Shown here: positions 1 to 64,000 of the stretch, one piece after another | How the letters are laid out: each line of letters begins with the position of its first letter | Numbering within the stretch: the stretch's first letter is position 1 | Virus record (IMG/VR): IMGVR_UViG_3300020193_000015 | DNA length: 64,000 nt | Reading direction: 5' to 3' (one strand) | Origin: a virus | The notes under the pieces: model-generated | Database searches by the model: none | The model's input: only the letters and a program-made list of their open reading frames with translations | Told to the model about the DNA's origin: nothing | Program-made: the position numbers and the translations under genes

Positions 1-13
1 TCCAAGGGATTAT

Positions 14-388
14 GTGGGCGGGTTATATTGGGAAGTAGAAGGGGACGAATTCCATCTTTATTTGGAAGCTGATCCGTTTAGTTTGCTTGAATTTAGGAGC
101 GGCGACAGATATAATAAGGATTGTCTGTCCAAAGATGATTCGGATTCTGTTTTTGATTGGTTAAAAGAGCAAGCTGATGGTTTAATACGTTTGGCTGGTG
201 TATCTGTGGAATCAAAGGGTACTAAATGCCCTTTTTGTGATTATGTTTCGCCGCCTACTGAACTTTTGAATGATTTAATGGATCATATGGAAGGGCATGA
301 TGGTGTAAAGGTTACAGGTATATTTATGGGTAAGTCAATTGTCATTGAAACCAACCGTGGCGACTTGACATTAGAGGAAAGTTGGTAA
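14..388 (+). CDS. hypothetical protein (CPFC motif); probably 5'-truncated by the window edge
   Basis: ORF track; the frame is open back to position 2; same-strand dense packing. Confidence 0.4.
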   Translation: MGGLYWEVEGDEFHLYLEADPFSLLEFRSGDRYNKDCLSKDDSDSVFDWLKEQADGLIRLAGVSVESKGTKCPFCDYVSPPTELLNDLMDHMEGHDGVKVTGIFMGKSIVIETNRGDLTLEESW

Positions 389-404
389 AATAAGAGGGTT
401 TGAA

Positions 405-740
405 ATGGCAGCACCTAAGGGTAATGTTTATGCACAAAAGGAACAATATGCGTATCCATCTTATCATGGTTCGCATAAGAGCATGGTCATGGAAGAGGAA
501 ACAAAGCAGTTGAAGGATAAAACTTTAACTGTATTGAAGGATGAATTTGGTCTTTATGTCACAAAGGCCAAATATCTTGACAATGGTTTGGCTGATCCTT
601 ATCGTAATGCTTGGCGTGGATATAGAAAGGAGCTTTACAGCAAGCTTATTGCACCTGTCAAGCCTGATGAAAAAGAAAAGTCTTTGGTAGAGATTGAAGA
701 AGAGTTGCAAGCTAACCTGGAACAAATCCTTAAAGATTAG
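405..740 (+). CDS. hypothetical protein
   Basis: ORF track; start 17 nt after the previous stop. Confidence 0.4.
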   Translation: MAAPKGNVYAQKEQYAYPSYHGSHKSMVMEEETKQLKDKTLTVLKDEFGLYVTKAKYLDNGLADPYRNAWRGYRKELYSKLIAPVKPDEKEKSLVEIEEELQANLEQILKD

Positions 741-748
741 AGGCTAAA

Positions 749-1144
749 ATGAATGATATTGTAAGCAAAATTGAGAAATCGCTTAAAGAATGTTGGGCGA
801 CACCTGGAAGCGTATCTTTTAACAGTCGGTGTAGAGATGATATTTTTAATATTAGCATTTCACCGGCAGTTAGGGAAACAGTAGGTGGGGCTGAGGATGG
901 TTCTCAGTCATATCCTCCCTTTGCTATGGAATTGAATAAGTTTATTGTCCAGGTATTTGATAAATGTCCCAAAATTACTTTAACTGGTCAAAATGGGGAT
1001 GACGTTCCTTATCTTCATTTTAGGGGTAAAATTGGTGGGCAACTGTGTAATGTTATTGTGTTAACTAGGCCGCATAATACACAGCAAGTTGCAGAAATTT
1101 TCTATGCATATGGGCCTAAAGCTGGGACAGTTGAGAACAAGTGA
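749..1144 (+). CDS. hypothetical protein
   Basis: ORF track; tight spacing. Confidence 0.4.
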   Translation: MNDIVSKIEKSLKECWATPGSVSFNSRCRDDIFNISISPAVRETVGGAEDGSQSYPPFAMELNKFIVQVFDKCPKITLTGQNGDDVPYLHFRGKIGGQLCNVIVLTRPHNTQQVAEIFYAYGPKAGTVENK

Positions 1145-1152
1145 AGGAATAT

Positions 1153-1209
1153 CCCCCAATCATATGTGAAAAAGGCAAAAATCTAACTGTTTTCACATAT
1201 GATTGGGGA
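1153..1209. promoter_or_regulatory. perfect 19-bp stem hairpin (CCCCAATCATATGTGAAAA / TTTTCACATATGATTGGGG, 17-nt loop) overlapping the RBS of the next gene
   Basis: inverted repeat read directly; the right arm contains the GGGGAGAAGG Shine-Dalgarno-like sequence ahead of the ATG at 1218. Confidence 0.6.
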
Positions 1210-1217
1210 GAAGGTTT

Positions 1218-1847
1218 ATGAAGGAATATCCAAAAATCTTGGGGGTGAGTGAAGCTAATGACAAGCCATGTGTTGCTTTCTACAAATATGACGGGTCTAA
1301 TCTAAGATTTGAATGGCGATTTAAGCGTGGGTGGTATAAATTTGGGACACGGCATAGATTATTTAATGAAACAGACCCAGAATATGGTGAATCTGTATCT
1401 ATATTTATGGCAAAATATGCTGATGGTATAGAAAAAATTTTAAAGGATAAATTCAAAAAAATAGAATCTGCAATCGCATATTGTGAATTTTTCGGGCCGT
1501 ATAGTTTTGCAGGAATCCATGAAGAAGCTTTTCTAGGCGTTAATTCTAACGCTCCTAAAGATTTAATCCTTTTTGACGTAAATGTACATAAAAAAGGATT
1601 TATTCCACCGTGGCAGTTTCTTGATTTTTTTAATCATTTGCATATAGCCAAAGTTGTTTATGAAGGACATTTTACCGAAGATTTTGTACAAGATATAAGA
1701 AATAGTGTCTATAATGTAGAGGAAGGTGTTATAGTAAAAGGAGGCCAATCTGTACATGAAATTTGGATGAGAAAAATTAAAACTTACGCATATCTTAAAA
1801 AACTTAAAGAAAAATTTAAAATTAATTGGAAAAATTATTGGGAATAA
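1218..1847 (+). CDS. RNA ligase-like nucleotidyltransferase (Rnl2/PF09414-like)
   Basis: motif I KYDGSN (KxDGxN), motif IV EEGVIVKG (EGxVxK), motif V KIKT (KxK); the ORF track starts at TTG 1203, but ATG 1218 is more likely. Confidence 0.5.
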   Translation: MKEYPKILGVSEANDKPCVAFYKYDGSNLRFEWRFKRGWYKFGTRHRLFNETDPEYGESVSIFMAKYADGIEKILKDKFKKIESAIAYCEFFGPYSFAGIHEEAFLGVNSNAPKDLILFDVNVHKKGFIPPWQFLDFFNHLHIAKVVYEGHFTEDFVQDIRNSVYNVEEGVIVKGGQSVHEIWMRKIKTYAYLKKLKEKFKINWKNYWE

Positions 1848-1913
1848 TGTATAATGTTAAATTGTGCCAAAATATAATATAGATGAATTGAGAAAATTGT
1901 ATGAGAGCGTGCA

Positions 1914-1959
1914 CTATAATAATTTATTATGCCTGTCCAGAGGCTATAGTATCTGGAAG
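1914..1959 (+). repeat. 46-bp conserved element CTATAATAATTTATTATGCCTGTCCAGAGGCTATAGTATCTGGAAG, copy 1 of 2
   Basis: identical to 8609..8654; contains a TATAAT box and a CCAGA..TCTGG hairpin. Confidence 0.6.
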
Positions 1960-2026
1960 GTGTAACGAATTACAAGAAAGATTTGGTTTAGAGTGGAAAA
2001 AATATGTGTGATTAATCTATTAAGAC

Positions 2027-3079
2027 ATGAGTTATGAATACGATTTAGAGATAATTATTCCGGTAGCTAATAAACAGCCATATCTTCAAAGAATTATTGA
2101 TTTTAAAGAATTTAATTTGCTTAACATTAATAAGTATAAAATTATAATTAAACTTTTAGTCGGTCCAGAAGAGATGCCGGAAGATATTTTTGAAAAATGG
2201 CCCTGTGATGTAGAAAAAATTGCTTTTGCATCAAATATTCATGTATCTAAGATATACAATTATTACCTTTCATTAAAAGACGGAGATTTTAAAAAGACCA
2301 GATGGTTTGCTAAGTTTGATGATGATTCTATCAGTGATATAGATGGGATAATATCAAATCTAGATGCAGATTTTGATTGCGAAAGAGACTATTATTTAGC
2401 CACCAATATATTTTATGATGATCATGAAGTGGAAATTGAACTTTTGGAAGAATTGGGGTTTTCACGTTGGTTTAAACATCATAAAAAAGTTCATCATGAG
2501 TGTGAAGGATCAATTCTATCAAACACTGCATTAAGGCGTATATTAAATAATGAACAAGCTAGAAATTTTTTGGAAAGAAGAAAAGATATAGAAAAAGGGT
2601 TTTGCGATATCGCTTTGGGGTGTGCTGCTAGAATATGTAAAATACATCTAACAAAAGCAGAATTCATGACGCATATGCATTTTTTACATAAATTCACTTT
2701 GTTTGGTGGCCATCTTGCTCATATTCATTTTTTGTCTCATGATCGTCGTGGAGAATTATATAATATTTTTAAGAAAGCCATTAATAATAAAATATGTCCT
2801 GATATAATTGCCGAGGAAATATGTGATAAAAGCTATTTGTTTTCTAGGGATGATGGGACAATAATTTCTACAGTAAAATTATCAAGAAATGGCAAGGTGA
2901 CTGGTAAAAAATTAAATGATAATGAAACTTTTTGGGATGTGGAAGATAGTAAACTAAGATTTTTAAATATAGAAGGGAAACCCAGCACTGTTTTTGATAT
3001 GTATAATTTCAATAAAATGTCTGGACAATTCTTATTTGACAAAAAAATAACTCATATGTTGCAAAGAGTATATGAATAA
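2027..3079 (+). CDS. hypothetical protein
   Basis: ORF track, 350 aa. Confidence 0.45.
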   Translation: MSYEYDLEIIIPVANKQPYLQRIIDFKEFNLLNINKYKIIIKLLVGPEEMPEDIFEKWPCDVEKIAFASNIHVSKIYNYYLSLKDGDFKKTRWFAKFDDDSISDIDGIISNLDADFDCERDYYLATNIFYDDHEVEIELLEELGFSRWFKHHKKVHHECEGSILSNTALRRILNNEQARNFLERRKDIEKGFCDIALGCAARICKIHLTKAEFMTHMHFLHKFTLFGGHLAHIHFLSHDRRGELYNIFKKAINNKICPDIIAEEICDKSYLFSRDDGTIISTVKLSRNGKVTGKKLNDNETFWDVEDSKLRFLNIEGKPSTVFDMYNFNKMSGQFLFDKKITHMLQRVYE

Positions 3080-3845
3080 ACCATTGATGATGTTGTCCCT
3101 GCCGAATACTGGAACTGATTGGTTGGTTAAATGTTTATTAAAGACTAATAAGTATAATTATTCTAGGGAATTTTTCAACCCAATGGTGAACGAAAAGTAT
3201 TGTGATATTTTATCGAAATGTTTTGGGTGTGAATATGCTTCTCTTGCGCATTTGATTGCTAAAGAGCCTATTTTGTCTTTGGCAACAAGTGTTTTAAATG
3301 ATAGTTGGAATAAAGAAACATTTGATTTTACTAAAGAGACATTTTCTGCTTTTAAAATTGATTTCTTTTTTAAAAAATTTACTTGTTTTGTTTTATTCAG
3401 AAAAATAGAACAAAGTATGCCGTCGAATGTCTTTGAAAGGATATATCCATTAAGAAGCTGGTATGATGCTATGTTTTTCTCTTTAATAGCCAATAAAGCA
3501 TCTCTTGAGCCAGATATAAGAAAAATGGTTGAAGTTACTGAAAAATATGGTTTGATAGAGAGACAAATAGCTGCTTTTGTGATATATTACAGCAAGTTAC
3601 TTAAAGAAGCTAAAGATCGTCAACTTATTGTTTTGGAATATGATAAATTGCTTTCCTTTTCAGCGGTAAAATTAGTTGATTATTTGACGATTCCATTTAT
3701 TTGCAATCCTACATTAACTGCATCTGAAGTTTTGGAAACTAGAAAACCACGAATGGATAATTTTTGCTCATTAGGGAAAAAAGCGGTTAAATTTAAAGAA
3801 CTAATCACATCTTTTGCACCAGAAGAATACAAGGCTTTATGTTAA
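3072..3845 (+). CDS. hypothetical protein, possibly sulfotransferase-like
   Basis: N-terminal LPNTGTDWL resembles the PAPS-binding PKSGTTW motif; weak. Confidence 0.3.
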   Translation: MNKPLMMLSLPNTGTDWLVKCLLKTNKYNYSREFFNPMVNEKYCDILSKCFGCEYASLAHLIAKEPILSLATSVLNDSWNKETFDFTKETFSAFKIDFFFKKFTCFVLFRKIEQSMPSNVFERIYPLRSWYDAMFFSLIANKASLEPDIRKMVEVTEKYGLIERQIAAFVIYYSKLLKEAKDRQLIVLEYDKLLSFSAVKLVDYLTIPFICNPTLTASEVLETRKPRMDNFCSLGKKAVKFKELITSFAPEEYKALC

Positions 3846-4363
3846 AGGTTATGCCTAGATATCAAACTGACAGACCTGATATAAGCGGGTGGTTCCTTGA
3901 TTATGAAGGACGTTTTTATCATGATTTAGTCTCTAAAATTGAAAATGGTATTGTTGTCGAAATTGGTAATTGGCATGGGCTTTCATTATCATATGTTGTG
4001 GAAGTTTGTGCCCAGCAAAACAACAAAATTTATGCAGTAGACAAATTTCATTGCACTGAATTTCTTAAAAATTTTAAAAATTGGCCTCAAAATACAGTAG
4101 AATTAATTACAATGTCTTCGGCGGAAGCTTCACTTAAGTTTGATGACGCTTCTATAGACCTAGTTTTCATAGACGCAAATCACGAATATAATTCAGTGCA
4201 TGCTGATATAAATGCTTGGATGCCTAAAATAAAAAAAGAAGGAATTATTTCAGGCCATGATTATTGTTTAGCTTGGCCTGGCGTTATAAAGGTTGTTGAT
4301 TCTTTGCTTCCTAATAGAAAAATTCAAGATAGAATTTGGTATTGTAAGCTGGAGGGAATATGA
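3839..4363 (+). CDS. class I SAM-dependent O-methyltransferase (TylF/Methyltransf_24-like)
   Basis: VVEIGNWHG motif I; VFIDANHEY; GHDY. Confidence 0.6.
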   Translation: MLKVMPRYQTDRPDISGWFLDYEGRFYHDLVSKIENGIVVEIGNWHGLSLSYVVEVCAQQNNKIYAVDKFHCTEFLKNFKNWPQNTVELITMSSAEASLKFDDASIDLVFIDANHEYNSVHADINAWMPKIKKEGIISGHDYCLAWPGVIKVVDSLLPNRKIQDRIWYCKLEGI

Positions 4364-4364
4364 A

Positions 4365-5561
4365 ATGGGCATGTATACAGAATTGGTTTTTGCTTCTGAA
4401 CTTAAAAAAGACATCCCAGATGAAACTGTAAATCTTTTGGATTTAATGGTTCGTGGGGAAGGCAAATTATTTGAAGAAACATTTTCAACTACGCTTCCAG
4501 ATCATGAATTTGTTATCACTGGAAGCATCAAACAAAAGAGTGCTGAAGATGTTAAGGAATTGGTAGATTTGACAGAAAAGTTCCTGCAAGAACAATCCAT
4601 CTATAAAGGCAAAGCTGTTAAAGTTTCTTTTGAATGGCAAAGAATTAACAGACAGTTTGATCCTTCCCAAGACTGTCCGCAATTCATGAATTTGGAGAAC
4701 GTTAAGGAAGATGACCTTATTTTTGGTGAAGATGTACAAAATGCCGTAAACATTGGTCTTTTTGCTCCACTTGAGAATGCTGATGCTTGCCGTCGTTATA
4801 AAGTACCGCTTAAGCGTGGTATTTTGCTGCATGGTCCATACGGCACAGGTAAAACTCTTTGTGCCAATGTTACAGCTTTGAAAGCAAGAAAGCACGGTTT
4901 TACTTTCATTTATCTTGATAGTGTTGAAGACCTCAAGAAAGGTTTACAATTTGCGGCTCAACATGCTCCTGCTGTACTATTTGCAGAAGATATTGATCGT
5001 GTCACAAATGGGTCAAGAACTAAAGACCTTGACGCCATTCTTAACACTTTGGACGGCGTTGATACTAAGAATTGTGAAATCATTACAGTTTTTACCAGCA
5101 ACCACATTGAAGATATTAATCCGGCTGCTTTGAGAATGGGCAGATTGGATACTTTAGTGGAAGTTACTCCTCCTGATGCCGTTGCTGCTGTGCGTTTAGT
5201 TAAACTTTATGGGCGTGGCTTGCTTTCCCATAATATTAATTTTGATAAAGTGGGAGTAGCTTTGTCTGGTAATATTCCTGCATATATTAGGGAAACTGTA
5301 GAAAGGGCTAAGATTGCAGCTATTTCCAGGCTAAAAGGGCAAGACATTAATGGACATGTATTGGAGCAGGATTTGTTAAATGCTGCTTCTTCTATGAAGG
5401 TGCATGCTGAATTGCTTAAAGATAAGAAGAAGATTGTTAATCCCAACGCTGAGGTTTTGGTTAAGATTCCTTCTCAGCACCAATTGGCTCAGACATTGCT
5501 TGGTGAACTTCACAAGAATGGGCAAGAGGTATTAGCAGCCTCCTCTGATGATTATGATTAG
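4365..5561 (+). CDS. AAA+ ATPase
   Basis: Walker A GPYGTGKT; Walker B VLFAEDID; ATG at 4365 directly after the upstream TGA stop; ends in TAG. Confidence 0.7.
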   Translation: MGMYTELVFASELKKDIPDETVNLLDLMVRGEGKLFEETFSTTLPDHEFVITGSIKQKSAEDVKELVDLTEKFLQEQSIYKGKAVKVSFEWQRINRQFDPSQDCPQFMNLENVKEDDLIFGEDVQNAVNIGLFAPLENADACRRYKVPLKRGILLHGPYGTGKTLCANVTALKARKHGFTFIYLDSVEDLKKGLQFAAQHAPAVLFAEDIDRVTNGSRTKDLDAILNTLDGVDTKNCEIITVFTSNHIEDINPAALRMGRLDTLVEVTPPDAVAAVRLVKLYGRGLLSHNINFDKVGVALSGNIPAYIRETVERAKIAAISRLKGQDINGHVLEQDLLNAASSMKVHAELLKDKKKIVNPNAEVLVKIPSQHQLAQTLLGELHKNGQEVLAASSDDYD

Positions 5562-5596
5562 TGCCAATTCCTTCATCAGAAGATGAATTGAAGCAC
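5561..5596. repeat. 36-nt sequence GTGCCAATTCCTTCATCAGAAGATGAATTGAAGCAC, near-identical (1 mismatch) to 36274..36309
   Basis: direct comparison; the intergenic copy here encodes a VPIPSSEDELKH peptide remnant. Confidence 0.5.
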
Positions 5597-5698
5597 ATTA
5601 GTCTGTTCTGTCACCTTCCTTGGTGGGGCTGGATTATGGGAAACTGTAATCCAGCCTTTTTTCTTGACAGCTAAAGGAAAAAGTGTTATAGAATTATT

Positions 5699-5983
5699 AT
5701 GTGGACTTCTGAAAAAAATGGTTGGGTAATTGCTTTTAAAGAACCATATCCAGAGACTTGTAATTATGAAGAAATACAAGCAATTTTTAAGAAATTATTT
5801 TTAAAATTGCGACATATTTGCCCAAAAGGAGTAAAACTTAAGTCAGTGCAGTCATTAGTTGGCACTTTATTTGTCGCTGGTTCAAATGAAGCTTGCCTTG
5901 AACTACAAAAAAGGTTAAAATCCACTAATCTGGCTCATATGGAAGAAAACAGGAGTAAAGTGGAGATTAGTTATGGAAAATGA
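5699..5983 (+). CDS. hypothetical protein
   Basis: ORF track. Confidence 0.35.
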   Translation: MWTSEKNGWVIAFKEPYPETCNYEEIQAIFKKLFLKLRHICPKGVKLKSVQSLVGTLFVAGSNEACLELQKRLKSTNLAHMEENRSKVEISYGK

Positions 5984-6155
5984 AAAATGCAAATTCATTG
6001 TGCCAACTTTCTGTGAATGGCAAATGTGTACTGATCCTTCTGCTTGTCCTTTCATAGATAAGCATGGGAATTGTAATAGACCCAAAGACGTAAAACAATG
6101 TCCAATAGAGGATGAAAATGCCGTACATCAAGCAAAAAGATCGACCGAAGTTTGA
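5973..6155 (+). CDS. hypothetical Cys-rich small protein
   Basis: ORF track. Confidence 0.35.
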   Translation: MENEKCKFIVPTFCEWQMCTDPSACPFIDKHGNCNRPKDVKQCPIEDENAVHQAKRSTEV

Positions 6156-6369
6156 TAGTGCATTAAAAGATTTCCCCGTTCCTGATACAGAAGGCGAACT
6201 TAATTATATTTTAACTAAGTTATGCCATCAGTATATCCAAAAAAAGGGAAAAACATATTCTACTTATAATCAAGTCGTTGGCGTATTAGACTGCGCCAAA
6301 TTAGAGATTTATAGACGACACGTTGGAATTTATGAAGATCAGAAAATTATTGAAAATGGTGACGTGTGA
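6112..6369 (+). CDS. hypothetical protein
   Basis: ORF track. Confidence 0.35.
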   Translation: MKMPYIKQKDRPKFDSALKDFPVPDTEGELNYILTKLCHQYIQKKGKTYSTYNQVVGVLDCAKLEIYRRHVGIYEDQKIIENGDV

Positions 6370-6632
6370 ATGTAATTTATTCAAACGAACCTTTTAAAAA
6401 TCACTCTCCTTCTATCTTCCTTGCGGGGCCAACAGTTAGGCGGCAGGATTTAAAATCGTGGCGTCCTAAAGCTATTGAGTTCCTTATTAAAGAATTAGAA
6501 TTCAAGGGCGCTATTTATGTCCCTGAGTGGAATAAAAACTTACAGCCAGTTGATTATTTAACACAAGTTGAATGGGAACATTTAGGACTTGAAAACGCTA
6601 CTTATATTAGTCGTACATTTTCAGGAGTGTAG
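6366..6632 (+). CDS. hypothetical protein
   Basis: ORF track; 4-nt overlap with the upstream gene. Confidence 0.35.
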   Translation: MNVIYSNEPFKNHSPSIFLAGPTVRRQDLKSWRPKAIEFLIKELEFKGAIYVPEWNKNLQPVDYLTQVEWEHLGLENATYISRTFSGV

Positions 6633-6907
6633 CTTAACCTTGAATTGATTCTATCTATTGAGGGACTGTAAGGATTTGCTTTGCCATTGTTTGTTTCTGT
6701 TGGAATGATTAAAGGCAGGCCAGTTATAGCACAAAGCCCATTTTGTTTATCCCATAAATTGCAAAGAAAATTAGTTGAAATGTTAAATTCTATATTTTTT
6801 CTTTTTGCTCTCCTTTTTGCGATTCGATTTAGTTCCACTAAACGACCTTTTATGCTTAAATAATAGTTGTGCCTGTATTCTTGAGAATAGCTTTTATTGG
6901 CTTTCAT
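6602..6907 (-). CDS. HNH-family endonuclease (endo VII-like QNGLCAITG segment; C-terminal SIDRIN..GYT..NV)
   Basis: motifs; the same frame stays open upstream to about 7027, encoding a CSRCH..CIDC zinc-ribbon-like segment with no canonical start codon and a TAG just upstream. Confidence 0.45.
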   Translation of the reverse strand: MKANKSYSQEYRHNYYLSIKGRLVELNRIAKRRAKRKNIEFNISTNFLCNLWDKQNGLCAITGLPLIIPTETNNGKANPYSPSIDRINSRLSYTPENVRLI

Positions 6908-7053
6908 CCAATTTTGGTTAAGTATTTTAAGATGTTCTTTATGTTTTTGTCTATATTCTTTTAAATATTTGCTCCTACAATCAATACACCAAGATTTATT
7001 TGTTGTGTTTTTGTGGCATCTAGAACATAATTTTATAACCTATAAAGAGTAAC

Positions 7054-7671
7054 TTGATAGGATTTTTTATGGCTAGATTCGTTGTGGCTGATTGGCATTT
7101 AGGGGAAAATAGATTTGAATTAATGAATCGACCATTTAGTTCTCAACAACAAATGGTTGATTATTTGATTAAAAAACATAATCAAATAGTAGCCAAAGAC
7201 GATGAAGTATTTATGCTGGGGGATGTTTGCTATAAAGAAACCCCAGAATATTTAAAATATGTTGCTGACTTCAATGGAAAGAAAATTTTAGTCCGTGGTA
7301 ATCATGACCGTGGTATTACAGATGAGGAATTCAAAAACTACTTTGAAGATATTATCCCTGAAGGAAAAGGGATAGAAATCAAGATCGAAGACATACCCTG
7401 TTATTTCACTCATTATCCTACACAGGGCAGGCAAGGATGTTTTAATGTAGTTGGCCACATTCATGCTGCTTGGAAATATCAATTGAATATGTTGAACTGC
7501 GGTGTGGATGTGCATCATTTCTCGCCAGTTAATCTATCCACTATTCCAATTCACTTCAAAGCAATCCATGAGTATTATGATGAAGATATATGGGCAGCTT
7601 ATTCCCCTCTCAATTCCTGCTATGTTGGCATAAGGGGGAAGAAGGGTACTTACTTTAAGAACCCAAGTTGA
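7054..7671 (+). CDS. calcineurin-like metallophosphoesterase
   Basis: ADWHLG, LGDVCY and RGNHD motifs; alternative start at 7069. Confidence 0.65.
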   Translation: MIGFFMARFVVADWHLGENRFELMNRPFSSQQQMVDYLIKKHNQIVAKDDEVFMLGDVCYKETPEYLKYVADFNGKKILVRGNHDRGITDEEFKNYFEDIIPEGKGIEIKIEDIPCYFTHYPTQGRQGCFNVVGHIHAAWKYQLNMLNCGVDVHHFSPVNLSTIPIHFKAIHEYYDEDIWAAYSPLNSCYVGIRGKKGTYFKNPS

Positions 7672-7736
7672 TTTTTTGAAATTTTGAAATATAATACAGG
7701 AAGCACTCTTTCTAACAACTCAATGGAGTATCCTGT

Positions 7737-8156
7737 ATGCAAATGAAAGTCAAAAAGAAATTCGTCTTGACTGCGCATGTAAGGGAACGATATCTTGAAA
7801 GAATCAAAGAAATTCGCAAATATAAACCCCTCAGTGAATGCTTTGAAGAAGATTGCTATGAATGCAAAAAGCTAAAAAGAACGTTAGAATTAGAAGTTTA
7901 TAACAATAAAAGGCAGCTTGACGAAGAGATTAAGGAAAGACTGAATCGAGCAACTTCTGAAAAGAGTTATTTGAACAATTCCTCTTTTATGTACAGTATT
8001 TATAAAAAGTATGGATACGATAGAAGGTTTGAATTGCTTTTAGACAAAGATGTGGTGTTTATAGTAATTTTAGATGAAGCTAACGTAGTAGTTACTTGTA
8101 TGAATTCTAGCACTACTATATTAGCTAATTATGCTTGTAAAAATAGGGTGATTTAA
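7737..8156 (+). CDS. hypothetical protein
   Basis: ORF track. Confidence 0.4.
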   Translation: MQMKVKKKFVLTAHVRERYLERIKEIRKYKPLSECFEEDCYECKKLKRTLELEVYNNKRQLDEEIKERLNRATSEKSYLNNSSFMYSIYKKYGYDRRFELLLDKDVVFIVILDEANVVVTCMNSSTTILANYACKNRVI

Positions 8157-8401
8157 TGAAGTGCCAATGTCGATCTAAAGACTTTTTCCATGAATTGCAA
8201 TGTCAAGGTGTTCAAAAGCATTCTGGGAAACATTGGGCTTATTGTCCGGCTGGTAATTTAATTTTGTGGCTCAATAAAAGGGAAGTTAAAAAGATAACTC
8301 CAATTACAATTATGCTTGAAGACATACCACCTGGCAGTAAAAGTTATATTTCTCCAGATAAGATGTTTGAAAAGAGATGGACAGTAATAAGGAGAAAGTA
8401 A
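8156..8401 (+). CDS. hypothetical protein
   Basis: ORF track. Confidence 0.35.
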   Translation: MKCQCRSKDFFHELQCQGVQKHSGKHWAYCPAGNLILWLNKREVKKITPITIMLEDIPPGSKSYISPDKMFEKRWTVIRRK

Positions 8402-8614
8402 ATGGGCGTAAGCTATAGTTCCAACCTTTGTGTTGGTGTTAAGATGAGTAAGGTATTTGAGATAAAGAATAAAACTGTACTTAAAACTAAATACAATCCT
8501 GACACTGGTGTTCCATATGAAAGCAAACTTATAGAAAAGGAGCTTTTGTTTTTTGGAAAAGTAATAGAAGAACCTGTTAAGTATTATCCTGGCGAATGGG
8601 CACTGCAACTATAA
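8402..8614 (+). CDS. hypothetical protein
   Basis: ORF track; the stop lies inside the 46-bp element. Confidence 0.35.
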   Translation: MGVSYSSNLCVGVKMSKVFEIKNKTVLKTKYNPDTGVPYESKLIEKELLFFGKVIEEPVKYYPGEWALQL

Positions 8615-8654
8615 TAATTTATTATGCCTGTCCAGAGGCTATAGTATCTGGAAG
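8609..8654 (+). repeat. 46-bp conserved element, copy 2 of 2
   Basis: identical to 1914..1959. Confidence 0.6.
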
Positions 8655-8709
8655 AAGTATGGAATGAACCTAAATATAAGCAACAGAGATTAAATTAAGT
8701 GTAAACTTA

Positions 8710-8746
8710 GTGTCGTTTTATTCTTACGGGAATGGAAGGATGCACA
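8710..8746 (+). promoter_or_regulatory. conserved hairpin motif GTGYCGTTYTATTCTTACGGGAATRGAAGGATGCACA (copy A of 7)
   Basis: shared with 56207, 56569, 56970, 57801, 57882 and 59670; the stem has compensatory changes; ends in AAGGATGCAC. Confidence 0.55.
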
Positions 8747-8764
8747 GCAACAGAGAGCAAACTA

Positions 8765-9850
8765 ATGCGAAGTCACTTTTGGGATGTAGTGGTAAGGGGA
8801 TTTTTACCCATTCGTGATCCTGTATTAAAGGGAGATTTATTTGAAAAAATACCCCTTACAGGATCAAGGAATGAAATATTTAATTATTTAAATCAAAATA
8901 AAGTTGATTTAACAGCATTTGTAAACAATGAAGAAGATTGTGAACGGCTCTTTAGAATGTATTCCTATGCTGCTAGTGCCTTTATTCATTCCCAAAGTGA
9001 ACCGCCTACAAACGTTCTACCAAAAGAAATAGCCGTACCTTTAGTTAAGTTCTCTCAGATACTAGACAGAAAGCCAATTCTATCATATGGTAGCTATTGT
9101 TTAAATAATTGGCAAAGAATAGATGTTACCAAACCTGTAGAACTAGGTAATATTCGTTTATTGACGCATTTTTGCCCTATTCCATATAATCGGGATGAAG
9201 CTTGGTTTATTCTGGTGCATGTGGATATAGAAAATTCAGCAGCTTTGGGTATTTTTGCTTGTCATTCGATGCTTTTGCAAGACCCCTTAACACCTGAATT
9301 TGCTTTCTTTGTGCTTAATCAGATAAAAACCAGTCTGATTAACATGAATAAAGCCTTGAATAGAATGCCAGAAGAATGTAGCCCAGAGCATTATTTTTTA
9401 TTCGTTAGACCTTATATATTCAGCTTTGAAAATGTTGTTTATGAAGATTGTTTTCATGGTAAACCGCAAACTTTTAGGGGTGAAACAGGGGCACAAAGTT
9501 CTATAATACCTGCTTTTCTTGCAGCATTGGAGATAAAGCATAAAGATTCAATGTTGACTCATCATTTGCAGGAAATGCGGGATTATATGCCTAAAGACCA
9601 TCGCATTTTCCTGAATAATTTAGAAAATAGTTCTGTGCATCTAAGGGAAGTGGCTAAGAAAGACAGCAAGTTAAAGCCTTTATATAATGAATGTTTAATG
9701 CAACTTATTGATTTTAGAGAAAAACATTTTGAATATGCTATTAACTATATTGCTAATAAAGTAGAGAATCCTAAAGGTACAGGAGGAACACCTTATGTGC
9801 CTTGGCTTAAGCAGCTGAAAGAAGAGACTAAGCAGCAAATTTTGGAGTAA
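8765..9850 (+). CDS. hypothetical protein
   Basis: the ORF track begins at 8732 inside the hairpin motif; ATG 8765 is more plausible. Confidence 0.45.
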   Translation: MRSHFWDVVVRGFLPIRDPVLKGDLFEKIPLTGSRNEIFNYLNQNKVDLTAFVNNEEDCERLFRMYSYAASAFIHSQSEPPTNVLPKEIAVPLVKFSQILDRKPILSYGSYCLNNWQRIDVTKPVELGNIRLLTHFCPIPYNRDEAWFILVHVDIENSAALGIFACHSMLLQDPLTPEFAFFVLNQIKTSLINMNKALNRMPEECSPEHYFLFVRPYIFSFENVVYEDCFHGKPQTFRGETGAQSSIIPAFLAALEIKHKDSMLTHHLQEMRDYMPKDHRIFLNNLENSSVHLREVAKKDSKLKPLYNECLMQLIDFREKHFEYAINYIANKVENPKGTGGTPYVPWLKQLKEETKQQILE

Positions 9851-9852
9851 AC

Positions 9853-9987
9853 ATGAAAGATTATTTAAGGACAATCAAGCTTGGCATCGGAGAAGGTGAA
9901 CCCGGCAAGCAAGCATGTTGGATGAGTGCCCTTTCTGCGCATTTGGGCGGGGAATGGACAGATAGTTTGGAATGTGTTGATCCTTAA
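9853..9987 (+). CDS. 44-aa N-terminal module MKDYLRTIKLG..CWMSALSAHLGGEWTD..CVDP, paralogous to the N-termini at 38949 and 39938; ends in TAA
   Basis: direct sequence comparison; the gene junction GAGTAAACATGAAAGATTAT is also duplicated at 38945. Confidence 0.45.
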   Translation: MKDYLRTIKLGIGEGEPGKQACWMSALSAHLGGEWTDSLECVDP

Positions 9988-10601
9988 ACTTTGAGGCAAA
10001 TGGTCCTGGGTGGAGAGGAGACAATTATTATTTAACAGAAAAAGAAAATAATTGTTCGGTTTGTGGAGCTACAGAAGAATTAACTCGGCATCATGTTGTT
10101 CCATACAGTTATAGAAGATATTTCCCAGAAGAAGTAAAATCACATAATCATCATGATATTGTGCTTTTATGTGTTCCTTGCCATACCGAATATGAACGTG
10201 AGGCACGTAAATTTAAAAAGCAAATTATAATTAAGTATGGCATTTCGGTTAATGGTACTGGATATCAATATGACCATGAAATAGCAATAGTTAAAAGGTT
10301 TTCTGGTACTTTATTGGAACATGCCGCTTTAATCCCACAAGCTAGAAAAGAGGAAATGTACCAAGTTATAAAGGATTATTGCAAAAAAGATGTGACGACA
10401 GAAGATATGAAAAAGCTGGTTGAGACTTTAAACCCACATACATACTCAGAAGATCATTTAAAACATGCAGATGCAATTGCAAAACTGGTTGATATTCAGG
10501 AATTTGCTAGAGAATGGAGACAGCATTTTATTGATTCTATGCAGCCTAAATTCTTACCGCTTCATTGGGATGTGAATCGTTCTGTTTATAAGGAAAATTA
10601 G
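9981..10601 (+). CDS. HNH endonuclease (CSVCG..RHHVVP..HNHHD..CVPCH); no canonical in-frame start
   Basis: the frame opens at 9981 immediately after a TGA; the first in-frame canonical start is GTG at 10161, downstream of the zinc knuckle; a -1 shift at the stop of the 9853 ORF would fuse the two. Confidence 0.55.
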   Translation, partial: SLNFEANGPGWRGDNYYLTEKENNCSVCGATEELTRHHVVPYSYRRYFPEEVKSHNHHDIVLLCVPCHTEYEREARKFKKQIIIKYGISVNGTGYQYDHEIAIVKRFSGTLLEHAALIPQARKEEMYQVIKDYCKKDVTTEDMKKLVETLNPHTYSEDHLKHADAIAKLVDIQEFAREWRQHFIDSMQPKFLPLHWDVNRSVYKEN

Positions 10602-11023
10602 TGTATTCATTTATATTTGCATGCATTTTAGATTTTGTAGTAATGAAGAAAGTAAGAAAGGTTCTTTTTCCACTCAAGACACCATCTGAAATCTTCCTAG
10701 CTAGAATGAAAAAATATGCTAGTTGTCTTATAAGGCATAGTTATTTTTATGTTAGTTCAGAGGAAACGAGTAATTTTTTCAATATTTGTGCAGATTACCT
10801 TGATGCCATAAATACAGAAAAATGTCCTGATATGGCTAATTTTGTATTAAAAGAAAAATTAGAATTAATAGACGCAAAATGGTATGCATTAACATATAGC
10901 TCATACAATGGTGAAAGTAATTATTTGACTTATACTGCTGAAGTATGGTATTATCGCATAACAGGAGACGAAGACCCACTGGCTTCTAAAATGAGATATG
11001 TGGATATTTTAAAGAAGGTTTAA
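10601..11023 (+). CDS. hypothetical protein
   Basis: ORF track. Confidence 0.4.
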   Translation: MYSFIFACILDFVVMKKVRKVLFPLKTPSEIFLARMKKYASCLIRHSYFYVSSEETSNFFNICADYLDAINTEKCPDMANFVLKEKLELIDAKWYALTYSSYNGESNYLTYTAEVWYYRITGDEDPLASKMRYVDILKKV

Positions 11024-11024
11024 C

Positions 11025-12932
11025 ATGTTATTTTATGGTATTGTTGCTGGAATTTGCTTTGTAGCTTTTCTGATCTTTGTATGGCTTACTACAAGATACA
11101 TACCTAATAACAAAATAGGTATTGTAGAGAAACTATGGTCCAGAAAAGGATCATTAGGCGAAGGTGAAATTGTTGCCTTGAAAGGTGAAGCTGGATTCCA
11201 ACCAGAAGTCCTAAGAGGCGGCATTCACTTTGGTTATTGGAGATGGCAATATGCTGTCCACAAACGCAATTTGATTACTATCAGGCAAGGCAAGATTGGT
11301 TATGTATTCTCTAGAGCCGGACAGCCTTTATCTGCAACTCAAACATTATGTAAATATGTTGAATGTAATAACTTCCAGAACGTAAAAGCTTTTCTTTCTA
11401 ATGGCGGTCAGAAAGGTCGTCAAAGAGCAATTTTGCGTGAAGGTGTATATGTTATCAACACAGCTATTTTATCTGTAATCACTGAACGGATTGTTTATTC
11501 AATGATTACGGATAAAGATGTTAACTTAAATGAATGGCAAAGTCAGCTAGCAGCAGTAAAAGGTTTTGATCCTATTATCATTGGTCATTCTTCCAATGAA
11601 TCAGATGATATTGGCATTGTGACTACTCATGATGGTCCTGCTTTGGAAGATGGAGAAATCATTGCACCGGCAGTAGGCACATCTTCTTCTGATTCAAATT
11701 ACCATAATAATTACCAAGATATTGAAGCGTTCTTAAGAGCGGGTGGCAGAAGAGGTTTGCAATATGCCACACTTTTAGATGGTACTTATTTCATTAATAG
11801 GTGGTTTGCTACTGTTGAACATATTAAAAAGGCAGTTGTTCCTATAGGTTCAGTAGGAGTTGTAGTAAGCTATTATGGGCGTCAAGGGGCTGATACTTCT
11901 GGAACTCAATTTAGGCATGGCGAAAGGGTACATCAAGGCGAAAAGGGTGTTTGGGAATCTACTCTTGGGCCTGGCAAGTATCCCTTTAACAATTATGCAG
12001 GCCAGATCATTTTAGTACCTACTACCAATTTCGTGCTGCATTGGGTGACAGGCAAGAGTGAATCGCACAAATATGATGAAAGTTTAAAGTCTATAGATTT
12101 AATTACTAAAGATGCTTATGAACCACTTTTGCCTTTAAGTGTGGTGGTGCATATTGATTACCAGAAAGCACCTAGCGTTATTCAAAGATTTGGTGATGTT
12201 AAGCAGCTTATTACGCAGACTTTAGACCCATTGTTAAGTGCTTATTTCAGGGACGTGGCACATAAAAAGACTATGCTTGAGTTAATCCATTCTAGAGACG
12301 AAATTCAAGCGCAAGCCAGGAAGGAATTGCAGGCTAAGTTTTCCCAATTTGATATTGAATGTGTTGATGTTTTAATTGGTCGCCCCGAATCCTATTCAGA
12401 TGATGGCAAAATTGAGAATTTACTTGAGCAATTGAGGTTAAGGCAATTAAGTCTTGAACAAATTGAGACTTATAATAAGCAAAAGCAAGCAGCAACTACA
12501 GAACAGACTTTAAATGAAGCTTTGGCCCATGCTGCTATGCAAAAGGAATTAACGGGTTCTAAGATTCATATTGAGATTACTTCTAATAATGCCGAAGCTG
12601 ATCTTGCTAAGGCCAAGAAAGAGGCAGAAAAGACGATTGTTATTGCAAAAGCAGATAGCGAAAAGGCTAAATTGCAAGGTGTTGGTGATAGTTCTAAAAT
12701 TCAATTGGTAGGTAGTAGTGAAGCTGAGGTTTTGCAGAAGAAGATTGCTTCTTTTGGTGATTCTAAACTTTATGCTTTGTCCGTGATTGCTGAAATGCTT
12801 TCTAATAGCAAGCAACCTTTAGTGCCTTCTACTATGTTGGGTGGCAATAATTCTAATACATTATTGACTGCTTTAATGTCCTTAATGGTTAATGAAAAAT
12901 TAAGTGTTTCTCCACAAGAGCCTCAAATTTAA
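11025..12932 (+). CDS. flotillin/SPFH (band 7) family membrane protein (YqiK-like)
   Basis: N-terminal TM helix, SPFH-like core, C-terminal Ala/Glu/Lys-rich coiled coil (AKAKKEAEKTIVIAKADSEKAKLQ). Confidence 0.55.
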   Translation: MLFYGIVAGICFVAFLIFVWLTTRYIPNNKIGIVEKLWSRKGSLGEGEIVALKGEAGFQPEVLRGGIHFGYWRWQYAVHKRNLITIRQGKIGYVFSRAGQPLSATQTLCKYVECNNFQNVKAFLSNGGQKGRQRAILREGVYVINTAILSVITERIVYSMITDKDVNLNEWQSQLAAVKGFDPIIIGHSSNESDDIGIVTTHDGPALEDGEIIAPAVGTSSSDSNYHNNYQDIEAFLRAGGRRGLQYATLLDGTYFINRWFATVEHIKKAVVPIGSVGVVVSYYGRQGADTSGTQFRHGERVHQGEKGVWESTLGPGKYPFNNYAGQIILVPTTNFVLHWVTGKSESHKYDESLKSIDLITKDAYEPLLPLSVVVHIDYQKAPSVIQRFGDVKQLITQTLDPLLSAYFRDVAHKKTMLELIHSRDEIQAQARKELQAKFSQFDIECVDVLIGRPESYSDDGKIENLLEQLRLRQLSLEQIETYNKQKQAATTEQTLNEALAHAAMQKELTGSKIHIEITSNNAEADLAKAKKEAEKTIVIAKADSEKAKLQGVGDSSKIQLVGSSEAEVLQKKIASFGDSKLYALSVIAEMLSNSKQPLVPSTMLGGNNSNTLLTALMSLMVNEKLSVSPQEPQI

Positions 12933-12942
12933 GGATAAAGAA

Positions 12943-13518
12943 ATGACTTATATTGAACTTGTTAAAGCGGTGGCGAACGATATCGAAATAGCTTTTATTA
13001 GCTATGGATTAACTCCTGTTTTCGGGAGTTTTGGGGATGGAATAAACACTGGCTGTGCTGTTACAGCTTTATCAAAGAATAGTAGTCTTAAACGTGATCA
13101 TGGCAACAAGCATTTTGATGTAATAGCTGCCAAGGCGCTTCAGGAAAAATATAGTTTGGGACATTTCAGCACAGAGGTAGTTCACGGTATTGTTTCAGGC
13201 TTTGACTGTTGGCCTGGCGATGAAATTTTTGATGCCTGTTCGGATATTGTTGGGCGCAAGACCTTCACTCTTAAGTTTAGACATGCCAAAGAATTTATAG
13301 GTTTTCAACTTTTGTCTGATCCGAAAGCGTGGATAGACGACACTTTCAAATTAAGCAGGAAACTTAAAGAGACTGGAATATTAATTGGAATGCTTGTTCG
13401 ACTCCGTTTGTCCAGAAAGATCAAGAAAAATGCTTACATGGATAAAAACAAAGAAAGAAAGCTTGAAGATAGTAATAGCAATCGGATTAAAGAAGACAGC
13501 GATTGTTGTTGCGTCTGA
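12943..13518 (+). CDS. hypothetical protein (paralog family with ELVKAVANDIEIAFIS..TPVF N-terminus)
   Basis: shared N-terminal module with 14046 and 14538. Confidence 0.4.
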   Translation: MTYIELVKAVANDIEIAFISYGLTPVFGSFGDGINTGCAVTALSKNSSLKRDHGNKHFDVIAAKALQEKYSLGHFSTEVVHGIVSGFDCWPGDEIFDACSDIVGRKTFTLKFRHAKEFIGFQLLSDPKAWIDDTFKLSRKLKETGILIGMLVRLRLSRKIKKNAYMDKNKERKLEDSNSNRIKEDSDCCCV

Positions 13519-14074
13519 TAATGATTCAATTTTAGACGAAGTATCTGATTATGGGCCTTTTGTAAATGAAATAGGCATATTAAAACACAAGGAATATGAT
13601 AATGTGCCTGGACTTTATTTATGGCAAGGAACGTGGGCGGTGGTGCCTTCATCTGGATTTGCAGAAGAGGGTGCGGATTCATATGTTGAGTACGAAGGGG
13701 AAATGACTTGCCTGCTAAATGCTGAGAATTTTTTGGATAAAGAAATTGGGGAATATGAATCTGAGAAAGAAATTGCAGAAATTACTGAACCAAGCTCCCA
13801 CGCAAAAGTAGTTATAGCAATTGGTTTAAGCCAAAAAGCAATTGTACTTTCTTCTGATAACGAGAGGGTATTGCAGGATATTGAAGATATAAGCTCTGAT
13901 ATAGATGACTTAGGCATTTTTAAACCTAAAGATTACAATAATCCCCCTGGACTTTATTTATGGGAAGGTGAAGTCCATTGTAAATTTGATTGGAATGACG
14001 AAGATGCTTATCTAGAATTTAAAGGTGAATTAACTAGCTTGGCAAATGCAGGAAAAGCTTATGATGATTGTTGA
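13430..14074 (+). CDS. hypothetical protein with an internal tandem duplicated about 90-aa domain
   Basis: KIVIAIGLKKTAIVVASDND..GLYLWQGTW repeated as KVVIAIGLSQKAIVLSSDNE..GLYLWEGEV. Confidence 0.4.
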   Translation: MLTWIKTKKESLKIVIAIGLKKTAIVVASDNDSILDEVSDYGPFVNEIGILKHKEYDNVPGLYLWQGTWAVVPSSGFAEEGADSYVEYEGEMTCLLNAENFLDKEIGEYESEKEIAEITEPSSHAKVVIAIGLSQKAIVLSSDNERVLQDIEDISSDIDDLGIFKPKDYNNPPGLYLWEGEVHCKFDWNDEDAYLEFKGELTSLANAGKAYDDC

Positions 14075-14534
14075 ATTTATCAAAAAGGTAGCTAATGACA
14101 TTGAAATGGCCTTTATTAGCCAAGGCATAACACCTGTTTTCAAATCATGGGGCAATAGCAAGACTACTGGCTGTGCTTTAACTGCATTGAATCTTGCTAA
14201 TGGCGTAATATTAAGATTTACTTCGCCAGAGGCTTTTAGTGAAACATTGAAAACACTTGAAAAATTATATGGTTTATCCTCAAAAGCTGCTTATTGCCTT
14301 AGAAGTGGTATTCTTATGGGATATGATAGCAACATTGGAACTAAATTAATGCTTTTAACATTTGGAGGGAAAGCGGCTTTCATTAGGGATACTTCAAAGA
14401 TGAGGATAGACATAGAATTAATCTCTCCTTATGATTATTATTTCGTAGGCAAACTGATAGGTCAATTAGTTCAGAAAAGAATTCTAAGAAAAGTTAAAGA
14501 AGAAACTGTACCTGCTTGTTTAATTGGAGCATAA
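14046..14534 (+). CDS. hypothetical protein (paralog of 12943)
   Basis: IVEFIKKVANDIEMAFISQGITPVF. Confidence 0.45.
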   Translation: MQEKLMMIVEFIKKVANDIEMAFISQGITPVFKSWGNSKTTGCALTALNLANGVILRFTSPEAFSETLKTLEKLYGLSSKAAYCLRSGILMGYDSNIGTKLMLLTFGGKAAFIRDTSKMRIDIELISPYDYYFVGKLIGQLVQKRILRKVKEETVPACLIGA

Positions 14535-14537
14535 AAT

Positions 14538-14778
14538 GACAGTTATTGAATTTATTAAAAAAGTGGCTAATGATGGCAAAAAGAAAATCTTAACGCTAAT
14601 GCTCTTATTATTGAATTTGCAAAGAAATTTAAACATAATATAAAAGTATTAGGCGAAATGGGAGAATATAGCAAACCAGATTATTTCTTCGCTGGACAAT
14701 TAATAGGCAAACTCATTCAGAAAAGAATTCTAAGAAAAGTTAAAAAAGAAACTGTGCCTGCTTTAGTTGGAGTGTAAA
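14538..14778 (+). pseudogene. degenerate third paralog (N- and C-terminal segments in different frames)
   Basis: MTVIEFIKKVAND.. stops after 35 codons; ..GQLIGKLIQKRILRKVKKETVPALVGV in another frame. Confidence 0.35.
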
Positions 14779-14971
14779 ATGAGTTAGAAAGAAAAAGGAC
14801 TCCAAGATTAAAGAAGATGCTCGTAATAAAGCCCAAGCCATTTTAGATTTCTATATTTCAGCAAAAGTAGATGGCCTAAATGAAATAAAACAAATTTTAC
14901 ATGAAATCCATGATGATATGGGCGGCGATTATGGGTTTTCTGGAGATTGGTGGAAAAACACTAAATAGTTA

Positions 14972-15958
14972 ATGGAATTCAAGACCTTTATAGAAAATCA
15001 ATATAAACTTTTTGGCAAAGATGCTCAAAGAATTACAACAAATGAGCTAAAACTAGTCTTTTATGAACTAAAGACTCTCATTGGTAACTCTTTCCCAGAA
15101 ATGGAACTTACAAGGTGGCTTCCCGCTAAAGAAGATCACGGCGATATTGATATCCTTGCTCATTCTCGGCAAACACCCGTCAAAGACATTCTTGCAGCTA
15201 ATTTAGGCAACCAATTAGTCAAATTCAGCAAGAATGGCAACGTCAATTCTTTTTTATTCAAAAGCAATCTAATCAACAAAGTCGTTCATGTCGATCTTAT
15301 TACTTCTCCACCCGATTTGATGGATGCAAAACGTAATTATTATGCCTTTGGTGATGCCAGCTTTGTAATAGGTGTTATATCTAAAAAACTACATTTTAAA
15401 TATGGGACAGAAGGGTTCTTTAAGAGATTTAAGGATCAAGGAACAATCTGGCACGATATTCCAGTTACTAATAATATGAAAGAAGCCATGTTGATTCTTG
15501 GCTTTTCTAATCCTGACCAATTTAATCAAATTAAGACTAATGATGATACTGTAGCTTTTATCGCTACCAATCCTTTTATTGATTCCAGTTGGTTTATGCA
15601 TGAGAATTTAATTTCTAAAGATAAACAGAGCCAGAATCGCAGAAAAGGCGCTGATTATATTCTTGATAAACTTAAAAGCTTAAATTTAAAAGGTAAAATT
15701 ACAGATGAAGACTATTTCTTTAAAACCCTTTATCCTGAAAAATATAAAGAAGTTGAAGAACAAAAGGTAGCATTAAATCAAAAAGCATATGTTAAAGCTT
15801 CCAATTATAATGGTTATTGGTTAATGAATAAATTTGGCATTAAGCCTGGACCGCAAATAGGAAATATATTAAGATTAATGACTCAGAAGTATGGCGATCA
15901 ATTGGATAATGTGCCAGAACCAGAAGCGATAGAGTTTGTCAAGGGAATTATGAAATGA
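14972..15958 (+). CDS. hypothetical protein (possible minimal nucleotidyltransferase fold)
   Basis: HGDIDILAH resembles a Gx..DxD motif; weak. Confidence 0.4.
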   Translation: MEFKTFIENQYKLFGKDAQRITTNELKLVFYELKTLIGNSFPEMELTRWLPAKEDHGDIDILAHSRQTPVKDILAANLGNQLVKFSKNGNVNSFLFKSNLINKVVHVDLITSPPDLMDAKRNYYAFGDASFVIGVISKKLHFKYGTEGFFKRFKDQGTIWHDIPVTNNMKEAMLILGFSNPDQFNQIKTNDDTVAFIATNPFIDSSWFMHENLISKDKQSQNRRKGADYILDKLKSLNLKGKITDEDYFFKTLYPEKYKEVEEQKVALNQKAYVKASNYNGYWLMNKFGIKPGPQIGNILRLMTQKYGDQLDNVPEPEAIEFVKGIMK

Positions 15959-16374
15959 CCTTTGAGGAAATTAAGAAAGCATGGTTCAAAGCGAAGATAG
16001 GATTTGTTGATGAGTCCGATCTTAGGTTGATTAAATCTGAAGTGTTTGATGATCGAATATGTATGTTTTATAAGTGTCCATGCGGTAGTGATCATTATGC
16101 AATGCGTTTTATGGTACAAGAAGGTTATTCGCAATATCCATCATGTATTCTCAATTGTTTTGTTAATAATCATCAATGGGGTATAAAGGTTGCTGATGTT
16201 GCCGCTATTATAAAAGAAGAGGAAGAAAAGTATCTTCGACTTATAGAACGGGCACCAAAGATTATCAAGAAAGTTATTGCCCAACGTGGAATGTCGGAGG
16301 AAACATTATTTTTCTTGGAAAATACACATGGCATTGATCGTGAAATGGTTTCTATTATAGAATTAAATCTATAA
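15955..16374 (+). CDS. hypothetical protein
   Basis: ORF track. Confidence 0.4.
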   Translation: MTFEEIKKAWFKAKIGFVDESDLRLIKSEVFDDRICMFYKCPCGSDHYAMRFMVQEGYSQYPSCILNCFVNNHQWGIKVADVAAIIKEEEEKYLRLIERAPKIIKKVIAQRGMSEETLFFLENTHGIDREMVSIIELNL

Positions 16375-16415
16375 ATCCTATTGTAAAACAGAGATAAATA
16401 TGTTATATTTAACTA

Positions 16416-17588
16416 ATGCTTGTAGCAGAACGACATTATATACAAGAAACACTTGAAATTGTCCGACTATGTACATTAAGCAAAGAACTTTACAATAAAT
16501 GCAATTTCTTGATGAGGCAAGCATGGTTTATAAATGAAAAATTACCTAATATAAATTTGCTTGTTCGAGAGACAAAGCCATTAGACTGTTACAAAAACCT
16601 TCACAACACCAAAACAGCAGCACAAACAATACGTAAATGTCTTGTAGATTGGGCAAACTTCCTCAAAACCCTGAAAGCATACAAGAAAGACCCAACAAAA
16701 TTCAAAACTAGACCTAAACCGCCTTATTATAAAAATAAACTCACACAAATTATATTCTTTAATGAAACTATCAAGAAAAGACCATTGAAACAAGATGTAA
16801 TTACCCCAACGAACAATCTATTTTCAATTAAAAGTGACATTAAAGAATTTAAGCAAGTAATGATTACTCCTAAAACATTTGGTTTTATAGTAGACATTCA
16901 ATATGAAAAAGAAGTCAAGAAAGTAAAAGTAAGCAAGAATAGGTTTGCCTGTATAGATGTTGGTGTAAATAATTTAGCTACGATAACTTCAAACCAACTG
17001 GAGCATCCCATATTGGTTAATGGTCGCATACTAAAAAGCATCAATAGATTCTATAATAAAAAACCTAATAAGAATAATAGTAGGAAACGTTATTTCCGTA
17101 TTGAGAATTATTTCCATCATGCTTCTAAATTTATAATTGATTTATGTATTAAACATAAAATTGGCAAAATCATTATCGGTAAGAATGATGGTTGGAAGCA
17201 ATTTTCTAAAATACGAAAAGTACAAAACCAAAATTTTCAATATATTCCTTTTTATAAATTTTTAGATAAGATTAAGTATAAAGCAACATTAGCGGGCATT
17301 GAAGTTATATTTACTGAAGAATCATATACAAGTAAAGCAAGTTTCCTTGACCATGATTCAATACCAACTTATAAAAAAGGCAATAAACCTCCTACTTTTT
17401 CTGGTAAAAGAGATAAAGGAATGTATAGAACATTTAGACCTATTCATGCTGACGTGAATGGAAGTTTAAACATAGGATGTAAAGTATTCGGGGATAAAGT
17501 CTACAAGGCTTTCCCTGATAGGAGCATTGCCGCAATGCCAGTACGAATTAATCCATTGAAGATTTTTGCATATAACAGCAAAAATTAG
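16416..17588 (+). CDS. tnpB: TnpB-like (IS200/IS605 OrfB / Cas12-ancestor) RuvC-fold protein, 390 aa
   Basis: RuvC-I FACIDVGVNNLATIT; RuvC-III HADVNGSLNIGCKVFG; TnpB-like C-terminus; no CxxC..CxxC zinc finger; RuvC-II glutamate not evident (IIIGKND). Confidence 0.65.
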   Translation: MLVAERHYIQETLEIVRLCTLSKELYNKCNFLMRQAWFINEKLPNINLLVRETKPLDCYKNLHNTKTAAQTIRKCLVDWANFLKTLKAYKKDPTKFKTRPKPPYYKNKLTQIIFFNETIKKRPLKQDVITPTNNLFSIKSDIKEFKQVMITPKTFGFIVDIQYEKEVKKVKVSKNRFACIDVGVNNLATITSNQLEHPILVNGRILKSINRFYNKKPNKNNSRKRYFRIENYFHHASKFIIDLCIKHKIGKIIIGKNDGWKQFSKIRKVQNQNFQYIPFYKFLDKIKYKATLAGIEVIFTEESYTSKASFLDHDSIPTYKKGNKPPTFSGKRDKGMYRTFRPIHADVNGSLNIGCKVFGDKVYKAFPDRSIAAMPVRINPLKIFAYNSKN

Positions 17589-17814
17589 ATTAATTCTCAA
17601 ACTTAGATTTATTTATTTCTAGGAACGGTGGACTATTCAATGTTCTGAGTGTAAAAGACATACTTGGCCCAATTTAGGTGTCAACTGCCCTGCTGGGTGC
17701 GATGTTGCTCTTAGTGCATGTTACGCTTGGTGGTATGGATATCAAAATGAAAAGTCTTTTGATGCCGTAAAATTGATATACAGTAAAGTTAATTGGTTAA
17801 AATCTATATAATGC

Positions 17815-18567
17815 ATGCTTTCTTTGCATGCTAGGAAAAAAAGTCCTCCAGTACCGCCAATTACATTAAGAGAATATTATTTTTCACAAGATAACCAGGC
17901 ATTTCTATTAAGTGGGCAAGTTGATTTCAATAAGATGATGGCCGGTATCAATCTTCCTATAAATTCTCACATCTTAGAAATAGGTTGTTGTACAGGTAGA
18001 GTGTTACGCAATTTTTGGCCTGTATTGAAAAAATATAGAGTTGATGGTTGTGATATAGAACCGGCATATGTTCAATGGTGTAGAGAACATATGAATCCAA
18101 TGCGATTCTATTTTCCTGAAGAAATTCCTTTAAATACTTATGATTTTGTTTATTGCCAATCTGTATTTACTCATATTCCAAATCCAATTCCAGATTTATT
18201 TAAAATAAGGAAATTTCTCAAGAAAGATGGTTTATTTTATGTAACAATTCATGATGAAGTTGATTTAGAAAGAATAAAGGGATTTCCAGAGAAAGAACAG
18301 TTACGTCGTTTTATCGAAGACTATGTTAATTTAAATGAATTTCATGTGTCCACAATCTATTCAATTGCTCTAGAACAAGGAAGAAATTGTAAAGTTTTCT
18401 ATAACAGAGACTTTTTTGTAAAATTAGCTTCTTATGCTGGATTTAAATTAATAAAAATAGTTGACAAAGCACATAGAAATGGCACTACGCAAACTGGACT
18501 GTTATTCCGTACATATCTTCAACAAAAATCAGAGGTTTGCATTATTTTCAAAAAAAGTGTCATTTGA
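17815..18567 (+). CDS. class I SAM-dependent methyltransferase
   Basis: ILEIGCCTGR motif I. Confidence 0.5.
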   Translation: MLSLHARKKSPPVPPITLREYYFSQDNQAFLLSGQVDFNKMMAGINLPINSHILEIGCCTGRVLRNFWPVLKKYRVDGCDIEPAYVQWCREHMNPMRFYFPEEIPLNTYDFVYCQSVFTHIPNPIPDLFKIRKFLKKDGLFYVTIHDEVDLERIKGFPEKEQLRRFIEDYVNLNEFHVSTIYSIALEQGRNCKVFYNRDFFVKLASYAGFKLIKIVDKAHRNGTTQTGLLFRTYLQQKSEVCIIFKKSVI

Positions 18568-18662
18568 TGTTTATTTTTGGAAAACATCTGCTATAATAAA
18601 AGTGTAAGGCAAAAGGGCCTTGCGATTTTGCAGTAAAAGACTGCGTAGAAAAGGAGAACGAA

Positions 18663-19700
18663 ATGTTAGAGCAAATGTTTGAGTCCGTGCGCACACTTCT
18701 TAATTCCCACAATCAAGTAATCGGTGAAGGAAATCCTGGGTATGTAAACCCTGATGAATTTCTTACTGCCATTAAAGTTGCTGGTGGGACAAGTGAAGAA
18801 AGATTGAAAAGAATGTCCCATGAGGATATTTTGCATTTTCTTCCAAAGACTAATTATCTACCTATTATGTTGGCCAAGGATATTGCAAAGGTATTCCGTG
18901 GCAATGATAGTGTGAACCATATCGAAACAGATACGGTCGAAGCACAAAGCCGTAAGCCTGTCACATCTAAAAAGGCTGATAGGATGAGTTTGCGTGAACT
19001 TATCCAAAATTATGATCCTGAAGAAAATAATGCTGTTTCCAAGCGGCTTAAAGAGGTTTCTAGAAATGAACCTTTTATTGTGTTTTCAACTGATAATGCT
19101 GTTAATGTTGAAGTTACTTTAAAGTTATTGCTAGAAGTTAAAGGTGGTTTTGACGGTAGAACCGATTATAAAGTTGGCAATGACATATTTCCAGTCTACA
19201 AAGTTGGTGAAAGAACCGATTATTATGTAGATGAGAATCCGCTTTATGATAATCGCCCTTTGCGGCCTGATGGTACTTGTGATCAAACAGGAAGGTCATG
19301 GGAAGGTGTTGAACTTAAAATAAGGCAGCTAGTCAGGTTGGCTGTAGCAACTGGAGAACTTCATGTTAGCTTGGAAAATGCAAATAACATCTTGGATATG
19401 GTTTTATCTACAGATGCTTGGAGCAAGTTGACAACAAGGTATCGTAAGGCTACACTTAAGTTTAATGAACTTAGCAAGACTGGCGAATTACCTAAGTTAA
19501 AGATGGCATTGGGGGTTGCCCGCAAACGCCCTTTTGAGGATGGGAAGAAGGTTGTATTTATTAAAGAATCTTCTCCCAAAAACAAGCGTGGCCAACAGAA
19601 CGCTGGAATTTGGCAGTATCCAATTGGCGGTGGGGTTGCTCATCCTGATTGCATATACAAAAATGATGGCGGTAAGTGGACGATGAATGTTGAAAAGTAA
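18663..19700 (+). CDS. hypothetical protein
   Basis: ORF track; AAGGAGAACGAAATG RBS. Confidence 0.45.
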   Translation: MLEQMFESVRTLLNSHNQVIGEGNPGYVNPDEFLTAIKVAGGTSEERLKRMSHEDILHFLPKTNYLPIMLAKDIAKVFRGNDSVNHIETDTVEAQSRKPVTSKKADRMSLRELIQNYDPEENNAVSKRLKEVSRNEPFIVFSTDNAVNVEVTLKLLLEVKGGFDGRTDYKVGNDIFPVYKVGERTDYYVDENPLYDNRPLRPDGTCDQTGRSWEGVELKIRQLVRLAVATGELHVSLENANNILDMVLSTDAWSKLTTRYRKATLKFNELSKTGELPKLKMALGVARKRPFEDGKKVVFIKESSPKNKRGQQNAGIWQYPIGGGVAHPDCIYKNDGGKWTMNVEK

Positions 19701-19707
19701 AACTTTT

Positions 19708-19751
19708 AGCAAGTGCAGGTATTTTAATTGTACCAAGTACCTGCACTTGCT
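19708..19751 (+). terminator. perfect 14-bp inverted repeat AGCAAGTGCAGGTA/TACCTGCACTTGCT with the 15-mer motif in its 16-nt loop, followed by a T-run
   Basis: read directly. Confidence 0.6.
19723..19737 (+). promoter_or_regulatory. conserved 15-mer TTTAATTGTACCAAG (copy 1 of 12)
   Basis: exact 15-mer; next ATG at 19786. Confidence 0.6.
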
Positions 19752-19785
19752 TTTTCTTAAAATTTAAATTACAAAGGAAATTAAT

Positions 19786-20550
19786 ATGAAAAAGCAAAAA
19801 AAAGACAAGCCTACTACGATTATTTCTGTAATTTTAGATAAAAGCGGAAGTATGGGCGGGCGTGAAAAAGAAATAGTAGCTGGATATAATGAACAAATCC
19901 AGCAAGCTAAATTAAGTTCTAAAGATCAAAATATATTGTTTAATTTGATTTCGTTTAATGGCGAGGTCAGCGAGCATCATTGGGGTCAAAAAGTAGAAGA
20001 ATTACAAGAAGCTACAGTTGAAGACTATCAACCTGAAGGATCAACAGCACTTAGGGATGCTGTAGGTTATACGATAGATAAACTGTTAAAGACTACAGAC
20101 CCAACTGATCCTAATGTTGCGTATTTAGTTATTATAATGTCTGATGGTGCCGAAAATGCATCTAGGCATTATTCTCCATATGAATTGCAAAGAGTTAAAT
20201 CGCAGGCAGAAGAACATAAAAACTTTACTTTCACCTATATGGGATGTTCAGAGGCAATTGTAAAACAAGTAGCTGCTGAATATTCTATACCGTTGTCAAA
20301 TTGTGCTGTTTGGAGTAATAACAGTGTAGGCAGTACAGAATTTGCATATAAGGCTAGTAATAAGAGAATGAGTGAAAAGTATCTTAGTGCTAGAAGTGTT
20401 GGCAAGGGTGTATTAAATGACGTATATAGTGATACAGGTGGCATGGCTAATTTTGCTCCTGAAGAGGCAGCAGATTCAGTTGTACCAGATGTATCAGTAG
20501 TAACACCTGATAAGTTTAATATAACCAATACTGTAGATGTTCAGGGTTAA
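19786..20550 (+). CDS. von Willebrand factor type A (vWA) domain protein
   Basis: MIDAS motif ILDKSGSM. Confidence 0.65.
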   Translation: MKKQKKDKPTTIISVILDKSGSMGGREKEIVAGYNEQIQQAKLSSKDQNILFNLISFNGEVSEHHWGQKVEELQEATVEDYQPEGSTALRDAVGYTIDKLLKTTDPTDPNVAYLVIIMSDGAENASRHYSPYELQRVKSQAEEHKNFTFTYMGCSEAIVKQVAAEYSIPLSNCAVWSNNSVGSTEFAYKASNKRMSEKYLSARSVGKGVLNDVYSDTGGMANFAPEEAADSVVPDVSVVTPDKFNITNTVDVQG

Positions 20551-20584
20551 ATAAAAAAGGAACCCCTGTGCAATGGACAAATAA

Positions 20585-21349
20585 ATGAAAAGTGACTTTG
20601 CAAAAATCGTAACGGAGAGGCCAAGAGCAGGGGGCGGCTATAAAAACCCAAAAGGTTGGAATGCCCGTTCTCAACATCGTACTGCCAATCAATGTGAACA
20701 GGAAAACTGGCCCAAAAGGGAAAAAATCCGACAAAAATGGCAGTCCAGTTTCGGTGAGAAACAATTCACCGATGTTCTTGGCCCTCTCTACGGTTATCTT
20801 TTAAAGCAAGTTGGGCGTCATTGGGATGATGTATTTTCCGAAATCTGCGAGAATCTACCAGCCAATAACACCAATACCAGCCATGTCAGGGACCACGTTT
20901 TCGATTTCGTTGAGGTTGACGTGGTTATGGTTGATGGCGTTCCTTGTTATCGCAGAAGCTTTGGAAAATATACTTGGTTAAAGAAACAAGAATGGACTCC
21001 CTTGAGCGTCTATGGAAGTCGCCAATTCCAATTGTATGTTAATCCCGAAAATGGTTTACTCTGCAAACTTGAGAAAAAGAAAGAAGTCAAGAAGGACAAA
21101 AAAGAAGGCAAAGGTGTCATTGTAGACGATACCCATCAATACCATAAGATTGATGGAGTTTGGTATCTGTTGGCACTTAAGATCGTTAACCGTCATCCTG
21201 AATATTACGAACTTTTCTATGATGTTGGTTACAAAAAGAACTTTCGTGACTCTGAAATGTTCCGCCATTATGGAAAACGTTGCTATTGCATTCACAAAAC
21301 TCAATTAAACAAACGACAAATCAAAAAGGCTAAATTAAATGGAGAATAG
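20585..21349 (+). CDS. hypothetical basic protein
   Basis: ORF track. Confidence 0.4.
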   Translation: MKSDFAKIVTERPRAGGGYKNPKGWNARSQHRTANQCEQENWPKREKIRQKWQSSFGEKQFTDVLGPLYGYLLKQVGRHWDDVFSEICENLPANNTNTSHVRDHVFDFVEVDVVMVDGVPCYRRSFGKYTWLKKQEWTPLSVYGSRQFQLYVNPENGLLCKLEKKKEVKKDKKEGKGVIVDDTHQYHKIDGVWYLLALKIVNRHPEYYELFYDVGYKKNFRDSEMFRHYGKRCYCIHKTQLNKRQIKKAKLNGE

Positions 21350-21764
21350 GCCATTAATAGGTGTCGCTACTTGTATTTTCAAAGACGGTCAAGTTTTATT
21401 AGGTTTGCGTAAAGGTAAGCATGCCAATAATACATGGGGATTTCCTGGCGGGCATCTTGAATTCGGAGAAAAAATAGAAGATTGTGCCAGAAGAGAAATA
21501 GCTGAAGAAGTTGATGTGGAAGTAAATTGTTTAAGTTTTATATCAGTTGTTGGCAATGTTTATGAAGAAGAAAATAAACATTATTTGACAATACTTTATA
21601 CAGCCAATTATGTTTCTGGTGATTTAACAGTAAAAGAACCAGATAAACACTTGGAATGGAAATGGTTTCCCATCTGTGATTTGCCAGAAAACTTAATGCC
21701 TCCTGCCAAGAAATTTTTGAAGGAACTTAGTAAAGATACTTTGTGTTCGGTTATAATTGAATGA
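21339..21764 (+). CDS. NUDIX hydrolase
   Basis: Nudix box GGHLEFGEKIEDCARREIAEEVDV. Confidence 0.75.
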   Translation: MENRPLIGVATCIFKDGQVLLGLRKGKHANNTWGFPGGHLEFGEKIEDCARREIAEEVDVEVNCLSFISVVGNVYEEENKHYLTILYTANYVSGDLTVKEPDKHLEWKWFPICDLPENLMPPAKKFLKELSKDTLCSVIIE

Positions 21765-21938
21765 CACAACAACAAAATTTTTTAAATTCTTTGGTTGAAA
21801 TGCTCAAGGCATTAAATGATGATGAGAGAACAGAAGTTTTAAATAATTTCTGTCGATCTTGCGGTACGTATATACAGAGTAGTGATTGGGCCGACTTGAA
21901 TTATTGTTATTCGTGTTCCCCTGACCCTAGAGAATAAC

Positions 21939-22343
21939 ATGAGCATTTTTGCAGATAGATTGAAAACCCTTCTTACGGTGGACAATAGCTGTTTTGCCTA
22001 TACATTAAAAGAATGGGCTTATATATTACACAGACCCGTTGAGCGAATAGAAGATTGGTTTAATGATAAAGATATACCTAGTTTTTATACTTTAAACCTT
22101 ATAACTATAGTTTTTGAGCATTCCAGCGATATGAATGTGGAAGCCTTAGCCCAATTTAAAGAATTGTTTGACATGAATCCTCTTGATATATCGCCGCATG
22201 GGGCTAGAATGTTGCCTTCCCTTGGGGAATACATCAAACGCACTATTTTTTCCGACGAATCCAGTATATTAGCAAAACTAAATAAAGATGAGCAAGCTGA
22301 ATACCTATTAAATAAATATGCAAGCCAGCAAACTACCAATTGA
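21939..22343 (+). CDS. hypothetical protein
   Basis: ORF track. Confidence 0.4.
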   Translation: MSIFADRLKTLLTVDNSCFAYTLKEWAYILHRPVERIEDWFNDKDIPSFYTLNLITIVFEHSSDMNVEALAQFKELFDMNPLDISPHGARMLPSLGEYIKRTIFSDESSILAKLNKDEQAEYLLNKYASQQTTN

Positions 22344-22824
22344 GTCTGCATTACTTATAACCCCAACTCGTCAGATAGATGAAAGAGGGTCGCTTTTAGA
22401 AGTCTTTAATGAAGATGTTTTCAGGAAAAATGGTATAAACAATAAATGGGTAGGTATTGAAGCCCATGTTTCTAACAAAGATGTTATTCGTGGCATTTAT
22501 ATTACAGATTTTGCCAAGATAATAAGCTGTGTTAGTGGTAATGTTTTTTGTGCTATTGTAGACATGCGAATAGGTTCTAAGACTTATTTTCAACATATTG
22601 GTGTTGGTCTTAGTCCTGATATTGGAGTTCAATTATTTGTTCCTCCTGGTTGTGGGTATGGTTTCTTTTGCCATGTGGATAGTTCTGTATTGGTTTTACA
22701 AGAAGGCATACAAAAAGAACGTGTTTTGAAATATAATGATCAAAAAATTAAAATAAATTGGCCTAAACCTTCTGGGGCTGATTATATTTTATCATTAAGG
22801 GATAGATTAGCCCAATGCAATTAA
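22318..22824 (+). CDS. RmlC-like cupin (dTDP-4-dehydrorhamnose 3,5-epimerase-like)
   Basis: VFCAIVDMRIGSKTYFQHIGVGLS..LFVPPGCGYGF resembles the RmlC core. Confidence 0.5.
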   Translation: MQASKLPIESALLITPTRQIDERGSLLEVFNEDVFRKNGINNKWVGIEAHVSNKDVIRGIYITDFAKIISCVSGNVFCAIVDMRIGSKTYFQHIGVGLSPDIGVQLFVPPGCGYGFFCHVDSSVLVLQEGIQKERVLKYNDQKIKINWPKPSGADYILSLRDRLAQCN

Positions 22825-23006
22825 ATAAACTTTTTCCAGATAGAGTAGACGTTATAAGTCGTGAAACTATGATGAATGTAACTGATATTATAGCTTGGAT
22901 TTATGATAAGAATCCAGATATAGTATTGGAAGTATTTAAAGCATTAGGCAAGAAGCATAAAGATTCATTGAACCAGTTAGAAAATTATTTGGACATATAC
23001 CGATGA
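22815..23006 (+). CDS. hypothetical protein
   Basis: ORF track. Confidence 0.3.
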   Translation: MQLNKLFPDRVDVISRETMMNVTDIIAWIYDKNPDIVLEVFKALGKKHKDSLNQLENYLDIYR

Positions 23007-23464
23007 TGTACAGAACAAATCAAGAATGGTTTGATTTGATTGCAAAGGATTATCCTAATGAAGATTGGGATGCTGTTCCTGATGTGGAAACTTTACCAGA
23101 TATTTATAAGGTTTGTGGTAAATTTAAAAGCAAATTCAATTGCAGTGATTCATTTGTTGTTATAACTGAATTTAAAACATTGGAAGAGGCGAAAGCACAA
23201 GTGGAAAGGTGTAAAACTACCTGGGGTGTTGAATTTGATTCCATTGAGATAAAATCACAAAAGCCTAAAGAAGCTCTTTGGAAGTCATGGGCTAAAGAAT
23301 TACGTGAAAAGCTAATGGAAGAAACCGCTCCTGATGTTGTTCTTTCTCCAGAAGGTGCAGAACTTTGGGAAAAGATTGAAAATGATCCAAATTCTCCCGT
23401 AGGCCGTCCAGTCAATCATGTACGAAGAAGATTACCTGAAAAATCTGATAAAATTGATAAATAA
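23003..23464 (+). CDS. hypothetical protein
   Basis: ORF track. Confidence 0.4.
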   Translation: MMYRTNQEWFDLIAKDYPNEDWDAVPDVETLPDIYKVCGKFKSKFNCSDSFVVITEFKTLEEAKAQVERCKTTWGVEFDSIEIKSQKPKEALWKSWAKELREKLMEETAPDVVLSPEGAELWEKIENDPNSPVGRPVNHVRRRLPEKSDKIDK

Positions 23465-23467
23465 GGG

Positions 23468-23725
23468 ATGAAAACATTTAATCAATTTTTCGAAGCAGTT
23501 GATGAGCCGGTAGCTGGTTATGAAGATTTTATGGCAAATAGGCCACCTAAAGAGTTAGACCCTTTTCAAACAGCAGCACAAGAGGCACAAGACCATCTTA
23601 AACAGGCAATGGCGTCTATAAGTAAAATGTTACAAAATCCAATGGGCTGGGAACAACATCTTAATGCTTTTATTGAACAATTGAATGTTATGAGCCAAAA
23701 TTTGAACTATTTGCAACACAAGTAA
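23468..23725 (+). CDS. hypothetical protein
   Basis: ORF track. Confidence 0.35.
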   Translation: MKTFNQFFEAVDEPVAGYEDFMANRPPKELDPFQTAAQEAQDHLKQAMASISKMLQNPMGWEQHLNAFIEQLNVMSQNLNYLQHK

Positions 23726-23731
23726 GGCTTT

Positions 23732-23746
23732 TTTAATTGTACCAAG
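23732..23746 (+). promoter_or_regulatory. conserved 15-mer TTTAATTGTACCAAG (copy 2)
   Basis: 8 nt upstream of ATG 23755. Confidence 0.6.
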
Positions 23747-23754
23747 AGGCAGCA

Positions 23755-24018
23755 ATGAAACTTTTATTTTTTTCTGCCCCTGGTTGCGGTCCTTGCACCC
23801 TATTTTTCCCCATTGTGGAGAAAATTTCAGCAGATTTAAATTTAGAATTAGAGAAAATTGACGTTTCAGAGAACCTGGATTTAGCTGTGAAATATGGCAT
23901 TGGCAGCATTCCACAGCTTTTAGTCTTGGAAAATGATAATGTTAATGGTCGCCTTGTCGGTTTGTGTAATGAAAATGATGTATTTAAACTTCTTCAAGAA
24001 TCAACAACAAAAATGTAA
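23755..24018 (+). CDS. trx: thioredoxin
   Basis: CGPC active site (FSAPGCGPC); the ORF track starts at 23737, but ATG 23755 is likely. Confidence 0.75.
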   Translation: MKLLFFSAPGCGPCTLFFPIVEKISADLNLELEKIDVSENLDLAVKYGIGSIPQLLVLENDNVNGRLVGLCNENDVFKLLQESTTKM

Positions 24019-24028
24019 ATAATTAATA

Positions 24029-24958
24029 ATGTCTACGCCTTTACAGAAGAAATGGGCTGCAAAAAGTATTGATGCAGATGATGTTTATAACTATGATGAT
24101 GACTCAATAACATTTGTCTATGCACCAAAAAATGACAAATTGTACACAAGTAAATATCCCGATACACATATTGAAGTTGGTTATCAATTAAGTCCAGAAG
24201 AACAAGCTGCCCTTAAAGATATTAGCCGAAAAGCAATGCTTAATAAAGGTTATATTTTAGGCAGGATGGGGCATTTGCCTTGGAGCAAAGTAGAAGGCAG
24301 AGCATCAAATCAAGAAGATGCATTTGTTATTCCAGTTATAGCCTTCTGGAATCAAATTAACTTTACAGAAGCACAAATTAAGAGAACTTTACAGAAATTG
24401 ATGGAAGCGTATCCAGGCTATTTCATTGTTCCTGCAAACGAAGTAGTTGTAACAGGCGAAAGAGGAAATGGTGTTAAAACTTCCTTTTTATCAGATTGGG
24501 GAATGGAAATATCAGGAGAACCCCAATCAAAAAAAAGAGATGCCCCTGATTGCAAAGCACTTGAAAAAATAGACATTTTAGGCAAACCTTATGGACTGCA
24601 AGGCATTCTGGGGGCTATTCATTCTACCAAAGGCGAAGAACTAGGCTACCTAAGAGGCTCTTTCTGTAGTGCTTATCCTATAAAAAGACAACAAGCACAG
24701 GAAAAAGACTGCCCATTGCAAGCTAAAATGCTAGATGCCCTTTCAAGCAAATTTAAATGTGGTGAAAATGACTGGAATAAATACGTAAATGCTGGTAAAT
24801 TTGCCAGAAGGCAGCAACTTAAAAATATTTTCTCTAAACCAGAAGAAATTGATAAAAATTTTAGAACACAAAAAGAAATCGATGCCGCTTGGGATGAACT
24901 AATGAACAAAAAGGAATGTGTTTTAAATTTCAAATCCTGGCTAACTTCCAAAAATTGA
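24029..24958 (+). CDS. hypothetical protein
   Basis: ORF track. Confidence 0.45.
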   Translation: MSTPLQKKWAAKSIDADDVYNYDDDSITFVYAPKNDKLYTSKYPDTHIEVGYQLSPEEQAALKDISRKAMLNKGYILGRMGHLPWSKVEGRASNQEDAFVIPVIAFWNQINFTEAQIKRTLQKLMEAYPGYFIVPANEVVVTGERGNGVKTSFLSDWGMEISGEPQSKKRDAPDCKALEKIDILGKPYGLQGILGAIHSTKGEELGYLRGSFCSAYPIKRQQAQEKDCPLQAKMLDALSSKFKCGENDWNKYVNAGKFARRQQLKNIFSKPEEIDKNFRTQKEIDAAWDELMNKKECVLNFKSWLTSKN

Positions 24959-24993
24959 AATTTACTTTTCAAAAAAAAGCTATACAATGAAGT

Positions 24994-25167
24994 ATGGTGC
25001 GAGCTTATTGGTCCCAAAATAAACTAATTGTTGAACAAGTTTCACCCGAAAAAGAGGCAGAATTGGCCGATTTTGTACAGGAAACCCTAGATTTGGTTGG
25101 CATAGCTGTATTTGAAGGTATGGCCTATTCAACCGAAGCAACTGCCAGAGAAAAGTTGGAATTTTAA
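24994..25167 (+). CDS. hypothetical 57-aa protein (below the ORF-track cutoff)
   Basis: manual translation MVRAYWSQNKLIVEQVSPEKEAELADFVQETLDLVGIAVFEGMAYSTEATAREKLEF; its TAA stop lies inside the 15-mer motif. Confidence 0.3.
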   Translation: MVRAYWSQNKLIVEQVSPEKEAELADFVQETLDLVGIAVFEGMAYSTEATAREKLEF

Positions 25168-25177
25168 TTGTACCAAG
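25163..25177 (+). promoter_or_regulatory. conserved 15-mer TTTAATTGTACCAAG (copy 3)
   Basis: next ATG at 25219, which has an AGGAG RBS. Confidence 0.6.
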
Positions 25178-25218
25178 AACCGGAATCAGAGTTAAAAATA
25201 ACAAAAAAGGAGCTAATC

Positions 25219-26133
25219 ATGCGTCAAATTAGTTTTATTGTCACAAATGATGGGTCTATCTGTGCCTTTGCTAATAACAAGGCTTTCCCTCCCATCGCCA
25301 AAGATCATCCCAAGTATAACCAAGTAAAACAAGCCATCAAAGATGACAATGTTGATGAACTTAGTAAGCTTGTGGATATTGTGCAGCAGATTATCAATTT
25401 CTCTGATGGCAAGGTTGAAATCAAGGATGGGGTAGTTTATTACAACGGTCAGGCAATGCATAACGTGTTGACTAATAGGATTATTGGTCTTATGCGTGAA
25501 GATTTCCCATTTGCCCCTGTAGTTAAGTTTTTTGATAACTTGATGCAGAACCCATCTAGTTCCTCTGTAAATGAGCTATACACGTTCCTAGAGCATCGTG
25601 CGCTACCTATTACGGAAGATGGTCATTTCCTTGCCTATAAGCACGTTAGGGACGATTGGACTGATATTTGGACTGGCAAGATTGATAATAGTGTTGGCAA
25701 GGTTGTTGAAATTATCAGGAACCAAGTTGACGATGACCGCAACAAGGGCTGTTCTTATGGTTTGCATTGTGGAACCATTGAATATGTTAAAAACTATTCT
25801 GGTTCTGGTTGCAATGATGGTGGTCATTACATCATTGTTAAGGTTAATCCCAAGGATGTAGTTTCTGTGCCGTTGGAATCAAATTGCACTAAGCTACGTA
25901 CTTGCCGCTATGAAGTCCTTGGCATTTATAGTGGTGATTTGGTTGCTCCGCTTTATAATAATATGGGTGGGCCTCCTACTACCTTTGATGACCCAGAGGA
26001 TGAAGAGGAAGAGTACGAAGATTTTGATTTGGATAACGAAGAAGAGGAAGAGGAAGAGGAAGACGTTTTGGAAGCTGAGTTAGTAGACCCAACGGATTCC
26101 GATCATAGGTCTTTTAACCCAAATAACAATTAA
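25219..26133 (+). CDS. hypothetical protein with a poly-acidic C-terminal tail (DEEEEYEDFDLDNEEEEEEEED)
   Basis: ORF track (25168 alternative start); GAA/GAG triplet-repeat tract around 25990..26080. Confidence 0.45.
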   Translation: MRQISFIVTNDGSICAFANNKAFPPIAKDHPKYNQVKQAIKDDNVDELSKLVDIVQQIINFSDGKVEIKDGVVYYNGQAMHNVLTNRIIGLMREDFPFAPVVKFFDNLMQNPSSSSVNELYTFLEHRALPITEDGHFLAYKHVRDDWTDIWTGKIDNSVGKVVEIIRNQVDDDRNKGCSYGLHCGTIEYVKNYSGSGCNDGGHYIIVKVNPKDVVSVPLESNCTKLRTCRYEVLGIYSGDLVAPLYNNMGGPPTTFDDPEDEEEEYEDFDLDNEEEEEEEEDVLEAELVDPTDSDHRSFNPNNN

Positions 26134-26351
26134 TGTCTAATAAACTTAATTTGACATTTGAACAATTGTGGGATACTTTTGTTTTGGCCAATCCTATAAT
26201 TGGTGAAGGTCAGGAAATAACTATACCCACATTATTGATAAAGCAATTATGTGAAGTATCTTACGAAATAGGCCAAACCTACGAAGAAATTGAAGATTTC
26301 CAGGCAGCAATTGATGAAATAGAACGTTTAAAAAAGAAATTAGAGGAATAG
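26133..26351 (+). CDS. hypothetical protein
   Basis: ORF track. Confidence 0.35.
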   Translation: MSNKLNLTFEQLWDTFVLANPIIGEGQEITIPTLLIKQLCEVSYEIGQTYEEIEDFQAAIDEIERLKKKLEE

Positions 26352-26353
26352 TT

Positions 26354-26569
26354 GTGCGTTGGATATTTATTTTAGTTTGTTTTTTAATTTGTTCTTGCAG
26401 TAATAATAGCGACAAGGATTCAGGCCGTTGCCGTTGCGAGAAACCGACACCGGGCCATCATTGCACTTGTTATGCAGATTGTACATGTAAAGAAAACGAT
26501 AAGTGCAAGAATTGGTATTGCACATGTAGTAAAAGCCCAACAGAAGGTAAACCTTGGCCTAAAAGGTAG
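26354..26569 (+). CDS. Cys-rich putative lipoprotein
   Basis: signal peptide plus lipobox ICSCSNN; 12 Cys in the mature part. Confidence 0.4.
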   Translation: MRWIFILVCFLICSCSNNSDKDSGRCRCEKPTPGHHCTCYADCTCKENDKCKNWYCTCSKSPTEGKPWPKR

Positions 26570-26777
26570 TTAAAATAATGTAAAAATGTTTCGCCCACAT
26601 TTTTTACACCATCTTTTACCTTTATAGGAACTTTTAAATAAAGGAAACCAAGTGCCACACCAAGGGCAACGAAGGGCAATTAAACCACCTAGAAAACTAA
26701 GTATAGCCATCAAAACTGTGAATCCCATAATTTATATATGAGCCGTTATAAAGTAAGTTAAAATAAGAGGAAACACA

Positions 26778-27470
26778 ATGTTGAATGAAAACAAGATGGA
26801 CCTTAATTTATTTTGCAATAATCCAATATCAGCGATAAGGGCTATTTTAGCATGGCATTGGGGCAATCCTTTAATTGGCGAAGGTAATCTTTCTAAAGAC
26901 TTAGTAAGGGGATTACGTCTTACTAATAAATTTTGCAATGGTGATACCGATAATTTTACTCAATGGGATTTTTGGATTTTTCTTGATGAAAATGGAAAGA
27001 AAAGATGTAGCAAATGTCAAATAACAAAAGATACAGAAGATTTTAAAACTTCCAATAATTCCAAAGATGGTTACAAATCTGCTTGTATGAGATGTGAAAA
27101 AAATAGTGATTTGCTGAGCCAATATGGTATAACTTTGAAGCAATATGAGGCAATAGAAAAGAATCAAAATCATTGTTGTGCTATATGTGAATCAAAAGAC
27201 TCAAAAATTCCTAGAAAACATAGAAAAACTAAAATAGATGTATTTTGTGTAGACCATGACCACGATACAGGCGAAATAAGAGGTTTACTTTGTTTTAATT
27301 GTAATACTGGATTAGGGCAGTTTAAAGATTCTGCCGATGTTCTGGGAAACGCTTTGTGTTATTTGAGGAAGTTTAATTGTACCAAGAACGAGAAAAGTTC
27401 AACGAACAATCAAATAGGAAATACAAATGATTTTGGTACAGAACCCATTGAATTTGGAAAAGTCTGCTGA
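26778..27470 (+). CDS. endonuclease VII-family HNH nuclease
   Basis: CAICE..VDHDHDTGEIRGLLCFNCNTGLG. Confidence 0.75.
   Translation: MLNENKMDLNLFCNNPISAIRAILAWHWGNPLIGEGNLSKDLVRGLRLTNKFCNGDTDNFTQWDFWIFLDENGKKRCSKCQITKDTEDFKTSNNSKDGYKSACMRCEKNSDLLSQYGITLKQYEAIEKNQNHCCAICESKDSKIPRKHRKTKIDVFCVDHDHDTGEIRGLLCFNCNTGLGQFKDSADVLGNALCYLRKFNCTKNEKSSTNNQIGNTNDFGTEPIEFGKVC
27372..27386 (+). promoter_or_regulatory. conserved 15-mer TTTAATTGTACCAAG (copy 4)
   Basis: lies within the 3' end of the 26778 CDS (FNCTK); next ATG at 27427. Confidence 0.6.
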
Positions 27471-29466
27471 TGTTAAGCCATCTACTTTTAGGATTAAAGC
27501 GTCTCAAAAAGCTTTTGCGATCTTGTCGTCTGGTTTATATTCAGATAAGGTGTCATCGACCATCCGTGAATTGTCTACCAATGCCGCTGATGCCCATATC
27601 GCTGCTGGCAACAAGGAATCTTTTACCGTTCATCTGCCCAATACCCTTGAACCATTTTTCTCCGTAAAGGACAATGGCACTGGACTTTCCGAACATCACC
27701 TTAATACCCTTTATACAACCTATTTTGAATCAGATAAAACTCATTCAAATGACTTTACTGGTTGCTTGGGATTGGGCAGTAAGAGTCCATTTAGCTATAC
27801 CGATCAATTCACCGTTGAAAGCCGATTCAATGGCAACAAGTATACCTATAGTTGCTTCATTGATCAGGATGGATTGCCTTCTATCGCCAAGATGGGTGAA
27901 GAAGTTACTGAAGAATCCAACGGTCTAGAAGTTAAGTTTGCTGTTAAAAGTTCTGATTTCTGGGAATTTCAGAATAAGGCATCAAATATTCTATCTTGGT
28001 TTAATCCTCAGCCTAATGTTGTTGGCGTTGCTGGGTTTGAACTTACGCAACGAGAATACATTAGGAAAACTGATAAGTATGCTCTCCGCAAGGAAAAGCA
28101 TTATGGTGATGCGAGCCGATTGATCATGGGTAATGTTGCTTATAAGCTGTCTACCTACAGTCTTGGCAACAAGGTTAGTTTGGATGAACTTGACCGGCAG
28201 ATTCTAGATTGGGGCTGTGAAATCTTTGTCCCAATTGGCACTGTTGAAGTAACTGCAAACCGTGAAGATATTACTTATACTGAAAATAGTGCTAAGGTCA
28301 TTAAGGAATGTCTTGCTGAAGCTGTCAAGGATGTTAGGGGAGAAATTGATAACATGATAGCTTCCGCTCCTACAATTTGGGAAGCTAGGCGTGTTCTCCA
28401 TGATTCTCACCATTCCATCATTGGCAAGATTAAGAATTTAACTTCTGCTACTTGGAATGGTCAGGAAATTCATAGTTATGTAAGTTCTGCCAAGTGGAAT
28501 GAAAAGAACCCTGACAAGGAAATTAATATTCAGTTTTTGCGACGTAAGAAGGAACGTTTCGCAAAGAGCAATGGGCATAGCCACATTCACGCTGATAACA
28601 AGCCCATTTATGTGAATGACTTGGGGCATGGTGGTTACACAAGGGTTTTGCATGATTTAAATAAGAAACGCACAGATGAAGCTTACTTGCTGCAAAACAA
28701 TAACGTAAGTTTCTTGGAAGAAGCTGGACTAAAAGAAATTGTAATTCGTGCTAGTTCTTTACCTAAGCCTGAAAGCAAGCGTTCTTATGTTCCACGTCGC
28801 AAGGGAGTAAGGGCACAGCTTAATCGTTGGGTTGAATCTCATTCCTATAAAAAAGAAGCTTGTTCATATTGGCAACCAGCTGACGTTGATTTGGAACAAG
28901 GTGGCATTTATGTAGAAATGTCTTACTATAAATATACGTTGTTTGGTAATGAAGGTAATAGCCCAGACGGTTTGGAGTCTACCATCAGCGCTTTGTCGGC
29001 TTTCCATGAATCTGAGGATGGAAAATTGGAAGTTTTTGGAATTCGTTCGGCTGATAAGAAGATTCTGGAAAAGATGGATAACTGGATTAGCCTTGACGAT
29101 TATATCAAGGAAGTTGTTGAAGCTAATGAATATCTTGATGCCACTATCAAGATGAATAATGAATGGACTCATTATCGTGACAATCTTGCCGAAGCTTTCT
29201 TTAATGATGATTTGAGTGAAAAAACCTTATTTGGCCGTTATGTGGAATATTGCAAAAAGGCTTACAAGGCTCATTCCAGTGAAAGTCGGGCATATATTAG
29301 ACTGTGCGGTTTGGTTAATAAGAACATTGGAACTGGAACTAAGTTAAAGGAAATGCGGGATGAATTGCAGGCCAAGTATCCTTTGATTAGTTTTCTTAGT
29401 TCTTACGATACTCCTTACAACAGTAAAACTTTTAAGGCAGCACTTTTGAAATATGTGAAGGAGTAA
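27427..29466 (+). CDS. GHKL-family ATPase domain protein (Hsp90/MutL/MORC-like ATP-binding fold)
   Basis: IRELSTNAADAH (N box-like), VKDNGTGL (G1-like), GCLGLGSKSPFSY (G2-like). Confidence 0.5.
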   Translation: MILVQNPLNLEKSADVKPSTFRIKASQKAFAILSSGLYSDKVSSTIRELSTNAADAHIAAGNKESFTVHLPNTLEPFFSVKDNGTGLSEHHLNTLYTTYFESDKTHSNDFTGCLGLGSKSPFSYTDQFTVESRFNGNKYTYSCFIDQDGLPSIAKMGEEVTEESNGLEVKFAVKSSDFWEFQNKASNILSWFNPQPNVVGVAGFELTQREYIRKTDKYALRKEKHYGDASRLIMGNVAYKLSTYSLGNKVSLDELDRQILDWGCEIFVPIGTVEVTANREDITYTENSAKVIKECLAEAVKDVRGEIDNMIASAPTIWEARRVLHDSHHSIIGKIKNLTSATWNGQEIHSYVSSAKWNEKNPDKEINIQFLRRKKERFAKSNGHSHIHADNKPIYVNDLGHGGYTRVLHDLNKKRTDEAYLLQNNNVSFLEEAGLKEIVIRASSLPKPESKRSYVPRRKGVRAQLNRWVESHSYKKEACSYWQPADVDLEQGGIYVEMSYYKYTLFGNEGNSPDGLESTISALSAFHESEDGKLEVFGIRSADKKILEKMDNWISLDDYIKEVVEANEYLDATIKMNNEWTHYRDNLAEAFFNDDLSEKTLFGRYVEYCKKAYKAHSSESRAYIRLCGLVNKNIGTGTKLKEMRDELQAKYPLISFLSSYDTPYNSKTFKAALLKYVKE

Positions 29467-29468
29467 AC

Positions 29469-29708
29469 ATGGAGTTATATTTACTTTGGATTAGCTGGGG
29501 TGATTATGATGATAAGGAAGATCATTTATTGGGAGTGTATAGTTCCCTAGATGAACGTCAAGCTGCTATTAAGCGATATGAAAGTAATGGTAATTGTTGG
29601 ATATTCAAGGATGGAAAGCCTTTTGCCTCTGATGCACAATATACTTTTCAGAAAACAGAAATAAACAAGGACATTTATCTTGAAAAACCTCTTGAAAAAC
29701 CTAATTAA
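29469..29708 (+). CDS. hypothetical protein
   Basis: ORF track. Confidence 0.35.
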   Translation: MELYLLWISWGDYDDKEDHLLGVYSSLDERQAAIKRYESNGNCWIFKDGKPFASDAQYTFQKTEINKDIYLEKPLEKPN

Positions 29709-29994
29709 AGCTATAAAATGTTTGAAGAAGTATCGTGACCAACTTGGCAAAAAGGATTTAACTTATGCTGATCAAGTGATGAAAGAACTTCAAAATCACA
29801 TCGTCAGTTTGTCCAGGCATTTAACCTTCATGTTGGAGTTTGATCAACATGCTACAGACCTTAATCTTTATGAAAAGTCTGAGGTTGCAGCTAAGAATAT
29901 TGTAAAGGCTACCAAGCTTTACCGTGAAAGGACTGGTGTTGGACTTACCGAGGCACATAAAGCTGTTCAACAATATGTAAAAGATCGAGACTAA
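29680..29994 (+). CDS. hypothetical protein
   Basis: ORF track. Confidence 0.35.
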   Translation: MKNLLKNLIKAIKCLKKYRDQLGKKDLTYADQVMKELQNHIVSLSRHLTFMLEFDQHATDLNLYEKSEVAAKNIVKATKLYRERTGVGLTEAHKAVQQYVKDRD

Positions 29995-30206
29995 TGATGA
30001 AACCACAATGGTTATACTCTGAGTGTTCTCTATTTATCAGGAAAATACTTAAAGCTAAAACTGATGTTGAACGAACGGCAACGGCTCGAAAATGGGCTGA
30101 TTGGCTTGAAGCAAGAGGAGATAGAGAATATGTTGAGTGGCTTCGTCATCCAAAACTTTCCTGGGAGACAAAAAACGGCTATGTAGTATGGCAAGTGCAT
30201 CCTTGA
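29994..30206 (+). CDS. hypothetical protein
   Basis: ORF track. Confidence 0.35.
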   Translation: MMKPQWLYSECSLFIRKILKAKTDVERTATARKWADWLEARGDREYVEWLRHPKLSWETKNGYVVWQVHP

Positions 30207-30236
30207 TCTAACAGTGGTCATGGGTGCAGTAGTAGG

Positions 30237-30518
30237 GTGGATAATGACTGGTGGACGATTTATTATCCAACTGAAGAATGGACCAATAGTTCCCACGCTG
30301 AAAGTTTATTGAAAGCTTGGATTAAAAATGGTGTTGGTTTAGAGAAATATCCTTGGACTAAGATTGTTTCAGAAAGAATTGGTTTAATTAATAAGTGGAA
30401 TCAATTAGTTGAAGAGTGCAAAGACGAAAAGAACTTGCAGCATATAATGAAGAACAAGATATTAAAGAATTTGAAAGGCTTAAAAAAAAGTTTGGTGATG
30501 GTGGCGTTTGGATTTTAG
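30237..30518 (+). CDS. hypothetical protein
   Basis: ORF track. Confidence 0.35.
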   Translation: MDNDWWTIYYPTEEWTNSSHAESLLKAWIKNGVGLEKYPWTKIVSERIGLINKWNQLVEECKDEKNLQHIMKNKILKNLKGLKKSLVMVAFGF

Positions 30519-30537
30519 TTAAGCCAAAGGGGTAATA

Positions 30538-30846
30538 ATGAAATTCTATACTGCCGAAAAGATTATGGAATTGTTTTGTTCTCCCACAAGAGAATTTGTT
30601 ATTACTACAATCTCCGACAATGGGGCAATTAGAGTTTGGAATGGTATTGATTTTGAGTTTCCTAATGATGATCCTTGGGGATACAAGAATTTAAAAGCTG
30701 CTCAAAGGGTTGCCAATAAGATTGAAAAAGACAAAGGTATAAAGACTAAAGTTTGTTTTTGGGTTCATTCTGAAGATGATTATAAGCCAATTGAAAAATA
30801 CGCTAAAATGACCGGTAAACGCTGGGAAGGGTGTCCGACGCAATAG
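30538..30846 (+). CDS. hypothetical protein directly upstream of the Cas12-like gene (stop and start separated by 1 nt)
   Basis: ORF track. Confidence 0.4.
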   Translation: MKFYTAEKIMELFCSPTREFVITTISDNGAIRVWNGIDFEFPNDDPWGYKNLKAAQRVANKIEKDKGIKTKVCFWVHSEDDYKPIEKYAKMTGKRWEGCPTQ

Positions 30847-30847
30847 C

Positions 30848-33800
30848 ATGTCGCAATTTAAGACAGTTGAGAATTTTAAGGATATTTTAATGTTAAAAGA
30901 AAAAACTACTTTGCGATCCTATCAGCTGCTTCTATTAGATAATCATGATTTAGTAGAAAAGACGATAGATGTTTATACAAAAGGAGCTTCTGCTTGGTTG
31001 GACTTTTGGCTTACTGTTTTGGGCGGTATAGAATTTGAGATGATTCCATTATCTCCTCTTAGCAGTTATTGTATTACTAAAAAATTAAAGAGGAAATCCC
31101 AAGAAGATAAAGAAATATTTATTCCTATTAGCGAAGAAGCTTTATTGTTTGGCTGTTGGTTTTCTTTAGAAACGAATAGCAATTCGCCATTCATTATTTC
31201 TGTTCAAGATGTTTGGAACAAGTTCAAATCTTATCTGCCGAATAATGTGAAAATAAGCTACAATTGGGAAAGAACTATCAAAGCACAAATTAATTCCTTT
31301 GTGTCTGAGAATACTTGTTGGGTAGATAGAAGAAAAGCATTTCAAGACCTATCATTTAAAATTAATGTTGCTGATCTTGTTTGTAAAAAAGATTTTTGGC
31401 TTAATAAAGATGTGGATAGCAAATTGTATATGAGAAGTGCCTTGGGGCAATGGTGGAATGATGGAACAAAATCAGATTGGGTTAATCTTAAAATTAAATG
31501 TGAACAGTCTATAAAATTTATCGAACAAGAATCAGATATCAGAAATGCAAAAACAAAAATTCTACAATCTCTTGGATTGCCAGATATAGCAGAAGCTAAA
31601 GAAATTGGCAAAGCTTATGGCAAAAAAGGAAAGCCTTCCAGAGTGTTTATTAAATTGGAAAAATTAACAGAAGATACTACCAAAGACCAATTGGTTAAGG
31701 AATTTCAAGAAGAAATTGTAAACGCAGAAGAACATGTTGCTTTTAAGCGTTGTCCCTGGCATGCGAAAATTAGAGAAAACATTGAAAAAGCAATAGGTGT
31801 AAGTTATTTTAATGAAAAAGGTAATAGTAGTCAAAATAATTTTGGAGAAATGGGCAATCTTGCTCTTGAAAAAATTAAAAGTTGGAAATCTAATTTTTTT
31901 AATGTCTTAGGAGAAAGATATCATAACTGTAAATCTGATTTCCATGATTCAGAGGTAAAAGAATGGTTTGAAGAATACAAAAAAACAAACAAACAACTTA
32001 GAAATAGCAGCCTTTCAGGACTTGAAAAAGTATTTGATTTACTAGATAACAAGTCTTTTGAAGATGCTATTAAAGAAGCCCAAAAATCCTACAACATTCT
32101 TGGAAGAAGATTTGGAGACGCTAACTTTTTCAACTTTTTAGGCAATAAAATTCAGTCCAGAAAGGACAAAGATTGGTTGAAATTAATACGAGAATATGAT
32201 AATTGGGATAATGTAAATTACAAATTTATAAATCATAAAAGTCCAAGACTTAAGCATTTTGGGGATGATCACTTAGCCACTCCTAGATTTGGGGAGTCAA
32301 GACCAACAGGCAATATCAAAAGCACAACTGGAAATAGTCACTCAATTACATTGAATGTTTTCGATGGCAAATCATTCAAACTGACTAAAATTAATTCTGC
32401 TTGCAAAAGATTGTCTAATGAAATTAAAGATAATCAATCAATTAGACAGACTAAGTTATCTGGAAAAATCTTTGAAAACTATCGAATTCTTCCTAAGAGT
32501 TTAGTTAAAAAGGGTGGACTTAAACTTTGTAAACAAAATGATAAATGGTATGCCCATCTAACAGTCAATTTGCCAGTATTTGAAAAAGCTTCATGGCAAA
32601 AATTGATGAAAACCGGCACCATAATAATGAGTATAGACCCTGGTATTAGAAGTTCTATATCATATACTATATTTGAAATATTTGAATGTGATCGAGATAC
32701 AGATTATTTTATTGAAAATGGCATTACTCATGTGAAAATACATTCATGGGAAGATCATAGTGGTACTAAGTTTAAAGTGCCTCATAATAATTTGTGGGTT
32801 AAATTGTTGGAATGGGGACATATTCGTGATCTACAACCTATTGGCGAAAATGGTTATCGTCAGTGCAGATTAGATGGTGGAACAAACACCAATTTAGACT
32901 CAGAAGAAATAGAATTTTGGAAATATCTTTTAATAACTGGTGTTGAGCAAAAAGACATGCCTGATCCTTTGCCAAAAAGGTCTGAATATTCTAGAATTAT
33001 TGCAAATTTAATTAACAAGTGGTATACAAACAAATCAAAAGAAATTACAGATAAGGTTAAACAACTAAATATTAATGATCCTGTAGAGTTTTCAAAAACT
33101 TTACAACATGTAAGAAAAGAAAGCGATTTATCATCAGAATTATTGATAAAGGCGTCCCAAATATTATTTGTAAATAATTCAGATAAAATTGGGAGAGGCG
33201 GGTTATCCTATGCTAGAATTAAGATGCTCCAAACACTTTCTTCTGCTTGTAATAAATTCTTAAAAGTTAAAGAAAATAATGCAGAAATTATTGAATTTCA
33301 GAATTTTCTTAGAAAGAAAATTAATGCCATAAGAACGGAACGAGTAAGAATTACTGTAAACAAAGTTTTGCATGAAGCTGTCAATAACAAAGTAAATCTA
33401 ATTCTATATGAAAATACCCAACTAAAATCTTCTTCCAGTTCCCCCAGAGGTCTTAATAGAAGTATAACATCCTGGTGCCCGTCAAAAGTAATCGAAGAAT
33501 TGAAAAAACAAATAGATTTGTTGCCAATTTCTATAATGGGAGTAAACTCTGCTTATACGTCTCATAACTGTTTTGTAACTTGCAAGAAAAAATGTCGTTA
33601 TGATAAAGTTCATTTAGATGATCTTAATATTGAGCCTTGGAAAGAAAGAATAACCGATATTTTTACAAAAAAACAATTAAGCTTAACTGATTGTTTGTTG
33701 AAAAAAGGTTGGGAAAATTTCCTGAAAGAAAATGACTTGATGAGCTACAAACAAATACCTGAATTTGTTAAAAACAAAAAAGCTTTTTGTTTAGTTCCCT

Positions 33801-33910
33801 CCAGGACAGGAAAATTGTTTGTTACAGAAATTGGAGAATTGAATGCTGATATCGCCGCTGCTGCTACAATAGGAATGAAAGGTCTTGCAATAATCCTATC
33901 CAAAGCTTAA
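30848..33910 (+). CDS. cas12: type V CRISPR effector, Cas12-like (1020 aa; size and repeat suggest the Cas12i-like compact class)
   Basis: split RuvC motifs in TnpB/Cas12 order: RuvC-I MSIDPGIRSS (D about 32636), RuvC-II LILYENTQL (E about 33410), Cys-containing stretch SHNCFVTCKKKC, RuvC-III ELNADIAAAATIGMKGL (D about 33849); a 26-repeat array follows directly. Confidence 0.75.
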   Translation: MSQFKTVENFKDILMLKEKTTLRSYQLLLLDNHDLVEKTIDVYTKGASAWLDFWLTVLGGIEFEMIPLSPLSSYCITKKLKRKSQEDKEIFIPISEEALLFGCWFSLETNSNSPFIISVQDVWNKFKSYLPNNVKISYNWERTIKAQINSFVSENTCWVDRRKAFQDLSFKINVADLVCKKDFWLNKDVDSKLYMRSALGQWWNDGTKSDWVNLKIKCEQSIKFIEQESDIRNAKTKILQSLGLPDIAEAKEIGKAYGKKGKPSRVFIKLEKLTEDTTKDQLVKEFQEEIVNAEEHVAFKRCPWHAKIRENIEKAIGVSYFNEKGNSSQNNFGEMGNLALEKIKSWKSNFFNVLGERYHNCKSDFHDSEVKEWFEEYKKTNKQLRNSSLSGLEKVFDLLDNKSFEDAIKEAQKSYNILGRRFGDANFFNFLGNKIQSRKDKDWLKLIREYDNWDNVNYKFINHKSPRLKHFGDDHLATPRFGESRPTGNIKSTTGNSHSITLNVFDGKSFKLTKINSACKRLSNEIKDNQSIRQTKLSGKIFENYRILPKSLVKKGGLKLCKQNDKWYAHLTVNLPVFEKASWQKLMKTGTIIMSIDPGIRSSISYTIFEIFECDRDTDYFIENGITHVKIHSWEDHSGTKFKVPHNNLWVKLLEWGHIRDLQPIGENGYRQCRLDGGTNTNLDSEEIEFWKYLLITGVEQKDMPDPLPKRSEYSRIIANLINKWYTNKSKEITDKVKQLNINDPVEFSKTLQHVRKESDLSSELLIKASQILFVNNSDKIGRGGLSYARIKMLQTLSSACNKFLKVKENNAEIIEFQNFLRKKINAIRTERVRITVNKVLHEAVNNKVNLILYENTQLKSSSSSPRGLNRSITSWCPSKVIEELKKQIDLLPISIMGVNSAYTSHNCFVTCKKKCRYDKVHLDDLNIEPWKERITDIFTKKQLSLTDCLLKKGWENFLKENDLMSYKQIPEFVKNKKAFCLVPSRTGKLFVTEIGELNADIAAAATIGMKGLAIILSKA

Positions 33911-33959
33911 AATGGCTCTGTTCGTTGATCTTTGACATCTTATTTTTAAGTTTATTTTA

Positions 33960-33996
33960 AACAGAAAGCAAACTGTTATCAGTTTTTCTTTCTGTT
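33960..33996 (+). terminator. hairpin AACAGAAAGCAAACTG..CAGTTTTTCTTTCTGTT downstream of cas12
   Basis: about 16-bp imperfect stem, T-rich. Confidence 0.55.
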
Positions 33997-33997
33997 C

Positions 33998-34035
33998 AGT
34001 CTCTCGCCCTTATTTAAAAATAAGGGCGAGAGACT
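33998..34035 (+). terminator. perfect 15-bp stem AGTCTCTCGCCCTTA/TAAGGGCGAGAGACT with loop TTTAAAAA
   Basis: read directly. Confidence 0.6.
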
Positions 34036-34259
34036 ATGTGGTGAAAAACGTTGGAAAAGAAAATTTTTCTTAAGTCCTGATGAATTAAGCTTTTGCGATA
34101 AAGTTATCCTGTGCTGCCTATCGCTCGTTTTAAGTCTTTATTTGAAAAAGGTTTATGGCATCAAACCAATAAAATTCGGATATGCAGTTGTTCTAAAGTA
34201 ATTGCCTCTCGCATACTTGTTTGTAAGTTGTTTTATTAAAAGGCTTTATGCAAATGAGC

Positions 34260-36080
34260 GTTGCAATAGATTAAAACAATGTGCTGTTATTGGCACTTCG
34301 GCGTCATCGTCGGCATGGCCGCCCTGGTCCTGGTTGCAATAGATTAAAACAATGTGCTGTTATTGGCACACCAATGGCCAGTTTCAGAAAAGCACTTTTT
34401 CAATGTTGCAATAGATTAAAACAATGTGCTGTTATTGGCACAAATAAAACCAGCCAGTAACCGCTATATCCGCAAAAGTTGCAATAGATTAAAACAATGT
34501 GCTGTTATTGGCACTATTTGATTGTACATTGCATTACAATCGCCGTTTTTGTTGCAATAGATTAAAACAATGTGCTGTTATTGGCACCCAAAGGCCAGTC
34601 TCCGCCTTTGGCGCTCAAGAGCGTTGCAATAGATTAAAACAATGTGCTGTTATTGGCACCGATACAATGAAAGTAATCACGTGCACGATGGCAAGGTTGC
34701 AATAGATTAAAACAATGTGCTGTTATTGGCACGTCAAATATGGAGTAGGATGAAGGGCGAATTTTGGAGTTGCAATAGATTAAAACAATGTGCTGTTATT
34801 GGCACTGGAGGCTAAGGACTAACAAGAAGAAACTAGGAATGGTTGCAATAGATTAAAACAATGTGCTGTTATTGGCACGGAGTCCAGATACCATAGTTAA
34901 TTCGTTGCAATAGATTAAAACAATGTGCTGTTATTGGCACACTAATCAGCCAATCTTCTTAGGTGTTGATCTTTCGTTGCAATAGATTAAAACAATGTGC
35001 TGTTATTGGCACCGAACCGCCCTTGCCGCCGCCGTACACCTTAATGGTGTTGCAATAGATTAAAACAATGTGCTGTTATTGGCACTATCCGCAAAAAAAG
35101 AATGTGTCAATGCAAGGGTATTGTTGCAATAGATTAAAACAATGTGCTGTTATTGGCACCCAGCTTGGCAATCTGTCCTTCAATGTGCGTTCTTTGTTGC
35201 AATAGATTAAAACAATGTGCTGTTATTGGCACTATAGTGTATGCACCGACTAATATATAATAGTAGCGTTGCAATAGATTAAAACAATGTGCTGTTATTG
35301 GCACTTTTTGGTCCTCGTCGTGGCCGTACACGTGATCGAGGTTGCAATAGATTAAAACAATGTGCTGTTATTGGCACTCCAGTTATTGCTTGTTACTGAG
35401 AGAAGGGCTGGGCAGCGTTGCAATAGATTAAAACAATGTGCTGTTATTGGCACTATAGCAATCGATTATCTCCGCATCGTCCAGTAGATGTTGCAATAGA
35501 TTAAAACAATGTGCTGTTATTGGCACCTGCGCAGCGTAGAAGGTTGTTTCGTCGATGACCTGGTTGCAATAGATTAAAACAATGTGCTGTTATTGGCACA
35601 AACGTGACAAAGAGGTTGCAATAGATTAAAACAATGTGCTGTTATTGGCACATGAATTCGCCAGTGGCGACATGTCGGTCCGTGTCTGGTTGCAATAGAT
35701 TAAAACAATGTGCTGTTATTGGCACTTGATGCTCTGCCCCAGACTTTCGTGGAAATCCGTGTTGCAATAGATTAAAACAATGTGCTGTTATTGGCACGGC
35801 ATTTGCTTAGCCACCTCCGCACTCTTACACTTCTGTTGCAATAGATTAAAACAATGTGCTGTTATTGGCACAATGTTCCAGACTTGCTACTACCTAATAT
35901 GTTTCCGTTGCAATAGATTAAAACAATGTGCTGTTATTGGCACGTGCGAAGGTTGCCGGACTGCTTATGTTGCAATAGATTAAAACAATGTGCTGTTATT
36001 GGCACTGGAACGCACTTTTTCTTTTTTGCGATGCAGCAAGGAAGTTGCAATAGATTAAAACAATGTGCTGTTATTAGCAC
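34260..36080 (+). CRISPR. CRISPR array of 26 repeats and 25 spacers; repeat GTTGCAATAGATTAAAACAATGTGCTGTTATTGGCAC (37 bp); terminal repeat is degenerate (..TTATTAGCAC)
   Basis: repeats enumerated at 34260, 34333, 34405 and so on to 36044; spacer lengths are mostly 35-37 nt, with outliers of 15, 25, 25, 38 and 39 nt; the repeat 3' end forms GTGC-TGTTATTG-GCAC; the degenerate repeat at the 3' end implies a leader at the 5' (cas12-proximal) side. Confidence 0.95.
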
Positions 36081-36216
36081 TCCAAGCAGCAACATTCCTG
36101 ATCGTTTAGCTGAAATTTATAGTAAAGATGATCCTGTGCCGCCTCAAGTATGGGAAGCAGTTAAAGAAGTCCGAAAAGGAATGGGCATGATGTGGCATTA
36201 CGCAGGAGATTAATTT

Positions 36217-36732
36217 ATGTCATTGATTTTAGCTAAGTCTGCTCCTAAACTGGAGGTTAAAACTTTTGGTATTGTGCCAATTCCTTCATTAGAAGATGAA
36301 TTGAAGCACCCCAACATATGGATTCGTACCAGAGATTCTAAAGAAGTAGATTTTGAAATAGATTTTATTGATTTTAATCAAATATTGGATTGTTATTTTG
36401 GATTTAAACCATCGGCAGACATATTTTCCATTGACGAAGAGGAGATGGAATTTTGGTTCGGTAGTAATAATTGGGCAGAAAATTGCATTCTATTCAAATT
36501 CAAAACCAATGACGCTAATGTATTTGCCATTGATGAAACAGATTTCAAAGTAATGGCACAATATGTTTATACCAATACAGATTTAATAGCAAATGACGTA
36601 AGATTAAATTATTTGGGAAGGCATAAAAAGAAGTCAGAAAAACTAAAAAGAGGGCAAGATTTATTTGATTGGTTGCTTTCTTTGAAATTGGTCGATGGTT
36701 TTAATACAAAAAACAAAAGGCTTGCAAAATAA
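36217..36732 (+). CDS. hypothetical protein
   Basis: ORF track; contains the second copy of the 36-nt repeat (36274..36309). Confidence 0.4.
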   Translation: MSLILAKSAPKLEVKTFGIVPIPSLEDELKHPNIWIRTRDSKEVDFEIDFIDFNQILDCYFGFKPSADIFSIDEEEMEFWFGSNNWAENCILFKFKTNDANVFAIDETDFKVMAQYVYTNTDLIANDVRLNYLGRHKKKSEKLKRGQDLFDWLLSLKLVDGFNTKNKRLAK

Positions 36733-36733
36733 C

Positions 36734-37450
36734 ATGACATTTTGGCAAGAAGCAAAGGGGTTGGCCAAGTCTTTATGGTTCGACCCTTTTTGGTATTTGA
36801 TGTTATTTTTGATAACATTTGGGCCGGTTCTTAGTCATGGAGAATTTCCTTGGTGGACTTGGCTATGGATTCCAGGGTCTATTCTGGTTATGTTCTTTAT
36901 TATATTGTGCAAGCAAAGATATGGCTACCGTTGGAATAAGGAAGAGGAAGATGCCAAAGACCCTATGCGGTATAGCGTGAAAAAAGTAAAGTTTAGCATG
37001 GAAAAAGGTGGAAATTCTGTGAATACTGAAATTATTGTTAGATATGCCAGAAAAGAAGACGCACATACTTTATATCAACTTTATAATGGCGATTGGTCTA
37101 ACTTTATAATGTTGGGGCATAGTTTTTATGAATATGAAGAAATGATATTGGCTTCTCATGTTAAAGTAATTGGGGCTTTTAGAGAAGATGCGTTTCTTGA
37201 AATTAAAACTTCGACAGCAGTTGGAATTTTAATTGCAGTTGATGTAGTTTGCTGGGGGTATTTGGATATAATTTATGTTGATGAAGAATATAGAAAATTA
37301 GGTGTTGGCAAGAGAATGATAGATTTACTTATAGCATCTAATCCCAAATGGAAAAAACTGGAAGCTGGGGATATAAATGAGAATGAGAAGATAAAAGAAA
37401 TGGGTTTTCAGTACGTTGAACCTTTAAATTGGTGCGTGAAAAGCTTATGA
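36734..37450 (+). CDS. membrane-anchored GNAT-family N-acetyltransferase
   Basis: two N-terminal TM segments; motif A VDEEYRKLGVGKRMI; the ORF track starts at 36695. Confidence 0.45.
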   Translation: MTFWQEAKGLAKSLWFDPFWYLMLFLITFGPVLSHGEFPWWTWLWIPGSILVMFFIILCKQRYGYRWNKEEEDAKDPMRYSVKKVKFSMEKGGNSVNTEIIVRYARKEDAHTLYQLYNGDWSNFIMLGHSFYEYEEMILASHVKVIGAFREDAFLEIKTSTAVGILIAVDVVCWGYLDIIYVDEEYRKLGVGKRMIDLLIASNPKWKKLEAGDINENEKIKEMGFQYVEPLNWCVKSL

Positions 37451-37638
37451 TAACAAGTGATGATCCTCTTACTGCAAAATTGATAAAGCTTTTGAACCGG
37501 GCACATGATATAATATGGCTCAATGCTTTAGAACCTATTTATAAAGAAGAGGTTTTGTCACAAGCAGAAATTGAAGCTTTTCTGATGGAAGTTGAGGAAG
37601 TAATATATAAGCCAAACCCAAAAGCCCCTGTAGTTTAA
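37429..37638 (+). CDS. hypothetical protein
   Basis: ORF track. Confidence 0.3.
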   Translation: MVREKLMITSDDPLTAKLIKLLNRAHDIIWLNALEPIYKEEVLSQAEIEAFLMEVEEVIYKPNPKAPVV

Positions 37639-37697
37639 TTGTGCAAAACGTGCTACTTTAGATAGCTAAGATGTGGGTTCGAATCCTGCCAGGGGCG
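37624..37697 (+). tRNA. tRNA with anticodon UUA (candidate ochre/amber suppressor tRNA)
   Basis: manual cloverleaf: acceptor GCCCCTG/CAGGGGC, D-stem GTTT/AAAC, anticodon stem TGCTA/TAGCT with loop CTTTAGA, variable loop AAGAT, T-arm GTGGG-TTCGAAT-CCTGC, discriminator G; unusual G at position 37. Confidence 0.55.
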
Positions 37698-37726
37698 TTA
37701 GTTTCATTGCATATTTACTATGATAT

Positions 37727-38300
37727 GTGATGAAGAAAACAAAACCAACACAACTTAATGAACAAATATTACAAAAAATAATTCCAAATTGTATTTCTTA
37801 CAGCGAAGTGTTTAGGCAATTAGGTATGGTTCCTGCTGGTGCCAATTATAGAACCTTGCATAAGTATGTTAAATTATGGAATATTGATGTATCTCACATT
37901 GAGGCACGTACTTGGCATAAACATATAAGTAATGGGAGGGGCAGACCTTTAGAAGAAATTTTGGTTAAAGGCAGATTCGAGACGGGACACATTCTAAAAA
38001 AAAGACTTATAGCAGCAGGAATCAAAAAACATGCTTGCGAAGGATGTGGTTTAACTGAATGGCGTGGCAAGTCAATTCCTTTAGAAGTTCACCATAAAGA
38101 CGGGGATAGGAATAACAACTTGCTTGTAAGTCTTGTGATGAAAAAAACCGAAAAACAAAAATTTCTTGGCCATCCTGTGAAGAACTTCAATCAATGATAA
38201 AATCTTCTTCATTTTTAGCTGTTGGAAGGCAATTAGGAGTTTCAGATAGGGCAGTTCATAAGCGGTTAAAGAATCATTGTGGAATCAAAAATGAGTAAAA
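37727..38300 (+). CDS. HNH homing-type endonuclease with an apparent -1 frameshift near 38125 (1-nt indel)
   Basis: CEGCG..LEVHHKDGDRNNNLL in frame 1 (stop at 38197), then CKSCDEKNRK..SSFLAVGRQLGVSDRAVHKRLKNHCGIKNE in the -1 frame to 38300; together these rebuild a complete HNH plus C-terminal HTH tail. Confidence 0.6.
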
Positions 38301-38947
38301 TTAAAGTTTTAACTATAGAAGAAGCTATGTGGAATATAGGCCAATATAAACCTAGCAAAGTCAGACTTCCAAAGAAACTAGTTGAAATTGGAAAACTGAA
38401 AATCCATGCAGACACACAATATTACGATGCCTTTGCTAATTATTATAGCAGGCTAAAAACTCAATTGCCACATGATAAGTTCTGGCAAATAATTGAATTT
38501 CTAAGAAAGCTAATCGCAAATCGTGGTTTCACCTATGACAAATTAAAAACTTCCATAGATGAATTGTTCCGGCTAACTGCAACTGGAGAAAGCGAACACC
38601 CTGAAGGTGGTTTTGATGGTCCACATGTTGCATATAATTTCAAGGACTTATTGCAGTTCTGCTTTACATATGAAGGAATTTCCGATAAAATAGACCAGAA
38701 GCTTGATGACTTTTCTCTTGGCAGTGATGATTCTAGAGGCGATTTGATGGATTCACTGCCCTTGGCTGGTGTAAAAGTGTACGAAAATATACTAAATGGC
38801 ACAGTCAAGAATGAGCAAGATTTAGAAAAAGAATTGAAGTCATTGGCTAAAAAATGGTATGAGTTTATCCGAAATGGCGAAAACTATGTGTGGATGACAT
38901 TAAAGGAAGAAGCGGCAAGTAGAGCCTTAAATCTAATGATGGAGTAA
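38291..38947 (+). CDS. hypothetical protein
   Basis: ORF track (38279). Confidence 0.4.
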   Translation: MSKIKVLTIEEAMWNIGQYKPSKVRLPKKLVEIGKLKIHADTQYYDAFANYYSRLKTQLPHDKFWQIIEFLRKLIANRGFTYDKLKTSIDELFRLTATGESEHPEGGFDGPHVAYNFKDLLQFCFTYEGISDKIDQKLDDFSLGSDDSRGDLMDSLPLAGVKVYENILNGTVKNEQDLEKELKSLAKKWYEFIRNGENYVWMTLKEEAASRALNLMME

Positions 38948-38948
38948 C

Positions 38949-39641
38949 ATGAAAGATTATCTAAGAACAATTAACTTGGGGTAGGGAGTCGGTGAATCTG
39001 GCAAGCAAGCATGTTGGATGAGCGCTCTTTCTGCTCATTTGGGTGGGGAATGGACCGATACATTAGATTGCGTTGATCCTATCATTAATAGCCTTTGCAT
39101 AATTATTAATGATCTTTATTATATGGACAATAAGGGCAGAACCAATGACATTATGAAATTTGGTTTGTTTGCTCCATTGGGAACTAAAGGCACTTGGAAA
39201 GATACTGAGAAAAGACTATTTAAACTTGCGGATATTGCTATAAGAAAATGGGCAGCAACCGTGAGTTTTCATACAGGATTTATACAAGATGAAAAATTCC
39301 TAAGAAATTTGGATGAAATTGTAGATTTGCCTAGTCTTCGTAAAGCTAGAAATGATATTGAAATTGCAGCTTGTTATTTAATGAGTGAATTGGACATAAT
39401 AATTTATCATATAAAAGGCATTTTGATAATCCACGAAACTTGCAAGAGAGAAATGATAGCTAATTTATATAAGTTTACTGGAATTTTGATAGATCATATG
39501 GGTAGAAACGTTCTCGTAAAAGATCATTTATATTCTGCACTAAGAGAACTAATTGAAATGGGTCCACATGCACCAGAAGAACCTGAATATCCTGCTTGTG
39601 GTATTCCAAAGTTTCAAGAACTAGTAGGTATTAAAACATAA
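38949..39641 (+). CDS. paralog B1 (N-terminal MKDYLRTINLG.. module); in-frame TAG at codon 12 (38982..38984)
   Basis: ATG 1 nt after the upstream stop; the frame is continuous with ORF 39018..39641 except for the single TAG; the aligned position is Ile or Phe in the paralogs. Confidence 0.5.
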
Positions 39642-39653
39642 ACTAAAAGAATT

Positions 39654-39682
39654 AGTGGATTAAAACAATGTGCTGCTGGCAC
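39654..39682 (+). repeat. orphan degenerate CRISPR repeat GATTAAAACAATGTGCTG-CTGGCAC (3-nt deletion in the hairpin loop)
   Basis: 18 of 18 nt plus TGGCAC match the array repeat; lies between the 38949 gene stop and the 39694 gene start. Confidence 0.55.
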
Positions 39683-39693
39683 ATAGGTATTAA

Positions 39694-39936
39694 ATGTCAA
39701 AGTTAACTGTTAGGACTATCTTTAATGGTGCAATGAATGCCAAGTATGAAGTTAGTATTCCTCTTAACAAGAAAGAAACAGAGGAACTTAAAAGTGCTTT
39801 GGAAGTGGTAAGAAAGTATGAGAAACAAGCTTTAGACGCCACAAAGGTATCTAGAAAGACAGAAGCAGTTGTAATTGATTATCTGGTTAAATCAAATAGT
39901 GTGCTTATCTCTGTTGAAGCTGGAGGTTTTGGTTAA
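39694..39936 (+). CDS. hypothetical protein
   Basis: ORF track. Confidence 0.35.
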   Translation: MSKLTVRTIFNGAMNAKYEVSIPLNKKETEELKSALEVVRKYEKQALDATKVSRKTEAVVIDYLVKSNSVLISVEAGGFG

Positions 39937-39937
39937 A

Positions 39938-40489
39938 ATGAATGATTATCTTAAAACAATCAAGCTAGGATTTGGCAAAGGCAAAAGGGGAGAACAAGGA
40001 TGTTGGATGAGGGTGTTCCACATTGCAGATACTGTTATTAGAGAGTGGACGCCAACTGTGTTAAGAAATTATTGGCACGGTTTACGGATCGGTTGTCCAA
40101 TGCACCTTTTATATCAAAAAATTGCTGATAAATTAGAAGAAATGCCTAAAATTTCAAAAGAAACATCTAAACTTTATCGTGTTTTAGATACTTTAAATGA
40201 AATGGAAATTAAAGAATTAAAATCTGCAAAAACTATTATTATGGCTGCATGTTTTCTTTCCATTAAACATAGTCGTATAATGTGTGATGGCATTGCCGAT
40301 TCCGTTGTTGGCACATTTCCTTGGCCTTGGTTAGAATTGAATGCCGACCGTGATCATAGAAAATACCTAAAGACCAAAGTTTACCCATTGTTAAGAGAAC
40401 TAATCGAAATGGGACCACATGCACCAAAAGAATCAGAATATCCTGCTTGTGGTGTACAAAAGTTCAAGGAAGCGGTGGGAATAGTTTAA
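39938..40489 (+). CDS. paralog B2 (MNDYLKTIKLGFGKG..CWM.. module; C-terminal LRELIEMGPHAP..YPACG shared with B1)
   Basis: sequence comparison; the ORF track starts at 39875. Confidence 0.5.
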   Translation: MNDYLKTIKLGFGKGKRGEQGCWMRVFHIADTVIREWTPTVLRNYWHGLRIGCPMHLLYQKIADKLEEMPKISKETSKLYRVLDTLNEMEIKELKSAKTIIMAACFLSIKHSRIMCDGIADSVVGTFPWPWLELNADRDHRKYLKTKVYPLLRELIEMGPHAPKESEYPACGVQKFKEAVGIV

Positions 40490-40499
40490 TTGTACCAAG
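40485..40499 (+). promoter_or_regulatory. conserved 15-mer TTTAATTGTACCAAG (copy 5)
   Basis: contains the TAA stop of the 39938 gene; ATG at 40503 and 40508. Confidence 0.6.
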
Positions 40500-40507
40500 C
40501 AAATGCC

Positions 40508-41578
40508 ATGCAACCATATTTTCAATTTTTCAGGGAAGGGGAAAATCCACCCTCTCCTAACTGTCGTAATTGGTATCTTGACCCATCTAACCCAGAGTCC
40601 CCATATTACGGGTTCGTGGGTAATGAGAATGCTATTAAGAGGCTTGTCCGTATTGACTTTAATGCTTTGGGTAAGTTCAATCATGCCACAGAGGGATTAA
40701 ATGTGGCGGTTATTGGTCCTGCTGGTACTGGCAAGACTAGCCTCGTAAAGCGTCACAATAGGGCTAGAATGCTTCCGTTTGTGGAAATTAGCCCAAAGTC
40801 CGTCAAGAACACTCAGGATTTATTTAAAGAAATCTCAGGTGTTGCATTTAGGTCTGGCGTGACCCTTGAGAAGCAGAATAATGGGTTTTACCTTCCGCCA
40901 ATGGACATTTTCATTGACGAAGTTCATGCCCTTCATAACAACATGGTCCAAGGATTGCTTAAAGCTACTGAACCCAGCGATAGCATCCTTGTTACCTCTG
41001 AGGGCATGACGGTTAATTGTAAAAATATCCACTGGATTATTGCTACAACTGACCGTGGTAAGCTGTTTGATGCCTTTGATACCCGTTTCATAAAGATTCA
41101 ACTGCATCTTTATGACAAGGAAACGATGGCTCAGATTGTAAATGCCCATTATCCTAACTGGTCTATGGACGTTTGTAGGCTGGTTGCCCATTATAGCTCC
41201 AGGGTTCCTAGAGAAGCTATTGCATTCGCTAAGGAAATGACTTTGGAATATAACATGAATCCTGGCAATTGGGAATCAGTAGCAAAGCAAATAGCCTGTG
41301 ATAATGAAATTGACCCTTGGGGAATGACTTATCAGCGGCTTAAAATCCTTAAAGCATTAGGCCAACACCCGGTTTCTGCTGCTAGACTTCCTGGCGTGGC
41401 TGAATGTAAAATCGAAGAATTGGATAAGTTTGTTCTGCCCTGGTTGCTTGAATCGACTCCAGATCAGGCGGCAATGGTTTCTGTTAGCAGCAAAGGTTAT
41501 TGTATAACTGAGGCTGGAGTTGAGCAATTGGAAGTCAGGGGTATTGAGTATAACAAAGACGTACTTGAGGCTGCATAA
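40508..41578 (+). CDS. AAA+ ATPase, RuvB/RFC-like
   Basis: Walker A GPAGTGKTS; Walker B DIFIDEVHAL; sensor ATTDRG; the ORF track starts at TTG 40490. Confidence 0.55.
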   Translation: MQPYFQFFREGENPPSPNCRNWYLDPSNPESPYYGFVGNENAIKRLVRIDFNALGKFNHATEGLNVAVIGPAGTGKTSLVKRHNRARMLPFVEISPKSVKNTQDLFKEISGVAFRSGVTLEKQNNGFYLPPMDIFIDEVHALHNNMVQGLLKATEPSDSILVTSEGMTVNCKNIHWIIATTDRGKLFDAFDTRFIKIQLHLYDKETMAQIVNAHYPNWSMDVCRLVAHYSSRVPREAIAFAKEMTLEYNMNPGNWESVAKQIACDNEIDPWGMTYQRLKILKALGQHPVSAARLPGVAECKIEELDKFVLPWLLESTPDQAAMVSVSSKGYCITEAGVEQLEVRGIEYNKDVLEAA

Positions 41579-41836
41579 AATGGGAGCTAAGTCAACGGTA
41601 GACATTACTAGGGCTGAAGCTCTCTGTTTTATTTTTGGCCATCTGGAGAATGCAGATAATAAAACGATAGCAGCTGTATTGGATAAATGATGCACTGTAT
41701 GAAAATGAGAAAGAAAGTTTAGGACTCCATAACTTTTGGGTGTATGATGAGTAAGCAATACAATAATTTTGATACATTTTGTAAAACAAGATTGGTACGA
41801 AAATAATGTGCCAAGTGATTTGTGGAAGCTTAAACA

Positions 41837-42109
41837 ATGAATAATTATCAGCCAGAAATAGGGCAGATGTGTTTTGGGCAACAGTGGAAGAAATATGAAG
41901 GCAGCAATCTTCTTATTGCCGCATTACAGGCTATTGATAGTGAGCTTAGGCGTATAATGTGGAATGCCAATCAAGAGGAATACAATTCACCATTTGATAA
42001 TACCGGCAACAGATATAAAAATGATGTATTTGAAGTCCAGGCTTATTCTTGGGATGATTCCTATGAACAACCTTTTAACTTTAAATGGGACAATGTAGAG
42101 GTTAGCTGA
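41837..42109 (+). CDS. hypothetical protein
   Basis: ORF track. Confidence 0.35.
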   Translation: MNNYQPEIGQMCFGQQWKKYEGSNLLIAALQAIDSELRRIMWNANQEEYNSPFDNTGNRYKNDVFEVQAYSWDDSYEQPFNFKWDNVEVS

Positions 42110-42192
42110 TATAAGTATTTAGGGCGTGGAGTTTCCGTTAATCAAGAACTATGCCCAGATAGAATCAATAAGATGTTGGATGCTTGTCTTGA

Positions 42193-42609
42193 ATGTTTAG
42201 AGAAGTTGGAACAATTAAGGGATTAATTTTGATAGCTGAATACTACCTTCAAAGCAGTCATTATCTTCATCGGGCATATGCTGCTGGAGTACGTGCTGCA
42301 CAAAGCGATAATGATTATTGTCGCATTCATGTTATGTATCAGAAATTTAATCCTGGTTATAAATTAGTGCTGCATAAGGATGGGGATTATTGTTATAAAA
42401 GAGTAGTTATATTAAATTTATCTGGATATGCCAATTTGCTGTTCTCTAAATATGAATATATTCCTCTTGATGGCGTACCTGTCTATCATTATGTACATGC
42501 TGGTGATATCGTTTATATGGAAGGTGACTCATTGGATAGATACTATCATGGTATTCCTCACATGCCGGTAGAAAGATTGTTATCAGGTATTACAAATAAT
42601 GGCCGTTGA
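42193..42609 (+). CDS. hypothetical protein
   Basis: ORF track. Confidence 0.4.
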   Translation: MFREVGTIKGLILIAEYYLQSSHYLHRAYAAGVRAAQSDNDYCRIHVMYQKFNPGYKLVLHKDGDYCYKRVVILNLSGYANLLFSKYEYIPLDGVPVYHYVHAGDIVYMEGDSLDRYYHGIPHMPVERLLSGITNNGR

Positions 42610-42799
42610 ATGGTGTCAATATGAGCATATATGTCTTGGAATCATAAGCCAATTTGAAAGAGTTAGGCAAAGATGTGGCTATGGAAAAGTCAAAGTTCCT
42701 CCAAGAGTACGTTGTAAGAAATGCAAGAAAAGATTTAAGCCTTATTTTAAAACAGATCATGATGGTGATTTAAGGTGGTATTTGCCCAAGCATAAATGA
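42599..42799 (+). CDS. hypothetical zinc-ribbon protein
   Basis: CKKCKKRF. Confidence 0.35.
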   Translation: MAVEWCQYEHICLGIISQFERVRQRCGYGKVKVPPRVRCKKCKKRFKPYFKTDHDGDLRWYLPKHK

Positions 42800-42805
42800 G
42801 ACAAC

Positions 42806-43168
42806 ATGGAACATCCTATGATTAATGATGGAATTTTAAAACTCGCATACGGGCAAGAAGCTTATACTCCAGATGCAGGCAAAATTCCCGTTGGCACAAT
42901 AGTTTTATGTGGTTTGTGCGGAGATAAATGTAATGAAACCAGAAATGAATATGGGCCTAGAAGTTATGCGATGTCAATGTTGGGGTCAAAATCACATTAT
43001 GATTGTTGGCTTTGCTCCAATAGAGAGGCAAGATGGCATATTCAAGCACAAAGACTTAGAAGAGAGGCCAGAAATTCTCCAAGTGCTACGATAGAAAGAA
43101 TATTGTTGGAAGAAATGGAACAGGTTATAAAGACCAGAAAACAAACAAAAGAAAATGTATATCCATGA
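42806..43168 (+). CDS. hypothetical Cys-rich protein
   Basis: ORF track. Confidence 0.4.
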   Translation: MEHPMINDGILKLAYGQEAYTPDAGKIPVGTIVLCGLCGDKCNETRNEYGPRSYAMSMLGSKSHYDCWLCSNREARWHIQAQRLRREARNSPSATIERILLEEMEQVIKTRKQTKENVYP

Positions 43169-43533
43169 ACGAACCACTTTCATATCAACGATTACTTGAA
43201 ATAACTGATGGGCATCCTGAACAAGAATATATCTTTAAATTCATTTTAAATAATGAAAGAAAGACTATTAGTAGGCTTTCTGAATTGAGAAAATCTGAAA
43301 ATGAGTTAAACAAGCTGAAACGGAAAGCTGAGGATAAGTTTAAAAAGCTAGAAGAACGGACTAAAAAATTAGACAAAAGAATTAAAAAGGCTGGAAATAT
43401 TAAAACTTACAAAGGTCTAAAAGAATTAAATGTGCATTTGGAATATATTATCAAACAACCAGAGAAATATAAAGAATTGGAAAGCAAAATAAGTGAACTA
43501 GCCAAGTTAATAACTGACTATATTAGTGCATGA
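43165..43533 (+). CDS. hypothetical coiled-coil protein
   Basis: ORF track; K/E-rich heptads. Confidence 0.4.
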   Translation: MNEPLSYQRLLEITDGHPEQEYIFKFILNNERKTISRLSELRKSENELNKLKRKAEDKFKKLEERTKKLDKRIKKAGNIKTYKGLKELNVHLEYIIKQPEKYKELESKISELAKLITDYISA

Positions 43534-43817
43534 AAAAATTAAGTGTTGTTTTCTTTGGAAGTCTATTGGGGTTAACCATTCTCGGCAGCGGTTCCCTTTT
43601 ACTAATTAAATTCCGTAACTTTTTTATTGGTAATCCTTACGTTTATCAAAAAGATACGAAAACGGAAGGAATCGTAGCTTGCCTTTTAACTGGCTTGGCT
43701 ATGATTTTTATGTTTACAGGCTTGTATTTTACGATAGAATTAACTTGGTTCCTTTTAGCTTTAGTGGGCTATTTGGGTGTTTCCTTTATAATGTGGCAAA
43801 AGATGTTTTTAAACTAA
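43530..43817 (+). CDS. hypothetical membrane protein
   Basis: three hydrophobic segments. Confidence 0.4.
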   Translation: MKKLSVVFFGSLLGLTILGSGSLLLIKFRNFFIGNPYVYQKDTKTEGIVACLLTGLAMIFMFTGLYFTIELTWFLLALVGYLGVSFIMWQKMFLN

Positions 43818-43855
43818 TCCTTGTCATCTGGTAGCGGAACATAAAGGAAAAATAA

Positions 43856-44779
43856 ATGAATGATAAGGTAAAAGGAGCATTGTGGGGAGGAGTTGTGGGA
43901 GATTCAGCTGGGATGTGCGCCGAATTCCTTCCGAGAGGGAGTTTTCCACCAATTACTGGATATAGAAGCGGTGGGCCATTCAATTTAGAAAAAGGGGCAT
44001 TCACCGATGACACTTCTATGGCCTTGTGTTTGGCTGATAGCATTGCCACTGTTGGTTGGGACTTGAAAGATCAATTGAAACGGTATGTAGATTGGTATGA
44101 AAATGGAAAATATTCAGTAAATGGTAAATGTTTTGATATTGGCTGTACAACTAGGCATGCTTTAAATGAATTTATTCGTACTGGAGAAGTTAATGCAGAC
44201 CTAGACGAAAATGCTTCTGGCAATGGTTGCATAATGAGACTTTCTGCCGTTCCAGCCTATTATAGATATCTTTTCCCTCACTATTTGCCTGAATTAATGG
44301 TAAAGGCCGAAGAGTCTAGTGCAACAACTCACGGAAGCGAACAATGCAAATCTAGTTGTCGTTATATGACTGCAATTATTTGTGCTTTTATTCATGGAGA
44401 TTATACAAAAGATGAAGTTTTATCAACAAATTGGAGAATACTAAAAGAAATTGAAAACTTAAAGCCTTTGCATCCTTTAGTTAAAACTATTGCAAATGGC
44501 AGTTTTAAAACAAAAACTTTAGAAGAAATTGATTCATCAGGATGGGTGATTGCTACGCTTGAAGCGGCAATTTATTCATTTTATCATTCGAATAGTTTTG
44601 AAGAAGCAGTATTTCGTTCTTGCAACATGGGATTAGATGCAGATACGGTAGGTTGCGTTACAGGCCAAATTGCTGGTGCGTATTATGGTTTTGATGCTAT
44701 CCCCAAGGAACTAATTGAAGGTTTGAGTAGAAAAGACATGCTGGAAGAATATTTCGGCAAGTTATATAAAGGAAACTAA
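43856..44779 (+). CDS. ADP-ribosylglycohydrolase (DraG/ARH family)
   Basis: GALWGGVVGDSAGMCAEF; DDTSMALCLADSI. Confidence 0.75.
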   Translation: MNDKVKGALWGGVVGDSAGMCAEFLPRGSFPPITGYRSGGPFNLEKGAFTDDTSMALCLADSIATVGWDLKDQLKRYVDWYENGKYSVNGKCFDIGCTTRHALNEFIRTGEVNADLDENASGNGCIMRLSAVPAYYRYLFPHYLPELMVKAEESSATTHGSEQCKSSCRYMTAIICAFIHGDYTKDEVLSTNWRILKEIENLKPLHPLVKTIANGSFKTKTLEEIDSSGWVIATLEAAIYSFYHSNSFEEAVFRSCNMGLDADTVGCVTGQIAGAYYGFDAIPKELIEGLSRKDMLEEYFGKLYKGN

Positions 44780-44829
44780 AATGTTAATTGGTGCTATAGG
44801 ATACGATTCTAAGGCTATTATTGTAAGTT

Positions 44830-45300
44830 ATGAAAACCGTCACTCTCACAAGCAAATTGATCTGTCCTTATTGTAAAACAAGGCAAGAATACAAGGCTAT
44901 AGATTATTTTGTTTATAACCGTGCTGGTCCTAAACATGCTAAAAACACCTTGGCCAGAAAAACTATGACCGGATTACTAATTACTGAAGAATTGCTGGAA
45001 TCCCTTGGGGCAACAAAAATAGGCAATGCTTGGGAACTAAATTCTAGGGGATATTTGTTTTCTTTCGAGAAACCTAAACCTCGGAAGGGAGTAACTTATC
45101 CTCCTAATCAGTGGGAGCTTAGTTGCCCTGGATCAGCATATAGCCATTCCGTAGATAATTTAAGTGAATGCTTTGGCTTTATAGCAAATGCATCCTTTGC
45201 TTCTGGTAAGGAATATAAATTGCATGAAATTAGGGATGCTCTTGGTATTGGCGGTGCAATTGGTAGCTCAGCTAATATTATAACCCCACAAATGGATTAA
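44830..45300 (+). CDS. hypothetical protein
   Basis: ORF track. Confidence 0.4.
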   Translation: MKTVTLTSKLICPYCKTRQEYKAIDYFVYNRAGPKHAKNTLARKTMTGLLITEELLESLGATKIGNAWELNSRGYLFSFEKPKPRKGVTYPPNQWELSCPGSAYSHSVDNLSECFGFIANASFASGKEYKLHEIRDALGIGGAIGSSANIITPQMD

Positions 45301-45302
45301 AT

Positions 45303-45488
45303 ATGAAATTCTCTCTTGACCCTCAAAAAGAAGTTGAAAAATTAAGTAAAGCTACTTGGTGTGATAAATTTGTGGCTGATTTCATTCGAGAACGTGGAAT
45401 TGATGCCCTTAGCCGTTTATCAGCCAGGGGAGCTATTGGTGAATTTTATCATTGGTTAGACGAACAAGGCAAAATTAAACATGATTAA
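45303..45488 (+). CDS. hypothetical protein
   Basis: ORF track. Confidence 0.3.
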   Translation: MKFSLDPQKEVEKLSKATWCDKFVADFIRERGIDALSRLSARGAIGEFYHWLDEQGKIKHD

Positions 45489-46170
45489 TGAACTAGGTCC
45501 GACTGGAGATTTTCGCTGTCCAAAATGCAAAAACAGCCTCCAAAATAGCGTTGTTGGGGACAAATATCGTTGCGCAAATTGTAAGCACGATTGGAAACCT
45601 ACCATTGTCGATTGGGCATTAAAGATTGCAACCGAAGCGCATATTTATCAAAAGAGGAAATGGGCTACTGGAACGGCAGAAGTTCCTTATATTGTCCATC
45701 CAATCCGTGTTGCTAAAAAGATTGCTACGTTAAAAGGCACTACTGAAGTTGACGTTGCAGCAGCTTTAGTCCATGATTTAGCGGAAGATGTTGCTATTCC
45801 CCAAAAGAAAGTTGCAGAATATAATCAGCTTGTTGAAGAAAAGTGTGGTAAGTTAGTTCTTGAATTGATGTGGGAACTTACTAATCCAACGGAAGGACCG
45901 GAATGGGCAGATGTTCCAAGGACTGAGAAGAGAAAGCATGATTGGCAGCATTTAGCTCAAGTTTCTGATCGTGCCAAACGTATTAAAATGGTTGATCGCT
46001 GGGATAATGTCAGTGACTTTGGCAATGCTCCGTCCAGGCTTGTTTTCAAATACATCCCAGAAAGTTATCATCTTTTAAGTATGACTCGTTATGTTGATGA
46101 AGAAATGGGTCAAGAATTAGAAGATGCAATTAAGGCATTAGAAAAACGTTATAAACACAAAAATGGCTAA
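45481..46170 (+). CDS. HD-domain phosphohydrolase (RelA/SpoT-type (p)ppGpp hydrolase-like) with an N-terminal zinc ribbon
   Basis: HPIRVAKKIA..AAALVHDLAEDV; CPKCKN..CANCKH. Confidence 0.6.
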   Translation: MINELGPTGDFRCPKCKNSLQNSVVGDKYRCANCKHDWKPTIVDWALKIATEAHIYQKRKWATGTAEVPYIVHPIRVAKKIATLKGTTEVDVAAALVHDLAEDVAIPQKKVAEYNQLVEEKCGKLVLELMWELTNPTEGPEWADVPRTEKRKHDWQHLAQVSDRAKRIKMVDRWDNVSDFGNAPSRLVFKYIPESYHLLSMTRYVDEEMGQELEDAIKALEKRYKHKNG

Positions 46171-46441
46171 CCAAATTAAAGTGACTGGTCCGACACAATT
46201 TGCACAGAAATGTTTGAAAGACATTGAAGTTGGAGAATGTTTTTCTACGGAACATGAAGAAGTATACATAAAAAGTAATGTTTTAGATAATATTGATGAA
46301 AATGAAATTGGTTGTTATTGCCTTTTGTTAAATGAAACAACAATTGAGAATCCTGGCTATATTCATACTTTAAAACAAACCATGTTAGTGTACCCGTTAA
46401 CTTGTACGATCCAAATAGAAAGAATTTCAAAGGAGAATTAA
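46163..46441 (+). CDS. hypothetical protein
   Basis: ORF track. Confidence 0.35.
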   Translation: MANQIKVTGPTQFAQKCLKDIEVGECFSTEHEEVYIKSNVLDNIDENEIGCYCLLLNETTIENPGYIHTLKQTMLVYPLTCTIQIERISKEN

Positions 46442-46442
46442 A

Positions 46443-46898
46443 ATGATTTCGATTGCTGGATTGAGTAAAGGTGCTGTTTTAGCTGCATTGTATAACCGTA
46501 GCCGACCACAAGGCATGGGTTTCCTTCATTATGATCCCACGCCTATGACCGAAGAAATTGCCAATGAACTTCTAGCCCAAACTCAATATTTTGATTATGT
46601 TAAAGGTCGGGTAATGAAAGTTGACCTGAAGAAAAATGAATTTGATGAACGTCTTTATGACAGGGATAATGGACATGGAGCGGCCCAAAGTGCTATCAAT
46701 GAAGTCTTGAAAGGTCAAGTTAATTCAGAAAAGCTACAGGAAGATCATAATGCTTCCAAGTCTGCTGCTGCTTTGGAAGCGTATGTTGGAATGCAAACGC
46801 CTACCAAATATGAAAAGGATTGCGTTACAATGGGTCTGGATGACGTTGCTGATATTTTAGGACCGGCTGTGAAAAAAGCTTTAAACCCGGAGAGTTAA
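46443..46898 (+). CDS. hypothetical protein
   Basis: ORF track. Confidence 0.4.
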   Translation: MISIAGLSKGAVLAALYNRSRPQGMGFLHYDPTPMTEEIANELLAQTQYFDYVKGRVMKVDLKKNEFDERLYDRDNGHGAAQSAINEVLKGQVNSEKLQEDHNASKSAAALEAYVGMQTPTKYEKDCVTMGLDDVADILGPAVKKALNPES

Positions 46899-47022
46899 AT
46901 GCCAATTTTAGCCAAAACAGCTAAAAAGCTTGGAAAATCTGCAACACCACGTTCTGATCGTAAAGAACTAGTAATGCTACGTGTTTCTATAGCTAAACTT
47001 GCTAGAAAATTAAAAGTAGATT

Positions 47023-47235
47023 ATGGAGATTTATGTTTTACTGATGCAATATTTATGTTTTACTGATGCAATTTATGAAGAAATTTGCGCAAAAGCTAGA
47101 AGAAAAGAGCGGGGCTGGAACAGACTTGTAAGTGAATGTTATAAGAAAATTACAAAGATTCATAGGCAAATTTGTCAAATGCTGGCTATAACAAAGGAGC
47201 TTAAAATTGAAGGTTATGAAGTACAAGAATTATGA
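47023..47235 (+). CDS. hypothetical protein
   Basis: ORF track. Confidence 0.3.
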   Translation: MEIYVLLMQYLCFTDAIYEEICAKARRKERGWNRLVSECYKKITKIHRQICQMLAITKELKIEGYEVQEL

Positions 47236-47494
47236 TGTTTATTTGCAATACAAAAAGTATTATAATGGCAGAGTGTGCATTCAACTGACGCATGCACATG
47301 ACCATGATCCAGTTGCAATTGCTACAGTAAATTTACCTGATGATGAATTGGGCGAAGGGGAAGTTTTCATCAAGAACTATTCAGAGAATGAAGGAATGCT
47401 TGAATGGCTTGAGAAAAATGGCATTGTGGAACGAACCGGGAGGGTAGTACCAAGTGGATATGTAACAATTCCAGTTTGCAGGTTGCTTAAGTAA
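47207..47494 (+). CDS. hypothetical protein
   Basis: ORF track. Confidence 0.35.
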   Translation: MKVMKYKNYDVYLQYKKYYNGRVCIQLTHAHDHDPVAIATVNLPDDELGEGEVFIKNYSENEGMLEWLEKNGIVERTGRVVPSGYVTIPVCRLLK

Positions 47495-47742
47495 TGGCTT
47501 TAATATCTTATATTACATGCTCTGTTTGTCAGCAAGAGAAAACAGTTAGCCACAGTGCATCTGATTGGCCTCCTGAAGTTTGTGATGAATGTGTAGAGAA
47601 GAAAAAAGAACAGGATAAAGAAGTGTATCTGGCGTGGTGCGCTAGTTTGCCGATTGAGGAAAGATTGGTAAAGATTGAGACGGCTTTATATGATTTGGAA
47701 AGAAAACCGCCGCCTTTTGATAGTAATACGCTTATAGGATGA
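47494..47742 (+). CDS. hypothetical zinc-ribbon protein
   Basis: CSVCQ..CDEC. Confidence 0.35.
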   Translation: MALISYITCSVCQQEKTVSHSASDWPPEVCDECVEKKKEQDKEVYLAWCASLPIEERLVKIETALYDLERKPPPFDSNTLIG

Positions 47743-48218
47743 AATATATGTATACGTTTGAGGAACATTTAGACAACTTAATTAGACATATAGAATTAGT
47801 AAGAGAAGCCTGTATTTTAATGGGCAAGAGGCTTATAGCACAAGGTAGAAAAGATCATGGACGATTATTGATAATGCGGGGGCATATGCATGATGTAAGC
47901 AAATTCACTGGCATAGAATTTGACTACCTTCACGTTGGTCCAGATGTAAATCAAGTAGAATTAGAGGATATGCAAGAATTAGTTGGAGGCTATATTGAAC
48001 CTCTTACTTTTGAAGGTTTTACAGGCTATGTCAACGAAGAAGGCAAAATGATGGGGTTGATTTATAATGAATTAGCTACAACTTTTTGCTTCAAAAATAA
48101 CCTTGGCTTGAGAGATGATGATTATATAGTTGGCAATTTGCTTTTACTAGGCCCAATTGATGAAAACGGCGATGATACAGATGTGCCTCATTTTGTTCAA
48201 AAGAATCTAGGTTTTTAG
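47739..48218 (+). CDS. hypothetical protein
   Basis: ORF track. Confidence 0.4.
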   Translation: MKYMYTFEEHLDNLIRHIELVREACILMGKRLIAQGRKDHGRLLIMRGHMHDVSKFTGIEFDYLHVGPDVNQVELEDMQELVGGYIEPLTFEGFTGYVNEEGKMMGLIYNELATTFCFKNNLGLRDDDYIVGNLLLLGPIDENGDDTDVPHFVQKNLGF

Positions 48219-48231
48219 ACTATATTAAATT

Positions 48232-48447
48232 ATGGCAGCAAGAGAACTAGACGCAAAAAGAGAACTTAAAAGACTGCAAATAGTCAGCAGAAGCCAAACT
48301 GCGCAATTTAACAATATGGTCAGATTGGCAAATGCTGTAGCCCAAGAAAACGCTAATTTAAAAAAAGCTATTGGAGAATTGATTAAAGTCAAATCAGATC
48401 ATCCAAATTACGAAAAAGTAGTAGCTGCTGCAAAAGCACTACTTTAA
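48232..48447 (+). CDS. hypothetical protein
   Basis: ORF track; its TAA stop lies inside the 15-mer motif. Confidence 0.35.
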   Translation: MAARELDAKRELKRLQIVSRSQTAQFNNMVRLANAVAQENANLKKAIGELIKVKSDHPNYEKVVAAAKALL

Positions 48448-48457
48448 TTGTACCAAG
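48443..48457 (+). promoter_or_regulatory. conserved 15-mer TTTAATTGTACCAAG (copy 6)
   Basis: 6 nt upstream of ATG 48464. Confidence 0.6.
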
Positions 48458-48463
48458 ACAGTC

Positions 48464-48745
48464 ATGCGAAAACTCATTCTAAGTCTGATTATTGTTTTAG
48501 CAATTCTTAATCCTGCTTATGCCAGGAATCTACGTAATTTCAGGCCAATTACACCTGGATTGCCGATTCAAACTCAATGGCAAATGCGTCAAGCACAATG
48601 GATGCAGCAACAATATATCATGCAGCAACGGTATATTCAAAATTACCAGCTATTAATGCAACAGAGAATGCAATGGTGGCTTATTACTAGGCAGCAACAA
48701 ATCAACATGTGGCTTTATTGGCGAGCTATGATGTATGGATATTAG
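48464..48745 (+). CDS. secreted Gln/Met/Trp/Tyr-rich low-complexity protein
   Basis: signal peptide MRKLILSLIIVLAILNPAYA, then QWQMRQAQWMQQQYIMQQRYIQNYQLLMQQRMQWW. Confidence 0.4.
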   Translation: MRKLILSLIIVLAILNPAYARNLRNFRPITPGLPIQTQWQMRQAQWMQQQYIMQQRYIQNYQLLMQQRMQWWLITRQQQINMWLYWRAMMYGY

Positions 48746-49072
48746 TTTAGAAGAATATCAAAAAGCATGCTCATGACTGACGAACAAGAATTTGAATCTG
48801 AATCTTCCTTTAAGTATTACAAACGATATGCCAATGGGCAACTTGTAATTGTTACCCAAAGACCATTTAATACCCAATTGACGATTGGAAGAGACTGGTC
48901 AAGTTGGGACAAGGGTTATTGATACAAAGATACAGCTTCGGCGGTCGCTGCGGCACAAACCTTTGATCCAGAACGAGATATTGAACCTGATGGCTGGTTT
49001 CGCTGTCCTGTAGATGGCAGACGAAGGCCAGATGGGGATAAAACTAAGGAATATTATAATATGTAAAGGAGG

Positions 49073-49288
49073 ATGCAAGTGATCTGTAACTATGGCGACA
49101 GCGTTCAGTTCAACAATGATGGTCAAGGAGATTGGAGAACTGGAACAATAATAGGGCGAAGCATGGAAAATGGAGTAGGGCCTTTTGTTTGGATAGAAAT
49201 GTTTGACGGAATGCGAGTGATGGTGCTTGAATCTAACGTGATTACTTGGAGCGTTCCCTTTCCTAAATACTCACAATTTCCTAACTAA
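49073..49288 (+). CDS. hypothetical protein
   Basis: ORF track. Confidence 0.3.
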   Translation: MQVICNYGDSVQFNNDGQGDWRTGTIIGRSMENGVGPFVWIEMFDGMRVMVLESNVITWSVPFPKYSQFPN

Positions 49289-49344
49289 ACTAAGGGTCAT
49301 TATGAATACTTTACGTGAAGGTCTTGAAACCTTAGCTGGACAAT

Positions 49345-49530
49345 TTGATAGATTTCATAAAGAACTTGCTTCTCTTAAACAAAGTGCCATTATTTCACAG
49401 CAAGAAAAAAGCAATTAAGTTTTTGGATGAACCTGGCTTGTACGATTTAGGTGATAAAGATGATAAATATGATGATTATCAGGTTGTGTTTTTTAATAGA
49501 GACGAAAGCATTTGGCAACTTCTAAAATGA
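49345..49530 (+). CDS. hypothetical protein
   Basis: ORF track. Confidence 0.3.
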   Translation: MIDFIKNLLLLNKVPLFHSKKKAIKFLDEPGLYDLGDKDDKYDDYQVVFFNRDESIWQLLK

Positions 49531-49569
49531 GGTTGATTTATCTTGAAATTTAGTATATAATTATTTCAT

Positions 49570-49640
49570 GGCCCCATAGCTTAAGAGGAAAGCAGGGTGC
49601 TTATAACGCCAAGACGGTAGTGCGACTCTACCTGGGGCTA
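49570..49640 (+). tRNA. tRNA-like gene, anticodon UAU by manual fold (atypical T-loop TGCGACT, G1-U72)
   Basis: acceptor GGCCCCA/TGGGGCT, D-stem GCTT/AAGC, anticodon stem GGTG/CGCC with loop CTTATAA, T-stem GGTAG/CTACC; a TATATAAT promoter-like box lies just upstream. Confidence 0.4.
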
Positions 49641-49656
49641 CTTTAAAGGCTAACAA

Positions 49657-49833
49657 ATGAATTTTGAAGCTGATAGACCTGTTTTTGAAAATATGACCAA
49701 AGAAGAACTAATTGCTATATTAGACAGTTTTCGCAGTTCTTTGGTTAACTGTGAAGATGCTGGTGGATTCTGTTTATATGTTGGCAAACGTTTAAAGGTT
49801 AGTTGCGAATCAGGTGCTTATGATGATGAGTAA
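49657..49833 (+). CDS. hypothetical 58-aa protein (below the ORF-track cutoff)
   Basis: manual translation MNFEADRPVFENMTKEELIAILDSF..; its stop overlaps the next start (ATGAGTAA). Confidence 0.3.
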   Translation: MNFEADRPVFENMTKEELIAILDSFRSSLVNCEDAGGFCLYVGKRLKVSCESGAYDDE

Positions 49834-50170
49834 AACTTTTGAAGTTAAACCAGAACATATTAAGTTATTGCAAAGAGCATACATCGATTGGCAAGATTGT
49901 GAAACTGGCGCTCCTGCAATTGACCCTAAAAGGCCATATGGCAATAGCTATGTTGTAGGTGATATTTTTGAAATTTTGGAATGGAAACATCCAGAAGAAG
50001 ATGATGATTTAGATGAGGAATTTGAAGATTTAGAAGATAAGGCAATGACTTTACATCAAGAAACTCAAACTGTCTTGCAAATTCTAGTTAGTAATATAAG
50101 TGTTGGTATCAGTCCTGGGAAGTATAGACAAGTTGAAGAATATAGCAATGAATGGGTTAGAGTGAAATGA
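49826..50170 (+). CDS. hypothetical acidic protein
   Basis: the ORF track starts at 49814; ATG 49826 (MSKTFEV) is more likely. Confidence 0.4.
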   Translation: MSKTFEVKPEHIKLLQRAYIDWQDCETGAPAIDPKRPYGNSYVVGDIFEILEWKHPEEDDDLDEEFEDLEDKAMTLHQETQTVLQILVSNISVGISPGKYRQVEEYSNEWVRVK

Positions 50171-50213
50171 AAGTTAAATGGGCAAAGGAAGTTGAGAAGG
50201 AATGCAAAAAGTT

Positions 50214-50228
50214 TTTAATTGTACCAAG
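50214..50228 (+). promoter_or_regulatory. conserved 15-mer TTTAATTGTACCAAG (copy 7; no plus-strand gene follows; abuts the 3' end of a minus-strand HNH gene)
   Basis: read directly. Confidence 0.5.
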
Positions 50229-50232
50229 GTAG

Positions 50233-50943
50233 TTAGGCAACAATTGAAATTAAAGCAGTGGAATTTATTTCCCATAAGTTGTGGTCTAACTCCCAATGAC
50301 AATTTCTACATAAAGATATAAGATTGCTGAGTTGATTTATGTCATTAACAATTGTTTCCTTGGGAAAACTCCGTATTGGCTTAATGTGGCAGACTTCGTA
50401 GTGTTTATCATAACCACATTTGACGCAATATTTTGGTAGACTTGATTCTCTGTATTTTGTCCTAGCGTGTTCTCTTATTCTCGCATAGATTTGGTATTTG
50501 TATTTATAATGAAATTCTTTTATAGCTATTTTACCAAGACTCTCTAATGAAATTTTATTTGTTTCTGGTTTATTCGTTATGCATTTTTCGCAATATTTTT
50601 TCCTCGAAGCAATAGGGTCATTACAGACACGGCAATAACCTTTAGGCTTTCGTTTTGGGCAATGAACATTAGTATGTATTGCGCAGCATCTAGAGGAACA
50701 GAATTTGGGGTTTAAAGTTGGTTTTTCACAAAGATGGCATGGATGAAGTTTTCTATAATGTCTTGAAACATCAGTATTGAATATTTCTTTTATTGCATTA
50801 GCCCATGAACCGAATCTATTTTTAATTGTTGTTCTGGCATATTGGCCTAATTTGTCATAATGTTTTGAAGTAGGTATTTTATTTATTTGTTCAAAAACTA
50901 ATTTTATATCTTCGGCTATTTGTTCTTTGGTTAATCTATACAT
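50233..50943 (-). CDS. HNH homing-type endonuclease
   Basis: C-terminal CVKCGYDKHYEVCHIKP..NLISLCRNCHWELDHN; additional upstream Cys clusters. Confidence 0.65.
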   Translation of the reverse strand: MYRLTKEQIAEDIKLVFEQINKIPTSKHYDKLGQYARTTIKNRFGSWANAIKEIFNTDVSRHYRKLHPCHLCEKPTLNPKFCSSRCCAIHTNVHCPKRKPKGYCRVCNDPIASRKKYCEKCITNKPETNKISLESLGKIAIKEFHYKYKYQIYARIREHARTKYRESSLPKYCVKCGYDKHYEVCHIKPIRSFPKETIVNDINQLSNLISLCRNCHWELDHNLWEINSTALISIVA

Positions 50944-51038
50944 ATTATATTAGAGTGCCATTTCGATTTTTATAAGGAGTATTTTATAAAAATTTTGTTT
51001 GAAAAAAGTAAAGTATGTGATATAATATATTATTAAAT

Positions 51039-51114
51039 GCCCCTGTACCGGCTCCGGTTTCTACCCGGATGTACCGTAATTGGAATAGATGCAGGTTCGA
51101 GTCCTGCCAGGGGT
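51039..51114 (+). other. atypical tRNA-like element (same acceptor ends as tRNA 37624; canonical T-arm GCAGG-TTCGAGT-CCTGC; perfect anticodon-like arm TCCGG-TTTCTAC-CCGGA with UCU; no conventional D-arm)
   Basis: manual folding; cannot be fitted to a standard cloverleaf. Confidence 0.3.
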
Positions 51115-51180
51115 GCTTTTATCACTTTTAATAGCTTAAAAAGTCAGGCTGGCATAACAATGACATTCAACTTCATCTAA

Positions 51181-51411
51181 TTGCATATGTATCGTGCTGA
51201 AATGTCTAAACAAAAGCAAAGAGTAATTGAAGCAAAACGTCTTGCTAATATATGGCATTTAACTCTTGCTTGCAGAGCAAAAATAACTCGTCCCGTTATT
51301 CCTTACTATCCTTATTATGGATCAGGGATTTATGGTGTTCCAGTTGCCGTAAAAATTCAATATGTTTGGTGTGAATGTTACAAGTGCAAAGGTTTAAATA
51401 ATGAAAATTAA
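51181..51411 (+). CDS. hypothetical protein
   Basis: ORF track. Confidence 0.35.
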   Translation: MHMYRAEMSKQKQRVIEAKRLANIWHLTLACRAKITRPVIPYYPYYGSGIYGVPVAVKIQYVWCECYKCKGLNNEN

Positions 51412-51727
51412 ATTCTGCATTGCCCTATTGCTTTTAGTAGGATGTAAGCAACAAAGTGAGAAAAAGGATTTGGATTGGCACATAGCGGATCGATCCAGGT
51501 TTATGAGTGAAAATCGGCAGGCTGTTCGCATTCTAAGCATTGATGACGAAGGAGCATTCCGTAAAGTCGAAGTAGAAGGCATTGTAACAAAAGAAAGAAC
51601 GTGGGCATATTTTCGGAAAAGTACAAAACCAAAAGTAGGCGAAATCTGGCGTGTTAATCCTGTGGCTGACGGGAAAATAGCTTGGTTTGAACTTTCTTGG
51701 ACACCTGCTTCTCTGGAGGATAAATAA
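51401..51727 (+). CDS. putative lipoprotein
   Basis: MKIKFCIALLLLVGC lipobox. Confidence 0.45.
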   Translation: MKIKFCIALLLLVGCKQQSEKKDLDWHIADRSRFMSENRQAVRILSIDDEGAFRKVEVEGIVTKERTWAYFRKSTKPKVGEIWRVNPVADGKIAWFELSWTPASLEDK

Positions 51728-51912
51728 TGTCATCAGAATTTCTAGAAGGATACAGAGCGGTTCTTCAGGCGGAAATAAAAAAATATAATACCGCAACAAG
51801 AATCAAATTACGTTTAATAGATGATGATGACAAAATTGCTTATGGCGAATTTGAGGTTGAAGAGTTAACAAAATTTTTAGAAGAAGTGAAAAATGGCTGT
51901 GACAAAAGGTGA
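51727..51912 (+). CDS. hypothetical protein
   Basis: ORF track. Confidence 0.3.
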   Translation: MSSEFLEGYRAVLQAEIKKYNTATRIKLRLIDDDDKIAYGEFEVEELTKFLEEVKNGCDKR

Positions 51913-52066
51913 AATCAGAACATGGTTGCTTGAAGCTAAAAAAGAAGGTGCAACACACGTTATTGTAGTTTGCGACACATTTGACTACGATGATTATCCA
52001 GTTAAAGTAATGCCTGGAGAAGATGCGAAAAAAAGGGCATTTCAGATTAATGGAAACGACATATGA
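51893..52066 (+). CDS. hypothetical 57-aa protein (below the cutoff)
   Basis: manual translation MAVTKGEIRTWLLEAKKEGATHVIVVCDTFDYDDYPVKV.. Confidence 0.3.
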   Translation: MAVTKGEIRTWLLEAKKEGATHVIVVCDTFDYDDYPVKVMPGEDAKKRAFQINGNDI

Positions 52067-52182
52067 TAAAAAATGTGCGTGACCAACATCATGTTTTCTT
52101 GGAAGGATTGAAAAGCACCACACCTAAATTACTTAACCCCAAAGAAGGCGTAACTTACCATGAATTTATAATGGGAAGCTAA

Positions 52183-52374
52183 ATGAGAAATATCAAAACC
52201 TATACTGTTGTTCTTAATCGTCCACACACTAATTCATTTCTTATGTTGGAAATCGAAGCTAAGGACTTTGATAATGCATGCTGTCAGGCTTTACACAACA
52301 TGGATGAATGGGTGATTGCTGATATGCCTATTGATGAGGGATATGAACAGAAGCGTGATAATGGTGAATCATGA
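52183..52374 (+). CDS. hypothetical protein
   Basis: ORF track. Confidence 0.3.
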   Translation: MRNIKTYTVVLNRPHTNSFLMLEIEAKDFDNACCQALHNMDEWVIADMPIDEGYEQKRDNGES

Positions 52375-52511
52375 ATAAAGTAATTGTGGATGATAAGTTT
52401 AACTTAATCCCAGCATATAGTTTGATTAAAGGTCAACTTGGTATAATACATGCTCCAGAAGGCGAAGAAACTAAGTATGATGGTTGGGTTTTACTATAAA
52501 TGGAATAAACC

Positions 52512-52904
52512 ATGAACGAACGAATTAACTTATCTGATACTCCTATTAGTGCCATTACCAAGCTATGTGAAGGTAATCCAGGGGCATTAACTGTACTTGC
52601 CAATATCTTAAAAGAGGGTGGCAAGATTGATCCTGATGCTGGATTCGGTGAACCATTCTTTATAATCCTTAATTTCGATAGTTATAATATCTATGGGCCT
52701 AGAATTTGGATGTTGTATAAGGATGTATGCGAACAGAAGCTTGATAAAACGATTGCGATGGTAAGAGCTACCCAAATGGGGTTTATTAGTGCAAGTAAAT
52801 TAAATTTTGCAATCGACAATGGTGGGGCTGGATTAGACGTTGAGGCTGTTTGTAAGCAAGTAAAAGAACGTTTGCCTAATTTTCAATTCAAAGAAGAAGT
52901 TTAA
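52512..52904 (+). CDS. hypothetical protein
   Basis: ORF track; its TAA stop lies inside the 15-mer motif. Confidence 0.4.
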   Translation: MNERINLSDTPISAITKLCEGNPGALTVLANILKEGGKIDPDAGFGEPFFIILNFDSYNIYGPRIWMLYKDVCEQKLDKTIAMVRATQMGFISASKLNFAIDNGGAGLDVEAVCKQVKERLPNFQFKEEV

Positions 52905-52913
52905 TTGTACCAA
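52899..52913 (+). promoter_or_regulatory. conserved 15-mer TTTAATTGTACCAAG (copy 8)
   Basis: next ATG at 53033; an 11-bp wobble-containing inverted repeat (ATGCGTCCAGA .. TCTGGATGCGT) lies in between. Confidence 0.55.
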
Positions 52914-53032
52914 GAAGGTTAAAACCCCTCCTAATGCGTCCAGATTAGCTTATAATAAGTTTTGTAAGTTAAAATGAGATTCGGATCGTTAAATGGGTCT
53001 GGATGCGTTATAATTGAATTTAAAGGGATAAA

Positions 53033-53524
53033 ATGGGATATGAGACTAAGATGTATGTGGTTAAGCCTTATGGGTTTGCAGATGATGTACCACATGGTCA
53101 GGTTATTTGCAGTATTGATCTTTGCAAATGTGATGAGGATGGGGCTGTAGGAAGGTTGGTAAGTGATTCACACAGTTTTAAAGATAAAAATCCTACATTT
53201 GCTTTGTATAATGATTTTCATCCAGATGGGCAACTTGGCGCAATTGAAAAATTACAAAAATTGCATGATGAATTAAAGGATAATGGGCATAAAGAACTAA
53301 TACAGGAAGTTATTGATTATGTAGAAGACCCAGGACATTGCACCAAAGATAATTATGATGACTTTTTTGGTGTTATTTCGATTGATGATATGATTGAGGC
53401 ATTGGAGAAGGATATTGCCAGCGAAAAAGTGCCGTATCGCAGGTTTGTAATTGCTTTGGATATGCTGCAATCTGTTAAAAAGAACTTCCAAGAGAAAGTG
53501 AAGATTCTTACATACGGGCACTAA
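53033..53524 (+). CDS. hypothetical protein
   Basis: ORF track. Confidence 0.4.
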   Translation: MGYETKMYVVKPYGFADDVPHGQVICSIDLCKCDEDGAVGRLVSDSHSFKDKNPTFALYNDFHPDGQLGAIEKLQKLHDELKDNGHKELIQEVIDYVEDPGHCTKDNYDDFFGVISIDDMIEALEKDIASEKVPYRRFVIALDMLQSVKKNFQEKVKILTYGH

Positions 53525-53531
53525 ATTATGT

Positions 53532-54050
53532 ATGTTGAGTTTTATGGACTGGCTTGAGAGTGTTTATCGTATAGACCAAAACCCAATTAGTGATTTTTCA
53601 TCGGATTTAAAAACTTATTACAGAAGTCCAGATTGGAGCAGTAGCGGTTCATTCTCTAATCAAGAAAATATACCTAAAGATTGGCTAAAGGAAGTAGGTT
53701 TGTTTGGCGGAAAACTAAAAAATATAATTCCTTATGCCACACCTAGAAATGTAAGATGGATTGTCACAAAGGATTTAAGCCGCCCTACAGTCATATTTGC
53801 TGAAAAAGATAAACAGGCGATTACTTCTTATCGGCCTTATTTATCTAAATTTTCTCAATCGTCATTTACTCAGCAATCAAATGGAGAATTTTTCAGTCAT
53901 GACCCTAAACAAGCGATGAAACAGGAAATGATTAGGAATCCGTTGCGTTTTATGCAAAAATGGTATAATGTTAAATTTGTGCCTAATTTAGATGATTATG
54001 CCAAGCAGTTGAAGTCACAAGATATCAATTTTGACTCAGAAGGGTTATAA
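53532..54050 (+). CDS. hypothetical protein
   Basis: ORF track. Confidence 0.4.
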   Translation: MLSFMDWLESVYRIDQNPISDFSSDLKTYYRSPDWSSSGSFSNQENIPKDWLKEVGLFGGKLKNIIPYATPRNVRWIVTKDLSRPTVIFAEKDKQAITSYRPYLSKFSQSSFTQQSNGEFFSHDPKQAMKQEMIRNPLRFMQKWYNVKFVPNLDDYAKQLKSQDINFDSEGL

Positions 54051-54054
54051 GATT

Positions 54055-54069
54055 TTTAATTGTACCAAG
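54055..54069 (+). promoter_or_regulatory. conserved 15-mer TTTAATTGTACCAAG (copy 9)
   Basis: 7 nt upstream of ATG 54077. Confidence 0.6.
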
Positions 54070-54076
54070 AGAAAAC

Positions 54077-54379
54077 ATGAAAGTGAAATTAGAATTATAC
54101 AAGTATGGTGGAATTAGTTGTTTGGATGAAGGTTGCATATTTAAGCGTGAATGTGCAAATCATATGACTGCTGGAGACTTTAGATCAGAAGATGGATTTA
54201 CTCCTCAGTTGGAAGAAAAAAATGGCGAATATTTCTGTGCTACTAAAGATGCAGAAATTGATGAGTGGTATAGCTGTGAATATGGCACAACTTATCCCGA
54301 AGGAAGGGAAAAATTGGGCGATGGAGCTATGACACAGAAGGATTTAAAGTTGGTATCCGTTATCAACTATGTAATCTAG
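54077..54379 (+). CDS. hypothetical protein
   Basis: ORF track. Confidence 0.4.
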   Translation: MKVKLELYKYGGISCLDEGCIFKRECANHMTAGDFRSEDGFTPQLEEKNGEYFCATKDAEIDEWYSCEYGTTYPEGREKLGDGAMTQKDLKLVSVINYVI

Positions 54380-54565
54380 GTTTGGCGTCCATCTGAATCT
54401 AGCACAAGTGCAGTTTTTTTTGCAGCAGCTTCCGGCACAATTGATTCTGTAAATTTTTCCATCCCTTCTAAGCACCAGACTTCCATGATCTTTTTTGCTG
54501 CACCCGCATTTGCAAATTTCTACTTTTTTTGCTTTTTTTGTTGCCAGCATGACTTCTTCCCCCAA
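54344..54565 (-). CDS. hypothetical Cys-rich small protein (minus strand)
   Basis: the only ORF in an otherwise ORF-free 400-bp gap; 9 Cys. Confidence 0.3.
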   Translation of the reverse strand: MGEEVMLATKKAKKVEICKCGCSKKDHGSLVLRRDGKIYRINCAGSCCKKNCTCARFRWTPNLDYIVDNGYQL

Positions 54566-54775
54566 TCTTGAACATTGTTGTTAAAACCTAGATGCCAATA
54601 CAAAAATATTGAAAACGTTGAAATTTGCAGGAAAAACGATAGAATGCTGTGTGTAGATGGGCATTCACTGTGCGATTTCGGGCAATTGATTTCCTATGAC
54701 TGAGCAAAATTTTACATTACCTGATTGTAGACTTCCTGATGCGAATGGCAAGAGAAATCTCCAGATGATTTCGAT

Positions 54776-54982
54776 TTGTTAACTGCTTCCAAAAAGGCGC
54801 TAAAGGATTGCCCATTTTGTGGCCGAAGTCCTATTACTATTTGCACAGTGAACGATAAAACGGGAATATACGGATGTCAAGTAACTTGCGATGTATTTTG
54901 TGGTATTAGTTTATTTTTTAGTGCTTATGATAGAGAAACAGCAAGAAAAGGTGCAATTGAAAGGTGGACTAAGAGAATATGA
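54776..54982 (+). CDS. hypothetical Cys-rich protein
   Basis: ORF track. Confidence 0.35.
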   Translation: MLTASKKALKDCPFCGRSPITICTVNDKTGIYGCQVTCDVFCGISLFFSAYDRETARKGAIERWTKRI

Positions 54983-55821
54983 ACGTTGATGATTTAGGTT
55001 CACGCATGAAACTTTTTGAAGGACAGACTGAAGGAAATTTAATTCCTATGCTTCCTGCAATGTGCCGAATTGATGGAAGATCGTTTTCTAGTTTCACAAT
55101 GGGACTTCGCAGACCATATGATGAACGTCTTTCTAAGTTAATGGTTGATACTACTAAATTTTTGGTCAAAGAGACTTGTGCAACTTGTGGTTATACTCAG
55201 TCGGATGAAATTACTTTATCGTGGTATCACCCTACAATGCAAACCCAGATGTTTTTTGATGGTAGAATCCAAAAAATCAATTCTGTGGTCGCCAGCATGA
55301 CCTCTGTTTACTTTATTTCGCAGATTTTAACTAATGATGCATTGCCAATTGAATATGCTGCTAAATTGCCTCATTTTGATTGTAGGGTTTGGAATGTACC
55401 CAAATTAGAAGAAGCAGTTAATTGTTTCATGTGGAGAGAGTGGGATTGTACCAAAAACTCAGTTTCAATGGCTGCGCAAAATTACTACAAGCACAAAGAA
55501 TTAATGGGCAAGCACAGCGGAGAACTCCAAGAATTGCTTTTTCAAAAAGGGATCAATTGGAATGATTATAACAGGCATTTCAAGAGGGGGACTTTTGTTC
55601 AAAGACGAAAAGTAATTAAAAAGTTTTCGGCTATGGATATTGAAGCTTTGCCCCCAATGCATGAAGCTAGACTTAATCCAAATTTAATGGTAGAAAGAAG
55701 TGAAATTCAAGAACTTGATATGCCGCCTTTTATTAAAGTGACCAACAAGGCAGATGTAATTTTTAACGGTGCTGAACCTTTGACAGAATTTAATTGTACC
55801 AAGGAAAGCCATGAAAACTAA
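54979..55821 (+). CDS. Thg1-like protein (tRNA-His guanylyltransferase / 3'-5' polymerase family)
   Basis: [34 protein letters not shown] and [20 protein letters not shown] match conserved Thg1/TLP blocks. Confidence 0.7.
55789..55803 (+). promoter_or_regulatory. conserved 15-mer TTTAATTGTACCAAG (copy 10)
   Basis: inside the Thg1-like C-terminus (FNCTK); 7 nt upstream of ATG 55811. Confidence 0.6.
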
Positions 55822-56140
55822 AAAAGCAAAAAAAGCTTTCCTTGATGGCTATAAAACCTATTCCCCAGAGAAGGAAGGCTATGGTTCTCCCTCTGATTGG
55901 GTAGAGAATTTCCGTTCTAGGATGGGTTTAAATGAAGCCAAAGAGGTTCTAGGAGACAATGATCCCTTTAACATCCTTGGACTGCCTAAAGGGGCAAGCT
56001 GGGGCGAAATTAAGTCAGCCTACCGTAAACTGGCCATGCAAACTCATCCTGACCGCAACCCAGGTGATGAGGAAGCTGCTATTAAATTTAAGAAAGTCCA
56101 AGCTGCGTATGAAATTCTAGAGGCAAGATATAAGGAGTAA
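55811..56140 (+). CDS. J-domain (DnaJ-like) protein
   Basis: [49 protein letters not shown] with HPD. Confidence 0.8.
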
Positions 56141-56206
56141 ATTAAAGATAAAATTTTCCAGAAAGTTTTCTTTGACAAAAAGTAGCAAATTTGTTATTGA
56201 AGTTAT

Positions 56207-56243
56207 GTGCCGTTCTATTCTTACGGGGATAGAAGGATGCACA
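56207..56243 (+). promoter_or_regulatory. conserved hairpin motif (copy B)
   Basis: GTGCCGTTCTATTCTTACGGGGATAGAAGGATGCACA; a partial second copy (ATTCTTACGG..AAAAATGCAT) lies immediately before ATG 56272. Confidence 0.55.
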
Positions 56244-56271
56244 CCCATTTAGCATTCTTACGGAGATAAAA

Positions 56272-56508
56272 ATGCATGATGAAGGGCATTGGCGTTTAAA
56301 AGTAGATGAAGAGGGGTATTGTCCTTGGCATTTAACAGAAAAAATCGCTGTTAAATGTCATGAAGAAGGTATATCAGCAAAGGATGGATTTGGTCTAATC
56401 TATAAAATTGAAGGTGATGATCGTCCCAAATATGTTCGCTGGATAATATCTGACATACAATATAAAATAAATAGGTTAATCAATGCATTCTCAAAAACTA
56501 AAAATTGA
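56272..56508 (+). CDS. hypothetical protein
   Basis: ORF track. Confidence 0.4.
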   Translation: MHDEGHWRLKVDEEGYCPWHLTEKIAVKCHEEGISAKDGFGLIYKIEGDDRPKYVRWIISDIQYKINRLINAFSKTKN

Positions 56509-56568
56509 AAGTTTACCGATTGAATTGCAAAATATTTATGATAAATTGCATTGGTCAAAAGTATTGGA

Positions 56569-56605
56569 GTGCCGTTCTATTCTTACGGGGATAGAAGGAT
56601 GCACA
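56569..56605 (+). promoter_or_regulatory. conserved hairpin motif (copy C; no plus-strand gene follows)
   Basis: exact match to copy B. Confidence 0.5.
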
Positions 56606-56664
56606 GTGTATTCCTTTAGACTCCGAACCAATACATATTTGTGGCATGAATTGATTGTAATTTA

Positions 56665-56952
56665 TCATATAGGTCGATATTGTCTCGTAACAACTTCAAT
56701 ATTCTCTAATTCTTGTGGTAATGGCGGACTGTAAGCTGTATCATTAGGGTTTTCTTTTTGTATACTTCTGGCATTGTCAATAATTTGTCTTGCTTGAATA
56801 GGATTAATGATTTCTTCAGACGGTGCATATGGGTTTTTAGTTGGTCTGCCTAATTGTAATGCTTGATATGCAGCCAGAAAGCGGCCTCTACGGTATTGAT
56901 GCCTTGGATTAGGGATAAATTCGTCACCCATGAATTCTCTGAAAGTAACCAT
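56665..56952 (-). CDS. hypothetical protein (minus strand)
   Basis: fills a region with no plus-strand gene between hairpin copies C and D. Confidence 0.3.
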   Translation of the reverse strand: MVTFREFMGDEFIPNPRHQYRRGRFLAAYQALQLGRPTKNPYAPSEEIINPIQARQIIDNARSIQKENPNDTAYSPPLPQELENIEVVTRQYRPI

Positions 56953-56969
56953 GATAATTATCTATTCAA

Positions 56970-57008
56970 GTATCGTTCTATTCTTACGGGAATACGAAGG
57001 ATGTACTC
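56970..57008 (+). promoter_or_regulatory. conserved hairpin motif (copy D; 1-nt insertion; ends in GGATGTACT)
   Basis: read directly. Confidence 0.5.
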
Positions 57009-57026
57009 TAATCAACTTCAAGCAAT

Positions 57027-57041
57027 TTTAATTGTACCAAG
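57027..57041 (+). promoter_or_regulatory. conserved 15-mer TTTAATTGTACCAAG (copy 11)
   Basis: 21 nt upstream of ATG 57063. Confidence 0.6.
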
Positions 57042-57062
57042 GAGAAATAAAAAAGGAAAAAA

Positions 57063-57314
57063 ATGGCTAACCAATTACAAGTCCTGCGAATCCCTGTAAA
57101 AGATGCTCTGCCCGATAACGATCAATGGACGAATCGCTTCGAAATTCGTAGTCAAACCAGTAATCGTGTGTATATTGTGGCTCAGAATAAGGCTAAACGG
57201 CACTTCGGGTGCAGTTGCCCGGCGTACCGTGTTCACCGTCATTGCAAGCATCTGAAGGCTTTGGCCCTTCCTTGCTATGAAAAGCCTCATGAAGTTCAAG
57301 TTACTAAGGGGTAA
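57063..57314 (+). CDS. SWIM zinc-finger-like small protein
   Basis: CSCPAYRVHRHCKH (CxC..CxH). Confidence 0.4.
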   Translation: MANQLQVLRIPVKDALPDNDQWTNRFEIRSQTSNRVYIVAQNKAKRHFGCSCPAYRVHRHCKHLKALALPCYEKPHEVQVTKG

Positions 57315-57522
57315 ATTATGAAAAACCCTTTTGACCAATTAAGTTGGATAGGATTGTTGTTTTTGCTAGAACGCACAGACTTTAATGAACCTTAGATGGG
57401 TTTGGATTTGCTTCAACTATGAGACAAGAGTTGTTAGAGGCAGCGAATCGCAAAGTTCAAGCAAATAATAATGATCCAATTATGATGGGAGTTCTTCAAC
57501 AAATTCGCAAAAGATTAAATTA

Positions 57523-57792
57523 ATGGAAAAATATAACGGTCAAACACTTGGATGGGGACCGTGGCGTAAGGATTGGTATAGTATCTGTTCCGCACACAGA
57601 AACTACGATTCTGAATGCCATTTGTGTGCCGCTGGCCATTATTGCAATAAATGGAAGTTGTTTTTGTGGCATATCGTTTTTAAAATTTCCCCTAAGTTGT
57701 GGCAATGGTGGGCAAATCAGCCAAACAGAAAGTCTAGAAAATTCATTGAAGAGGTTTTCCCTAATCTAAGGCACGAAGATAACATCCAGTAA
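57523..57792 (+). CDS. hypothetical Cys/His-rich protein
   Basis: ORF track. Confidence 0.35.
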   Translation: MEKYNGQTLGWGPWRKDWYSICSAHRNYDSECHLCAAGHYCNKWKLFLWHIVFKISPKLWQWWANQPNRKSRKFIEEVFPNLRHEDNIQ

Positions 57793-57800
57793 AAACCAAA

Positions 57801-57838
57801 AGTACCGTTCTGTTCTTACGGGAATAGAAGGATGTACT
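57801..57838 (+). promoter_or_regulatory. conserved hairpin motif (copy E)
   Basis: stem TTCTGTTC/GAATAGAA with one G-U pair. Confidence 0.5.
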
Positions 57839-57881
57839 ACGCATAGACAGAAACTAAAATTTTGGATATAATATTGATACC

Positions 57882-57918
57882 GTGCCGTTTTATCCTCAAG
57901 GGGACAAAAGGATGCACA
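57882..57918 (+). promoter_or_regulatory. conserved hairpin motif (copy F); its embedded ATG (57912) is the likely start of the next gene
   Basis: stem TTTTATCC/GGACAAAA. Confidence 0.55.
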
Positions 57919-58196
57919 CATTACCAGATTTTGAATATAAAGGCTGGGAACTCAATGATGCCTTGAATGCCATTTATGCATATGATAAAGGTTTTACAGA
58001 TTCAGGCGTCAGTGATCCAATCATGATGCAGGCTGTAAGTGATTATTTTGGTAAACTGGATAGAAATCAAACTGAATTAGTTGTATCAAATTATCTGTTT
58101 AAATATTGTTTATCACCAGAGGCTATTATGGCTGGTTATGGTGTCGCTGATGCACAAGAATTCATTAAATGGTGGGAAGAAAATTTTTATTTATAG
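57912..58196 (+). CDS. hypothetical protein (MHTLPDFEYKGW..)
   Basis: the ORF track starts at GTG 57882 inside the motif. Confidence 0.4.
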   Translation: MHTLPDFEYKGWELNDALNAIYAYDKGFTDSGVSDPIMMQAVSDYFGKLDRNQTELVVSNYLFKYCLSPEAIMAGYGVADAQEFIKWWEENFYL

Positions 58197-58210
58197 AAGG
58201 GAGTAACTAA

Positions 58211-58597
58211 TTGAAACCAACTACTCGCAATATTATCGTTGACATTATTATCAGCGATCATCAAACTAAAGGCAATGCTTATCTGCCTCATCAAGATAAA
58301 GTTGAATTAACGAATTACTTAGTTCACGTTTTAGTTAATCCAGCGACATTAAAAAGGCATTTGCAATTCTTAGCTGATATGAATGTTAAACCTAATTGCG
58401 CAGTAGATAGCGAAACGGCCAATTTGATGCTTCATGAAGGTTTAGATAATATTAATAAGTCGGCAATTGCTAAACTGGCTATTGATAAAATTGCTTTGAT
58501 TTTTCTTCATAGGCAAATCGACAAATTAACTCCTGAAAAGTGGATAAAGGCGATTGAAGCTGAAGGTGTTAAGAAGCTAGTACCTCAAGAGAAATGA
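58211..58597 (+). CDS. hypothetical protein
   Basis: ORF track. Confidence 0.4.
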   Translation: MKPTTRNIIVDIIISDHQTKGNAYLPHQDKVELTNYLVHVLVNPATLKRHLQFLADMNVKPNCAVDSETANLMLHEGLDNINKSAIAKLAIDKIALIFLHRQIDKLTPEKWIKAIEAEGVKKLVPQEK

Positions 58598-58598
58598 A

Positions 58599-58871
58599 AT
58601 GAAATATTTTCTTATTGTTTTATGTTTGTTCATTTGTGGATGCAGAAAACAAAATAATAAAGCTGTAGAAGCTGTGTCTGTCCGACCCGTTTTTGCAAGC
58701 CAAGAAGATTTTTTATCTCAATTTCCAACAGATTCAAAAAACATCAAAGATATTGGCAATGGCTGGTTTACATTTGATTGTGTAGTTTCGGGAAAAAACA
58801 GAACCTTTTTGCTGGGGCGATATAGAACCTACGGCAGCTATATCTCAGGGACAATTACGGAGTTAAAGTGA
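58599..58871 (+). CDS. putative lipoprotein
   Basis: MKYFLIVLCLFICGC lipobox. Confidence 0.4.
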   Translation: MKYFLIVLCLFICGCRKQNNKAVEAVSVRPVFASQEDFLSQFPTDSKNIKDIGNGWFTFDCVVSGKNRTFLLGRYRTYGSYISGTITELK

Positions 58872-59025
58872 TAAAGTGATGACTATGACCAAAGAAGATT
58901 TAAAGGATTGCGATGAAACACCCACTTTAATTCTAAGTTTACCTGAACATGGTTTAATTGTAAATGTAGTTGATCTTGTAGCAAATAGAGAAGATAATTC
59001 AGTTAGAGTAATAGTAAGAATTTAA

Positions 59026-59391
59026 ATGGAAGGGAAAGTGATGGACCAAAAAACATGGCAGGAATTCTATTGCAATAAATGTCCAGGCGGCAACTACATC
59101 ATGGTCAAACTCAATATAGGGCTTGACTATACTGTAGCTGTTGTTTGCCCTATGTGTGGCGCTAAACATGAACGCACAATTGAAAAGGGGCAAATCTTTG
59201 ATAGAGGCAAAAAAAATAATTATATAGAAGAAATCTGCCCACCTAAATCTGCTTGTAGTAAAGAAGCAAGACATTCTAAAATTAAACCTGGAGCAAGAGA
59301 TGGTGCTATAGTTAAAACAGATAAAGATTTAGTCAGAGATAGCATCATGCGTGAACTTTGGTTAAGCTATCATGGTGGCGAGCAAGATTAA
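59026..59391 (+). CDS. hypothetical zinc-ribbon protein
   Basis: CNKCPGG..CPMCG. Confidence 0.4.
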   Translation: MEGKVMDQKTWQEFYCNKCPGGNYIMVKLNIGLDYTVAVVCPMCGAKHERTIEKGQIFDRGKKNNYIEEICPPKSACSKEARHSKIKPGARDGAIVKTDKDLVRDSIMRELWLSYHGGEQD

Positions 59392-59668
59392 TGGTATTGA
59401 ACTTTTAAATAAAAAGCATCTCGGTTGGAAAGAAAAGATTGATAAAGATAAGATCAAGATGGAATGGGGAAATCCTGAACCCTTTACCGGCTGCGGTTGT
59501 ATTTTGACACAGATTTATGGGCTATATGCTAAAGGTTTGTTAGAAGTGTGCCCAGATTATAAAGAAAAAGGCGGCTATCGTGGTTCTGCTGTTTACTATG
59601 GTTTTACGATAGCTGAATCAGATACCTATTTCAATGAATTAACAGAAGAATGGAAAAAACAATTATAA
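59372..59668 (+). CDS. hypothetical protein
   Basis: ORF track. Confidence 0.35.
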   Translation: MVASKINGIELLNKKHLGWKEKIDKDKIKMEWGNPEPFTGCGCILTQIYGLYAKGLLEVCPDYKEKGGYRGSAVYYGFTIAESDTYFNELTEEWKKQL

Positions 59669-59669
59669 T

Positions 59670-59705
59670 GTGCCGTTTTATTCTCAAGGGAATAAAAGGA
59701 TGCAC
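59670..59705 (+). promoter_or_regulatory. conserved hairpin motif (copy G), perfect stem TTTTATTC/GAATAAAA
   Basis: read directly; an MHEKTTRD uORF, then the gene at 59729. Confidence 0.55.
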
Positions 59706-59728
59706 GAAAAAACAACTAGAGACTGAAA

Positions 59729-60571
59729 ATGCGTAGAGGCAATAATAATTCCTGGTTAATGCTGTCCAATTTAGTCCCCGAAACCAAAAATGATGTTCTA
59801 CTTGGCATCAATTTAGGCGCTGACTACACTGCGGAGCATGAATGGGGAATTGATGGTCTTAAACAATCATTCAAGATCAAGGATGAAGGTTTAGGTATTG
59901 AAAAGAGACGTATAGAAGATTGCTCAAAAGTTGAATACAGCGAAAAAGTTAAAACTGTAAAGAAAACAAAGACAAAAGAAGCAGTCTTATTTGTTAATCG
60001 CTATGGTTTGCCAAATTTCGCTGATAGGATTTGTGAAGATGGCGAACTAAATTGGCCTTGTTATTTTAATCCTACTATTCCAAAGGATTTAGTAACAGCT
60101 TGGAGCGAAGATGATTTTGGCATTCGTGTAAGAAACGAAGAAGTTGCCAAACTTAATGAACTTTATCAAGAATTTAAGAAAAAGAATGTCGCTGTTTGGG
60201 TAGGTGGTGGCCATGTTTTCCAAAACGGTGGTCTTATTTTTGGAATTATTGATAGGATTCCAGAACAATATAAACAACAAATGTATGATAGCGACCTGGA
60301 CAGGCAGAACTTAAATGAAGCTGCTGAAAAGACAGGTATTAAAAAGAAATTGGAAGATGCAGATAAAGGTAAAAGATGGGAACTTAAGGAGTTTGGCTTT
60401 TATGCATTAAGTCCACGATGGGCCAAAGAACGAAAAGAAATTGAAACACAATACCCTGTAATTTTCTGGCTTAACCCTAACCATCAAGATAGGTTTAAAG
60501 CTGGGTATTTTAGTGTGGAAAATTTGAAAGATTGGATGCTGAATAAGGGTCCGATTATCAAAAAGTCATGA
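59729..60571 (+). CDS. hypothetical protein
   Basis: ORF track. Confidence 0.45.
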   Translation: MRRGNNNSWLMLSNLVPETKNDVLLGINLGADYTAEHEWGIDGLKQSFKIKDEGLGIEKRRIEDCSKVEYSEKVKTVKKTKTKEAVLFVNRYGLPNFADRICEDGELNWPCYFNPTIPKDLVTAWSEDDFGIRVRNEEVAKLNELYQEFKKKNVAVWVGGGHVFQNGGLIFGIIDRIPEQYKQQMYDSDLDRQNLNEAAEKTGIKKKLEDADKGKRWELKEFGFYALSPRWAKERKEIETQYPVIFWLNPNHQDRFKAGYFSVENLKDWMLNKGPIIKKS

Positions 60572-61071
60572 GTTACAAAGATCACGCCAAGATTAGTCAA
60601 TTACGCTATACCGATCCGAAACTTTCAAAAACCGGCTTTGAATTTAAAGTTGACCGCTGGTTTACGCCAGTAATCGACCCTGATAACTTGGCTTATTATT
60701 CTTTATTTAAGCCATTTAATCTGTCATATTATCTAAGCCCACGTCTGCCTATTGACATGGGTTTGACTGACTTTGAGACAATATTTGGGAAAGTGCCTAA
60801 TGTATTGAGAATGCCCATTAAGTTTCCCAATACTGAATACAGAATCCCAAAGGAATTTGCTAGACTTCAACCATTCTTTCAAAGATTAGCTGGATATGAG
60901 GCTTGGATTAATGAACAGCATGATAGTTCTTTCGCTCATATGGCATTACCCAACAGTTTATTTGAGAAGCGGGTGTCGGTCAACGGGACTTTGAATATCA
61001 TATTCTTTAATTTTTCCGAGTTATCTGTGAAGGATTCATTGATCCAGAGTTTGAAGTTTCGCATGAAATAG
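60568..61071 (+). CDS. hypothetical protein
   Basis: ORF track. Confidence 0.4.
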   Translation: MSYKDHAKISQLRYTDPKLSKTGFEFKVDRWFTPVIDPDNLAYYSLFKPFNLSYYLSPRLPIDMGLTDFETIFGKVPNVLRMPIKFPNTEYRIPKEFARLQPFFQRLAGYEAWINEQHDSSFAHMALPNSLFEKRVSVNGTLNIIFFNFSELSVKDSLIQSLKFRMK

Positions 61072-61079
61072 TTATAGAT

Positions 61080-61568
61080 ATGGTTATGAAATTTAAAGAG
61101 TGGTTTAGATTAGATGAAGGATTGCAGATCATACACATTGATCCAGAAGAGGATTGGGAGTATGGGGAGCAGGCTTATCAGATAGCTAAGATGGTAAATA
61201 TTCGTCCATCACGGAACAAGAATCCTACGATAATTGCCTTAAACGACAAATCGGAGGTAATTGGTGCGGCATTTACGTCATGGGAGGACGATCATGATGC
61301 TACGCAAGAGGCAGGGGAGCCGATAGCTCATTATGATTTTGATGTTGTGGTACATCCATCGTGGCAGGGATATGAGATGGTGGGGATGAAGTTGATACGT
61401 CAGGCGGAATTAGAGCGTAAGAATTTAGAATCACAATATGGTCAGAAGGCATATACACGAACTTGGGTAGTGAATCCGAAGTTAGCTAGGGTATTACAGA
61501 CGCCACGCTATGGATACGAGGCAGATTCCGAGTATTCTGATGGTTCTGCTCATTTGAGGAAGTGGTAA
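61080..61568 (+). CDS. hypothetical protein
   Basis: ORF track. Confidence 0.4.
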   Translation: MVMKFKEWFRLDEGLQIIHIDPEEDWEYGEQAYQIAKMVNIRPSRNKNPTIIALNDKSEVIGAAFTSWEDDHDATQEAGEPIAHYDFDVVVHPSWQGYEMVGMKLIRQAELERKNLESQYGQKAYTRTWVVNPKLARVLQTPRYGYEADSEYSDGSAHLRKW

Positions 61569-61759
61569 TGTTTAAAAAATGGTTAGAGAATGAGGAATTA
61601 GTGCAATAAAAACGAAATGCACGAAATGTCACTCATTCAATTGTCTTTATTTGAAGATGGTCGTCTATTTGCATGACGGTCATCATCGTGTTGTATCGAC
61701 GTTTCTGGCGGGGCGGAAAGAACTCGATCCATCCGAATATCATGTCACCAATTGGACCT

Positions 61760-62470
61760 ATTCGGTAGGCATTAAGGCTCCTTATAGGCCACGGACGATT
61801 TGGCGGAAGTGGTCCACGTCTTCACGGCTGTCCTGGATTTGTCCTTCAAGGAAAATCTCAAGCCACTGCCCATCAACGCCTCCTAACTCGTCAGAGTCAC
61901 GCATACGCTTGACGTAGTTGGTGACTACCTCTTCTTCCATCGTCAAGGCATACCGAAGTATATCCTTCGGGTCCGTCATGAGGGGGAAACTATTGCTTTC
62001 TTCCGTGGCTTTTCCACCCAGGCCCACGATCACGTCCGAGAAGGCCGTAACGTGAAGCATCTCGCCAGCGGCTTCTTTGAGGAATAATTCCTTGTATTCC
62101 TCGCAGTGGAGGCCCTGGACGGCGCTGGCGTGATACAGGTAGAAGCGAAGATGCTTCCACTCGTTCTTGAGATCGTCGTTCAGCAAGTCAATCATCTGTT
62201 GCTTGTTCATTCTTTTCTTTACTTTCCAAAGGGCGTCGTGCCGTGGTCGTGGGAGTATTCCATTTCCTTGAAACCGCCGTAGTTGAACGACGGCCTTTCG
62301 TTGGATTGGGCGACTTGCCAAGCCAACTCAAAAGCGTAGCACGCCACGCTTTGAATGCCCGCCATGTTGATCCGGTCAACCGTGTCGCTAGGCGTATGGT
62401 AGGCACTGATGCATCTGAAATTGAACCAGATCATTACCATCGTTTCCCCGGATTTCATGGCGATGGCATT
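61760..62470. other. GC-rich segment of foreign (bacterial-like) composition inserted in AT-rich phage sequence
   Basis: abrupt composition change visible by eye; carries minus-strand ferritin-like and peptidase-fragment ORFs; flanking plus-strand phage ORF pieces (61651.. and ..62896) lie in different frames. Confidence 0.5.
61782..62210 (-). CDS. ferritin-like (bacterioferritin/Dps-type) protein
   Basis: IDLLNDDLKNEWKHLRFYLYHASAVQGLHCEEYKELFLKEAAGEMLHVTAFSDVIVGLGG follows the ferritin-like diiron helix pattern; start taken at MNKQQ (the ORF track extends to 62321). Confidence 0.5.
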   Translation of the reverse strand: MNKQQMIDLLNDDLKNEWKHLRFYLYHASAVQGLHCEEYKELFLKEAAGEMLHVTAFSDVIVGLGGKATEESNSFPLMTDPKDILRYALTMEEEVVTNYVKRMRDSDELGGVDGQWLEIFLEGQIQDSREDVDHFRQIVRGL

Positions 62471-62473
62471 CAA
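62219..62473 (-). pseudogene. 3' fragment of an M28-family peptidase gene
   Basis: YHTPSDTVDRIN motif; the 5' part is missing at the segment boundary. Confidence 0.4.
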
Positions 62474-62896
62474 GGGACTAAATTAACTCCAAAGGTAAAT
62501 GTTGAGCATTCTTATATTGTAACGACTGCTCCAGCTACAGAGTTTTGCTTGCAACCATTCTTCCTTAAACATTTGGATGAAGCAAAGCATAATTTCTTTT
62601 TGGAATTTGACAAGCAAGCCAAAAAAGATAACATTTATACATCTTTACCGGGGCATTTGTATCTGATTGATCCTTATATGGTTCATAGGACACCTAAGAT
62701 TACTAAAAAGTGCAGAAGGGTATTCGTCAGGATTACATATGCATTTACTGAATTGCAACATCCTAAAAATACTGTGAACCCTATGTTTGAAGGGCAGCAA
62801 TATGAAAAAAGGGTGGATATCAGAGAAAATCTAACACCTTTTGAATTTGCTGTGCCTTATCATCTGTATGGAATTAATTGTACCAAGAAAGCGTAG
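62470..62896 (+). CDS. C-terminal portion of a phage gene apparently split by the GC-rich insertion
   Basis: AT-rich coding continuation of ORF 62243..62896 after the patch; the putative N-terminal piece is 61651..about 61765. Confidence 0.3.
62873..62887 (+). promoter_or_regulatory. 15-mer variant ATTAATTGTACCAAG (copy 12)
   Basis: followed by a perfect 10-bp hairpin AGAGAATCAC..GTGATTCTCT, then ATG 62976. Confidence 0.5.
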
Positions 62897-62975
62897 ATAA
62901 GGCTTGACTTTAGAGAATCACATTTGTAGGATAAGTGATTCTCTGGTTTTTACAATTTCAAAAAGGACAAGGAAA

Positions 62976-63197
62976 ATGTCGAAAACGGAGTATTTGCTAA
63001 GAAGTGTGTTGCGGAATGTGAATCAGATTCAAGCAGATGATGAATTCACAAAAAATAGGCTATCCGATATATCCTATTTTACCAAAGCAGCTATAATTGC
63101 CCAAGAATTCCATGAACAATATACTGCTGATGACCAAAGGGGCCGGGATAAACTACGTGATAGGAGCAATTATTTTTTGAAGACCATTGACCATTAG
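62976..63197 (+). CDS. hypothetical protein
   Basis: ATG preceded by AAGGACAAGGAAA; the ORF track starts at 62904. Confidence 0.35.
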   Translation: MSKTEYLLRSVLRNVNQIQADDEFTKNRLSDISYFTKAAIIAQEFHEQYTADDQRGRDKLRDRSNYFLKTIDH

Positions 63198-63579
63198 TTG
63201 CCAACCACCTGTGCCGGTTTTTGTTTGTGCATATTGGTCAATTAGTTGTTTTATTTGTAATTGGATTGGTCCGGTTGAACTCGGCGTGTTGTCAAGTTGT
63301 TGGGCGGCTGTTTTATTGGTATTGATAGACTTGTGGAGCATTTTTATGAAGCAAAAATTCAGTGTAGCGGAAGACACGACAGGCGACAAAGTGCATAAAA
63401 TCATGGTGGAAAACTGCCCTACTTCTGGGCTTCAACGAACAGAACAAATAGGTATGTATTTTTGGAATAGAATTTGGCTAATGCGTCCATGTACTTTAAG
63501 TGAGATAGAACATATAGTTAAAGTTGTCAAAGACTTAGAAGACCAACTTTGGGGTGTGGGAGAAACGTGCTGCAAGTAG
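63187..63579 (+). CDS. hypothetical membrane protein
   Basis: ORF track. Confidence 0.3.
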   Translation: MTISCQPPVPVFVCAYWSISCFICNWIGPVELGVLSSCWAAVLLVLIDLWSIFMKQKFSVAEDTTGDKVHKIMVENCPTSGLQRTEQIGMYFWNRIWLMRPCTLSEIEHIVKVVKDLEDQLWGVGETCCK

Positions 63580-63833
63580 AGCGTCACCATCACAAAGGCA
63601 ACGATCAGATCGTCGCCCTCTGCAAGACCAGCAAGGAGTTGTACAAGCAAGTAGTTATCACGCCCAAGACCTTCGGGTTCGTGATTGACGTGCAGTACGA
63701 AGTACCCGATCAGCCAAAAGGTGAGAAACATAAAGGTGTTTGTGCCATAGGCAGGAAAGTAATCAGGGACGAGGATGTTTCAAGGAACGGTTTGTTTCCG
63801 TCATCGTCCAATAGGAGAATTGCCAGTAATTAA
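63570..63833 (+). pseudogene. degraded TnpB-like fragment
   Basis: KQVVITPKTFGFVIDVQYE matches KQVMITPKTFGFIVDIQYE of the 16416 TnpB-like gene; the RuvC-I Asp is lost (GVCAIG); composition is more GC-rich than the surroundings. Confidence 0.45.
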
Positions 63834-63987
63834 TGAATGTGTAATATGTAGAGAACCATTTTACATGTGGCTTTGTTCAGATATCGTATGGCATGGACTC
63901 CCAAAAAAACTATGGAAAAAAACAATCTGTGAAAACTGTTTTGTGAGTAAAATCAATGGCTGTAAAACTAAAAAAGCGTGTCGTTAG
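63775..63987 (+). CDS. hypothetical Cys-rich protein
   Basis: ORF track. Confidence 0.3.
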   Translation: MFQGTVCFRHRPIGELPVINECVICREPFYMWLCSDIVWHGLPKKLWKKTICENCFVSKINGCKTKKACR

Positions 63988-64000
63988 AGAAACAAATGAA

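Follow-up and report, generated by a model that had tools for sequence, protein, structure and literature searches.

Why does a phage carry a single, incomplete copy of its CRISPR repeat between two genes, well away from its array? The question arose in a 64,000-nucleotide stretch of viral DNA, referred to here as the window. The window is phage DNA, encoding rIIA (PHROG E=3e-117), rIIB and endonuclease VII domains, as well as a tRNA-His guanylyltransferase and HNH homing endonucleases. At the nucleotide level, the phage collection gave one match only, to an uncultured huge phage of 595 kb. Huge phages have been reported to encode type V-I systems (PMC7162821). In the window, the cas12i gene and the CRISPR array span the region 3.6-9 kb upstream of the solitary unit, and the cognate cas12i is located 5.7 kb from it. 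The distance from the array end to the unit is 3577 nt, and these 3.6 kb contain five genes and a tRNA. From the array to beyond 46 kb every gene lies on the plus strand, like the solitary unit and cas12i.

The array (34260-36080, plus strand) is composed of 26 repeats of 37 nt, GTTGCAATAGATTAAAACAATGTGCTGTTATTGGCAC, and 25 spacers. Most spacers are 35-37 nt long, and three are shortened to 25, 15 and 25 nt. The terminal repeat (36044-36080) is complete but mutated, with a G33>A substitution that converts a G-U pair to an A-U pair. The other repeats are identical. A leader region is found between cas12i and the first repeat (33911-34259, plus strand), with a strong inverted repeat just 3' of the cas12i stop codon. 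A leader on the cas12i side of the array fits the location of the mutated repeat at the array's far end. Outside the array, nothing in the 64-kb window is complementary to the repeat, and the absence of such an anti-repeat fits a system that uses no tracrRNA. One spacer has database matches: a 20-nt seed of it is found in 14 high-GC viral contigs, in a holin-like gene. The protospacer candidates in those 14 contigs are diverged homologues only, and their 5' flank is CAG or CAA. Two other array spacers gave no database match, and neither did the phage database. No target of the array spacers was found within the window.

The solitary unit derives from the phage's own CRISPR repeat. The initial annotation placed it at 39654-39682, which reads AGTGGATTAAAACAATGTGCTGCTGGCAC, and described a copy of the repeat core with the GUGC..GCAC hairpin and a 3-nt loop deletion. 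Our comparison bears out the description and shifts one of the limits. The 18-mer GATTAAAACAATGTGCTG, corresponding to repeat positions 10-27, is present in 27 copies in the window, 26 in the array and one at 39658-39675, where the identity is 18/18. By chance, 2.5e-4 exact matches to an 18-mer of the repeat are expected anywhere in the window, and 0.18 matches if up to three mismatches are allowed. The sequence 3' of the 18-mer is CTGGCAC in the solitary unit and TTATTGGCAC in the array repeat. The differences in this part amount to a 3-nt deletion and one T>C substitution, both located in the loop, and the 3' arm matches the repeat at six of seven positions. The 9 nt 5' of 39658 match repeat positions 1-9 at only three positions, which is the random level. 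The repeat-derived part is therefore 39658-39682 (plus strand). The 3' end at 39682 stands, and the start moves from 39654 to 39658. This 5' boundary is sharp, with repeat positions 10-37 kept and positions 1-9 not. The unit thus corresponds to the last 28 nt of the repeat (-28 to -1), less three loop nucleotides. It keeps the hairpin stem and the entire A-rich tail before the hairpin.

The hairpin of the unit, GUGCU-GCU-GGCAC at 39670-39682, has a stem of 5 bp (GUGCU/GGCAC) and a 3-nt loop, compared to 6 bp and a 4-nt loop in the array repeat. The free energies are -3.9 kcal/mol for the unit and -4.9 kcal/mol for the repeat. Neither hairpin is more stable than shuffled sequence, so the case for a repeat origin rests on sequence identity. 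Rfam contains no family for the array repeat or the solitary unit. Smith-Waterman and hairpin regular-expression scans of both strands of the window found no further repeat copy, in agreement with the unit's annotation as solitary. A GTGC..GCAC match at 5846-5865 was rejected as a second unit; it lies inside a 94-codon ORF and is of chance frequency. The flanks of the unit contain no second repeat, and a mini-array has at least two repeats and a spacer.

The unit is located inside a 52-nt gap between two genes. Positions 39640-39700 read ...TAA ACTAAAAGAATTAGTG GATTAAAACAATGTGCTGCTGGCAC ATAGGTATTAA ATG... The upstream stop codon ends at 39641, 12 nt before 39654, and the downstream ATG begins at 39694, 11 nt after 39682, as annotated. 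The distance from the stop codon to the true start of the unit at 39658 is 16 nt.

The gene upstream of the array had been noted as a matching Cas12-like gene, and its product can be specified further. It is located at 30890-33910 (plus strand) and encodes 1006 residues by the gene calls of public assemblies, although the longest ORF begins at 30848. The PADLOC Cas12i models match the protein at E=4e-24 and 3e-23, and the match to Cas12b is weaker (1e-16). A HMMER search with the protein returned 39 relatives of about 1000 residues. A profile of 33 relatives matches Cas12i2 (6LTP/6LTU) over its full length at E=5e-87, Cas12i1 at about 3e-64 and Cas12b at 1e-29. The RuvC residues D597, E855 and D1001 are invariant or nearly so in the 33-sequence alignment. 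The protein has no Pfam match, and a word-index search returned only the protein itself. Judged by these profile matches, the gene product is a Cas12i-family (type V-I) effector.

The contigs of its three closest homologues, two of them 40% and 30% identical, are about 4 kb long and stop at or within the arrays. A profile scan of the viral and genome collections found no Cas12i relatives. One contig with a 30%-identical Cas12i, L026, has the array repeat GTCGTCACACCGAAACAACTAGTGCCGGACTTGGCAC. Its pattern is shared with the phage studied here: an A-rich tail is followed by GTGC...TTGGCAC. At 3605-3623, L026 also has a repeat reduced to the hairpin, and it has variant units in the trailer.

Two published reports describe Cas12i enzymes as processing their own pre-crRNA without tracrRNA (PMC7567891; PMC9122993). 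The mature crRNA of Cas12i2 keeps a 23-nt part of the repeat, which consists of the stem-loop and a 6-nt 5' tail, and the cut is located between A(-23) and U(-24) (PMC7567891). Processing is lost or impaired when the three nucleotides directly 3' of the cut are mutated, and the sequence 5' of the cut is dispensable (PMC7567891). Compared to these requirements, the solitary unit keeps what Cas12i2 needs, since the complete handle and about 5 nt beyond the expected cut are present. By the Cas12i2 cut position, the part lost from the unit is only that discarded by processing. The part retained may reflect selection on a functional handle, or a recombination junction that fell by chance at position 9/10. 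Cas12i2 also contacts loop bases in a sequence-specific manner (PMC7567891). The loop of the unit is altered, and binding by Cas12i may therefore be weakened or lost. In our alignment, the Cas12i2 processing residues H485 and H486 correspond to T and K in the phage effector, and the K18 position is not conserved; the alignment is uncertain at this level of identity (about 25-30%). With these three residues unmatched in the alignment, self-processing by the phage Cas12i is only assumed here. Other residues could serve.

Upstream of the unit is a member of a multi-copy phage gene family, paralog 1 (38949-39641, plus strand), whose longest clean ORF is 39018-39641. An in-frame premature TAG at 38982-38984 is present in all seven population contigs that cover the site (7/7). 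Recoding of TAG as a general change of the code was rejected because several long ORFs end in TAG. The second gene 3' of the unit is paralog 2 of the same family (39938-40489, plus strand; 183 residues). The two paralogs are diverged, with 31% identity and a well conserved C-terminus, and a fragment of the family is found at 9840-9929. The AlphaFold model of the paralog (pLDDT 64) gave no fold match.

Directly 3' of the unit is an orphan gene of 80 codons, ORF80 (39694-39936, plus strand), whose stop codon is 1 nt before the ATG of paralog 2. Its codon-usage score is 0.29 in frame, compared to -0.6 and -1.2 out of frame. By this measure ORF80 is a genuine gene, with codon usage typical of the phage's genes. 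Among 5.8 billion proteins, the search for homologues found only ORF80 itself. It has no Pfam, PHROG or PADLOC match, and its AlphaFold model is unusable (pLDDT 47). A Shine-Dalgarno-like TAGGT at 39684-39688 begins after a gap of 1 nt from the end of the unit at 39682, and the ATG is at 39694-39696. The sequence that would occupy the guide position is ATAGGTATTAAATGTCAAAG. This pseudo-spacer (39683-39718, plus strand) contains both the TAGGT and the ORF80 ATG.

The unit is probably transcribed with its neighbors. A terminator scan found no convincing plus-strand terminator between the array and the unit. No plus-strand terminator-like site was found at 39683-40293, and a coding gene follows the unit directly. 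The region contains 26 sigma-70-like promoter sites, compared to 29.8 expected, in a scan that is blind to other phage promoter types. The best promoter-like sites near the unit are 9/12 sigma-70-like matches at 39371-39400 and 39094-39122. With no promoter excess and no plus-strand terminator, the sequence gives no sign of a stand-alone small-RNA gene at the unit.

Based on these observations, we propose that the solitary unit is a cis-acting Cas12i handle in the operon mRNA, which would act through a cut and through occlusion of the ORF80 ribosome site, with no DNA target. We assign this reading a probability of about 35%, and it is tentative. Once the operon is transcribed, free Cas12i would recognize the solitary handle like an array repeat. 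It would cut the mRNA a few nucleotides into the unit, and by analogy with Cas12i2 the predicted cleavage zone is 39661-39665 (plus strand), about 6 nt 5' of the hairpin. Cas12i would then stay on the new 5' end, and the downstream RNA would enter the guide channel. There, the TAGGT would become guide positions 2-6 and the ORF80 AUG positions 12-14. Three consequences are predicted. The operon transcript would be split at the unit. Translation of ORF80 would be occluded in proportion to unloaded Cas12i. Finally, an orphan crRNA-like RNA would arise, with ORF80 of the phage itself as its sole perfect match in DNA. Cleavage of this site is not expected, since the PAM position there is filled by the repeat end CAC, as it is at the array spacers.

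Several features favor a cis-acting handle. The identity of 18/18 far exceeds chance, and the sharply bounded part that is kept is the one Cas12i2 requires. Both changes in the unit are in the loop and the stem survives. The unit shares its strand with the array, cas12i and its neighbors, with no convincing terminator between them. It abuts the ribosome site of a gene that is genuine by codon usage. The effector belongs to Cas12i, a family reported to self-process, and no anti-repeat is present in the window. The unit is also not a decayed paralog start, as described below. The initial annotation had suggested a site at which Cas12 processes or regulates the transcript, and the anatomy would fit that suggestion in so far as a Cas12i2-type handle is kept and abuts the next ribosome site. 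Other features weaken the case. The hairpin is not more stable than shuffled sequences. ORF80 has no homologues or known function that would reveal a regulatory logic. The unit is also a single instance; the other contigs that cover it are identical and distant relatives are without it. A coupling of Cas12i to ORF80 may have been selected as regulation or merely tolerated. The stronger claim, that the phage uses a handle-only repeat copy before a ribosome-binding site as a natural protein-responsive riboregulator, we regard as rather unlikely. If it were correct, ORF80, and perhaps later genes, would stay silent unless Cas12i were absent, inhibited or saturated with crRNA.

Similar arrangements have been engineered. 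Cas12a or Csy4 sites are placed in mRNAs as a repeat within a coding transcript, the Cas nuclease cleaves there, and the cistrons are separated or insulated; these designs are artificial. To our knowledge, no natural phage-encoded equivalent of such mRNA processing sites has been described for Cas12i.

Population contigs and relatives were compared to probe the history of the unit. Twelve contigs are 99.7-100% identical to the window, and the two of these that span the unit match the site at 100%. Over 35401-39383, seven contigs of several samples form a continuous tiling with only three single-nucleotide variants and one 9-nt deletion. The 3.6-kb block between array and unit was rejected as a population-variable insertion because contigs tile across it without a large deletion. 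Searches of IMG/VR and JGI metagenome contigs with the 18-mer core gave 15 matches (1 and 14, respectively), all of them single chance matches without the GGCAC arm. Several of these are inside coding ORFs. The metagenome scan missed one of the two contigs that cover the unit, a known JGI contig, and its coverage is therefore incomplete. The 24-nt handle has no copy in the GTDB species representatives, and no close Cas12i relative was found in the bacterial and archaeal species representatives. Single-protein scans of viral contigs with the flanking proteins found nothing. A profile of the two paralogs returned 13 homologues. Five homologue contigs contain tandem paralogs with a conserved intergenic motif. 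No CRISPR-like unit is found in the corresponding gaps of these five, and they have no known matching CRISPR system.

The flanks of the unit also bear on its origin. Right after the stop codon upstream of the unit, the sequence ACATAAAC..AATTAGTG is similar to ACATAGACCAATTGTACC, with which genes of the family usually end and continue 3' in the relatives, and the 5' flank of the unit looks native for this reason. An 11-nt direct repeat, TAGGTATTAAA, is present at 39625-39635 and 39684-39694 and brackets the stop codon and the solitary unit. About 15 close 11-mer pairs are observed in the 64 kb, compared to 5.5 in Markov shuffles, and the local chance of such a pair is about 0.02. The pair may mark a recombination junction, which is suggestive only. 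The starts of the paralogs, GATTATCTTAAAACAAT, resemble the array repeat, with a superficial likeness to GATTA..AAAACAAT. An nhmmer profile of 10 paralog starts detected three paralog starts (E <=1e-17) and neither the unit nor the array at E values up to 100. The unit as the decayed 5' end of a lost paralog was rejected because this profile misses it.

The unit could equally well be an inert remnant, the third reading that the initial annotation raised without stating a preference, and we consider this a serious possibility, though one at less than even odds. A piece of the repeat would have been copied into the gap by illegitimate recombination or template switching, or left over from an array rearrangement. 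Selection would not maintain it for any role, and Cas12i may have ceased to bind it. The region is prone to recombination. It contains truncated or fragmentary paralogs (the premature TAG and the fragment at 9840-9929), the relatives have tandem copies, and a homing-endonuclease gene is present. The 11-nt direct repeat on both sides of the unit, the sharp 5' boundary expected of a recombination junction, and the relatives of the flanking genes that are without the unit all point in the same direction. Deletions and incomplete repeats are also seen in the arrays of this family, such as the shortened spacers (25, 15 and 25 nt) and the hairpin-only repeat of L026 (3605-3623). Moreover, the damaged loop is the part that Cas12i2 reads (PMC7567891). 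However, the unit has no substitution in 18 nt, matches 6/7 in the 3' arm and is changed in the loop only, and this requires either a recent event or constraint. Its sense orientation, its placement in a 52-nt gap and the exact retention of the handle would have to be coincidences, each plausible alone. A degenerate terminal array repeat offers a partial parallel. The unit is the most diverged copy and is on the trailer side, and the non-spacer sequence after it would load as a meaningless guide. In contrast to such a repeat, the unit is 3.6 kb off the array and its first 9 nt are gone, and the array already has its own complete, mutated last repeat (36044-36080).

Other roles for the unit are less probable. 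The initial annotation had also raised a decoy, and here two usual features of such elements appear to be missing. In phages, solitary repeat units act as RNA anti-CRISPRs (Racrs), three of them against a type V-A system (PMC10651486). Like Racrs, the unit is a single intergenic repeat-like element in a phage with repeat sequence and hairpin kept, and it retains the handle (PMC10651486). In an abundant mRNA it would draw Cas12i into complexes that target nothing. The enzyme drawn off could be encoded by the phage itself, whose Cas12i activity would then be buffered, or could come from a host or a competing phage that shares the repeat. However, Racrs copy the repeats of the host and are small RNAs from their own promoter, typically just 3' of it, and they are typically not associated with cas genes (PMC10651486). 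The solitary unit copies the phage's own array, is part of an operon 1 nt from a ribosome-binding site, has no sigma-70-like promoter signal above background (26 compared to 29.8) and shares its genome with cas12i. Of these two Racr features, the distance from cas genes is lacking, and the promoter-plus-unit architecture appears to be. In addition, 26 true repeats compete upstream, and one more unit would add about 4% to the handle pool. With no bacterial or archaeal species representative carrying the repeat handle or a close Cas12i, there is also no known host system to inhibit. We judge a decoy improbable. A guide-producing unit is harder still to credit. In this case the unit and about 20-36 nt of following sequence would yield a guide, which would lead Cas12i to partly or fully matching DNA elsewhere and repress or cut there. 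For a type V effector, the repeat upstream of the guide suffices. CreR and its viral counterpart Cracr are likewise made of a single pseudo-repeat that keeps the handle-forming part, followed by spacer-like sequence, and those of type V-A are processed by the Cas12 effector (bioRxiv 10.1101/2024.10.29.618823). However, CreR and Cracr have a PAM-flanked promoter match of at least 10 nt and a rho-independent terminator (bioRxiv 10.1101/2024.10.29.618823); neither was found here, where the system is type V-I and the spacer-like sequence is a translation start. The 64-kb window, including the region upstream of cas12i, yielded no target, and the genome has at least 48 kb more. Within the window, the pseudo-spacer reaches at best a PAM-proximal match of 9 nt flanked by TTA, at 22300-22311 (minus strand), expected about 0.16 times by chance. 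No significant second match was found in the window. Further, no terminator is located 3' of the spacer-like sequence, which serves a genuine gene as its ribosome site and coding start, and ORF80 has no homologues for a guide to target in competitors. Type V-K CRISPR-associated transposons also place a diverged single repeat and guide away from the main array and use the same Cas12. Their delocalized crRNA guide has a defined chromosomal target for homing, whereas the solitary unit has no target found and no transposon context.

Finally, the unit could be unrelated to Cas12i, as an intrinsic terminator of minus-strand transcription or as a short homology for recombination with the array. The minus strand reads AUGUGCCAGCAGCACAU then UGUUUUAAUC and scores as terminator-like, as do the array repeats. 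As a direct repeat of the array units, the solitary unit could also recombine with them, which would delete 36081-39657. However, the surroundings have no gene or promoter on the minus strand that would require a terminator, the hairpin has a weak stem, and the terminator appearance is a by-product of any handle with an A-rich tail and a hairpin. The population contigs tile 35401-39383 without a deletion variant. We consider an element of this kind very improbable.

What the solitary unit means for the phage depends on whether Cas12i acts on it. Solitary repeat units are known as weapons against host CRISPR systems (Racrs), and CreR and Cracr guides make Cas12a a promoter repressor. Different here is a unit of the phage's own type V-I system, with no DNA target found, that lies against the translation start of a coding transcript. 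An inert unit would be a dated trace of an exchange in which the phage array recombined with the rest of the genome, and would be mainly useful for understanding how phage arrays rearrange. If the riboregulator is real, a DNA-targeting type V effector would exert post-transcriptional control through an RNA-processing site, without a DNA target. More generally, if Cas12i acts on the unit as a cis-acting handle, Cas12 RNA processing would naturally control an mRNA in cis, and the unit would provide a compact natural design for Cas12i-responsive translational switches.

The array associated with the Cas12i-family effector gene cas12i (30890-33910) lies downstream of it on the + strand, at 34260-36080. 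With 26 repeats of 37 nt, it is large by phage standards. The spacers have a mean GC content of 46% and reach 69%, compared with 36% for the phage. Three of them are truncated, at 25, 15 and 25 nt. In spacer 1, a 20-nt seed exactly matches a holin-like gene found in 14 IMG/VR contigs with a GC content of about 62%, and spacers 2 and 5 have their first 12-13 nt in common. The surroundings of the cas12i-array locus showed no gene for Cas1, Cas2 or Cas4. The last repeat (36044-36080) carries a G33>A substitution, which replaces the U26-G33 wobble in the hairpin with a U-A pair and keeps the hairpin structure.

Both flanks of the array contain additional elements. In the leader, a perfect long inverted repeat, CAGTCTCTCGCCCTTATTT..AAATAAGGGCGAGAGACT, is located within 33911-34100, directly past the cas12i stop codon, and probably separates cas12i from the array as a terminator or regulatory hairpin. 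Immediately 3' of the last repeat is a 43-codon coding stretch (36082-36213), which has a good coding score (0.36), ends at the TAA at 36211 and has no start of its own outside the array. Its sequence does not resemble that of the next gene. This stretch may represent the 3' end left over from a gene that was truncated on arrival of the cas12i-array cassette.

The solitary, shortened copy of the array repeat at 39658-39682, the pseudo-repeat, is surrounded by members of a multi-copy phage gene family. Paralog 1 (38949-39641) is located 5' of it and paralog 2 (39938-40489) follows ORF80 (39694-39936), the gene directly after the pseudo-repeat. A further member is found at 9840-9929, and the family is also present at five loci in relatives (L005, L006, L007, L010 and L035). 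Its members have a Cys-rich N-terminal domain and a conserved C-terminus, LRELIEMGPHAP..P.CG..KF.E.VG. In the relatives, the center is hypervariable, of low complexity and rich in Ala, Tyr and Asn, and the genes are arranged in tandem arrays of at least three copies. The copies in this phage are truncated or fragmentary. The family has no match in Pfam, PHROG or PADLOC, and no fold match.

Paralog 1 contains an in-frame TAG at codon 12 (38982-38984), where the relatives have L, H, F or Y. All seven population contigs covering the position carry the TAG. Translation could end there prematurely and re-initiate at the ATG at 39018; alternatively, a nearby suppressor tRNA could read the codon through. 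Such a tRNA is encoded 1.3 kb upstream of the gene, at 37624-37697 on the + strand. It is well formed (Rfam, 57 bits), and by its UUA anticodon it is an ochre (UAA) suppressor; it possibly decodes UAG as well. TAA is the commonest stop codon in this phage, and no sign of general recoding was found in it. A GNAT-like gene and a gene for an HNH homing endonuclease flank the tRNA gene, which varies in the population. One contig of the same phage (L029) has a 9-nt deletion inside it (37641-37649), and another (L028) has a G>T substitution at 37673. Position 39049, also inside paralog 1, is the exact contig start in two independent assemblies (ENA ERZ27247963 and JGI 3300020197). Other contigs run across it without variation. 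The shared start may be an assembly effect of paralogous sequence.

A motif recurs on the + strand. Its core, AATTGTACC, starts at 19726, 23735, 25166, 27375, 40488, 48446, 50217, 52903, 54058, 55792, 57030 and 62876. The window contains 12 copies of the core TAATTGTACCAAG, usually with TT in front and on this strand only. Several copies overlap a stop codon and are located 7-60 nt ahead of a start codon. In the relatives L007 and L035, TAGACCAATTGTACCC is found in almost every intergenic gap. The TAATTGTACCAAG/TAGACCAATTGTACCC motif probably serves as a phage-specific signal, either a promoter or one for RNA processing. No copy stands ahead of ORF80, the site of the pseudo-repeat.

Incomplete and variant repeats were also found beside a 30%-identical Cas12i relative on a contig of about 4 kb (L026). 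Its array (3535-4170) includes a truncated repeat that retains the hairpin alone (3605-3623). At the trailer end, two variant units lie within a 51-nt tandem duplication, and their 5' stem arm is changed from GTGCC to AAGCC. Partial copies from the handle side of the repeat are thus present in a related array as well, at least in this one.

Follow-up and report, generated by a model that had tools for sequence, protein, structure and literature searches.

A patchwork of about 1.46 kb of foreign DNA lies inside a dioxygenase-like gene, here termed gene X, in the window (the whole 64,000-nucleotide stretch of phage DNA that was analysed), and its sources are at least two other large phages, not a bacterium. 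The insert is a real and recent case of ordinary phage-to-phage illegitimate recombination, a known process and no new kind of system. We consider it very probably the scar of an illegitimate, microhomology-mediated exchange between co-infecting phages. The foreign DNA, at about 60943-62407, consists of three pieces: A, a fragment of a gene that we call Y; B, a cassette with an intact GNAT-like gene; and C, a block containing a ferritin-like gene. The features of the region are as follows.

60568..60942, plus strand: Xn, the N-terminal ~124 codons of gene X, 48-50% identical to residues 2-123 of intact homologues
60925..60948: J1, junction zone of X and piece A, an imperfect similarity of X to antisense gene Y (~14/18 nt)
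60943..61005, minus strand: piece A, codons ~143-170 of gene Y, antisense to X, assigned by identity to L027
61006..61605, plus strand: piece B, a cassette of ~41% GC from an L020/L023-like third phage type, assigned by nucleotide identity
61064-61008, minus strand: first 19 codons of a divergent 272-aa gene (ORF272), from comparison of its start with the L020-type context
61080..61568, plus strand: intact GNAT-like ORF, 162 aa, co-oriented with the phage gene array, weak match to PF13508
61568-61609, plus strand: start of an ART-PolyVal gene, first ~13 codons (MFKKWLENEELVQ, then a stop), from comparison with the L020-type context
61598..62408, minus strand: piece C, GC-rich block of 811 bp and 50.6% GC, 100% identical to donor contigs
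61598..61760: 163-bp stretch within piece C, including the ORF from 61651 (LHDGHHRVVSTF), identical to donor contigs
61761..61772, minus strand: codons 1-4 of gene Y (MPTE), from alignment of the sequence after the ferritin stop in the window, L001, L027 and L018
61782..62210, minus strand: intact ferritin-like gene, 142 aa, PF00210 at E=3.4e-13
62219..62408, minus strand: M28 peptidase remnant, last 62 codons and stop, catalytic domain absent, 62/62 identical to the L001 M28 protein
62408/62409: J4, 'G/TGCAT' microhomology
62408..62896, plus strand: Xc, the C-terminal 162 codons of gene X from Asp124, with the HxD...H...R motif, from identity to homologues

Composition and extent of the foreign segment

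In 200-bp windows, the GC content of the 64 kb averaged 0.36 (SD 0.047). Between 61621 and 62540 it stayed at or above 0.46 throughout 920 bp, with a maximum of 0.555; this is the longest and highest GC excursion in the window, the second longest being 340 bp. The shift to GC-rich composition described in the initial annotation is confirmed by this measurement, and both GC-rich ORFs are indeed on the minus strand in a phage gene array otherwise on the plus strand. The edges of the GC-rich segment had been placed at about 61760 and 62470 but are at 61598 and 62408 by sequence identity, and the foreign DNA as a whole is about twice the ~700 bp claimed. The description "bacterial-type" is misleading, given that the ferritin family was in phage DNA in every context found.

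The interrupted gene

A single phage gene had been thought to be split between the ORF at 61651 and the ORF ending at 62896. The right-hand ORF (plus strand) is the 3' part of X. The left-hand one has no similarity to the X family and lies within the block shared at 100% identity with the donor contigs; the true N-terminal half is the ORF at 60568-~60942. Xn has a GC content of 0.375, and its ORF continues into the foreign DNA to a stop at 61069-61071. Xc is 75-79% identical to the C-terminal part of intact homologues. The reconstructed protein of ~281 aa aligns colinearly with P0002-P0008, and the junction shows no indel. Uninterrupted copies of X are present in L010-L013 as well as in large phage contigs of IMG/VR, of which four measure 340-480 kb. 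An empty site, meaning an intact X with >95% identity, did not turn up, and the ancestral state of X is read from relatives of at most 79% identity.

Gene X encodes the double-stranded beta-helix fold of the Fe(II)/2-oxoglutarate dioxygenase superfamily. Among 17 homologues, the iron triad H140, D142 and H216 is invariant and the 2-oxoglutarate-binding basic residue (R227/R231) nearly so; Xc in the window retains FHGDG...VHRTP...RVFVR. The homologue P0004 had no Pfam match at E<=1, and the sole family match of gene X was PHROG phrog_1843, of unknown function. The break in X falls within a core beta-strand, and the gene has probably lost its function.

Piece C and its donor

Ungapped 100% identity of the window to contigs L001, L002, L003 and L006 extends over 61598-62408 and then breaks off totally. 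Terminase_6N, a NUMOD3 gene and the complete M28 gene (374 aa) are all present on these four contigs, and the overall GC content of L001 is 49.6%. A jumbo-phage lineage of ~50% GC conserves terminase, M28, ferritin and gene Y as a module; the TerL/M28/ferritin/Y arrangement also occurs in a 226-kb contig and at further loci, and a 602-kb contig has TerL, ferritin and Y without M28. Homing-type genes are found near the module, namely NUMOD3/Phage_endo_I in L001 and, in L019, a Cys-rich ORF that lies between ferritin and Y. Assignments of the L019 ORF to HNH and of gene Y to CYTH were made by eye only, had no significant Pfam match and were dropped.

The ferritin-like ORF scored 50.2 bits against PF00210 (gathering cut-off 24.5) and covered profile positions 1-136 of 142, which bears out the complete ferritin-like gene of the initial annotation. 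The nearest solved structures are 2qqy (E=3.7e-9) and a bacterioferritin (1.6e-5). Across 18 family members, E17, E50-x-x-H53, E92 and E122 are invariant. The second ExxH of the family is non-canonical: S128/R129/D131/D133 are invariant there, and in the alignment with 2qqy both its E and its H are substituted. An identical 142-aa protein adjoins the full M28 gene in L001 and L002, where the ferritin start is 8 bp downstream of M28. Every ferritin-family context that we examined was terminase-adjacent phage DNA, and the closest relative from a bacterial genome, in a limited peptide-pattern scan, was 33% identical. By sequence identity, the immediate donor of piece C is assigned to a jumbo phage of ~50% GC with an intact M28-ferritin pair beside its terminase. 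The host-derived moron suggested initially is unsupported as stated, with a jumbo phage as donor and so distant a bacterial relative.

The 84-aa ORF at 62219-62473 (minus strand) had no Pfam match, but the C-terminal M28 end reported there is genuine: the ORF carries residues 313-374 of the L001 protein. The full donor protein matches Peptidase_M28 at E=5e-43, with the Pfam domain at residues 136-336, and the window ORF does not hold the complete two-zinc catalytic domain. It is a gene remnant, not a peptidase. The remaining 163 bp, at 61598-61760, had no Pfam or PHROG match. A ParB-like reading of the 61651 ORF, from its 'DGHHR' motif, was abandoned for want of Pfam or PHROG support.

The breakpoint in Y after codon 4 is already present in donor L001. 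All four donor contigs stop at the equivalent of window position 61598, which is the junction of B and C, suggesting a polymorphism at that point in the donor population; since none passes it, we infer that B and A were contiguous with C in the donor. A nucleotide search of the region against GenBank phages and PLSDB plasmids returned nothing, as did exact-pattern scans of IMG/VR for the ferritin gene and both flanks. A similar scan for the donor end had no hit in the metagenome contigs, a collection evidently without the short contigs of the protein index.

Pieces A and B

Piece A is 90.5% identical in nucleotide sequence to L027 (4357-4274) and 81-82% identical to L018/L019, and its peptide NMIFKVPLTDTRFSNKLLGNA is identical, by inspection, to the same stretch of the L027 Y protein. 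Pieces A and C stand in the same order and orientation as ferritin and Y in L027 and L018.

Piece B is 88.8% identical to L020-L022 over 61006-61605 and 94% identical to L023/L024 over 61067-61591, and its flanks match the L020 context on either side. The GNAT-like ORF matched PF13508 weakly (17 bits against a cut-off of 27, E=0.0076); its homologue P0178 has a precomputed PF13508 match. An identical copy of the protein is present on JGI contigs L007-L009, and its homologues are free-standing genes in big phages. It has no similarity to the GNAT that follows X in L012/L013. The idea that piece B is an intragenomic duplicate was rejected, there being no other tblastx match of L020/L023 within the window.

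The junctions

The four junctions, J1-J4, are sharp breakpoints with microhomology of only 3-18 nt to the parental proxies. The J1 crossover is at ~60940-60942: TTCGCTCAT (F-A-H) is X-like, and the sequence beginning GGCATTACCC is identical to the reverse complement of L027. Thr122, which is invariant in the family, is lost here (HMAL vs HITF). A codon-exact insertion was excluded by comparison with L027 DNA: the last three apparent X codons (MAL) come from the donor. Up to ~7 nt of X were thus exchanged, and this is the most that X lost. Because the proxies for pieces A and B are only 81-94% identical, the positions of J1 and J2 have an uncertainty of a few bases. A site-specific element would likewise leave X almost intact, a point against reading the locus as a recombination scar.

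J1 is spanned by L007 and L008; J2 by L007, L008 and L009; J3 by L007, L008, L004 and L014; and J4 by L007, L008, L004, L005, L014, L015 and L016. The junctions are reproduced by nine contigs from nine samples, at 99.4-100% identity and through three assembly pipelines (JGI, ENA and Logan), which excludes an assembly chimera. Chimeric assembly had been offered as one possible origin and is further refuted by the overlaps (<=18 nt, imperfect), which are far below assembler k-mers. An abrupt GC change and opposite-strand genes are what either a chimera or direct capture of bacterial host DNA should produce, and the M28 and ferritin families are mainly known from cells. Against this stand the multi-sample junctions, the terminase-adjacent phage context of the ferritin family and its 33% best bacterial match, and we regard both explanations as extremely improbable. 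The illegitimate recombination scar, proposed alongside them, is supported by the sharp breakpoints, the 3-18 nt overlaps and the truncated gene debris at the piece boundaries.

Site-specific insertion of a mobile element into X, whether a group I or II intron, a homing-endonuclease cassette or an IS/transposon, would agree with the loss of at most ~7 nt and with both halves of X remaining open, and the donor lineage has the homing-type genes of L001 and L019 nearby. However, no Rfam family at E<=10 and no group I/II ribozyme core was found on either strand of 60400-63100, and the insert has no endonuclease, transposase or integrase ORF in the ORF list, Pfam or PHROGs. Its ends have no terminal inverted repeats or target-site duplications, and short repeats elsewhere are at chance level. 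These ends fall within the coding sequences of other phages, at M28 codon 313 and Y codon ~170, and are thus arbitrary breakpoints and not element termini. We consider a mobile element very unlikely.

Origin of the patchwork

The recipient is an AT-rich (36% GC) large freshwater phage and the target its gene X, of Fe(II)/2OG-dioxygenase fold. A break or template switch at X codon ~121-124 most likely captured the ~1.46 kb of foreign phage DNA. Its most likely source would be one contiguous fragment of a ~50% GC jumbo phage, running from M28 codon 313 through the ferritin-like gene to gene Y, in which the middle of Y had previously been swapped for the 163 bp at 61598-61760 and the GNAT cassette of the third phage type. 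The outer joins were made through the imperfect ~18-nt similarity at J1 and the 'G/TGCAT' overlap at J4, and the small loss from X fits repair of a single break. The event delivered two intact passengers, the GNAT-like gene in the orientation of the array and the ferritin-like gene on the opposite strand, together with debris of M28, Y, ORF272 and ART-PolyVal. The sequence comparisons directly show the identities, the breakpoints, their support from several samples and a phage source for each piece; from these we infer co-infection, capture at a single break, one-step transfer and loss of X function.

The patchwork could instead have been assembled stepwise in the recipient, with A, B and C arriving in separate illegitimate events from different co-infecting phages and X serving as a dispensable 'junkyard' in which insertions are tolerated. 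The best proxies do differ (A 90% to L027, B 89-94% to L020/L023, C 100% to L001), and X has also lost its 5' end in L017 and apparently carries a frameshift in L045. Strain L009 has A and B up to 61584 and then a different 123-aa minus-strand ORF, so at least one further event has occurred at the X locus. On the other hand, A and C share a donor lineage and keep the donor order and orientation around B, which would be a coincidence if the hits were independent. The Y breakpoint pre-exists in L001, and the four donor contigs end precisely at the junction of B and C, which suggests a polymorphism in the donor population. Stepwise assembly in the recipient is a possible explanation, which we hold only tentatively.

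It is somewhat doubtful that the ferritin-like gene, perhaps with the GNAT-like gene, is kept as an adaptive moron or auxiliary gene for iron handling or protection from oxidative stress during infection, the scar being incidental. The ORF is intact with its donor upstream sequence, and the invariant di-iron-type residues and synteny conserved over a broad jumbo-phage lineage indicate that the protein is functional in that lineage. The insert is not strongly deleterious, since the split-X strain is present in at least seven samples of several projects. However, the 100% identity to the donor has left no time for a signal of selection. The donor ferritin gene is presumably co-transcribed with M28, and here the upstream gene and promoter are gone and the gene is antisense to the entire array. 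Consensus scans of the region were uninformative, with 12 promoter-like sites (6.5 +/- 2.7 expected) and 2 terminator-like sites (2.2 expected), and the sibling strain L009 has no ferritin gene at the same position.

Comparison with known systems

Morons are extra genes with their own promoter and terminator, located between phage genes, as in HK97 and the lambdoid phages. The ferritin-like gene resembles them in being an intact extra gene of atypical composition, oriented opposite to its neighbours. It differs in that the insertion is within a gene, no promoter or terminator of its own is convincing, its source is a core-adjacent phage module and not the host, and it came along with non-functional debris.

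In the Hendrix/Hatfull model, phage mosaicism arises when co-infecting phages undergo illegitimate or homeologous recombination. The present locus shares with it the sharp new joints at arbitrary positions, with short or imperfect homology, as well as foreign modules of differing composition, truncated gene debris and phage donors. Here, however, the joints are inside genes and not at gene boundaries, so selection has yet to 'clean' the product. Piece C still matches its donor at 100% identity, an unusually fresh case, and the partners are two jumbo-phage lineages of 36% and 50% GC. Recombination of diverged sequences by lambda Red (PMC2327257) and gene flow between distant phages (bioRxiv 10.1101/2020.04.14.041137) have been described. 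With all of its joints readable, so fresh an inter-phage product indicates that mosaic joints arise at arbitrary intragenic microhomologies before selection tidies them.

Filler DNA is captured at double-strand breaks by end-joining or microhomology-mediated repair. The near-exact retention of the target sides, the short microhomology at each joint and the multi-fragment patchwork are alike; unlike filler DNA, part of our patchwork seems to have been assembled earlier, in the donor. Phage genes are also interrupted by introns and homing endonucleases, as in T4 td and nrdB. There too, the gene for a phage enzyme is interrupted with near-codon precision by ~1.5 kb containing ORFs, but the insert in X has no ribozyme and no endonuclease gene and ends in the coding sequences of other phages.

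For annotation, "bacterial-looking" GC-rich ferritin or M28 genes in a phage can derive from a phage lineage that conserves them. The recombination-scar reading also implies that three compositionally very different large phages would have been in the same cell, a host-linkage clue for the uncultured jumbo phages of Lake Tanganyika. A more speculative idea, which we think improbable, is that X codon ~121-124 is a recurrent break-and-capture site, cut by a nuclease of the host or of a competing phage, at which repair grabs DNA present in the cell. Such a locus would record the phages that co-infect one host, would tie three phages to that host (a giant one of 36% GC, a jumbo phage of 50% GC and one of 41% GC), and would occasionally move working genes such as ferritin across lineages.

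A GC-rich stretch and its genes

The window has 36% GC (mean 0.36, SD 0.047 in 200-bp windows over 64 kb), and its long ORFs are almost all plus-strand. From 61621 to 62540 the GC content stays at or above 0.46 across 920 bp, with a peak of 0.555 (200-bp windows), and this is the strongest and longest GC excursion within the 64 kb. The initial annotation had described a composition shift here, which is confirmed, as are the two genes it named. The ferritin-like gene (61782-62210, minus strand, 142 aa) is complete and matches PF00210 with E=3.4e-13. The M28 peptidase fragment (ORF 62219-62473, minus strand) gave no match in a Pfam search on its own; its last 62 residues are identical (62/62) to residues 313-374 of a 374-aa protein on metagenome contig L001, which matches Peptidase_M28 with E=5e-43.

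The interrupted gene

The AT-rich ORFs starting at 61651 and ending at 62896 had been read as two parts of one phage gene. The right-hand piece stands: the ORF to the right of 62408 shares 75-79% identity with the C-terminal ~160 residues of a family of ~265-282-aa proteins, encoded on large phage contigs (up to 212 kb) and in four IMG/VR genomes of 340-480 kb. The left-hand piece does not, as it is the window ORF starting at 60568, and not the one at 61651, that matches the family over its N-terminal ~123 residues. When 60568-60948 is joined to 62408-62896, the resulting 289-aa protein is colinear with its intact homologues and lacks any indel where the halves meet (FAHMAL/DASEIEPDHYHRF versus FCHITF/DKSVVSRGEYHRF in the homologues). 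We call this gene, which has an Fe(II)/2OG-dioxygenase fold, X. It contains an insert of 1.46 kb (about 60943-62407, 46.5% GC) made up of pieces A, B and C.

Gene X and its insert
60568-~60942: N-terminal half of X; GC 0.375
~60943-61005: piece A, antisense of codons ~143-170 of donor-lineage Y, the gene 3' of ferritin; 90.5% identity to L027, 81-82% to L018/L019; GC 0.44
61006-61605: piece B; 88.8% identity to L020-L022, 94% to L023/L024; GC 0.41
61598-62408: piece C, in donor orientation the last 62 M28 codons, ferritin, Y codons 1-4 (MPTE) and 163 bp more; GC 0.506
62408-62896: C-terminal half of X; GC 0.365

The piece A peptide, NMIFKVPLTDTRFSNKLLGNA, is identical to the Y protein of L027. 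Piece B includes one complete gene, GNAT-like and 162 aa long (61080-61568; weak PF13508 match), whose homologues are free-standing genes in big phages (contigs up to 215-478 kb), together with the first 19 codons of a divergent 272-aa gene of L020/L023-type phages (MRNFKLWINESFTDNSEKL) and the first ~13 codons of their ART-PolyVal gene (MFKKWLENEELVQ* versus MFKKWLENEEAVQP). A 42-aa minus-strand ORF at 60936-61064, which marks the A/B joint, is a chimera in which those 19 codons run into ~22 from the C-terminal part of donor Y. In phages of the type that supplied piece B (L020:3328-5272, L023:3325-4068), an ART-PolyVal ADP-ribosyltransferase gene regularly comes after the GNAT-like gene, and L020-L022 add an AAA_33 kinase-like gene behind it; the group is a possible conserved cluster for host takeover or anti-defence.

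Independent contigs

Chimeric assembly had been offered as one explanation. The structure is reproduced at 99.4-100% by independent contigs, one of them from a Lake Tanganyika metagenome (JGI 3300020197; bioRxiv 10.1101/834861).

Contigs matching the window (window coordinates, identity)
L007, JGI 3300020197: 59677-62506, 100%
L008, JGI 3300020603: 60337-62803, 100%
L004, ENA ERZ27247963: 61399-62503, 99.6%
L005, SRR7052952: 61762-62803, 100%
L014, SRR7052762: 61555-63695, 100%
L015, SRR7990334: 61941-63018, 100%
L016, SRR7008372: 62061-63005, 100%
L009, JGI 3300020221: 60955-61584, 99.4%

The overlaps at the joints are much shorter than assembler k-mers. It is not credible that three pipelines and several samples would all yield one and the same false join, and we therefore exclude a chimera.

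The donor

An exact-protein look-up found the identical ferritin on four Logan contigs (L001-L003 and L006, from SRR16108667-73), where it comes after a full-length M28 gene and has Terminase_6N, NUMOD3/Phage_endo_I, PDDEXK and 2'-5' RNA-ligase/Acb1 genes as neighbours. In an ungapped comparison all 811 bp of 61598-62408 are 100% identical to these contigs, and the identity stops abruptly within the M28 gene. The block has 50.6% GC and L001 49.6% over its whole length. The order terminase(-)/M28(+)/ferritin(+)/Y(+) is found again in L018 (226 kb), L019 (28.6 kb), L027 (a JGI contig) and L032-L035 (one of 241 kb), and without M28 in L048 (602 kb). M28-ferritin-Y next to terminase is therefore a conserved module of an uncultured jumbo-phage lineage. 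Loci of this lineage (L001, L018, L019, L027, L030, L032-L035 and L048; contigs up to 226-602 kb) have a local GC of 35-52%.

For the donor terminase, identity is 54% to a record of an uncultured huge phage (595 kb) and ~31% to T4-type terminases. A tblastn search with the ferritin against 50,697 GenBank phage records gave no match, and scanning GTDB species genomes for a peptide pattern gave one relative, 33% identical. The immediate source of the block is a jumbo phage carrying this module and not a bacterium, so the host origin first suggested is set aside. Transfer ran from the donor to the window phage, since the donor has a full M28 gene, of which only a truncated copy is present here, and the composition of the block is that of the donor.

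Joints and mechanism

Overlaps at the four joints, measured between parental proxies
J1 (X/A), crossover ~60940-60942: imperfect, ~14/18 nt over 60925-60942
J2 (A/B), ~61005: 3-6 nt, CTTT
J3 (B/C), 61600-61605: AGTGCA
J4 (C/X), 62408/62409: G/TGCAT, 1-nt offset

At J1, X-like sequence (TTCGCTCAT) gives way to donor sequence (GGCATTACCC); the replacement took up to ~7 nt of X, including the invariant Thr122 codon. Three foreign phage-derived pieces have thus been joined at microhomologies inside the recipient gene, with a target loss of at most ~7 nt. An intron or transposon was considered and rejected: we found no terminal inverted repeats or target-site duplications for the insert, no Rfam family at E<=10, and no endonuclease or transposase ORF within it. 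Its outer ends are arbitrary breakpoints, as both lie inside coding sequences of other phages.

The insert would have arisen during co-infection of one cell, by repair of a single break in X, or by a template switch and return, capturing a donor fragment. In the Hendrix/Hatfull model, phage mosaicism results from illegitimate or homeologous recombination. The insert matches the classic picture of such mosaicism (PMC2327257; bioRxiv 10.1101/2020.04.14.041137). It represents an unusually early stage, and the two uncultured jumbo-phage lineages that take part differ greatly in GC. It is the product of a known process and no intron, transposon or host DNA, and it is probably not a canonical moron. 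What the initial annotation observed largely holds; of its interpretations the illegitimate-recombination scar is the one retained, and chimera, host origin and the split-gene geometry as drawn are not.

One step or several

Pieces A and C, both of the donor lineage, flank B in the same order and orientation as in the donor (M28, ferritin, Y). The break in Y after codon 4 exists already in L001, a bona fide donor contig, and all four Logan contigs stop at the exact base where B joins C, pointing to a polymorphism of the donor population at this site. The ferritin/Y boundary is variable in this lineage, since L019 has an extra 221-aa Cys-rich ORF there (8466-9131), HNH-like by eye and with no Pfam match. 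We lean towards a two-step history as the most economical: B and the 163 bp would have taken the place of Y codons 5-142 in a donor, and X would then have captured a single fragment with M28 codon 313 at one end and Y codon ~170 at the other. Stepwise assembly within the recipient seems rather doubtful. A sibling strain (L009) shares A and B to 61584 and then has a different, AT-rich 123-aa minus-strand ORF (L009:631-1111; relatives 48-57% identical on IMG/VR phage contigs of 22-306 kb) replacing the ferritin block, so at least one further exchange has occurred at the locus.

Consequences for the recipient

The break in X lies within a predicted core strand (118-128), not between domains, and X has therefore probably lost its function. 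Four codons ahead of the C-terminal half, at 62396, is an in-frame ATG that, though its ribosome-binding context is poor, could permit translation of that fragment. In other phages X is damaged independently: its 5' end is truncated (at residue ~145, next to unrelated upstream sequence; L017:1041-1580; JGI 3300036766) or the gene is apparently frameshifted (L045:3001-3776). It looks like a dispensable gene that is damaged repeatedly.

The GNAT-like gene is co-oriented with the array and likely transcribed along with it. The ferritin gene is intact and keeps donor upstream sequence, is oriented against the array, and is without the upstream M28 gene, 8 bp after which it starts in the donor. Consensus promoter and terminator scans were uninformative. 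Selection in the recipient is not assessable because the block is still 100% identical to the donor.

A second, smaller GC-rich blip at 63481-63820 (peak 0.505) holds a 94-aa ORF (63549-63833) with no PHROG match and may be another foreign patch; L014 supports the window at 100% up to 63695, within this blip. Further short GC excursions (220-260 bp, peaks 0.485-0.495) occur at 55841-56080, 57061-57320 and 43861-44080.
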